In this document: positions 1 through 64,000 of the stretch, in pieces
How the letters are laid out: each line of letters begins with the position of its first letter
Position numbering within the stretch: the first letter of the stretch is position 1
From: Lampris incognitus
Taxonomy: Eukaryota
Length of the DNA: 64,000 nt
Direction: 5' to 3'
Assembly (NCBI RefSeq): GCF_029633865.1
Contig: NC_079220.1
Coordinates: 16,722,216 to 16,786,215, forward strand
Notes under the pieces: generated by a model
What the model was told of the DNA's origin: nothing
Databases searched by the model: none
What the model saw: the letters and a program-made list of their open reading frames with translations, nothing else
Made by a program: the position numbers and the translations under genes

Positions 1-1558
1 TGTGCATGGGGAATGAGCTGTTCTTCTGCCTCCTCTACATTCTCTATTACATTGAGGAACCTGCTGGTAAGTCTGTGTACAATGGTTTCTTCATAGACCT
101 TCCCTCCCTTTGCCTTTGTCTTTTGTTTTTAAATCTTGGACGTCAGCTGGTACACATAGACTGCAAAATACAAAAATTTGCTTTGCTCACGAAGAGCCAT
201 TTGAAATCCAGATTTAAGTAACAGTGTAAAAAGGAAAAAAAATCACCATCTTTGGACTCACAAGGTCCTCTTGAACATGAGAGATATGCTAATGGTAGAC
301 ACAAGTTGAGCCACAGACTAAATCTTAGTCATTGGGAGTCTTTGATTACTGAAAGCATTGCATGTGATGAGATACCACAAGACCTCCATCACTGAGCCTG
401 TCTCTCCACCCCCCACTTCCCCCACCACCCCTAGCATGGCTGTACTGGCTACAGGGAGTATGTGCTGTGATTTGCCTGCTCAAGGCTGGGATAAGCCTCC
501 TTCACCTCATCACCGCCTCCCAGAATATGGTGGCTTGCGATGCAGCTGATCGGGAAATTGAGAGGACCAAGGCCCAGTGAGAGCCACAACTGTCAGCCCT
601 CATCTTCTTGTGATTCCTTTTTGTTTGCTTGATTTATTGATAAAAGGTAGACTTATTTGGACTCGATTGACACACATTTATGTAACTCAAATAGGCATGA
701 AACGCAGGGCAACCACATCAGCTTGTCATGCTGACATTGCAGACTTCAGTCTTGCTGGAACTGGAGCATATTACGCTGGTGAGCTTTTAAGGTCAGATAT
801 CATTCCAAGCGATCAACAAGACAGTGTTGTTGCACATCGTCTTCTCTTTACCACGGACTGTGTATGTGGATTGTGTTAGTAAATGAGCATAGAAGTAACT
901 GTTAAATGGAACATGAAACTTCCCTGGACTTCTTTAGATGATTTTGAATCAAAGGAGGCAGGGACGGGTCTGCCGGAATAAACCACTTTCAGTAGTAAAG
1001 CGCAGTGATCATGTCATACTCATGAATACCATTCCTACCAAGTCAGCCCATCAGATGCAATTGGCCGGTGGCTGCCGGTAATGGCACCAGAGGCATTTCT
1101 ATTTTGAAAAGGATCAGAAGGGAGAGAGCGGCATGTGTACATTCCTCTTGAGACACCGCATATGTTTGCCGATGCCTGTCTGAACCTTTTTTAGGTCTTT
1201 GTTGTGATGTTACGTTCAAGTAGCAGGAGCTGGGGGTAACTTCCTGGATGCTGGGTAAGAAAGGATGGAGGATACCTGTTGGTAGTAGCAGCAGAAGAGT
1301 CGAGTGGATATCATGGGCAAAACTCATCTGGTTCTTTGTTAGAAAGCAAAAATTTTTAAATGGGACACAAGCTGATTTTAATTTGTGCTACAGCTTATAA
1401 CTTCTTCACATGTGGCTCACTTAGCCGAGGCAGAAATATTGCCTAAGCCTGCTATCAAGTTCAACTTTATTCTTATGTGTAGAATACAATGAAATTGTGC
1501 TCTGGCTCTCTCTGCCTTCACACAAAGGACAAAAGGACAAAGGACACACCCATAGAAA

Positions 1559-1562
<4 letters not shown>

Positions 1563-1630
<68 letters not shown>
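1563..1630. repeat. compound microsatellite (TA)n(CA)n
   Basis: Direct reading: about 20 TA units followed by about 14 CA units. Confidence 0.95.
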
Positions 1631-1633
<3 letters not shown>

Positions 1634-4379
1634 CATGATAACACACTAATGTAAGATGCATATGGGTGCGTCAGCTGTTCAGCAACCTGACTGCTTGTGG
1701 AAAGAAACTTACTGAGATTGGTGATGTGTGATTTGATGCTCTGGTAACGTTTTTTAGATGGAAAGAGCGAGAGCAGAACATGAGTGGGGTGGCTGGTGTC
1801 CTTCATAATGTTTTGGGCTTTCCTTTTGCAGCAGGTGGTGTAAATATGAAGTGTTAGTTCAGTACCAATGATTTTTGCTGCTGTCTTTACAGTCCTTTGA
1901 AGCAGTCTGCAGTCCTAAGCAGTCAGGTTGCCAAGCCACAGCTGTCGATGGTACTGTCCTGCTTCACACAGGAAGTCTGTGGTGTTGTCTTTTGAAGGAG
2001 GGAAGTAATCGTAAGCTTTATTGAAATCAACTTTATTTGATCTGAGTTTCACATTTCAGCCAGAGCTACATTTTAACTTAATCCAAGGCCAATGTGTATG
2101 TCACTGCTAGTTAACCACTGATTCATTGATATCACTTCAAGTTACAATCTTGAAGATTTACGTGCAACTAAATGTAAAAAAATTTTTATTTGTTCCATTA
2201 CTAGCACATCACTAATTACAGCAGACAATCAAAAACAAAATCCAAATTATGAAAGTTTTTTTTCAGTTGCTCATTCTTCTATTGGGTGGGACTTTTCCAT
2301 GAAAATTTAAAAGGCACATTGTTTTCAGTTTTCAGTCTTGAGCGTGGAAGCCAAATGTAGAAGTAGAAGGCCGGTAGAAGGGTGTTTGAAGGGGTAGTGA
2401 ATTTAGAAGGCAGCTTGGAGAAGATCTTTATCTTCAGATACTACTAGATTGATAGCTAAAATCCTTGTTCAACCATGTTTGGTTTGTTTGGCGGTGCTGA
2501 CGTAGCAGCGCTGGCAACTCTTGTTTCATTTCGAATGGATCTCCAGGACTTTGGTGGCTTGAACACCATTGCAATTATCACATGTCACTGTAGATGTCTG
2601 TAAATGAAACAAAACCTATAGTTTTAAGGATTCTAACTTTAACGTTGTTTTTATGTTGGCTTGGCTGTGTTATATCGAACAAACCATCTCACCCATTGTC
2701 ATAATCTTTGGGATGAGATGAGCTAACACCATTTTGTTGTTGCATACAGCAGGAAATTAGATTTCCAACATGGATTAGCCGATTCCAGCCATATGGCACT
2801 CGTTGGCCACATGAATCAGAATACCTAAATTTCATTAAATGCTCATGAATATAATCATTCATTTAAAAATGCCTTAAGTCCAACACAATGAATACCACTT
2901 GATGGATGACAAAAATTTTGTAATTGTGTGGATTAGTAGAGGTAGGAGACGGGACTCTACCAGACACCAGGAACTGCATTTGTAACTTTTCTAAGCAGCA
3001 CAGTGCTGACCTACTAGTATCCCTGGTAAAGCACATTACCACTGACTGAAATGTTAAATCCATCCTGAAAAAGATGAGTGCACATAAACAGCATGTGGCA
3101 AACATTCCCATCTTCCTAATAAACCTTTTGGCAGTAAATGTGTCCCTCTGATGTTCAATCCTCAGTTTCCATCTTTCAACAAAAAGGCACATTATTTTGC
3201 TTGTTGGTGAACAGTTTTCTGGTTGCTTCCTTTCCCTCCTTTTTAAATGGTTAATAAACACTGAATACATTGGGTTTTAACATTTTATGCTCACCTGATG
3301 TCTGTTACAGTAGATTTAAGTGTGTCCTATTAAAATGCCTCTAGCTGCAACATCCGAGCCGCCATCTTCTGCTGTACCATTCTTACTTTTCAAAGTATAT
3401 ATATATGAAGAATTAAGAGTATATTTGTATTGAAATAGGGGATCATGTCAAATAGTTGCGCTTAAGTGGTGTTGACTATGAGCACTTGCATTGGATTTTT
3501 TTTTTGTACTGGTGAGAGTGGTAGAATCTTGTTTTTGTATTTATATTCCACCCTACTTTTGAATTTATTTAAAGTTATATTGGGCACAATTCATACCGCG
3601 TGTGAAAGGTCACCAAATTATTATTGTTTATAGTGTTGTGTTATAAATTTAAGGATTTTCTGTCTAACCATGAATATGTACTGTGTGCATCATGCTGCTG
3701 AGTGACTCATAAAGCCATAGTTCATTGCAGAATGTGTGTTTAAATGTGTAATTGTCATCCCATGATAGTCACTTGTTTTGACCAAGTCTGTCCAGAATGT
3801 ACTGTAAAATAAAGAGTTTTAAAACATATTGCAAAGAATGCAATGTCATATTTTTAAGATCACTCATCAAAAGCTGTGGCTGTCGTGCCCATTGCAGTGC
3901 CTCCTGGCTTGCATTTACTGTAAATGGGTGATGATGCCCAATCAAACGCATTGAAATCCAAAGGCTAACTTTGTTTTTTGTTTTTTACCGCACTTCTTCG
4001 AGTTTATTTCCGCCCACCTGTAGGTAGATTCGTCAAAGCCGACTTCGATATGATCGTTTTATTTCCACAAAGAAGACGAAAGGCTCAGAAAACACGCCGC
4101 TGTCGTCACCGTGGCCAGCTGTTGCACTTGCGCGCATCTTTACCTTTAAGATGCATACATGGGATATTGCATTGTTTTAAAACAGCACCACCATCTTAGA
4201 GATGGGTGCGTGGGAACCTCCGCGATCCGGATAGCGGCTAGTTTTTATGTCATCGTCGGAGTTGAGGAACAACGCCGGAGACGATTTTTTTTTTTTGGGG
4301 AAAGGGGGGGCCCGACGGCTCCCTGTGCATGGATCGTGTCGGGGACTGAATTATCTGTCGGCCTACTGTAAGGAGGTGG

Positions 4380-4620
4380 CGGGGGAGTGAGGACGGGACG
4401 CGGCGAGGCGGAGACGGACGGGGTCCGGGAGGAGGGCGCTCACACACCCAATACTTTCCCTTTAAACTAGGGGGACAGCGGCGGGGGAGAATACAGAGGG
4501 GGAGAGGAGAAGAGATAAAAAAAGAAAAGGAAGAAAAGACAGCGAGGGTGGGAGGGAGAGAGAGAGAGAGAGAGAGCGGGCGGGCGGGCGGGCGAGCGAG
4601 AGAGAGAAAAATTGAAAAAA
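4380..4620. repeat. purine-rich GGGAGG/(GA)n/(GCGG)n mirror-repeat tract
   Basis: Runs of ggaggg, (ga)12 at 4553..4577 and (gcgg)4. Homopurine on one strand. Confidence 0.9.
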
Positions 4621-5177
4621 AAAAGATGTCATCCTGTCGATTGAAACGCCGAGGCGGAGCCATGGATTGCAGCCGATGAGGAAGTCTATAGTTAGGCGAC
4701 GAGGCTTACGCAACACCGAGGCTTTGGGATTCACCGTTTGGGCCTTTCGGAGCTATCGAAATAAATGAAACCTTCCCCCACGCATTTTACGAACAGCTGC
4801 TGGCTATGACTTATTATGTTTCGACTACATTACTATTTAACGACTTATTTATAATCTTATTTTGCATGCATTTCACCGATTTTCATTACAATAGACTTAA
4901 TTGCAAAAAATAAGCCAATCTATAGTCAAACGCACCATTAAAGCATGATAATCAACCATTTTGTCGCATTTACAAAGAATCTTGTCAGTGCCTGTGCATT
5001 GACAGCAGATGACCATATTGAACCATAACTCATGTGGAGGACTGATCATAATTCAGCGTTTTAACACGGCTAGATGATCCGAGCTGTAAATGATCCGGTA
5101 TCATAACAAAGCTTAATTTAGGCTGAATACAGATGAACTGAGATATTCAACCGAGTGTGAGAAAGGCCTCAGATTTT

Positions 5178-5227
5178 GTTTTCATAGCGGCAGCAGCACC
5201 ACCAGCAGCAGCAGCAGCAGCAGCGGT
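5178..5227. repeat. (GCA)n trinucleotide repeat in MAZ 5' leader
   Basis: gcagcagcaccaccagcagcagcagcagcagcg, about 95 bp upstream of the ATG and out of frame with it. Confidence 0.9.
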
Positions 5228-5320
5228 TACAATTCGGCTTGACTGCCTTCCCCTCCTCCCTCTCCTGTTTGCTCTTAATGTTTGTTTTTTAGTCCGGCAC
5301 CAGCATCCAACCTGTCCAAA

Positions 5321-5353
5321 ATGGATACCTCTTGGAGTAATTTTCTCTTTCAG
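5321..5353 (+). CDS. maz: MAZ coding exon 1 (MDTSWSNFLFQ), start codon
   Basis: Kozak caaaATGg. The exon ends at a cag|gtgagt donor. SNFLFQ resembles human MAZ NSFPPPQ, and the frame continues into exon 2. Confidence 0.55.
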
Positions 5354-6276
5354 GTGAGTGTTCATTGATCATGTCAAACTGATTACTGCTTGTGCTGTCT
5401 CTGGCTTCCCTACATGGGATGTCCAGGGGGGCATGGGAGGTGTGGGCGGTACAGAGGGCAAAATGTGTCCCCTTGTTATGTGAGCTGGTACCAGGAGCAC
5501 CTGATCCTTATTCACAGTCTCCTGCTGACAAGCACGATGTAGGCTTTGTTGACTTGTGAGGTCAATACAATGGTAATGCATTTTGTTTAATCTGGAAAAA
5601 TCTGGGGGAAAAAAGTGTTTGAGTGACAGATACAACTAGAAAGACAAATAAAGACAGACAGAGAGGAAGGAGAGGTGTGAGGAGACATCAGCTGATCATA
5701 TAAACATGAAACTGACAGTGAAAACCCACCCTCTAATATGTAAACTCTCTGTCAAAGAAAACCTTCATCCAAGCAGCATCCTGCTTTGCTTTTGAATGAC
5801 ACTACAGATTCAGAGTTGTTTTCTGATTTAGGAGAGTGCTTTGTGCTCAAACAACTTTGGTTGAACTTTCTGGGAAATTGGGCATAAAGAAATTGGAACT
5901 TGTATTTCAATATTACCCTGCAGATTGCGTTACAGTGGTTGAACTTGAGACTTTTTCTCCATTGTTCAGATACAAAGCCCTTCAATTTATTGTTGGATCC
6001 AACATAAGTTAAATGAAAGCTTTATATTCACTCAAAATATTGATAGAAAAATCATATTTATAAAAGTTATATTTATAGGAAAGACTCCATCATAACTTTC
6101 ATAACTCAATCAGTTAGGAAGTTGGGTGGTAAAGAGAGTCGTGCATTGCACATTATATTAATCATACCGACATTTTTTCACAAGTCAGTATGTAAGCAAA
6201 GCCAGCATATAGATACGGGGGTAAACTCTGGGAGCATAGCGTAAACACATTTTGTCTCACCCTCTCGCCTTCTCAG

Positions 6277-6439
6277 ACACAGCCAACACAGAGCCAGCCC
6301 GAGACGCCTCTTCAGCCAGAGTTGCTGCCGGACTTGACGGGCTCTGCTCAGAGTCCTCCGTCAGAACACATCGCACCGCCTCCTTCCACTGTGGACACCG
6401 CTGCCTTGAACGAGGAGCCCTTACCTGGTGAGACAGCTG
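6277..6439 (+). CDS. maz: MAZ coding exon 2
   Basis: Acceptor tctcag|. Translation ...PLQPELLPDL...STVDTAALNEEP matches human MAZ LQVDLLPVL...STVDTAALKQPP. Donor is g|gtatgt (an alternative donor lies at 6427/6428); phase 1. Confidence 0.7.
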
Positions 6440-8214
6440 GTATGTGGGCTTCACTGCAAAACCTTTGAGTAGTTACCAATTCGAGGGACACAATTTTTAG
6501 TATTTGCTTGCGTCAAGAGCTTATCCCATAAAATATTTTTCTTCCTCTCTCTCTAAGTACCCAGTCAAGGTGTTTTCACGCATACACTCCTATTAAGGCC
6601 CATAAGCCTACAGGTTTTCATTCTAGTCTTGACTTGGTAGACCTCTGTTTGAAACAGTATTCCTGACACATCATGTGATGCCTAACGGGGCCCAGATTTT
6701 ATCAAGTCAGGCTGTGTTATACTGAGTTTCACTGATAATTCAGTTTTGCTCACCTATTTGTTAAAGAGGAACAAGAAGCGGAGAGATGTTTAGGGGAGGG
6801 TTGGGGTGAGTTTGTTGGTTTGCCAAAGTCACAGCTGGTGAAAAGGCAAAAAAACATAATATGATTGTAGATTTGTTCTTATTTTAAGTATCGAGAGAAA
6901 GGCGAGGGGTTCAGTTCTCTGCCTCAGGGAACACAGGAACCCCCAGTGTCCTAAGATCAGGTCCTACAACAACTCTCTCCATTTTGTCTCTGTCCCTGCC
7001 TTCTAAGTTCTAACACTCAAAAAAAAAAATTGAAATACTAAAGTTGGCATGACTTCCCACCATCCCTTAAAAAAAAGAAGAAAAAAGAATGCTGCTGTGA
7101 TGTCTAATAATTTGAAAATTTACAGAATTCTACCACATGTCGACATGCATGTCCTGGACACCCACAAGGCTCCTAATGGGCCAAGAATTACAAGATTGAG
7201 TATTAAGGCATCCATGTTAGGAGGAGGAGATGCCTCATTCCTCACTGTACTGCTCTTCTTCACCAAGACACATGTGTCCCTGTCATTATCGCTGCCCCTT
7301 CAAACCCCATGACTTCTAATGATAAAAAAAAGAAAAGTCGATGGTAGTTTTTGGCTAATTCCTCCAAAACTTAAATCATAAAAAGTCAGAATGGGAAAAC
7401 GTTTGGTTTGCTGTGGGAATTATTGGTAAGAATTTCCTACCTGGAAACAGAAAACGCAATTTAATTTTAGCACAAAATACAGTCAAGGTTATAGATGACA
7501 TTATGAATTAATCGTAAATACTTTCTTGTGACTTTGGAGAGTATTTAGGGACACAAATAGATTTCTCCCAAAAATAGAAACCAGAGAAGCAAGAATCCCT
7601 GATGTAATATTGATGCACCGCCTCCTTCCTTCCTCCCTTTTTAAGACTCAGAAATCAGACAATATCAAAATATAAAACTCAACCTTTGATGAGTAACCGT
7701 CTGTTGCTTTCGCCATAGTCTTGCACACTTTACTCATTTACTTCTTCATTCATTGTTGCCATTTAAAACCGGAACCTTCTCCCATCTCATATATAACCAT
7801 CGGATCGAGACATTCAAGACTCAGAGGTTTATTTGTCACATACTTCATGTACAAGTACAATAAGCAGTGAAATGATTTTTCGGCACCTCCAAAACCATAT
7901 AAGAGAAATGAACAACAATGTGCAGTTGCTATATACAAGTACAAGTGTGCAAATAGACTGAATAAAGTGTCTGTGGAAAGTGACTGAGGCAGAGTGGCAA
8001 AAAAGGTAAAAGTGGCAGTAGTATTGCAAATGTAATTGTCATTGATAAGTTGAGTTTAGTGTCCTTCTGGCTGGGGGAAGAAACTTAAGTCTCTTAGCAT
8101 TGGCCTTGTGGCTGCGGAGGCGTCTGCCTGAGTAGTGGCTGAAACAGTCCCATTACTGGGGTGATGGAGATCTAAAATGATCCTTTTAGCTCTGGTCCTG
8201 TACCACCTGGTGTA

Positions 8215-9125
8215 TAACAGGGCAACATGGCTCTGTAGGTAGCGCGAGTTGTCAAGTAATCGGAAGGTCACTGGTTAAATCTCCGGCTCCTCCAGGGAAC
8301 CTGTCAAAGTGCCCTTGAGCAAGACACTGAACCCCCTAACTGCTCCTGATGAGCAGGTCAGCGCCTTGCATGGCATCCTCCACCATTAGTGTATGTTATT
8401 TCGTTGTTATTCGTCCGTCGCAGCGACGAGGACCATCTAGTCATCCTATGATGGATGACTGATGACTTGCACAATGATTAAAGTGAGGAAGAGTTGCGCA
8501 TCATCAACCCCACTCTCTCGTCCGAGACCACCTACTACCAGTGGCAAGACTAGCAAGACGACTGGCAAAGGAGACAGATGCAGATTTTTCCTCAAGGTTT
8601 CTTCCCGAAGTCTTTCCCGTAGACGAGTATACCCGCAAGGCACCGGAGGTTTTAAATCAGAGTTTGCCTTCTCCTGGGAGAACTGCCCGACAGTCTAATG
8701 AGCTTCATCTACCCGGGTTTGAAATCCGAGTTGTCCTTCTCCTAGATTGGCTGCCAACCAAGGCTAACGAGTCCACTCAACCCACTCGGTTATACCGCCG
8801 GGAACCCGGTCGCCCCCGTAGCAGACTTTGTGAAAACAGGAAGTACCACGAGAAGGTGCTGCTGCAGACACATTTGCGTAGGAGCGGCCATATGCTAAGG
8901 TCCTGATGGACCCGCAGCGATCACTACACCAGGAAGTGAGAGGCCACCGCACCGCTTCGCATTCCTTTTGGCAAATAGGACATCTGGCCCAATACTTGCC
9001 ACCTCCAACCATCACACATTCATACACCATCAGTGTATGAATGTGTGTGTGAATGGGTGAATGTGAGGCATACACTGTAAAGCACTTTGAGTGGTCAGTA
9101 GACTAAAAAAGTACTATATAAATGC
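8215..9125 (+). mobile_element. tRNA-derived SINE (teleost type with tgtgaatgggtgaatg...gtaaagcactttgag...tatataaatgcagtccattcacc tail), split by a nested insertion
   Basis: tRNA-like head (gtagcgcgagttgtcaagtaatcggaaggtcactggtt). The body ...cccttgagcaagacactgaacccc... ends at 8395 and resumes at 9025. Confidence 0.6.
8396..9024. mobile_element. unclassified ~630-bp retroposon-like insertion inside the SINE, with a 15-bp TSD
   Basis: Flanked by caccattagtgtatg (8381..8395) and caccatcagtgtatg (9025..9039). No TIRs were seen and the family was not recognised. Confidence 0.45.
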
Positions 9126-9195
9126 AGTCCATTCACCATATAAGTCCTGTAGGGGGATGAGTGTGGACCCAGACCCAAATCACCAGCAATACTTC

Positions 9196-9230
<35 letters not shown>
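9196..9230. repeat. (CA)n microsatellite
   Basis: Direct reading. Confidence 0.95.
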
Positions 9231-9233
<3 letters not shown>

Positions 9234-9539
9234 ACTTGTTGCCCATCCCTAAAGGATATTCAGATATCACGACAAAATTGTTGACAAAAATTGAGTTCAT
9301 ACCTACATTCCCAGAGTCAGAACCTTCCCATAGGTTCATGGGCATCATCAACTTTTTACTGAACAAAGCTGATAACTGGAAATATGTCTTGATTGTACTC
9401 TGATTTGATTTCTTATGATACAGACATCTTTCCCCTCCCTATCCATCCCATCCCTTTCTCTTGTTTGTTCTTCTTTTGAAGCAAATACCCAAATAAAGAT
9501 TTAGATTTTTATCATTTTACCATCACTTGCGTTACCACA

Positions 9540-10691
9540 CTGCAAGCCTCGCGGCACCTATCTCTGCCACTCCAGATTCGGGGATCTGAACCCAACTTCC
9601 TTTTGATCGACCGGGGGGATGGAGACCATCGCTCCTCCCTTTCGAACGGCATTCGCCCATCCCTTAAGACCAACTGACCCATGATCAACTGCTGTTCACA
9701 TGGAACCCTTCTCAACTTCGGTCTTCAAAGTTCTTGTTTGAATATTTGCTACGACCACCAAGATCTGCACCCGTGGTGGCTCCACCCAGGCTTGCACCCT
9801 AGTCTTCCATGTGCACCATGGCGGCCCTTCTACTCATCGCGACCTAGCCCTCAAGGCTCCTGCTGCCGGCGACGGCCGGGTATGGGCCCAATGCTCCAGC
9901 CCCATCCATTTTCAGGGCTAGTGCATTTGGGAGACGAAAGTTTCAGCCTGCCTAAGCAATGCGAAGGTGCCACCATCCAACATCAGCAACATCAGCAACA
10001 ATGAGAGGAAAGCTCTCACGAATCTCAGTAAGGACAATATCATCATCGTCTGATGTGGTCTCCAGGCGTGGATGAAGACTCTCTCCTGCTCTCAAACTTC
10101 TTTGCTCCAGTTGATCAGCTAACAGAGCTAATGGCTACTCATACACAGTCTGCTCCGGAGCTGCCTGCCCCAGTCCACTCCAACAAGAGGAGGAAGTGTC
10201 GAAAATTCCCAATGACCCTGGCTTCTTGTGGGAAACACCACAGATGTCTCTCTCCTCCTGCTGTCTACAATCTCGGGTGCCCTCTCAACGGAGTACTGGA
10301 CACAGCTGTGGCCAGTATTGACGTCATCTGCAGCAGCGTCTTGCCAGGTGAAAATGTTTCGATTAGCTCTGCTGCTCCTGATGCTGCCCCAACTAATATG
10401 GCTGACAACATTCAACTGTCTCTTTCTCCCTAGCTTTCTGTCTACAATGGGGGTTGTAAGGACAGATTACCTTGTCTCTCCGATATTAAGTACTGGATGT
10501 CACAAAACTTCCTCTGGTTCAATGAGTCCAAATCTGAGGTCCTTTTATTTGGCCCCCCTAACCTAACTGGCGAGCTGGAAAAGAGTCTAGGGAACCTGTC
10601 CTCCCAATGTTATGCACCACAGATACTTCCAGGTCTCCGTGGTGACGGTGGTCGCCACCTGGATGCTGCTTGACATTTCCCTCATCACATT
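9540..10691 (+). mobile_element. L2-clade-like LINE ORF2 fragment (degenerate RT C-terminal region)
   Basis: Frame-shifted translation shows ...MADNIQLSLSP (a degenerate YADD motif) ...LSDIKYWMSQNFLWFNESKSEVLLFG...LGNLSS, typical of fish L2 RT downstream regions. It continues at 14895 after the intervening insertions. Confidence 0.5.
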
Positions 10692-10711
10692 TTCTTTTTA
10701 TATATTTTATA

Positions 10712-13700
10712 CTACTACTTTCGGCTGCTCCCGTTAGGGGTCGCCACAGCGGATCATCCGTTTCCATTTCTTCCTGTCTTCTGCGTCTTCCTCTGTCACA
10801 CCAGCCACCTGCATGTCTTCCCTCACCACATCCATAAACCTCCTCTTTGGCCTTCCTCTTCTCCTCTTCCCTGGCAGCTCCATATTCAGCATCCTTCTCC
10901 CAATATAACCAGGATCTCTCCTCCGCACATGTCCAAGCCATCTCAATCTTGCTTCTCTTGCTTTGTCTCCAAACCGTCCAACCTGAGCGGTCCCTCTAAT
11001 ATAATCGTTACTAATCCTGTCCTTCTTCGTTACTCCCAGTGAAAATCTTAGCATCTTCAACTCTGCCACCTCCAGCTCCACCTCCTGTCTTTTCGTCAGT
11101 GCCACTGTCTCCAAACCATATAACATAGCTGGTCTCACAACCATCTTGTAAACTTTCCCTTTAAATCTTGCTGGTACCCTTCTGTCGCAAATCACTCCTG
11201 ACACACTTCTCCACCCACTCCACCCTGCCTGCACTCTCTTCTTCACCTCTCTACTGCACTCCCCGTTACTTTGGACAGTTGACCCCAAGTATTTAAACTC
11301 AAATGCCTTTGTCACCTCCACTCCTTGCATCCTGACCATGCCACTGTCCTCCCTCTCATTCACGCATAGGTATTCCGTCTTGCTCCTACTGACTTTCATT
11401 CCTCTTCTCTCCAGTGCATACCTCCACCTCTCCAGGCTCTCCTCAACCTGCCCCCTACTCTCGCTACAGATAACAATGTCATCCGCGAACATCATCGTCC
11501 ATGGAGACTCCTGCCTGATCTTGTCCGTCAACCTGTCCATCACCATTGCAAACAAGAAAGGGCTCAGAGCCGATCCTTGATGTAATCCCACCTCCACCTT
11601 GAACCCATCTGTCATTCCAACCGCACACCTCACCATTGTCACACTTCCCTCATACATATCCTGTACCCCTCCTACATACTTCTCTGCAACTCCTGACTTC
11701 CTCATACAATACCACACCTCCTCTCTCGGCACCCTGTCATATGCTTTCTCTAAATCTACAAAGACACAATGCAACTCTTTCTGGCCTTCTCTATACTTCT
11801 CATTCAACATTCTCAAAGCAAACATCGCATCTGTGGTGCTCTTTCGTGGCATGAAACCATACTGCTGCTCGCTGATCATCACCTCTCCTCTTAACCTAGC
11901 TTCTATTACTCTTTCCCAAATCTTCATGCTGTGGCTGATCAACTTTATACCTCTGTAGTTGTTACAGTTCTGCACATCGCCCTTGTTCTTGAAAATCAGT
12001 ACCAGTATGCTTCTTCTCCACTCCTCAGGCATCCTCTCACTTTCCAGGATTGTGTTAAACAATCTAGTTAAAAACTCCACCGCCATCTCTCCTAAACATC
12101 TCCATGCCTCCACAAGTATGTCATCAGGACCAACTGCCTTTCCACTCTTCATCCTCTTCATAGCTGCCCTCACTTCCTCCTTGCTAATCCACTGAACTTC
12201 CTGATTCACTATCCCTACATCATCCAACCTTCTCTCTCTCTCATTTTCTTCATTCATCAGCCCCTCAAAGTATTCCTTCCACCTTCTTAGCACACTCTCC
12301 TCGCTTGTCAGCACATTTCCATCTCTATCCTTGATCGCCCTAACTTGCCGCACATCCTTCCCAGCTCGGTCCCTCTGTCTAGCCAATTGGTACAAGTCCT
12401 TTTCTCCTTCCTTAGTGTCTAACCTGTCATACAACTCACCATACGCCTTTTCCTTTGCCTTTGCCACCTCTCTCTTCGCTTTACGCTGCATCTCCTTGTA
12501 CTCCTGTCTACTTTCTTCATCTCTCTTACTATCCCACTTCTTCTTTGCCAGCCTTTTCCTCTGTATAATTTGCTGTACTTCCTCATTCCACCACCAAGTC
12601 TCCTTGTCTTCCTTCCTCTGTCCTGATGACACACCAAGTGCCTTCCTAGCTGTCACCCTCACTATTTCTGCAGTGGCTGTCCAGCCATCTGGCAACTCTT
12701 CACTACCACCCAGTGCCTGTCTTAACTCCTGCCTGAACTCCACACAACAGTCTTCCTTCTTCAACTTCCACCATTTGATCTTTGGCTGTGTCTTCCCTCG
12801 CTTCCTCTTCTTGGTCTCCAAAGTCATCCTACAGACCACCATCCGATGCTGCCTAGCTACGTTCTCCCCTGTCACCACCTTGCAGTCTCCAATCCCTTTT
12901 AGATCGTGCCTTCTACATAAGATATAGTCCACCTGTGTGCACTTTCCTCCACTCTTGTACGTCACCCTGTGTTCCTCCCTCTTCTTGAAATAAGTATTCA
13001 CCACAGCCATTTCCATTCTTTTCGCAAAATCGACCACCATCTGTCCTTCCACATTTCTCTTCTTGACTCCATACCTTCCCATCACCTCCTCATCACCTCT
13101 GTTCCCTTCACCAACATGTCCATTGAAGTCCGCTCCAATCACCACTCTCTCCTCCTTGGGTACCCTCTCCACCACGTCATCCAACTCACTCCAGAATTCT
13201 TCTTTTTCATCCATCTCACACCCAACTTGCGGGGCATATGCGCTGATAACATTTAGCAATACACCTCTGATTTCCAGCTTCATACTCATCACTCTGTCTG
13301 ACACTCTCTTCACCTCCAGCACGCTCTTGACATACTCTTCCTTCAGAATTACCCCTACCCCATTTCTCCTCCCATTCACACCATGGTAGAAGAGTTTGAA
13401 CCCACTTCCGATACTCCTGGCCTTACTCCCCTTCCACCTGGTCTCTTGCACACACAGTATGCCTACCTTTCTTCTTTCCATCATATCAGCCAGCTCTCTC
13501 CCTTTACCAGTCATAGTGCCAACATTCAAAGTTCCAACTCTCACCTCCACACGCCTACCCTTCCTCCTCTCTAGCTGCCTCTGGACATGCTTTCCCCCTC
13601 TCCCTCTCCTTCGCCCAACAGCAGCATAGTTTCCACCGACACCCTGCTGGTTAACAGTACCGGTGGCGGTCGTTGGTAACCCGGGCCTCGACCGATCCGG

Positions 13701-13843
13701 TATGTAAATCTTATTTATGATCCGCATATTTGATTTGGCAAAGATTTTACGCCGGATGCCCTTCCTGACGCAACCCTCCCCATTTGTCCGGGCTTGGGAC
13801 CGGCAATAAGGATGCACTGGCTTGTGCATCCTCAGTGGCTGGG
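10712..13843 (-). mobile_element. full-length non-LTR retrotransposon (Rex-Babar/RTE-like by its 3' end ...ggtcgccacagcggatcatc), flanked by a 20-bp TSD
   Basis: Perfect direct repeat ttctttttatatattttata at 10692..10711 and 13844..13863. The element carries one long ORF; the family name is from memory. Confidence 0.7.
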
Positions 13844-13970
13844 TTCTTTTTATATATTTTATAAATCCATATAATTTTTTGTTATCGTGTTTTTTTTTTT
13901 TACATGGTGATGGTGGTCGCGTGGCTTGGGTCCTGGGCTGTTCCGGTGGCGTCTGGACACTGCTTGGCAT
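10734..13970 (-). CDS. LINE ORF: APE-type endonuclease + reverse transcriptase, 1078 aa with no internal stops
   Basis: EN motifs VGTLNVGTMTG...CVQETRW. RT motifs FADDIVICSES and ...KTEYLCVNE. C-terminal RRFMDVVREDMQVAGVTEEDAEDRKKWKRMIRCGDP. The first ~80 codons of the tracked ORF read through the TSD and flank; the real start is probably the Met of MRIINK near 13729. Confidence 0.75.
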   Translation of the reverse strand: MPSSVQTPPEQPRTQATRPPSPCKKKKHDNKKLYGFIKYIKRTQPLRMHKPVHPYCRSQARTNGEGCVRKGIRRKIFAKSNMRIINKIYIPDRSRPGLPTTATGTVNQQGVGGNYAAVGRRRGRGGKHVQRQLERRKGRRVEVRVGTLNVGTMTGKGRELADMMERRKVGILCVQETRWKGSKARSIGSGFKLFYHGVNGRRNGVGVILKEEYVKSVLEVKRVSDRVMSMKLEIRGVLLNVISAYAPQVGCEMDEKEEFWSELDDVVERVPKEERVVIGADFNGHVGEGNRGDEEVMGRYGVKKRNVEGQMVVDFAKRMEMAVVNTYFKKREEHRVTYKSGGKCTQVDYILCRRHDLKGIGDCKVVTGENVARQHRMVVCRMTLETKKRKRGKTQPKIKWWKLKKEDCCVEFRQELRQALGGSEELPDGWTATAEIVRVTARKALGVSSGQRKEDKETWWWNEEVQQIIQRKRLAKKKWDSKRDEESRQEYKEMQRKAKREVAKAKEKAYGELYDRLDTKEGEKDLYQLARQRDRAGKDVRQVRAIKDRDGNVLTSEESVLRRWKEYFEGLMNEENERERRLDDVGIVNQEVQWISKEEVRAAMKRMKSGKAVGPDDILVEAWRCLGEMAVEFLTRLFNTILESERMPEEWRRSILVLIFKNKGDVQNCNNYRGIKLISHSMKIWERVIEARLRGEVMISEQQYGFMPRKSTTDAMFALRMLNEKYREGQKELHCVFVDLEKAYDRVPREEVWYCMRKSGVAEKYVGGVQDMYEGSVTMVRCAVGMTDGFKVEVGLHQGSALSPFLFAMVMDRLTDKIRQESPWTMMFADDIVICSESRGQVEESLERWRYALERRGMKVSRSKTEYLCVNEREDSGMVRMQGVEVTKAFEFKYLGSTVQSNGECSREVKKRVQAGWSGWRSVSGVICDRRVPARFKGKVYKMVVRPAMLYGLETVALTKRQEVELEVAELKMLRFSLGVTKKDRISNDYIRGTAQVGRFGDKAREARLRWLGHVRRRDPGYIGRRMLNMELPGKRRRGRPKRRFMDVVREDMQVAGVTEEDAEDRKKWKRMIRCGDP

Positions 13971-14435
13971 CTACACATCATATTCTTCATAAATTTTATA
14001 ATTCCATTATAATTCTGTTATTCACTTGCAATGTTGTATTCTGGTATTCTGTAAATTGTGTAAACACCACATCCATTGCACGTTGTCCGTCTTGGGAGAG
14101 AGATCCCTCCTCTGCTGCTCGCCCTGAGGTTTCTTCCTATTTTTTCTCCCTGTTAAAGGATTTTTTTAGGGAGTGGTTCCTTATCCGATGCAGGGGTCTA
14201 AGGACAGGATGTTGTGTTGCTGTAAAGCCCCTTGAGGCAAATTTGTAATTTGTGATATTAATAATAGTACATTTTATTTTACAAGACATTTTGTTGTTAC
14301 TGTTTGAGATGAATTGTTATTTATTGGCAATTTATGCATTCAGACACAACTGTCCTACTATAGTTTACAGAATCAACCAATTGAGTTACTACAAAAGAAA
14401 TTCTCTTTGTATTTTTAGCTGCAGTATGAACGGGA
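13864..14435. mobile_element. unclassified repeat fragment with a LINE/SINE-type 3' tail (...gtaaagccccttgaggcaaatttgtaatttgtgatattaataa)
   Basis: The tail motif resembles common teleost retroposon 3' ends. 13905..14005 is a diverged copy of 10625..10690. Confidence 0.3.
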
Positions 14436-14439
14436 GCAG

Positions 14440-14693
14440 CGGCATGGTGGCGCAGTGGTTGGTGCAGTCACCTCACAGCAAGAAGGTCCTGGGTTCGAGC
14501 CCCGGGGTTGTCCAACCTTGGGGGTCATCCCGGGTCGTCCTCTGTGTGGAATTTGCATGTTCTCCCTGTGTCTGTGTGGCTTTCCTCCGGGGGCTCCAGT
14601 TTCCTCCCACGGTCCCAAGACATGTAGGTCAGGTGACTTGGCAGTACTAAATTGTCCCTAGGAATGAATGGCTGTGTGTATGTGTGTGTATGT

Positions 14694-14751
<58 letters not shown>

Positions 14752-14882
14752 TGTGATGGCCTGGCGGCCTGTCCAGGGTGTCTCCCCGCCTGCGGCCCAA
14801 TGACTGCTGGAATAGGCTCCAGCATCCCCATGACCCTGAGAGCAGGATAAGTGGTTCAGATAATGGATGGATGGATGGATGG
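14440..14882 (+). mobile_element. tRNA-derived SINE, family A (head ggtggcgcagtggtt...ggttcgagcccc; internal (GT)n; tail ...cctgtgatgg.ctggcg.cctgtccagggtgt...ggataagtgg...(gatg)n)
   Basis: A/B-box-like head and a conserved 3' domain. Seven copies or partial copies of this family occur in the window. Confidence 0.8.
14674..14749. repeat. (GT)n inside SINE-A
   Basis: Direct reading. Confidence 0.95.
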
Positions 14883-14894
14883 ACTTGACTTGAC

Positions 14895-15279
14895 TGTGCT
14901 CGCAATTTGGGTCTTTTTTGACTCCAAGCTCTGTTTTGACACACAAATCACTAGGGTAGTGCAGTATTGCTTTCTCCAAATTAGCAACATCGCAAAAGTT
15001 AAGAATTTTCTATCTCAAACGGACCTTGAAAAAGTCATCCATGCACTAATCTCATCACGTCTCGATTATTGTAACTCCCTGTATTCAGGGCTCAGCCAAA
15101 AGTCCATCTCCCACCTCCAGCTCATCCAAAACTCAGCTGCCAAACTGTTAATAAATTCCAAGAGACATGAACACATCACTCCCATTCTTGCAATGCTTCA
15201 TTGGCTACCCGTTAGGTATAGGATTGATGTTAAACTTTTACTAATTACTTTTAAAGCCCTACATGGCCTCGCTCCTACA
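14895..15279 (+). mobile_element. L2-clade LINE ORF2 C-terminus (continuation of 9540..10691)
   Basis: Translation ...QTDLEKVIHALISSRLDYCNSLYSGL...HLQLIQNSAAKLL...HITPILAMLHWLPVRYRIDVKLLLITFKALHGLAPTY, the canonical fish L2 ORF2 end. Confidence 0.75.
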
Positions 15280-16503
15280 TACACTCACCGGCCACTTTAT
15301 TAGGCACACCTGTCCAACTGCTCGTTAACGCAAATTTCTAATCAGCCAATCACATGGCAGCAACTCAATGCATTTAGGCATGTAGACATGGTCAAGACGA
15401 TCTGCTGCAGTTCAAACCGAGCATCAGAATGGGGAAGAAAGGTGATTTAAGTGACTTTGAACGTGGCATGGTTGTTGGTGCCAGACGGGCTGGTCTGAGT
15501 ATTTCAGAAACTGATGATCAACTGGGATTTTCACGCACAACCATCTCTAGGGTTTACAGAGAAGGGTCCGAAAAAGAGAAAATATCCAGTGAGCGGCAGT
15601 TCTGTGGGCGAAAATGCCTTGTTGATGCCAGAGGTCAGAGGGGAATGGCCAGACTGGTTCGAGCTGATAGAAAGGCAACAGTAACTCAAATAACCACTCA
15701 TTACAACCGAGGTATGCAGAAGAGCATCTCTGAACACACAACACGTCGAACCTTGAGGCAGCTGGGCTACAGCAGCAGAAGACCACACCGGGTGCCACTC
15801 CTGTCAGCTAAGAACAGGAAACTGAGGCTACAATTCGCACAGGCTCACCAAAATTGGACAATAGAAGATTGGAAAAACGTTGCTTGGTCTGATGAGTCTC
15901 GATTTCTGCTGCGACATTCGGATGGTAGGGTCAGAATTTGGCGTCAACAACATGAAAGCATGGATCCATCCTGCCTTGTATCAACGGTTCAGGCTGGAGG
16001 TGGTGGTGTAATGGTGTGGGGGATATTTTCTTGGCACACTTTGGGCCCCTTAGTACCAATTGAGCATTGTGTCAACGCCACAGCCTACCTGAGTATTGTT
16101 GCTGACCATGTCCATCCCTTTATGACCACAGTGTTCTCATCTTCTGATGGCTACTTCCAGCAGGATAACGCGCCATGTCATAAAGCTCGAATCCTCTCAG
16201 ACTGGTTTCTTGGACATGACAATGAGTTCACTGTACTCAAATGGCCTCCACAGTCACCAGATCTCAATCCAATAGAACACCTTTGGGATATGGTGGACCA
16301 GGAGATTCGCATCATGGATGTGCAGCCGGCAAATCTGCAGCAACTGCATGATGCTATCATGTCAATATGGACCAAACTCTCTGAGGAATGTTTCCAGTAC
16401 CTTGTTGAATCTATGCCATGAAGGATTAAGGCAGTTCTGAAGGCAAAAGGGGGTCCAACCCGGTACTAGCAAGGTGTACCTAATAAAGTGGCCAGTGAGT
16501 GTA
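15280..16503 (+). mobile_element. Tc1-like DNA transposon A, structurally complete (about 1.22 kb, ~30-bp TIRs, TA flanks)
   Basis: TIR tacactcaccggccactttattaggcacacct at 15280..15311; inverted copy aggtgtacctaataaagtggccagtgagtgta at 16473..16503. Inserted inside the L2 tail. Confidence 0.85.
15429..16421 (+). CDS. Tc1 transposase, 330 aa, uninterrupted (DD34E)
   Basis: N-terminal paired-like HTH (GKKGDLSDFERGMVVGARRAG). Catalytic D (WSDESRF), D (FQQDNAPCH) and E ([10 protein letters not shown]). Confidence 0.85.
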   Translation: MGKKGDLSDFERGMVVGARRAGLSISETDDQLGFSRTTISRVYREGSEKEKISSERQFCGRKCLVDARGQRGMARLVRADRKATVTQITTHYNRGMQKSISEHTTRRTLRQLGYSSRRPHRVPLLSAKNRKLRLQFAQAHQNWTIEDWKNVAWSDESRFLLRHSDGRVRIWRQQHESMDPSCLVSTVQAGGGGVMVWGIFSWHTLGPLVPIEHCVNATAYLSIVADHVHPFMTTVFSSSDGYFQQDNAPCHKARILSDWFLGHDNEFTVLKWPPQSPDLNPIEHLWDMVDQEIRIMDVQPANLQQLHDAIMSIWTKLSEECFQYLVESMP

Positions 16504-17105
16504 TATCACTGATCTACTCACACCCCATGGGCCTGGTTGCTGCCTGCACTCCTCTGGCAGGTAATTTTTAACTGTTCCCTCAGCCAACCTCATTACTAAA
16601 GGCGACCGGGCGTTTTCTATAAGAGCCCCACAGCTGTGGACCTCCCTACCTGAGGAAATTAGGCTAGCAAACTCACTACCGTCTTTTAAATCATGTTTTA
16701 AAACTTACTTTTACAGGAAGGCTTTTTTATAGCAAATCCATTGTTGCCCAATTTTTATTTAGTTATTTTTTATATTGTTTATATCTTATTCTTTTATAAT
16801 TTTAAATTTTAAATTCTTTGTATTTTTATATTTTTCTTTCATCGTCTTATTTTAACTCTTTTCATCATAACCCTTGTTTTATCTGCTCTAATTCTCTTCA
16901 TTTTTATTACGCTCGTGTGACTTTATCCTGATTGTGTTTTACCATGTTCTGTGGAGTGGATCTGGCATTATGTTCTATATTTTTCATTGTATTTTGTTGT
17001 TTAATCTTGACTATGTACGGACATTATTTTGTTCGTACATTTGTTGTGTAAGGCACCTTGTAACATTGTTTAGAAAAGTGAGATATAAATAAAGTTCATT
17101 ATTAT
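16504..17105 (+). mobile_element. L2-clade LINE 3' UTR (downstream part of the element split by Tc1-A)
   Basis: ...agagccccacagctgtggacctccctacctgaggaaattaggctagcaaactcactaccgtcttttaaatcatgttttaaaacttac..., ending in (TTA)n. Confidence 0.65.
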
Positions 17106-17304
17106 TATTATTATCATCCTTCTGGTGGACAAAGGCAGATGCACTGTTGTATTAAACCAGACAGACTATCACGAGAAAGTTATGACATTACTTAGCGACA
17201 TGAATACTTATGAGCCCCTGAAATGAGATCCAGGTAGTGGTTACAAGAAAAAGGTGATGGGTTGTCTGAAGCTGTGAGAACAGGACAATGCTATAGACAG
17301 AATT

Positions 17305-18135
17305 TTGTACCACAGATTATACCCAGGGGAAGCTACACCTAGTCTGTATGGTTTACCTAAGATACATAAACAGAATGTGCCACTCTGGGCTATTGTTTGT
17401 ATGATTAACTCAGTGACCTGTAACATCTCTAAGGTTCTTGCATCTATTCTTAACCCGTTGGTGGGCAGTAATGAACATCACATTCAGATCACTATGGATT
17501 TTGTGGATGTGAGGGGCATCATTATGGAGGGGGATGAAACAGAGGTCTCTTATGATGTTACGTCTCTCTTTACATGCGTTCCTGTTGATGAAGCAGTGGA
17601 GGTAGTCCGTATGAAATTACAAAATTACCCCACCCTTAGCAATAGGACCACCCTTAACACTGACCAAGTGTGTTTGCACCTGAAACTGTGTTTTCAGTCC
17701 ACGTACGTCACATACAGGCGGCAGTACTATAGGCAGAGGCATGGGTGTGCTGTGGGTTCCCTAGTCTCACCTGTAGTGGCCACCTTGTATATGGAGGAAG
17801 TAGAAAAGAGGGCTCTGATGTCCTATCCAGGGACACCACCTAGCTATTGGTTCAGATTTGTGGACAACACCTGGGTTAAAATTAAATCTCGGGATGTACC
17901 ACATTTCACTGACCACATTAACTCTGTGGACAACCACATCAAGTTCACCGGGGAGGATGTGAAAAATGACAGGTTAGCCTTCTTAGACTGTGAAATTGCA
18001 GTTGGTGATGGGGGACATTTGATTGGTGATGTTTACCATAAACCAACACATACTGATCAGTACTTAAGGTTTGACTCTCATCATCCACTGGAGCACATAA
18101 CTAGGAGTCATCAGGACGCTGTACCACCAAGCTGA
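17305..18135 (+). pseudogene. PLE reverse transcriptase ORF (276-aa open stretch)
   Basis: See the motifs above. The catalytic YVDD is replaced by FVDN. Confidence 0.6.
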
Positions 18136-18301
18136 CAATGTCCCCACCGACACAGCGGCCAGGGAAGGGGAGAAATCCCATACTAAACTGGTCTTGGTTA
18201 AGTGTGTTTATCCTAACTGGGCGTTTGTCAAAGCCAGGAAGACACCCAAACAGTGCACCAGCTAATTGAAGAGATGTGAAGGACAACAACTGTCTAAGCC
18301 A

Positions 18302-18543
18302 GAGTTTCCCAACCCAGTCCTCAAGGACCCCCTATCCTGCAGATTTTCATTGTAACCCTGCACAGGTAGCCCTGCTTGTACTTACTCAACCAATCATCTC
18401 ACAGCACTTAATTATGCAAGGAGTGCAACATCTGACATAATTCATTGCTGATTGGTTGAATAACTACAAACAGGTACCTATTTAGGTTTGCAAAGAAAAC
18501 CTGCAGGATAGGGGTTCCTTGAGGACTGGGTTGGGAAACACTG
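18302..18543. mobile_element. palindromic MITE (~45-bp TIRs) inserted between the PLE RT and EN domains
   Basis: agtttcccaacccagtcctcaaggaccccctatcctgcag... at 18302..18345; its reverse complement ...ctgcaggataggggttccttgaggactgggttgggaaacact at 18495..18543. Inner arms are also self-complementary (caaccaatca / tgattggttg). Confidence 0.7.
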
Positions 18544-18787
18544 GACTCTAAACATAAAGTAGTGTGATTCCATATGTGGAGGGAGTGTCGGAAAAGCTGA
18601 GACGTGTATTTTCCAAACACTGTCTCAGTTGCTTTCAAACCCCAAAACACGCTGTGCCAGAAGTTGATCCACCCAAAGGATCGGGTCCCCCAGCACAAAC
18701 AGAGCAATATAGTGCACGCTATTCAAGTGACAGGAGGATTGCCATGACTTGAACATTGGGGAAACTAAATAGACGCTAACCAAGAGG

Positions 18788-18982
18788 ATGGCCCAACACA
18801 GGAGAGCTAACATGTCAGGCCAGGACTCCACAGTCTACGCCCATCTACAGGCCAGTGGCCACTCTTTCAAGGATGAGGATGTGTACATCCTTAATAGGGA
18901 GGAACGCTGGTTTGAACAGGGATTCAAAGAGGCCATCTATGTTAAGAGGGAATATCCATCCCTGAACCAGGGGGGGGGCTAA
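18788..18982 (+). pseudogene. GIY-YIG endonuclease remnant of the PLE
   Basis: R..EH...VYAH......H.F......IL.REER...E..KEAIYV pattern. Confidence 0.5.
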
Positions 18983-19691
18983 GAGTACATCTGTCGCCAT
19001 CTTACAATGTTGTGATTGCAAACATTCCCCAATCCTCTGAACAGTACACATGGCCATTGTGGTCACGCCCATATTTGCATATGAAATTAGTAATTGGTTT
19101 TTGGTCGCCACTGTATTGTTTATAAGGGTGGGGATACTTGCAGTCAGTCTAGACTGAAGATGTCATTTAGTTGAGTGATGAAACATATATCTGTCAATAA
19201 AGGTTGTATCCAGATGAACTGATTCAACCTTCCTTGAAACCCACAACACAGTTTCTCTTTTTCAGACCAACGAGACCAAAAAATGCATATTGACATTGAA
19301 CAATTTGCCCCTTACTTCCTCGGTGCAGTGATTAGCTATAGAAAGATGCTCAAGAGTCTCATCTTCATTGCATTTAATCACAGGACATGATTTTGTCTCA
19401 ACCTAGCAGCTCTGCTGCTCCCCAGTCCTGCTGTTTTCCACTCAGCCACCCATGTCTCGCATTAACAGCACTTCCCTTGTGACCTAATGATCTCCTTACT
19501 GATGGTTGTGTATCAAAACCATTGAAATGAACACAAAGCAGTAGGAACAACATAAACAACATCAGCACAGGAGGAATCAGGAAACCACAAGAAGAGTCTT
19601 AAAAACACAGTCTAGCATTACAGAGATAGTAATGTTGTTGATCCCAGGGCCTAAACTTAAATGTAATGCCTTTGCTCTTTCTGTCTCCCAG

Positions 19692-20104
19692 TGAAGCCAG
19701 TCCCCAAGCCGAGCCGACCAGCCCACATTTGCGCCACATGTAACAAGCAGTTCAAAAACAGCTACAACCTGAGGCGCCACCAGTCTGTCCACACGGGTAT
19801 CAAGATGAAGGACCGCGTTGCACGTGAGAAAGAGGACGGGGCAAAAGGTGGGGGAGGAGGAGGACGAGTGGAGAGACAGACGGTGCCTCTCTCCCTGCTC
19901 CATCTCACGCTGCCACCCCCTCCTCCTCCTCCTCCTCCTGTCTCTACCAACCCCGCTGCCCCAGGGGCCCTCTCCCAGGCTGGCCAGCACGCCAATCAGG
20001 GAGGGCAACCAGTCACTGTATCCATTGCCCCAGCAACTGTAACCATGGCCGCACAGCCCCAACCCATCCAAGCTGCTGTTGTGGTGGTTGGTTCCATGGA
20101 ACAG
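19692..20104 (+). CDS. maz: MAZ coding exon 3 (zinc finger 1 and low-complexity linker)
   Basis: Acceptor ctcccag|. HICATCNKQFKNSYNLRRHQSVHTG matches human MAZ YICALCAKEFKNGYNLRRHEAIHTG. Proline-rich region. Donor cag|gtgagt. Phase 1 in, phase 0 out. Confidence 0.85.
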
Positions 20105-20449
20105 GTGAGTTTGGATTTGGATTTGTGTGTGTGTGTGTGTGTGTTTTAGACATGGTGTTGGATACTGCATACAGTTAGTTCAGTACGTGACGTAGCCCCT
20201 GCCTGAAGGGGAACATTGAAAATAAACCAAAAATGCTGATTTAGATAAGACTAGCTGCAGATGTCTACTTCTCTGTACCCTTTTGAGTTAGGGCAAATTG
20301 GTACTGGTAAATTGGTATTTCAAACAAAAATGAGCATATATGATATTTTGACTATGTCGCCATCATATACAAGTAAAAAAAAGCAATAAAAACACCCTGA
20401 TTCATTCATTTGTAAACCTACACAATTGTGGAGAAAATAGACATTCTGT

Positions 20450-21230
20450 AAAAGGCATTTAGTTTCTGAAATTGGTTCATCGGTTAAGGAACAGTGGTGT
20501 CTCTGAACACTCTCTGTCCTGGCATATAAACTACCTTTCCAACAGGGTACATTGTGTAAAAACAGAGAATTTTGTGTCTCAACCACCACATGCACTGGGG
20601 GTGTTCTCCAAGGCTCGATCTTGGCCCCCAATCTCTTTGCAAATGACATCCACAGTTACATCAAACCTCCTCACCATCTACCTTGGGAACCAGACTTATT
20701 CACAAATGGGAATTATCTTTCAGAGCACATATAAAACATGAGCTCTCACATTCATCTGGTTCCCAGGCTACATGCTATCGGGAATAAAACTGTTCCATTC
20801 ACCTATATGCATACAACACAATCATGTGTTGGCCACACTCCGTGAAAACTTTAAGTTCTGTCCATGAAAGCTTTCAGAGTATTCAACATGTACTCCTCCA
20901 TAAACTGGCCTTCTCTGCACACCAGACTAATTAGTTAACACTCATTTACAAAACTCTCCCTGCAAAACCTCTTACTATACTCACCCGCCACATACAATAC
21001 TCATCTTCCTATCATATAGGCTTTCAAATCCCCAATACATTCCAAGTAAATACCTCAGTAGTTTGCTTTGCATTCAGATTTGTTGCACCCTATGACTGGA
21101 AGGAATTACATAAATCTCTAAAACTGGACAATTTTATCTTTCAAGCTTTAAAGGACTGCATCATGGCCATTATCTCAAACAACTGCAACTGCTTTTCTGC
21201 TTCACAATCCTAGTTATACGTTGATGTTTT
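20450..21230 (+). mobile_element. LINE RT fragment (L2/CR1-like)
   Basis: Translation ...YLSNRVHCVKTENFVSQP...CTGGVLQGSILAPNLFANDI, matching the RT motif GVPQGSVLGPLLF. The 3' extent is uncertain. Confidence 0.45.
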
Positions 21231-21309
21231 TCTCATGCATGCCCCTAACTCCTGTCTTAATTGTGCTTATGTTCTTATGATTTCAATGTCACACGTTTCC
21301 CTCTTTCTT

Positions 21310-21310
<1 letters not shown>

Positions 21311-21406
<96 letters not shown>
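21311..21406. repeat. (CT)n microsatellite, about 48 units
   Basis: Direct reading. Confidence 0.95.
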
Positions 21407-21407
<1 letters not shown>

Positions 21408-21590
21408 TCCCCCTCAGAAGGCTAATTACCTCTTGTCGGGCTGTCCTTGTAAATAATGATTTTGTCCTTAAGTGACTTGCCTGGCTAAATAAAGGTTAAA
21501 TGAATAAATAGTACCTCATCTCTCACAATTACTCAGAAGCGCAGATTACAGATTGGGTTTTGCAGCTCCTCTTAAAGTTACATTCTGACA

Positions 21591-23147
21591 CCGATCAGCC
21601 AAAACATTAAAACCACCTGGTTTATATTGTGTAGGTCCCCCTCGTGCCACCAAAACAGCTCTGAACCATTGAGGCATGGACTCCACAAGACCTTTGAAGG
21701 TGTCCTGTGGTATCTGGCACCGAGACATTAGCAGCAGATCCTTTAAGTCCTGTAAATTGCAAGGCGGGGCCTCCATGGATTGGACTTGTTTTTCTAGCAT
21801 ATCCCACAGATGCTCAATCACATTGAGATCTGAGGAATTTGGAGGCCAAGACAACACCTTGAACTCTTTTTCATGTTCCTCAAACCATTCCTGAACAGTT
21901 CTTGCAGTGTGGCAGGGTGCATTATCCTGCTGAAAGAGGCCACTGCCGTCAGGGAATACCGTTACCATGAAGGGGTGGACCTGGTCTGCAATGATGTTTA
22001 GGTAGGTGGCACATGTCAAAGTAACATCCACATGAATGCCAGGATTGAAGGTTTCCCAGCAGCACATTACCCAGAGCATCATACTGCCTCCGCTGGCTGT
22101 CTTCTTCCCATAGTGCATCCTGGTGCCATCTCTTACCAAGTTAAACAATGCACACGCAGCTGGCCGTCCACATGATGTAAAAGAAAACATGATTCATCAG
22201 ACCAGGCCACCACCTTCTTCTATTGCTCCATGGCCCAGTTCTGATGCTCAAGTGACCATTGTAGGTGCTTTTGATGGTGGACAGGGGTCGGTCAGCATGG
22301 GCACTCTGACTGGTCTGTGGCTACACAGCAAGCTGCGATGCATTTTGTGTTCTGACACCTGTCTATCATAGCCAGCATTAACTTTTTCAGCAATTTGAGC
22401 TACAGTAGCTCTTCTGTGGGATCGGACCAGATGGGCTAGCCTTCGAGCCTTGGGTGCCCACGACTCTGCCGCCAGTTCACCGGTTGTCCTCTCTTGGACC
22501 ACTTTTGGTAGGTACTGAGTACTGCATACCGGGAACACCCCACAAGACCTGCCGTTTTGGAGATGCTCTGATCCAGTCGTCTAGCCATCACAATTATTTG
22601 GCCCTTGTCAAAGTCACTCAGATCCTTACGCTTGCCCATTTTTCCTGCTTCCAACACATCAGCTTCAAGAACTTCCTGTTCACTTGCTGCATAACATATC
22701 CCACCCCTTGACAGGTGCCATTGTAACAAGATCCATCCATCCAATATCCAAACCACTTGTCCTGCTCAGGGTCGCAGGGATACTGGAGCTATCCCAGCAA
22801 TCATTGGGCGGCAAGCAGGGAGACACCCTGGACAGGCCACCAGGCCATCACAGCGCCAACACATTCATACCTAGGGACAATTTAGTTTGGCCGATTCACC
22901 TGACCTACATGTCTTTGGACTGTGGGAGGAAACCAGAGCACCCGGAGGAAACCCACACAGACACGGGGAGAACATGTAAACTCCACACAGAGGACGACCC
23001 GGGACGACCCCTAAGATTGGATTACCCTGGGGTTCAAACCCAGGACCTTCTTGCTGTGAGGAGACTGCGCTAACCACTGCACATTGTAACAAGATAATCA
23101 ATGTTATTCACTTACCTTTCAGTGGTTTTAATGTTTCAGCTGATTGG
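21591..23147 (-). mobile_element. Tc1-like DNA transposon B, degenerate (frameshifted transposase) with a nested SINE
   Basis: TIR ccgatcagccaaaacattaaaaccacctgg at 21591; inverted copy cagtggttttaatgtttcagctgattgg at 23120..23147. Transposase fragments [14 protein letters not shown]..., ...VHPFMVTVFPDGSGLFQQDNAPCHTA..., ...LVARGGPTQY. Confidence 0.75.
22735..23081 (-). mobile_element. SINE-A copy nested in Tc1-B, with a 14-bp TSD
   Basis: TSD cattgtaacaagat at 22721..22734 and 23082..23095. The head is the reverse complement of gtgcagtggttagcgcagtctcctcacagcaagaaggtcctgggtttgaacc. Confidence 0.8.
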
Positions 23148-24072
23148 TTTATATCCATGTATTAATCATACCAGTGGCATCTCTTTAACACACACAATAT
23201 TCATCAATGTTGTCTGTATCGCTGTAGCACATTATAGCAAACTGGTTTACTTCTGTCACCCACTGACGTCGGAAGAACTTCAAGGCAGATTGTCTGAGAT
23301 GTTTGTTTTCTAATCTCTGCCCTTGAAAAACTCTCACAAATTGCATCCTGGTATATGTAGGCAATGTAGAACCGCTCTCTCACCAGGAGAACATAAATTT
23401 CTCTGTCAAAATTAAATGCACAAAGCGGTTATAGTTTCACAAGACTAGATAGACCATGTGGACTTGCTGGATGTACAGTTAATTAGCAGCGAAATTTCCC
23501 TTTAAAGTCAAGTACCAATCAGGATTTTTTTTTAAAAGTAGAGTGATGGCTTGTTAATCCTGCTCCTACCACTTTCCATCTATTTATACTGTGTTTTTAA
23601 TATGTCATAGACCTCTGAAACAGCGCATCATCTTGATGCACAAATATGTGATTCTGGATCGGATTCTCAATTTAACTCAATGGAAAAATGCATAGAGGTG
23701 ATGAAAGATTACCTCCCACCATGTCCGACGCTGACATTTGGCATTTTTCACCTGTATAAGCTGCTGACATTACATATTTTTGAAAACAGAAGCATTAAGA
23801 GGAGCAAAAACCATCTTGTATCCAGGCATATAGAGAAATTGAACTTTTTTTTTGCCGCCAGTTTAGAAGATATCATGGGATACAATTTCTGCTCCTTGGG
23901 TGGAGGACAATTTTATAATATATCAAGTCATCTAAACAAATAATGACTGCCTCATGTCATCTCTACCTACAATGGTCAACATATTTTTAAAAATAGCAGG
24001 ACTGGGATGTGGGATCCAAAAATACATTCAATTTTCCACAGATGAAAACCTGAATAGATCCAGATGGATTTC

Positions 24073-25682
24073 CAAACCCCAATTCCAATGAAGTTGGGAC
24101 GTTGTGTAAAACGTGAATAAAAACAATACAATAATTTGCAAATCCTTTTCGACCTATATTCAATTGAATACACTACAAAGACAAGATATTTAATGTTCAA
24201 ACTGATAAACTTTATTTTTTTTTTGCAAATATTCACTCATTTTGAATTTGATGCCTGCAACACGTTCCAAAGAAGCTGGGACAGGGGCAACAAAAGACTG
24301 GGAAAGTTGAGGAATGCTCTAACAACACCTGTTTGGAACATTCCACAGGTGAACAGGTTAATTGGAAACAGGTGAGTGTCATGATTGGGTATAAAAGGAG
24401 CATCCCCGAAAGGCTCAGTCGTTCACAAGCAAGGATGGGGCGAGGTTCACCACTTTGTGAACAACTGCATGAGCAAATAGTCCAACAGTTTAAGAACAAC
24501 GTTTCTCAACGTACAATTGCAAGGAATTTAGGGATTTCATCATCTACAGTCCATAATATCATCAAAAGATTCAGAGAATCCGGAGAAATCTCTGCACGTA
24601 AGCGGCAAGGCTGAAAACCAACATTGAATGCCCGTGACCTTCGACCCCTCAGGCGGCACTGCATTAAAAACCGACATCATTCTGTAAAGGATATTACCAC
24701 GTGGGCTAAGGAACACTTCGCCAAACCATCGTCAGTTAACACAGTTCGTCGCTACATCTACAAGTGCAAGTTAAAACTCTACCATGCAAAGCGAAAGCCA
24801 TATATCAACAACACCCAGAAACGCCGCCGGCTTCCCTGGGCCCGAGCTCATCTGAGATGGATTGACGCAAAGTGGAAAAGTGTGCTGTGGTCTGATGAGT
24901 CCACATTTCAAATTGTTTCCGGAAATCATGGACGTCATGTCCTCCGGGCTAAAGAGGAAAAGGACCATCCAGATTGTTATCAGCGCAAAGTCCAAAAGCC
25001 AGCATCTGTGATGGTATGGGGGTGTGTTAGTGCCCATGGCATCATGGGTAACTTGCACATCTGTGAAGGCACCATTAATGCTGAAAGGTACATACAGGTT
25101 TTGGAGCAACATATGCTGCCATCCAAGCGACGTCTTTTTCAGGGACGTCCCTGCTTATTTCAGCAAGACAACGCCAAGCCACATTCTGCACATGTTACAA
25201 CAGCTTGGCTTCGTAGTAAAAGAGTGCGGGTACTAGACTGGCCTGCCTGCAGTCCAGACCTGTCTCCCATTGAAAATGTATGGCGCATTATGAAGCGCAA
25301 AATGCGACAACGGAGGCCCCGGACTGTTGAGCAACTGAAGTCGTACATCAAGCAAGAATGGGAAATAATTCCACATACAAAGCTTCAACAATTAGTGTCC
25401 TCAGTTCCCAAACGCTTATTGAGTGTTGTTGAAAGGAAAGATGATGTAACACAGTGGTGAACATGCCCCTGTCCCAGCTTCTTTGGAACGTGTTGCAGGC
25501 ATCAAATTCAAAATGAGTGAATATTTGCAAAAAAACAATAAGGTTTATCAGTTTGAACATTAAATATCTTGTCTTTGTAGTGTATTCAATTGAATATAGG
25601 TCGAAAAGGATTTGCAAATCATTGTATTGTGTTTTTATTTACATTTTACACAACGTCCCGACTTCATTGGAATTGGGGTTTG
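24073..25682 (+). mobile_element. Tc1-like DNA transposon D (long ~200-bp IR type), complete apart from one nonsense codon
   Basis: Termini caaaccccaattccaatgaagttgggacgttgtgtaaaacgtgaataaaaaca... and an inverted copy ending ...ggaattggggtttg|ta. Internal inverted segments lie at 24130..24300 and 25440..25620. Confidence 0.8.
24333..25460 (+). pseudogene. Tc1 transposase, about 375 aa, one in-frame TGA at 24612..24614
   Basis: ...SARKRQG*KPTLNARDLRPLRRHC...; the consensus has GRK here, so CGA>TGA. Otherwise intact DDE (WSDESTF, FQQDNAKPH, DLSPIENVW). Confidence 0.8.
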
Positions 25683-25859
25683 TAAATGATCATTGTTACT
25701 TTCATGGGCTGTTGTTTGATATGTGACCCCAGTATCAATAAGAGACAATCACCTCGCATTTGGATAAGATACATTTAAATGCTGCATCGGATAAAGTACA
25801 TCTAAGGGGAAAACTAAATTTTCTACACTACCTCTTTTTTTTTTCTCCATAAATCGCAG

Positions 25860-26116
25860 AATCCCAATCCCAATCCCAATCCCACCACCAACCAGGTGCG
25901 GAAGAACCATGCATGTGAGGCATGTGGAAAGGCCTTCAGGGATGTCTATCACCTGAACCGCCATCGTCTGTCCCACTCAGATGAGAAACCCTACTCCTGC
26001 CCCATTTGCCAACAACGCTTCAAGAGGAAAGACCGCATGAGCTACCATGTGCGCTCGCACCAAGGCGGCGTGGAGAAACCCTATGTATGTCCCCACTGTG
26101 CCAAGGCTTTCTCTCG
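25860..26116 (+). CDS. maz: MAZ coding exon 4 (zinc fingers 2-4)
   Basis: Acceptor aaatcgcag|. (NP)4 then KNHACEACGKAFRDVYHLNRHRLSHSDEKPYSCPICQQRFKRKDRMSYHVRSHQGGVEKPYVCPHCAKAFSR, near-identical to human MAZ. Donor cg|gtacgt, phase 2. Confidence 0.9.
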
Positions 26117-26284
26117 GTACGTAGAAGACGAAACATCTCCTTACCCGTTACCTGTTACCTTTGTAGGGCCGGAGGGATTTATAAAGTCCCAATACAGCAA
26201 AATAAAAGTCAAATGTTCAGTGTAAGAGCGTAAAGCAATAAAACAAAACGACACAAGGCTGGCTTTAAAAATCGTCCTGACAGT

Positions 26285-26692
26285 GCGTCCGGGTAGCGTA
26301 GCGGTTTATTCCGTTGCCTACCAACACGGGGATCACCGGTTCGAATCCCCGTGTTACCTCCGGCTTGGTCGGGCATCCCTACAGACACAACTGGCCGTGT
26401 CCGCGGGTGGGAAGCCGAATGTGGGTATGTGTTCTGGTCGCTACACTAGCGCCTCCTGTGGTTGGGCGAGGGGGAACTGGGAGGGAATAGTGTGATCCTC
26501 CCACGTGCTACATCCCCCTGGCAAAACTTCTCACTGTCAGGTGAAAAGAAGCGGCTGGCGACTCCACATATATCAGAGGAGGCAAGCGGTAGTCTGCAAT
26601 CCTCCCCAGATCGGCAGAGGGGGCGGAGCAGCAACCGGGACAGCTCGGAAGAGTGGGGTGATTGGCCGCTTACAATCGGGGGGGAAAAAGGA
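26285..26692 (+). mobile_element. tRNA-derived SINE, family B (gcgtccgggtagcgtagcgg...ggttcgaatcccc... head; ~410 bp)
   Basis: Box A/B-like head and a conserved body ...tccctacagacacaa.tggccgtgtc.gcgggtgggaagcc.aatgtgggtatgtg.... Five copies in the window. Confidence 0.8.
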
Positions 26693-27289
26693 TGGAAAAA
26701 AAATTCGTTCTGACGGTCGACGGAGAATTAATCGATTGTAATTTTGGTAATTAATTTATCAGAGGATACGAAGTGGGGGGAAATAACTAGGGATGTCTCG
26801 ATCTGATCCGAGCGATTGATATAGGAGCCGACCTAGAGTTATTTCAATTGATCGGTATCGGCTATTTGAAGCCCAATCAACTTCCAGTCCTCTTTTTTGT
26901 TTTACCCCCTTGCCGTTTGTCTACGGCAGCTGTCGTATAAGTGTCGTAAACGCCCATTTGCGCTCCGTCTAAGCGTGGCGAGCTGACAGTATCCCACACA
27001 CAGCAGTGAAGCTCGTGCTTTAAGAAATCAGCAACAAGTGGCTTAAATGTCTGCAGCGTTTGGCAAGGCAGTAATAACCAAGCTATTTTCAACCCATCTA
27101 ATAAGATAAGGCACTCAAAAGAAATAATTTGAGGGAATACCATTTCGCATGTTTCTATCTGGAGTGTTTTTTCTTTTTGGTCAGTGATTTTGTTTTTGTA
27201 AGAGCTATTTTATATAGTATTTTGTATAGTTTGTTTACGCTGTTATTTTGTTGAATAACAAATATTCATTAAAAGTAACGGAGAGCTGG

Positions 27290-27700
27290 GGGCGTCCGGG
27301 TAGCGTAGCAGTCTGTTCCGTTGCCTACCAACACGGGGATCGTCAGATCAAATCCCCTTGTTACCTCCGGCTTGGTCGGGCGTCTCTACAGACACAATTG
27401 GCCGTGTCTGCGGGTGGGAAGCCGAATGTGGGTATGTGTTCTGGGCGCTGCACTAGCGCCTCCTCTGGTCGGTCGGGGCGCCTGTTTGGGGGAGGAACTG
27501 GGGGTAGTAGCGTCATCCTCGCACGCGCTACGTCCCCCGGGCGAAACTCGTCATTGTCAGGTGAAAAGAGGCGGCTGGCGACTCCACATGTGTCGGAGGA
27601 GGCATGTGGTAGTCTGCAGCCCTCCCCAGATCGGCAGAGCAGCGTCCGAAACAGCTCGGAGGAGTGGGGTAATTGACCGAATACAATTGGGGGGTGTCCA
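27290..27700 (+). mobile_element. SINE-B copy (in tandem orientation with the previous one, ~600 bp apart)
   Basis: About 85% identical to 26285..26692. A short extra fragment lies at 27838..27895. Confidence 0.8.
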
Positions 27701-29108
27701 CAAAAATAAATAAATGAACAACGGACAGCTGTGATGCTATTTTTCTCTTTATGCAGAGCTAGGAAATTGTCAAGCATATCTCACCAAAAGGGGATTGGTT
27801 TTAGTTTGCGCTATATAATTGTAGTACACTGGAGTACACTGTGGTTGGTCGGGGCGCCTGTTCAGGGGGGGAGGGAGAACTGGGGGGAATTGGTATAGGC
27901 TTATGATCAATGTTAAATGCCTCAGATTGGATCAGGGGCAAAAACAAATTTCGGATCATCCCCAATAAATACCAAACTTTTTGTAAAGGTACCAAATGTT
28001 GGTATTAGTACAAGAATAGGAAGTAAAATACCAAACACTTGCTGGTTAAAGCTTCACAAATATGAAGATTTGCTTGCTTTTTCCGCTGGTCATATCATTA
28101 TCAATCAATCAAGCTGCATTTTATATTATAAAATTTATATTTTAAGGGTTTGTTTTGGCTACCAGCCAGAATAAATCAAAACTTTTAAAAAGTCACTTTG
28201 GGCTCTGGGAACTTGTCATGGGCATCTGTCATTATCTTTGGCATTTTATAGATAAAATGATTGATCGATTACTCAAAACATAAATAAATTGTAGATGAAA
28301 ATAATTGTTTGTTGCAGCCCTAGAGTTTTTGTTGTGGCTTTGGACAGTGTTTAGGAATGCAAACAGATTTCTCTCAAAGGTAGAAACCAGAGAACCAAGA
28401 ATTCCTGATGAAACACTGATGCACTGCCTGTGGGTGCCTCACTGACAGTGAACAGGAAACTAATTTTGAAGACTCATGCAATATTTATCTGAACTATTTC
28501 ATCAAAATGGACTATTTTAGTATGGCTATCAGTTCACATCTTGTTCCTCAGTTCATTGTCACGGGGGCTCAGATCCTGATATGCGTTACATCACCAGCAT
28601 CACTCTTCATGTATTTTAGTGAGAATGGGAGACTAACTTATTTATGTCCATAAATAAGTTATTAGTGGAATTTTGAAATATAGGTGTGTGTGTGTGAGAA
28701 AGTTCAAAAGTCTTCACAACCTTATCTTCCTAAAAAGTGCTTTAAATCAAACCACTTGTCAGCAAGCAAGTCTTTACAAAATGGTCTTGACCGTTTTTGC
28801 CATTTCTACATTTACAAAGAATAAACACATAGTGTTGCAATGCAACTTTCAAATGTTTGGTGGCTTGACAAAACAAGCATTCTAGACTTCATTAATCTTC
28901 CTAAAAATCTTTAAGGAATTAGCCTAGGCAGGGGCATCCAACTTTCATTTCGTGACAGGGGTTCACCTGTTAACTGAAGATCCATCTCAAATAAAGAAGA
29001 CAGTTGTCTCGCCTATAATTTTGCATAGTCCAGGTGTGATTTATAAACAATAATTTTCTGCCAGCTCTCAAAACTGTTTTTCAGTGATGATTTTTGTTTT
29101 CATTTCAG

Positions 29109-29172
29109 ACCGGACCATCTCAACAGTCACGTTAGACAGGTGCATTCAACAGAGAGACCCTTCAAGTGCACG
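29109..29172 (+). CDS. maz: MAZ coding exon 5
   Basis: Acceptor catttcag|. (R)PDHLNSHVRQVHSTERPFKCT is identical to human MAZ over PDHLNSHVRQVHSTERPFKC. Donor acg|gtaata. Confidence 0.85.
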
Positions 29173-29278
29173 GTAATATATTTATCTGTCTGTCTGTCTG
29201 TCTATTTGTCTGTCTATCTTTCTATAAAGCACACGTGTTTGACTACATGCATCTATTATAAACTAATGTCTTCCATAG

Positions 29279-29450
29279 ACCTGCACATCTGCGTTTGCCA
29301 CACGGGACCGTCTTCGTGCCCATCTGATTCGTCACGAAGAGAAGGTGCCATGTCACATCTGTGGCAAGCTGTTGTCTGCTGCTTACATCACAGATCACAT
29401 GAGGGTCCATGACCAATCCCAGCATCATGCCTGCCATCTCTGCAACCGCA
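29279..29450 (+). CDS. maz: MAZ coding exon 6 (zinc fingers)
   Basis: Acceptor ttccatag|. TCTSAFATRDRLRAHLIRHEEKVPCHICGKLLSAAYITDHMRVHDQSQHHACHLCNR matches human ...AAFATKDRLRAHTVRHEEKVPCHVCGKMLSSAYISDHMKVH.... Donor a|gtaagt, phase 1. Confidence 0.85.
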
Positions 29451-29776
29451 GTAAGTTAGACGATCAGAGAGAGAGAGAGAGACATTTACGTTTACATTTT
29501 CTCATTTAGCAGACACTTATCCAGAGTGACTTACAAGAGGGCCAGCAATTAGCAGATATATTCCTGTGCCAACCTAGAGGCACCTTCAAGCGCTAACAAG
29601 TAATTATATCATAGCCAAGTGTGCGTGTCATGTTAATTGCAGTTAGTGTAAGTGCATAACAGCTAGATCATCAATTGAGACGTGAGTAATAGAGTTTTAA
29701 TTAGATGAACAGTGCCTCAAATCAGTATCACAGTCATGCCTAGAGTCCATCCATGATAGTGGTGCTCAACCATATG

Positions 29777-29947
29777 CCATGGAGGCCCCAAGAGTATGCA
29801 GGTTTTCATTCCAACTAGAGTTAACACAAGCTGAAATCACTGTTTAGTCCTGATCTTTGGTTGAAAGTGTGTTCATCAGTGAAACCAGATGGTGTGGAGT
29901 CTGGCTAGAATGAAAACCTGCATACTCTTGGCCCTCCGTGGCACATG
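29777..29947. mobile_element. MITE-like element with ~40-bp TIRs in MAZ intron 6
   Basis: ggaggccccaagagtatgcaggttttcattccaactag at 29781..29818; reverse complement ctagaatgaaaacctgcatactcttggccctccgtgg at 29906..29942. Confidence 0.6.
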
Positions 29948-30964
29948 TTTGAGTGTCATTGATGTGTGGATAAAGCTAGGCTTGGAAAAGCAAAGTTTTT
30001 AGGCTTTTCTCGAATGAAATGATTACGACTTGATCCATTACTACATTGCCAAGTTCTTAGTTGTAACGAGTGGGTTGAAAAACTAGCACTTTACTAATTC
30101 GCACTGCTCAAACATCAGGGATGTTGAAGGTAGTTAAGCCTAAGTAATGTGTAAATCGGTTACAAGGCAACCACCACAGCAGCCACTCAATCAATAAACG
30201 TTCACCCATGTATACATGGAGGCCATAGCAGCCTCACAAACAGATACTTGGGATGATGTGGATAATGTCCACATCACCATAAATGTCTAGGGGATGTAGG
30301 CATGAAGCCTAATATGTAAGACCATTGATGGTAAAAAATGTCTGTTTTCTAACAAGTCAATCCAAATGCTGTAAGCAGGCCACATCTTTGTTGTTACTAT
30401 CGTATTATTGTTGATATTACCGCCGTTGTTTGCTAGTAATTTGTTTTGCTATGAGCTATCTTGTAGCCATCCATGTTATGGTTACACCTGCTAGTTGGTG
30501 GATGTGAAAGTATTAGAAGTATGCTCTAGGTAATAACTAATAAATGTGGTGCAACCCATTTTTATTAAGTGTGGTGTAAATATGGACTTAGTAAATACCT
30601 TACAACTAAGTGAAGTTTGGACTTACACACAGTTGGTGCAACTGGCCTCAGCTGAGAGAAAACTCTTAACCTAGACCTCAGCCCTTCTGAAATGGGCAAA
30701 GATAGTATATAACAGCTTGAGTCAATTTTTACAATCAACTGTGCTCTTCTTAATTTTCTCAGCATGTAATGTGGTGTCTGTCATTGATTTTGGAATTGTA
30801 CAACATATTTTAAAATTTGGGTGTTAAGAATCTATTTGGCTCAATTTGACCCTGTTCCATTACCTCCGTCTTGTCAATATTTTTTTCCTTCTCACCTCAT
30901 CTCTGTCTTCTTCCTTGTGTTCCACTTACAACCATTCACTCCTCCTCTTCCTCACTCCTGCCAG

Positions 30965-31293
30965 GTTTCACCACGCTCACCTACTTGCGTGTCCACGCTC
31001 AAAAGCATCACGGGCAGGAATGGAAAGAGAGCGGCGGTGCACGGGGAGGCTTTGGGGGTACGGGGGCTGGGGGGGTACTACTGTGCCAACTTTGCGGGGT
31101 CCAGTGCAAGACGACTACACAGCTCCAGGGTCACATGGGTACCCATGCCCCCCAACAGGCAGACCCCACCCCAGACCCCACGAGTGCCAGTCCTGTTGGC
31201 ACTACCAGTGTGGCGGTCACTGTTGCTGCACCTGGCACAGTTGGACTGCTGGTAACTGACTGCTCCAGTATTGCCCCACAGCCCCACAGCTAG
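30965..31293 (+). CDS. maz: MAZ terminal coding exon (last C2H2 finger, Ala/Pro/Thr-rich tail, TAG stop)
   Basis: Acceptor ctgccag|. (S)FTTLTYLRVHAQKHHGQ...LLCQLCGVQCKTTTQLQGHMGTHAP matches human AFTTAAYLRIHAVKDHG...ILCKLCSVHCKTPAQLAGHMQTH. Stop at 31291..31293. Confidence 0.8.
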
Positions 31294-32559
31294 CATCTTG
31301 TGAGGGCGAAAGGGGGTGAGGGGTGGGTGGGGGGGCACAGGATAATCAGGAGCACCGGGAAGAGGATATATAAGGGAAAGGACTAGAAAGACAGCAGAGC
31401 AGGTATGTGTGAACATATGTATTGTGTATGGGTTTTTAGTGTTTGTATGATGCCTTAAACCTTTTCAACAATAACTGCTTACATTTCCCTTTTCCAAAAG
31501 ATTTCTTCATCAACTTCCAACAGCGGGCCCACACCTGCAAGATTTTGTCATGGAATCTGCTTTTCCTTCAGCTTACTTGAGGTCTTATAAGGAATTTACA
31601 TCGATCATACATTCACCGTCTTCCTCACAGAGAGAAGTGACATCCTGATCTACACCAGATGTGTCAAAGTCAAGAGAAAAAAAGGATGAGATGGCAAGAG
31701 TACCTCAGTGTGAGCTAAAGAGTAAAACTGGTGTTGATTTTTGTTCATATGGACTCGCTATTTCATAATGTCATTGTAGATTTTTGTTTCATTTCAACCG
31801 CACAGCCTGTCACTGTTTTATAAGGCACTTGTCGTTTTTAAATAGTTTTTATTCCATGTTTTATCATTGTTGGATTTTAAGGAGAAAACGGATGGTACAA
31901 TAACATATTTCTTTGCTCCCAACACATTTAAAGATAGGTTCCCGAATTTGCCTTCGTTATAAATTAATTTCAAGACAGCCGGATATTTGGCTCTTTTAGA
32001 TTGGCTATCATGTACATATGATTTTATATAACTTATCAAGGCTAATGAAGTGTTGTTTGTGTGTTTTCCTCATGGACAATGAATGTGCATAACCCATTTA
32101 CTTATAATGATCTTTGTTCTTAATCTGGATGCTGATTTGTAATTCTTGAAGTTGAACTTGCCATGTAATTTGTAGCTACCTTGGTGACACATTCTCTGTG
32201 GCTGTGCATATTGACTGTATTTGATGCATAGTGCATAGCGCCTCGTTACTACTGTATTAAAAGGCTGTAGAAATACATGTCTGGATTCAAGTCAGGTCGA
32301 CCTACGTTTTACTCTGAATGTATGGTGACTGCATACTGCCATAGCAGTTGATTGTAAATATTCGCCTTCTGGACCAAAAGTATTGTTTACACCGGTGAAT
32401 CCAAAGAGCCAACCCTCCCCCACACGGCTTTGCCCAACTCCTCCTACTGAACAAAATAGCAAGTAAGCAGTAACCGTCACCGAGTGCATGAATAGTACCC
32501 TTGACTGGCAAAGAAACTACCCCTTAAAGAAAGAAAAAGCTGCTTGATGAGACTTCACC

Positions 32560-33567
32560 CGAAAGACGAATGGATGTGCCTTTATAGGATATATCTGCAT
32601 TGGATATTACGACGCGATGGCCAGCTAGCGGGCAACCTAGAGCTAGCTCACGCTAGCTGGCTGGCAACGTTACAGAGCTAGCAAACCGTGTAGCAAGCGT
32701 TAGCCGCAAAAGCGTATTAGTTAGCGGCGGGCTGCAAACTCCGTCTTTACGCCGATCCCAAAAATTTGTTTCGATGCCCAGCTACCGTCGTCCGCGACCT
32801 GGCGTGATTTCTGTGCTAATTTGACTTTTTTTTTTGTCAGTGGAAAGGGCTTTCAAAAATATAGGTCACCGTGCCCGGATAACGACGGCTATATGGGTCA
32901 TAGACATCATTGGTTATTAGTTAGCTGGAACAGCTGGTTAGCAGGCTCGTGAGACGTTAGCCCGGTTTTTAGCGGACTTCACTGAGACCTCCGTGTTCAC
33001 CAAGTTGCCGCGGAAGCCAGGCCGCTGGAGCTTACCACCGGGCTGTACATAACACAACCCGTCTTTTTTCTGTTTGCGTTTCTATCTAAAAGTCCTTGTG
33101 TTCTTGGCTAAGTTACTGTTAGCTTAAGTATTCGAACAACTTGACTTAACCAGCCACCGGGAGCTTCGCCACAAACAAAGGTAGCTGGCCGAGCTAACTG
33201 AGTTGATACAGAGTTTAGCTGCACGGCGCAACCGGGACCGAGCTTCATGAATGTGGGTGCGTTTGCGAAGACAGCCGCTCCGTTGTGTTTTAATGTTCTC
33301 GTCGCTCCGTCGGAGCTAGCCGACACAGCTCGTTCCTGGCTGCAGCGTTCGCACCTGGCGTCGCTTCATTCCACCTCGACCTCGGCTGTTTACATGCGTA
33401 TCGTTATATGTCATGTTCAGCAAAAAGTCGCCCTCGCCTACATGCACAGGAAACTGATTTGTCATGATCATCGGAAAAACATATTGCATCTGCGATAAGG
33501 TGGGGTTACAGTAGGTTGGTGTAGTTGGCTTTCAAACAAAGTTGACCGTCGGGGTTTTGGAGATAGG
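32560..33567 (+). promoter_or_regulatory. nlk: putative NLK CpG-island promoter / 5'UTR
   Basis: CpG-dense sequence upstream of the first NLK ATG, with a recurrent TAGC/GCTAGC motif. The TSS was not determined. Confidence 0.4.
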
Positions 33568-33875
33568 ATGGCATTCCACAGTACAGGCCGGCAGACAGTT
33601 TGTGGTAACTTGTTTCCGGGCTCTGAGTTGGGCCACAAGTATTTTTGCGTCAACACTTCCTCCGGAACGCCTTCCACGGGCCTGAGCGCAACACCGTGTC
33701 TGACCGGACCCACTGCCCCGGCGGGGACGCCCCGCCACCCGACATCTCTCGGGGGAAGCACCGGCGGCGGGGCGGCTGTACCTCAGCCTTACAGCAACCC
33801 GGCTAGTGAGGTGCCAAGCCCAGCTGAAATGGAGCCGGACCGCCCCATCGGTTATGGCGCATTTGGTGTTGTCTG
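33568..33875 (+). CDS. nlk: NLK coding exon 1
   Basis: Kozak aggATGg. The ORF ends ...SPAEMEPDRPIGYGAFGVVW, matching human NLK ...DIEPDRPIGYGAFGVVW. Donor tg|gtgagc, phase 2. Confidence 0.75.
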
Positions 33876-34099
33876 GTGAGCAGATATCTGCAAGAAAATT
33901 GGGCACCAAAGTTTTGTCATAGAAACAAACGGCCCAGTTTATCATAAGTGACTGCCAAGCTTGCCAACTTGCATAGAACAAAATGTACTTACATGTGAGG
34001 CTCTGCTTTCAATATCACATTGCAGGTTTCTCTGCTTAAACCTGCACGAAAAAGGTTTGTGTGTGTGTGACTTAATGGTGCTTCTCAAATTCCCTGCAG

Positions 34100-34229
34100 G
34101 TCAGTTACAGACCCCCGTGATGGTCGTAAGGTGGCCCTGAAGAAGATGCCCAATGTCTTCCAGAACCTGGTTTCCTGCAAGAGGGTTTTCAGAGAGCTGA
34201 GGATGCTTTGCTTCTTCAAGCACGACAAT
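34100..34229 (+). CDS. nlk: NLK coding exon 2
   Basis: (W)SVTDPRDGRKVALKKMPNVFQNLVSCKRVFRELRMLCFFKHDN, near-identical to human. Splice sites ctgcag| and aat|gtaatg. Confidence 0.9.
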
Positions 34230-34377
34230 GTAATGTTGGCCTGAACAGAGAAAATTATGGTGGGGGCAGAGGGTGGTTAGGAAGGAACATACATTTTAGT
34301 GAGCATAGAAGGTGAGATGCACCCATCAGATTGTTGTTTGTTTTGTGTATTGATGTTGCTTTTTTATCTGTCATTAG

Positions 34378-34433
34378 GTGTTATCAGCCCTGGACATTCT
34401 GCAGCCTCCGCAGATTGATTGCTTCGAGGAAAT
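34378..34433 (+). CDS. nlk: NLK coding exon 3
   Basis: VLSALDILQPPQIDCFEEI. Splice sites cattag| and at|gtatcc. Confidence 0.85.
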
Positions 34434-35130
34434 GTATCCTACACATACCAGTGAAGACGGTATCAAATGTTCCCCCCCATGCTTTTTTGACCTCACATTT
34501 CAGAGCATGGCCTTTAGTCTGTCCAGTAAAACTGTGGTGCATTTTCTATGTATTCAATGTCATTTGTAGCATGCAATACCTCTTACTGACATTTCTTTCT
34601 CATGCCCTTTGTCCCAGTTTCTTTTTATTAATTGTCCCTGTCATGTCCTCCTTTTTTATATCTCATCCACTTAATATAGCTACATGTCTCTAGTCTAAAT
34701 TCAGCACATCACTGCAGATGTAAAACTGGCCACTGGTGAATTTGGGGTTAGGGTTGTTAACTTGACTCTCATTTTTTATGTTTGTGGTGTCAAATACAAA
34801 CGAAGATTTGAAAAGAAAAGATTTTCAGTTTTAAGATTTAATTGTTTTAAAATTTTTAGTTCCTATTACATACCTTTTGTTTTATATGAATTTTGCCGTT
34901 TAAGTTGCATTATTTGTTTATGTTCAGTGTTTCAAGTAAGCCATCAATAGTAATTAATTTGTGGTAGTTTATGTGTAAAAGATTTATCAGAGCCATATAC
35001 AAACTTGAGTTGTGTGATTTCAGCCACATTTTGTGACCATTGAACCAAGAGACATATAACTTGTGGTGAAAGATGGGCTTGTTTTTGTTTGGGAAGGGGT
35101 CAGTTCATGTTTCTCAGAGCTTTTTCTTAA

Positions 35131-35274
<144 letters not shown>

Positions 35275-62889: not shown

Positions 62890-63274
62890 AGATCTATGCA
62901 TAGATCTTAGTGTGCAGAAATCTTTTCTTTCAGTTAATTACTTGCACACCTTCAAATGACTACAATAAAGGTCTATGTATTATTTGCCGGTTATCAGTTT
63001 TTTTTCTTCCTTATGACCTCTACTACTAGTAAACCTCCAGTCTCAAAATTAATATAGATAGCGTTATCACCCCTTTAAATGAAAGATCTCTAGATATGGT
63101 CACACGGGTATTATTCACTCCACCCATCCTAGAACGACCAGGATTTCACTCCTACCTAAAACGACCATGGGCGGTCAAAATGCCCCCCGGTTTTTAAACT
63201 TTATATCCTGAGGTGGCAGATTTGAGGATGCTAAGATTTTCATTGGGAGTGATGAAGAAAGATGGATGAAGAAT

Positions 63275-63525
63275 GGATTAGGAACGAGTAGATCAGAGGG
63301 ACAGCTCAGTTTGGACAGTTTGGAGACGACTCAAGAGAGGCAAGATTGAGATGGCTTGGACATGTGTGGAGGAGAGATGCTGGGTATATTGGGAGAAGGA
63401 TGCTGAATAATGGAGCTGCCAGGGAAGAGGAAAAGAAGAAGGCCAAAGAGGAGGTTTATGGATTTGACGAGGGAGGACATGCAAGTGGCTGATGTGACAG
63501 AGGAAGATGCAGAGGACAGGAAGAG
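63275..63525 (+). mobile_element. 5'-truncated fragment of the Babar/RTE-like LINE (ORF C-terminus, frameshifted)
   Basis: About 85% identical to the reverse complement of 10760..11010 (...ARLRWLGHV.RRD.GYIGRRMLN...PKRRFMD..REDMQVA.VTEEDAEDRK...). Confidence 0.7.
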
Positions 63526-64000
63526 GTTCTGTCAGTATAAATACCCAATTGAGATATTTATGCATTGCATGTGTATGTCTGTTAAGAAACGACTGACGCC
63601 AACATTAACATTTTAACAACTTTAATACTATTTTTCAAACAATTTAAAATGGCCGCTGTCCAACGCTTGGAAATACTGCAACGCCTCGGTGGTAGTCATG
63701 GTGCGTCTGTAATGGCGTCTGTAACCACACATGTTGGCAATAATCAAAAATCAAGTTGGGACTATTTCTCTGCACTGGACAACGGAGAACGCTAGCTTGT
63801 TTCTAGGACAGAGCAATGAACGTCACGAAGGAACTGACGCAACCAACACACGTCATAAATAGTGACATGACACACACGATGACGCAGACATTACGCGCGG
63901 TCATTTCGACCGGTCATGGTCGTTTTATGATATTTGTGCTATTGATCTAAAACTAATTTTAATGCAAATATATAACATTTTAAGAGCATTCAGGGAGCGG

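Follow-up and report, generated by a model that had tools for sequence, protein, structure and literature searches.

A probable full-length RTE retrotransposon of the medaka OlRTE family, headed by a predicted twister ribozyme, in Lampris incognitus

The RTE-clade element Perere-3 (SR3) of Schistosoma mansoni possesses a single reading frame for an APE-type endonuclease and a reverse transcriptase (RT), and twister ribozyme variants at its extreme 5' end, where target-site duplications adjoin the cleavage site and form stem P1; self-cleavage of these twisters was observed in vitro as well as in reporters (Liu et al. 2021, NAR, PMC8501958). In PMC7761336, 'truncated but catalytically competent' twisters are reported to be a conserved 5' feature of the RTE superfamily. 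HDV-like ribozymes are found at the 5' ends of R2, RTE, baggins and L1Tc (PMC6765202) and have the same role, i.e. 5' processing of the LINE RNA from a co-transcript and possibly an aid to translation, with an unrelated fold. Among fish elements, OlRTE-a03 of the medaka Oryzias latipes (AB207138) belongs to the 'Plant/Animal RTE' subgroup (Tay et al. 2010, PMC2887409, which cites Zupunski et al. 2001 for this subgroup). Rex3 (Volff et al. 1999, in PMC6274825) is a fish LINE of the RTE clade as well; it is ~3.2 kb long, and its very short 3' UTR has GAA repeats at the end.

The window, i.e. the whole 64,000-nucleotide stretch of Lampris incognitus DNA analysed here, very probably contains a full-length, recently inserted RTE-clade LINE copy of the OlRTE-a03 teleost family with a 5' twister ribozyme, on the minus strand at 10712-13845 (Table 1). 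The element is 3132-3134 bp (~3.13 kb) long and consists of a 118-nt 5' leader, one 997-aa reading frame and a 22-nt 3' UTR. It resembles Perere-3 in clade, in the single APE and RT reading frame, in the twister at the extreme 5' end and in the duplication that adjoins the cleavage site and provides the 5' strand of P1. The ribozyme cores are near-identical (CCG GUCCCAAGC CGG, (G/A)UAAA, GAGGG UUG), whereas the host is a vertebrate and P2 and P3 differ in sequence. A twister normally uses an upstream P1 strand, here taken from the flank, unlike the HDV-like ribozymes, which have no upstream nucleotide requirement. The copy is an ordinary young LINE and, the twister-headed RTE design being already published, it serves as a clean example only: a fully delimited one, with exact termini, duplication, intact reading frame and ribozyme. 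It adds a vertebrate case to a design for which experiments elsewhere cover only Schistosoma, with the RTE superfamily mentioned.

Table 1. Features in and around the element (window coordinates)
Feature	Position	Strand	Basis or remark
Downstream duplication copy, element sense TATAAAATATATAAAAAGAA	10692..10711	.	exact 20-mer twice; 0 expected by chance
3' UTR, 22 nt, CGGGAGCAGCCGAAAGTAGTAG	10712..10733	-	short trinucleotide-repeat tail of (GTA/TAG) type
Reading frame, 997 aa + TAA, starts MRIINKIYIPDRSRPG...	10734..13727	-	conserved family reading frame
Reverse transcriptase domain	11274..11978	-	Pfam PF00078, E=2.9e-34
AP-type endonuclease domain	12909..13532	-	Pfam PF03372, E=5.5e-7
Conserved 5' leader, ribozyme to start codon	13728..13769	-	nearly invariant across fish copies
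Predicted twister ribozyme, type-P1 layout, without element-encoded P1 5' strand	13770..13845	-	Rfam RF03160
Upstream duplication copy	13844..13863	.	final AA (13845-13844) overlaps first two element bases
Unclassified sequence	10623-10691 and 13864-14438		
SINE	14439-14883		
Degraded same-family fragment	63210..63524	+	blastn + tblastn of element vs window

Placement in the RTE clade

The sequence-only reading had left the clade to an alignment with Rex-Babar, RTE and L2 elements; of these only RTE fits, Rex3 being rejected and Rex1/Babar and L2 very unlikely. The element has the RTE architecture of a single reading frame, in which an APE-type endonuclease at the N-terminus precedes the RT. 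RTE elements, as reportedly defined by Malik and Eickbush in 1998, are compact (~3.2 kb), and their very short 3' UTR closes with short tandem repeats and not with poly(A); the length of the window copy and its short 3' UTR, ending in GTAGTAG, agree with this description. The C-terminal motif GRPK/RRxMD...DR..W is widespread in these LINEs, a point in favour of the Rex or L2 alternative.

In blastp comparisons, which covered RTE/Rex3, L1 and R2 references, the protein scores 237-1298 bits against 12 reference RTE/Rex3 proteins (PMC2887409), 96 bits against human L1 ORF2p and 56-82 bits against R2 proteins. Its identity to OlRTE-a03 is 73% across 997 aa, even though that reference contains OCR errors; to the RTEs of rice, soybean and potato it is 42-44%, and to Rex3 of Tetraodon and stickleback 29-31%. 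A neighbour-joining tree groups the window protein with OlRTE (100% bootstrap) and both with plant RTEs (96%). By protein comparison the element is thus placed, within RTE, in the medaka OlRTE or 'plant-animal RTE' subgroup, and not with Rex3 or Caenorhabditis RTE. OlRTE-a03 is of the same length class, with a single reading frame running from MRI..IPDRSRPGL to MIRCGDP, and belongs to another species lineage. Identity to relatives in Hemibagrus, Silurus, Oryzias and Synaphobranchus is 75-87%, and the closest copy found (L001/L002) has 89% DNA identity to the window element.

An assignment to Rex3, Rex1/Babar or L2 is hardly credible: the element shares with Rex3 the host group, clade, size, architecture and a short repeat-bearing 3' UTR, but Rex3 forms a separate clade (100% bootstrap) that joins the window protein in 0 of 100 replicates, neither Rex3 primer (RTX3-F3, RTX3-R3) has a site at ≤3 mismatches, the Rex3 tail signature GCG(GAA)2(GATG)n with a stop codon 3 nt upstream is replaced by TAA CGGGAGCAGCCGAAAGTAGTAG, and what is L2-like in the window represents another reading frame, unrelated to that of the element. 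Rex3 membership is rejected on these grounds, together with the protein identity of ~30%, and Rex1/Babar membership appears unlikely given the strong RTE placement.

Termini, target-site duplication and flanking DNA

Both ends of the element are defined by independent copies. [quoted passage not shown] The description of the element as full-length is confirmed accordingly. Its tail, GTAGTAG, differs from that of the fish copies with 3' ends read (L001-L015), in which the same GGGAGCAGCCGAAAG is followed by (AAG)2-8; (TAG)n is the 3' terminus of twister-headed SINE-like relatives.

The 20-mer TTCTTTTTATATATTTTATA occurs exactly twice in the window, with no further match at ≤2 mismatches either there or in 100 shuffles. 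The two identical copies adjoin both termini, as the sequence-only reading had stated. That reading would have been overturned by the 20-mer occurring inside other copies; it is absent from all of them and is therefore a target-site duplication, not element sequence. The duplication measures 18-20 bp, because its last AA also opens the element in other copies: L001, L002 and L015 open with AACCCAGCC, L004 and L017 with AATCTAGCC at the same position. The upstream flanks are unrelated among the three copies with readable upstream sequence, and relatives possess duplications of their own, 13 and 17 bp long, adjoining AACCC/AATCT.

A diverged paralogue of the left flank and its 20-mer (10625-10711) lies on the right side of the element (13895-13995; 73% column identity, one 29-nt indel), which implies that the target region was locally duplicated beforehand. 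The 20-bp repeat could then be a pre-existing local repeat around an older resident element. This is very improbable, since the two 20-mers are identical and the third copy is clearly diverged, the 20-mers adjoin to the base the termini defined by copies of other species, relatives are flanked likewise by 13-17 bp duplications, and the reading frame is unbroken.

The repeat is thus taken as a target-site duplication, in a setting that differs in part from the earlier description of an insertion splitting an L2 remnant. The neighbouring LINE is presumably L2, a name given on recognised C-terminal motifs, the returned homologues carrying no family name. L2-like homology ends near 10620, and not at 10691 as had been read; it restarts near 14895, as had been read. 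L2-like tail pieces do lie on both sides, but unclassified DNA and a SINE intervene. The earlier reading had left 13864-14894 out of account. The element adjoins L2 on neither side and does not itself split it; it lies within unclassified DNA, with a SINE as neighbour, and these together separate the two L2-like tail pieces.

The window also contains a same-family fragment at 63210-63524, which corresponds to element positions 2772-3075 with 86% identity, is frameshifted and is older than the copy at 10712-13845. Being truncated at both ends, it is uninformative on termini.

The predicted twister at the 5' end

The sequence-only reading had missed the ribozyme. The Rfam twister-P1 model (RF03160, model positions 1-68) matches with 47.4 bits (E ~1e-9), and all related copies tested yield twister matches of 41-58 bits (E 1e-11 to 5e-6). 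On this fold, the first 76 nt would form a self-cutting twister which appears to define the exact 5' end of the element. The scissile bond is predicted between G13846 (flank) and A13845 (first element base); this position is also the 5' terminus common to independent copies and the boundary between duplication and element, a coincidence that recurs in L004, L015 and the SINE-like relative L062.

Across 48 copies, pairing is 92-98% for stems P2, P3 and P4 and the two pseudoknots, and 97-98% for the pseudoknots alone. Nine pairs are changed on both sides, values as high as those observed are reached in 0 of 500 shuffles, and slid controls are 29-53% paired. P2 occurs as CCCA/UGGG, UCUA/UAGA, UGUA/UACA, CCAA/UUGG and CCUA/UAGG, and P4 as CCG/CGG, CCA/UGG and CCU/AGG. 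The base at -1 is random among copies (A16 T13 G9 C8), as expected of flanking DNA, and short 5' tandem duplications restart right at AACC. The core nucleotides (cleavage-site AA, GC, the GUCCCAAGC loop, UAAA and GAGGG) are present in the window copy with one exception, C at 13786 in the 'AUAAA' loop, where ≥90% of copies keep U. The copy further deviates by G at -1, where U is usual, and by a C·U mismatch at a single pair of P3 (13835/13806); its own ribozyme may be weakened by these three changes.

The score lies below the Rfam gathering threshold (47.4 vs 67.2 bits), largely because the element does not itself encode the closing stem P1, the 5' strand of which is flanking DNA and forms two A-U pairs in the window. 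In this respect it agrees with the RTE-type twisters called 'truncated' in PMC7761336. A preference for target sites that supply the P1 5' strand was considered and rejected, since pairing across copies (46%) is about that expected by chance.

The match could also be a relic or look-alike without a role, with the 5' ends of the copies set by a transcription start site. The score, the P1 not encoded by the element and the altered loop U of the window copy would be in keeping with this, as would a multi-copy sister subfamily (L005-L014) that has identical proteins and no twister; the alternative 5' module of L005 has no match in Rfam, and the ribozyme is therefore dispensable for the lineage. 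The explanation is nevertheless improbable in view of the retained core and pseudoknots, the compensatory changes in P2, P3 and P4, the E-values throughout the related copies, the termini of independent copies falling exactly 3' of the scissile bond next to a random base, and the restart of tandem duplications at AACC; moreover, the homologous arrangement in Perere-3 is active in cleavage both in vitro and in vivo (PMC8501958).

A functional twister at the 5' end is hence preferred. The leader and the 3' strand of the ribozyme are predicted to form a hairpin, UUGCGUC...GGCGUAA (MFE fold). The 25-mer GAGGGTTGYGTCAGGAAGGGCATCC, which extends from the ribozyme GAGGG into the start of the leader, is found exactly in >120 metagenome loci. 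In the searchable library no paper on a twister ribozyme in teleosts was found, and the fish case may be undescribed there; the general link of RTE and twister is published.

Reading frame, possible activity and wider context

The frame of 1078 aa reported earlier is real as a stop-free stretch (13970..10734, minus strand) with the C-terminus ...RRFMDVVREDMQVAGVTEEDAEDRKKWKRMIRCGDP, but the conserved family reading frame is 997 aa long and starts at 13727. The upstream duplication copy falls inside the longer frame, the codons 1-42 of which (ATG at 13970) are flank and duplication and the next 39 (43-81) the 5' leader of the element, i.e. the ribozyme. The in-frame extension is accordingly ribozyme and flank, not protein, and the annotation is corrected to 997 aa. 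The Met of 13727 is the start, or lies ≤6 residues from it, in 14 of 22 aligned homologues (990-1020 aa), and the ATGCGGA start region is kept at the DNA level among copies. Another in-frame ATG, at 13829 within stem P3, was rejected as a start because it is not conserved, L001 having ATG CAC TAG there and L015 no ATG.

Both domains named in the sequence-only reading are present (Exo_endo_phos at aa 147-354 and RVT_1 at aa 665-899 of the 1078-aa frame), and a loss of catalytic residues, which would have spoken against it, is not seen in either. The endonuclease active-site residues N, E, D-x-N, D and H are all there in alignment to human L1 ORF2p, and the RT has the motif-A aspartate (VDLEKAYD) and FADD. 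In place of the endonuclease 'SDH' all family members have 'RQH', and reference RTEs from the plant/animal subgroup have 'QH'. Against eight relatives dN/dS is 0.11-0.18.

The unbroken 2991-nt reading frame limits neutral decay since insertion at roughly 0.5-1% or less. A very recent retrotransposition, as claimed earlier, is plausible from this intactness, the perfect duplication by itself being weak evidence; for the window copy 'recent' and 'active' are tentative terms that have the intact reading frame as their only basis.

The copy might be intact by chance and functionally dead through private substitutions in protein or ribozyme. It has 19 private changes at columns conserved ≥95%, including P619L, P658L, D170G and E235R, the U-to-C change in its ribozyme, and a product for which an exact-protein look-up of the 1078-aa and 997-aa versions found no identical protein on record. 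P658L lies in the RT motif 'VPIFKNKG', which is otherwise invariant in the family, other RTEs having T, N or S at this position. Demonstrably multi-copy relatives, however, possess 25 and 46 such private changes, so that the window copy has no more than relatives with many identical copies, and K982 and L1012 also occur in the older fragment at 63210-63524 and are therefore lineage traits, not truly private. With catalytic residues intact and dN/dS low, a dead copy is rather unlikely, if well worth keeping in mind.

For a competent copy, the life cycle would begin with transcription, probably within a longer host or read-through transcript. The twister would cut just 5' of the conserved AA and release an RNA starting with AACCCAGCC, a step suggested by the fold and its coincidence with the termini of genomic copies, with experiment available for the homologous Perere-3. 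Translation of the reading frame may be aided by the cleaved ribozyme and leader, as the literature suggests. The endonuclease would then nick a target rich in AT, and the repeat tail would prime reverse transcription, which would run to the cleaved 5' end; a staggered second nick would give rise to the 18-20-bp target-site duplication. Of this insertion step, the window displays the exact termini and the duplication. After insertion, the P1 5' strand of the new copy would come from the duplicated target, in the window just two A-U pairs.

Should the family be active in the source species, it is a candidate for generating insertion polymorphisms and for mobilising SINEs. If the wider reading given next is true and undescribed, it would provide twister ribozymes that occur naturally in vertebrates and have a defined function, and it would offer a test case for plant-animal transfer of a ribozyme-LINE unit. 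Tentatively, and with considerable doubt, the teleost OlRTE family may be regarded as a currently active vertebrate LINE lineage with a twister-made 5' end, the ribozyme-plus-leader module of which is exchangeable and horizontally mobile. This reading is suggested by the SINE-like elements, the sister subfamily, the identity to plant RTEs and the rice-like core. The twister core of the window family appears to resemble the rice twister Osa-1-4, and the protein identity of 42-44% to plant RTEs points the same way. In a metagenome eukaryote the same head, exact 25-mer included, drives SINE-like elements of ~300 bp that have (TAG)n tails, and the sister subfamily has swapped its twister head for an unrelated 5' module.

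Termini, target site and nesting

The feature is an ordinary, young, full-length LINE of the RTE clade. The sequence-only reading had recognised a real feature and interpreted most of it rightly; corrected here are its ORF and its nesting, and added are its assignment to the OlRTE or plant/animal RTE subgroup, not Rex3, and the recognition of a twister ribozyme at its 5' end. The 20-mer TTCTTTTTATATATTTTATA has two exact occurrences, without further matches at up to two mismatches in the window and with none in 100 shuffles, and these abut both termini of the element, as had been claimed. In blastn comparisons of the element with 150-nt flanks, all four of the first loci lose homology precisely at the downstream repeat's inner border; in L001 and L002, two independent insertions with unrelated flanks, homology begins at most 2 nt from the upstream repeat's inner border (blastn and alignments). 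The termini common to the copies are 5'-AACCCAGCCACUG... and ...GGGAGCAGCCGAAAG(AAG)n-3'. The 20-mer is present in none of the other copies, which clears the refuting condition set by the sequence-only reading, and is therefore a target-site duplication; copies with duplications of their own are those of Hemibagrus (L004, 17 bp), Silurus (L015, 13 bp) and L008 (~12-14 bp). In other copies the element itself opens with the AA that ends the repeat here; the duplication accordingly measures 18-20 bp, and the element spans 10712-13843/13845 (3132-3134 bp). The unoccupied target would read ...GGATTTATAAAATATATAAAAAGAAAATGTGATG....

A diverged paralogue of the left flank, 20-mer included, lies on the other side of the element (~73% identity, 29-nt indel), and a third, diverged version of the 20-mer lies ~120 bp into the right flank. 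The RTE target sat within a local imperfect duplication. The call of a target-site duplication stands nonetheless, as both 20-mers are identical and lie directly at the termini. The 3' tail of the window copy reads GTAGTAG, and that of all fish relatives examined (AAG)n; a (TAG)n tail is otherwise seen in SINE-like metagenome relatives. The GTAGTAG tail may be a variant of the source lineage or a product of slippage at priming.

The layout of the neighbourhood was obtained with tblastn, using homologues of the neighbouring ORF, and blastn against the window. By this layout, the RTE element is nested in material interrupting an L2-like LINE tail and does not itself split it; the 'L2' label we take from recognition of the remnant's motifs, as its homologues carry no family name. 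Of the two L2 halves previously placed at 10691 and 14895, the right resumption stands, and the left junction lies ~70 nt off.

Features of the RTE element and its surroundings (plus-strand layout, positions in the window)
Feature	Position	Strand	Details
28S (LSU) rRNA fragment, eukaryotic	9361-10029	-	
L2-like LINE tail, piece 1	10458 to ~10620		
Unclassified	10623-10691		unique in window
Left flank including 20-mer	10625-10711		
RTE element with both duplication copies	10692-13863	-	
20-mer, downstream copy	10692-10711		
3' tail of element	10712-10722	-	
Conserved ORF	13727-10734	-	997 aa
Longer stop-free frame	13970-10734	-	1078 aa
Leader	13728-13777	-	
Twister-P1 match	13850-13770	-	
20-mer, upstream copy	13844-13863		
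Unclassified	13864-14438		unique in window
Paralogue of left flank	13895-13995		
tRNA-headed SINE	14439-14883	+	(GGAT)n tail, expanded internal (TG)n
L2-like tail, piece 2	14895-15282		
Tc1-like DNA transposon	~15283-16501		inserted in L2-like tail
Tc1-like transposase ORF	15429-16421	+	330 aa, uninterrupted; HTH_Tnp_Tc3_2 and DDE_3
L2-like tail, piece 3	16502-16726		
Further SINE matches	52806-53261, 62565-62893, 56048-56173		
Further SINE matches	23080-22731, 46330-46135	-	

At least four other window regions contain matches to the SINE. The repeat unit of its tail is the same as that of the (GATG)n described for Rex3, which suggests that Rex3 mobilises this SINE. The 28S fragment, which lies to the left of the L2-like remnant at a distance of a few hundred bases, scores 171 bits in a local scan (model positions 665-1683) and 90.7 bits at the gathering threshold (1456-1888); it could have arisen as a retrocopy of rRNA or as a chimeric product of a LINE.

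Coding capacity, clade and age

The 1078-aa frame is stop-free, as the sequence-only reading had reported, and contains the C-terminal motif together with Exo_endo_phos endonuclease (aa 147-354) and RVT_1 reverse transcriptase (aa 665-899) domains (Pfam, 1078-aa numbering). The upstream repeat copy falls within this frame, which that reading had overlooked. Because the element is confined to the stretch between the two repeats, the frame's first 42 codons, from the ATG at 13970 on, do not belong to it. A protein search (E ≤1e-10) finds 2463 teleost relatives, including those of Hemibagrus, Silurus, Oryzias and Synaphobranchus at 75-87% identity. Uninterrupted relatives are mostly ~990-1000 aa long, and most full-length homologues start at, or at most six residues from, MRI(I/V)..IPDRSRPGL, residue 82 of the longer frame, where the surrounding DNA (CAAATCAAATATGCGGA) is likewise conserved. 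The homologue starts and this conserved DNA place the real ORF at 997 aa. The 39 codons 5' of the conserved Met are, by this comparison, 5' leader, open in frame by happenstance. Other copies do not conserve an in-frame ATG at 13829, which rules it out as the start.

Aligned to human L1 ORF2p, the ORF retains the catalytic residues, a loss of which would have spoken against coding competence: the endonuclease N, E, D-x-N, D and H, the RT motif-A aspartate and FADD are all present. At the 'SDH' position, all members of the family have 'RQH' and the plant/animal reference RTEs have 'QH', which makes the difference a subgroup trait, not a loss. The window copy carries 19 private changes at columns at least 95% conserved (e.g. 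P619L, P658L, D170G); relatives with many identical copies have 25 and 46 such changes, so that it is no outlier. The ORF is intact and under purifying selection, with dN/dS of 0.11-0.18 against eight relatives.

The clade was fixed against reference RTE and Rex3 proteins printed by Tay et al. 2010 (Additional file 2, PMC2887409). In blastp, the 997-aa ORF is closest to medaka OlRTE-a03 (73% identity, with OCR errors in the reference; 1298 bits), followed by RTEs of rice, soybean and potato (42-44%, 726-791 bits), Pristionchus and cichlid RTEs (38-41%), stickleback and Tetraodon Rex3 (29-31%, 338-395 bits) and C. briggsae RTE (26%, 237 bits); human L1 ORF2p reaches only 96 bits. In an NJ tree (947 columns, 100 bootstraps), the window element clusters with OlRTE-a03, the Hemibagrus copy and the ERZ copies in 100% of bootstraps, this cluster joins plant RTEs in 96%, and Rex3 forms a separate clade, grouping with the window element in zero replicates. 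The Rex3 3' end is described as GCG(GAA)2(GATG)n with the stop codon 3 nt upstream (PMC6274825); the window element has TAA, then CGGGAGCAGCCGAAAGTAGTAG. Sites for the standard Rex3 primers (PMC3728117) are absent at up to three mismatches. Tail, primer sites, identity and tree rule out Rex3, and on these comparisons the element belongs, with OlRTE-a03, to what Tay et al. call the 'plant/animal RTE' subgroup; medaka has Rex3 as well as a 'plant-like RTE' (PMC2887409).

A very recent insertion had been read from the perfect duplication and the intact ORF. The first is on its own poor evidence of youth; the second makes a recent insertion plausible, as ~5.4% of point substitutions would yield a stop and the unbroken 2991-nt ORF limits neutral decay since insertion to ~0.5-1% (95% confidence, indel:substitution ratio assumed at 0.05-0.15). 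An exact-protein look-up returned the identical protein nowhere on record. The window copy may still be active today.

The 5' twister ribozyme

The 5' end of the element is a predicted twister ribozyme with a conserved and covarying fold. In an Rfam scan run at an E-value threshold, the window copy matches twister-P1 (RF03160) with 47.4 bits (E ~1e-9 to 2e-8, model positions 1-68), and all related copies tested give a match of 41-58 bits; the score stays under the gathering threshold mainly because the P1 5' strand is not encoded by the element. The fold comprises this flank-derived strand (AAAA), the cleavage step (G^AA, family consensus U^AA), P2 (CCCA, then GCC), the P3 hairpin (ACUGAGGAUGCAC...GUGCAUCCUUAUU), P4 and loop (GCCGGUCCCAAGCCCGG, then ACAAA), P2' (UGGG, then GAGGG) and P1' (UUGC). 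The minimum-free-energy fold recovers P3 and P4 (z = -2.6). Twister cuts at a U-A step one nucleotide 3' of P1 (PMC8501958). The predicted scissile bond is G13846/A13845, so that the cleaved RNA would begin AACCCAGCC, the exact 5' terminus of independent genomic copies. Three deviations from the family, a C at 13786 for a loop U at least 90% conserved in copies, one C·U mismatch within P3 and the G at -1, make the window copy's own cleavage competence uncertain.

A pattern scan of metagenome contigs with a 25-mer spanning the ribozyme/leader join yields at least 120 further loci, most of which begin AACCAAGCC or AACCTAGCC after unrelated flanks, with a random base at -1 (A16, T13, G9, C8). Across 48 distinct aligned ribozymes, paired cells amount to 94.8% in P2, 95.8% in P3, 92.4% in P4, 97.9% in the GC/GC pseudoknot (columns 13-14 with 63-64) and 97.2% in the CCC/GGG pseudoknot (columns 54-56 with 81-83); the flank-derived P1 is at about chance (46%). 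Both-sided changes occur in nine pairs. P2 appears as CCCA/UGGG, UCUA/UAGA, CCAA/UUGG and CCUA/UAGG, with a fifth variant, UGUA/UACA, in L018 outside this alignment, and P4 as CCG/CGG, CCA/UGG and CCU/AGG. None of 500 shuffles attains the observed pairing measures, and slid controls are 29-53% paired.

Twister-headed RTE architecture is already known in kind. In Perere-3 (RTE clade) of Schistosoma mansoni, 5' twister variants cleave in vitro and in reporters and are co-transcribed with the element, whose target-site duplications adjoin the cleavage site and provide the P1 5' strand (Liu et al. 2021, PMC8501958). According to De la Peña et al. 2020 (PMC7761336), RTE-superfamily retrotransposons conserve truncated but competent twisters at their 5' ends; the authors propose that these serve 5' processing and translation. 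No paper pairing 'twister ribozyme' with 'teleost' turned up in the literature searched. In the proposed cycle, alongside the directly observed exact termini, duplication, RTE placement and match between the copies' 5' ends and the predicted cleavage site, transcription would proceed from upstream or host promoters, the RNA would self-cleave at the predicted bond, the ribozyme would aid translation and target-primed reverse transcription would take place on the repeat tail.

Leader and twister-headed relatives

The leader GAGGGUUGCGUCAGGAAGGGCAUCCGGCGUAAAA, directly 3' of the ribozyme core, is better conserved than the ORF, and its predicted hairpin draws on the P1 3' strand; the leader may have a role in translation or RT recognition. 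A sister subfamily (L005-L014, ENA ERZ25073254) encodes an identical 992-aa protein at at least 24 loci and is for that reason probably active. Upstream of position 801, an unrelated 5' region without any Rfam match replaces its twister, with a related leader hairpin kept, and this swap suggests that 5' modules are exchangeable. In the Silurus locus, a second, inverted twister-P1 match (43 bits, L015:233-313, minus strand) lies ~370 bp upstream of the copy's own twister and probably belongs to another element.

In the metagenome loci (L019-L138; JGI contigs Ga0056126_*, Ga0209458_* and others), the same twister and leader, with the 25-mer exact, head ~300-bp non-coding, SINE-like elements of a eukaryote with (TAG)n tails and flanking target-site duplications (e.g. 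L062:918-1230). Only L055 among them has an RTE ORF (36% identity to the window). The SINE-like elements appear to be non-autonomous RTE partners headed by a twister. Short tandem duplications, in which the first 15-40 nt are repeated with a new start at precisely AACC, occur in L016:24-60, L018:18-90, L033, L037, L048, L053, L058 and others, consistent with the RT having jumped to a second template on reaching the cleaved 5' end of the RNA.

Follow-up and report, generated by a model that had tools for sequence, protein, structure and literature searches.

The window, that is, the whole 64-kb stretch of DNA that was analyzed, contains at positions 15280-16503 a DNA transposon of 1,224 bp, counted with both of its TA target-site duplications (Table 1). 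Its sequence opens with TA followed by CACTCACCGGCC and closes with GGCCAGTGAGTG followed by TA. An inverted-repeat search paired two arms (15279-15311 and 16472-16504; 33 nt, 94% complementary), and the 30-nt TIRs given here are these arms trimmed of the flanking TA and of one chance base. The left and right TIRs are TA-flanked and differ at two of their 30 positions, in agreement with a first-pass annotation of this DNA, which had reported matching TIRs of about 30 bp with 2-3 differences. A pattern search located the TIR at two sites only in the 64-kb window, against a chance expectation of 0. In comparison with a family consensus built from 22 DNA copies, in which the TIRs are perfect, the left TIR carries a single private T>C at 15305 and the right TIR a single CpG-type change, G>A at 16494; both mismatches of the window copy are derived.

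Table 1. Features of the transposon and of the sequence that hosts it (positions in the window).
Feature	Position	Strand	Description or basis
Host left side, 3' part of decayed LINE ORF2 (...LHWLPVRYRIDVKLLLITFKALHGLAPT-)	14899-15279	+	Joined-frame translation, homologue search
Left TA target-site duplication	15280-15281	+	Reads ...cctaca-TA-CACTC; independent family copies are all TA-bounded
Left TIR, 30 nt, CACTCACCGGCCACTTTATTAGGCACACCT	15282-15311	+	Inverted-repeat search and pattern search
5' untranslated leader, TIR to ATG	15312-15428	+	Colinear and indel-free relative to other copies and Incomer references
Truncated transposase ORF, 330 codons plus premature TGA	15429-16421	+	ATG to stop; degraded first HTH, second HTH, DDE_3
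Premature stop TGA	16419-16421	+	Consensus CGA (Arg331); CpG transition
Untranslated remnant: last 15 codons (RIKAVLKAKGGPTRY) and ancestral stop TAG	16422-16469	+	Same-frame translation
Right TIR, 30 nt	16472-16501	-	Inverted-repeat search and pattern search
Right TA target-site duplication	16502-16503	+	Sequence reading; LINE frame restoration
Host right side, same LINE ORF2 tail (-ITDLLTPHGPG...FYRKAFL, stop), with its own internal stop	16504-16732	+	Joined-frame translation, homologue search

The element lies within another mobile element, as the first-pass annotation had proposed. When the transposon and one TA are removed, the flanks join in a single frame (...FKALHGLAPTY/ITDLLTPHGPG...); exactly one TA has to stay in place for the LINE frame to be recovered. 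The joined peptide has 418 homologues at E<=1e-10, with coverage above 90% for most of the listed ones; PF00078 RVT_1 together with a YADD motif occurs in several of the longer homologues listed, and the alignment of the homologues is gap-free at the insertion junction. From the restored frame, the homologues with RVT_1 and the gap-free junction, it follows that the insertion site of the transposon was a TA in the 3' end of a LINE ORF2, itself decayed. The first-pass annotation had named this LINE as L2, a label that is putative here, as what the homologues show is a LINE ORF2. The 64-kb window contained no "empty site" with this LINE uninterrupted, Pfam gave no match for the LINE tail or for the stop-free pieces upstream, and literature searches with the LINE motif LHWLPV, the TIR string and the carp "CCTN" element returned nothing useful.

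The host LINE was apparently split twice. A piece at about 10434-10650 (CLSDIKYWMSQNFLWFNESKSEVLLFGP) matches the ORF2 segment that directly precedes the piece at about 14899-15279, which implies about 4.2 kb of other sequence in between. Immediately upstream of the latter piece, the region at about 14525-14850 contains a (TG/CA)n microsatellite, visible as His-Thr repeats in minus-strand ORFs, and a repeat shared with 52806-53261, 62565-62803, 23080-22862, 46330-46135 and 56048-56173; the shared sequence probably belongs to a dispersed repeat, SINE-like or of another kind.

Between the TIRs, the 330-aa ORF that had been reported was found again, running from ATG to stop on the + strand (15429-16421). 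In Pfam searches, this ORF matched HTH_Tnp_Tc3_2, which represents the second HTH (E=1e-17, aa 71-142), and DDE_3 (E=9e-12). The catalytic triad had been described as present, and it is: D155, D246 and E283 are all retained, with 90 and 36 residues in between, and with the structure of Sleeping Beauty SB100X (5CR4) the catalytic domain aligns at E=3e-45. The N-terminal HTH, which had also been listed as present, is degraded: the first HTH scores 16-18 bits on HTH_23 in the window copy versus 32 bits in the consensus, with a Pfam cutoff of 24.6; in the ancestral 346-codon frame, interrupted at codon 331, the second HTH and DDE_3 stand above their Pfam cutoffs and the first HTH below.

The ORF had further been called complete and uninterrupted, and here the first-pass annotation was mistaken: the ORF ends at a premature TGA (16419-16421), and the proteins of relatives are 346 aa long. 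Past the TGA, the same frame reads ...ESMP, stop, RIKAVLKAKGGPTRY, stop, and the ancestral frame has 346 codons. The tail is present in all 13 relatives compared (344-348 aa, 9 of them exactly 346 aa), whose C-terminal end is ...ESMPRRIKAVLKAKGGPTRY, with Arg331 in 9 of the 13 and with R332, A335, V336, L337, K338, G342, T344 and Y346 invariant. The 22-copy DNA consensus encodes an intact 346-aa protein and has CGA at codon 331. In addition, the lost tail aligns with the last 16 residues of SB100X, up to the final Tyr; in Sleeping Beauty, the RNase-H-fold catalytic domain that was crystallized comprises aa 114-340, the very end of the protein (PMC4820933). Together, the frame past the TGA, the tails of the relatives, the CGA of the consensus and the SB100X alignment establish that the 330-aa product is a transposase cut short by a CGA>TGA CpG transition, and that the ORF is therefore incomplete. 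An AlphaFold2 model of a full-length relative, based on an alignment of 23 sequences, was poor (mean pLDDT 53.5, catalytic core <40); it predicted the lost segment as a helix at residues 330-340, with a pLDDT of about 50-60 in a model too poor to reveal its contacts. A literature search for an experimental statement on C-terminal truncation of Tc1-type transposases found none.

The spacing between the second Asp and the Glu, 36 residues, is that of DD36E and not the 34 of DD34E/Tc1 sensu stricto; in the alignment with Sleeping Beauty, this appears as a 2-residue insertion in the window transposase relative to DD34E. DD36E is the signature of Incomer (IC), a family that is a sister group of DD34E/Tc1. 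Its description gives a length of ~1.2 kb, a transposase of ~346 aa, TIRs that measure 22-32 bp and duplication of a TA at the target site (Sang et al. 2019, Mob DNA 10:45; PMC6875036). Full-length Incomer elements of ray-finned fish measure 1,099-1,467 bp (PMC6875036, Table 1). The window element, with its 1,224 bp, has the length of an Incomer, and its ends are those of the family: TIRs of 30 nt that begin with CACTC, each bordered by a TA. The left TIR matches the ends of published Incomer references, Table S1 of the Incomer study has 69 entries with the TIR core, and the N-terminal peptide recurs in 14 reference transposases of that study (PMC6875036). Over the first ~400 bp, DNA identity is 95.2% to the Rhinella marina consensus, 95.5% to the Helostoma temminkii representative and 96.5% to the Anguilla rostrata consensus. 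Because of the DD36E spacing, the size, the TIR sequence and this 95-96.5% identity to published elements, the copy was assigned to Incomer. The name given in the first-pass annotation, Tc1 transposon, was accordingly right at the level of the superfamily: HTH and DDE domains, the match to 5CR4, the TIRs and the TA are those of a cut-and-paste element of Tc1/mariner. It was wrong as to the family, which is DD36E/Incomer and not DD34E Tc1. The element is thus a member of a family already described, and not Tc1 proper.

The Incomer type element, from Rhinella marina, has 1,225 bp, 346 aa and 29-bp TIRs (PMC6875036). The window copy resembles Incomer in its DD36E triad, its 1,224 bp with TAs, its 346-codon frame, its 30-nt TIRs starting CACTCACCGGCCACTTTATTAGG and its TA duplication; unlike the reference Incomer, it has a nonsense codon at 331 and about 2% unconstrained private changes, some of them at invariant residues. 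With Sleeping Beauty (SB100X; PDB 5CR4) it shares a bipartite HTH, an RNase-H-fold DDE domain and TA-targeting cut-and-paste transposition, and the catalytic domains align through the C-terminal Tyr of SB100X (E=3e-45). However, the second Asp and the Glu are separated by 34 residues in Sleeping Beauty and by two more in the window element, and Sleeping Beauty is ~1.6 kb long with IR/DR repeats of ~200 bp or more, whereas the window element has simple 30-nt TIRs. Passport, from Pleuronectes platessa, and Thm3, from silver carp, are Tc1/mariner elements of fish like the one studied here; they are native elements whose activity was shown with full-length ORFs, and they provide the benchmark for demonstrably active native vertebrate copies. 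Their lineages differ from the window element (IR/DR, 1.6 kb, DD34E, other TIR sequences), and Passport and Thm3/SB, considered as its family, were rejected on their IR/DR type, their 1.6 kb and their other TIRs. Incomer remnants and IC-derived MITEs in bats (Myotis, Eptesicus) offer a parallel, as they are non-autonomous, with ends kept and transposases truncated (PMC6875036). The bat sequences, however, have large internal deletions (235-aa remnants, 810-bp MITEs), whereas the window copy is full length and has a point nonsense mutation. No experimental transposition assay for Incomer was found in the literature searched.

No second Incomer copy was found in the 64-kb window, and the identical 330-aa protein had no match in the public assemblies searched. 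Since the window thus offered no second family copy with which to measure in-genome divergence, decay was assessed against the cross-source consensus of 22 copies, from which the window copy differs by 42 substitutions and 0 indels. Among the copies gathered from public contigs, the closest (L007) is 96.7% identical over all 1,224 bp and is an independent insertion with different flanks; two fragments from Merluccius polli are ~96% identical to the window copy, and a copy with an intact ORF (L001) is 94.2% identical. In a three-way comparison over 1,212 sites, 26 private changes (2.1%) were counted in the window copy, 11 in L007 and 15 in the Merluccius copy L002; these counts are approximate, as the consensus comes from public contigs of different species, with the source genome not included, and some "private" changes may be lineage-specific instead of post-insertion. 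About 22 of the 26 differ from the overall consensus too. The window copy keeps 30 CpGs versus 34 in the consensus, and with this retention (30/34) and 0 indels it is younger than the average sampled copy. If neutral sites are assumed to change at ~2-5e-9 per site per year, the ~2% of private divergence would put the age of the insertion in the order of a few million years.

The private coding changes comprise 17 non-synonymous and 3 synonymous substitutions (ω ~1.7); neutrality is compatible with these numbers (p=0.59) and ω=0.2 is rejected (p=6e-5). Between lineages of the family, ω is 0.23-0.33, and for the window copy versus the consensus it is 0.98. The pattern of private changes fits neutral drift. 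Private replacements at conserved residues are A29D, L31Q, W46G, R72G, M112L, P237S, I256L, E262G, E290D and T301A; at five of these positions (A29D, W46G, M112L, E262G and E290D) all 13 relatives agree, and R72G changes the basic GQRR linker. Unlike an autonomous element, the copy has a TGA at codon 331 of 346, and it shows unconstrained decay with changes at residues that are invariant in the family.

We therefore regard the element as a Tc1/mariner DNA transposon, represented by a single genomic copy of DD36E/Incomer that died recently and is probably non-autonomous, a reading to which we give a probability of roughly 85%. The mechanism of Tc1/mariner transposition is established: bound to the TIRs, the transposase cuts the element out and integrates it at a TA, which is duplicated (PMC4820933). 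By analogy, an Incomer transposase would have bound the 30-nt TIRs, excised the element and inserted it at a TA; this target TA, inside the 3' coding end of the LINE ORF2, would have been duplicated on insertion. Thereafter, the copy has evolved free of constraint, with ~2% private substitutions and no indels. The nonsense mutation at codon 331, whether inherited from the source or gained by CpG decay, removes the last 16 residues of the catalytic domain with its RNase-H fold. Of the missense changes at conserved residues, A29D, L31Q and W46G lie in the first HTH, R72G in the basic linker, and E262G and E290D in the catalytic domain. Because of the nonsense codon and the missense changes at conserved residues, the copy's own product is most likely inactive or severely impaired. 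As each TIR has one derived change only, a full-length transposase of the Incomer family, produced at another place in the genome, might nevertheless still mobilize the copy in trans.

Whether the stop arose before or after the insertion was considered separately. The same C>T at codon 331, giving TGA, is also found in L007, L064, L006 and L017, and the L064 protein (P0003) has 330 aa as well. One may suppose that the TGA was inherited from a source shared with L007, its closest copy at 96.7% identity and an independent insertion with other flanks, so that the window copy would have been non-autonomous when it inserted and would have been moved in trans by full-length members of the family. 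However, CGA is retained in an equally close Merluccius copy (L002b), and also in L001 and L063; besides the stop, the window copy and L007 have no exclusive common substitution; and the same C>T occurs in three copies of other sub-lineages. Moreover, a CpG site of the family has decayed, on average, in 31% of the copies, versus 3.9% for other sites. Decay at the CpG of codon 331 affects 8 of 13 copies, more than at any other CpG of the element, and the frequency of TG at this site (5/13) is similar to that at other CpGs (6/18, 6/19 and 4/10). Given this similarity, recurrent and independent CpG decay is enough to account for the shared stop. An inherited stop is thus possible but on balance rather unlikely. 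It is a variant of the best explanation, from which it differs only in the timing of the stop, and if true it would mean only that the copy was non-autonomous already at insertion.

The first-pass annotation had seen here an intact, recently mobile and possibly still active autonomous Tc1 copy, whose own ORF would be a working transposase. What survives of this view is that the copy is fairly young, with no indels and ~2% private divergence. In its favor, the full DDE triad, the second HTH and the TA duplication are intact, the TIRs have 2 mismatches only and there is no frameshift, and the definition of "intact" used in the survey papers would include it. However, the premature stop removes 16 conserved C-terminal residues of the catalytic domain, the private changes are those of neutral decay (17 non-synonymous, 3 synonymous), the 13 relatives are invariant where this copy has W46G, A29D, E262G, E290D and M112L, and the first HTH is under the Pfam cutoff, with R72G in the basic GQRR linker. 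An intact and autonomous copy is therefore very unlikely. It would likewise be highly improbable that a 330-aa product without the last catalytic helix is functional, either as an active transposase or as an inhibitor of the full-length Incomer transposase, and that the copies with TGA331 form a propagating truncated sub-lineage. Exaptation of the ORF as a domesticated transposase gene, or selection for a truncated transposase with a regulatory or inhibitory role, is hardly credible: a long ORF is kept and several copies share the truncation point, but the element has also kept the marks of a mobile copy, its TIRs and TA duplication, ω on the copy's own branch is ~1 or higher, the copy sits inside a dead LINE without sign of a host gene context, and ordinary CpG decay explains the recurrent stop.

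The first-pass annotation had also held that such a copy is uncommon in vertebrate genomes, which fails for ray-finned fish. Incomer is present in 132 species among the ray-finned fish and intact in 33 of them (PMC6875036), and intact copies of ZB, ZB-like, SB and SB-like elements, which are Tc1 types, were each found in 26 to 183 surveyed genomes, most of them from ray-finned fish (PMC9777934). In these surveys, "intact" means a target-site duplication, TIRs and an ORF of >=300 aa, or 314-356 aa for fish Incomer (PMC9777934, PMC6875036). An ORF of more than 300 aa with a DDE triad and good TIRs passes filters of this kind even when, as in the window copy, a CpG nonsense mutation has removed the conserved catalytic end; because such filters let truncated copies through, censuses can overestimate the number of active elements. 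The proper annotation of the copy is DD36E/Incomer, truncated and decaying; it is neither Tc1 (DD34E) nor a candidate active transposon. More generally, it is a known kind of element in ordinary decay, and it matters little beyond its correct annotation.

Rarity is further countered within the window itself by a second Tc1-like element, of another family, at about 58501-60090. Its ORF (58802-59827, + strand) is an uninterrupted 341 aa and keeps the tail (...ARGGHTHY, followed by the stop), its 36-nt TIRs match at 94%, and its protein has 31.6% aa identity to the Incomer copy. Pfam matches are HTH_Tnp_Tc3_2 (4e-24) and DDE_3 (4e-16); its spacing, counted by hand, is that of DD34E. Of this element and the Incomer copy, it is the better candidate for being intact and autonomous. 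Tc1-like transposase remnants with 30-47% aa identity to the Incomer copy were found at 21624-22639 (-), 24435-25457 (+) and 45088-46467 (+); one of the three is reduced to a 278-aa ORF that starts at an internal TTG, and one runs over more than one frame. Tc1/mariner debris is dense in the window.

Fish Incomer transposases also stand under misleading labels in public databases, such as "transposase, partial [Vibrio parahaemolyticus]" and, in Fundulus, "Mitochondrial ribosomal protein L58" (protein matches P0091 and P0033), and Incomer sequences occur on many contigs labeled "metagenome" (loci L003-L062). The family is reported to be absent from prokaryotes (PMC6875036), and these labels most likely reflect host-DNA contamination or mis-annotation, not true bacterial occurrence. 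In Merluccius polli (JAOPHQ010003430.1, locus L002, 2439-3809), two Incomer fragments lie head to head on opposite strands and meet near 2862, and both are annotated within a 418-aa chimeric "Tcb2 transposase" gene model.
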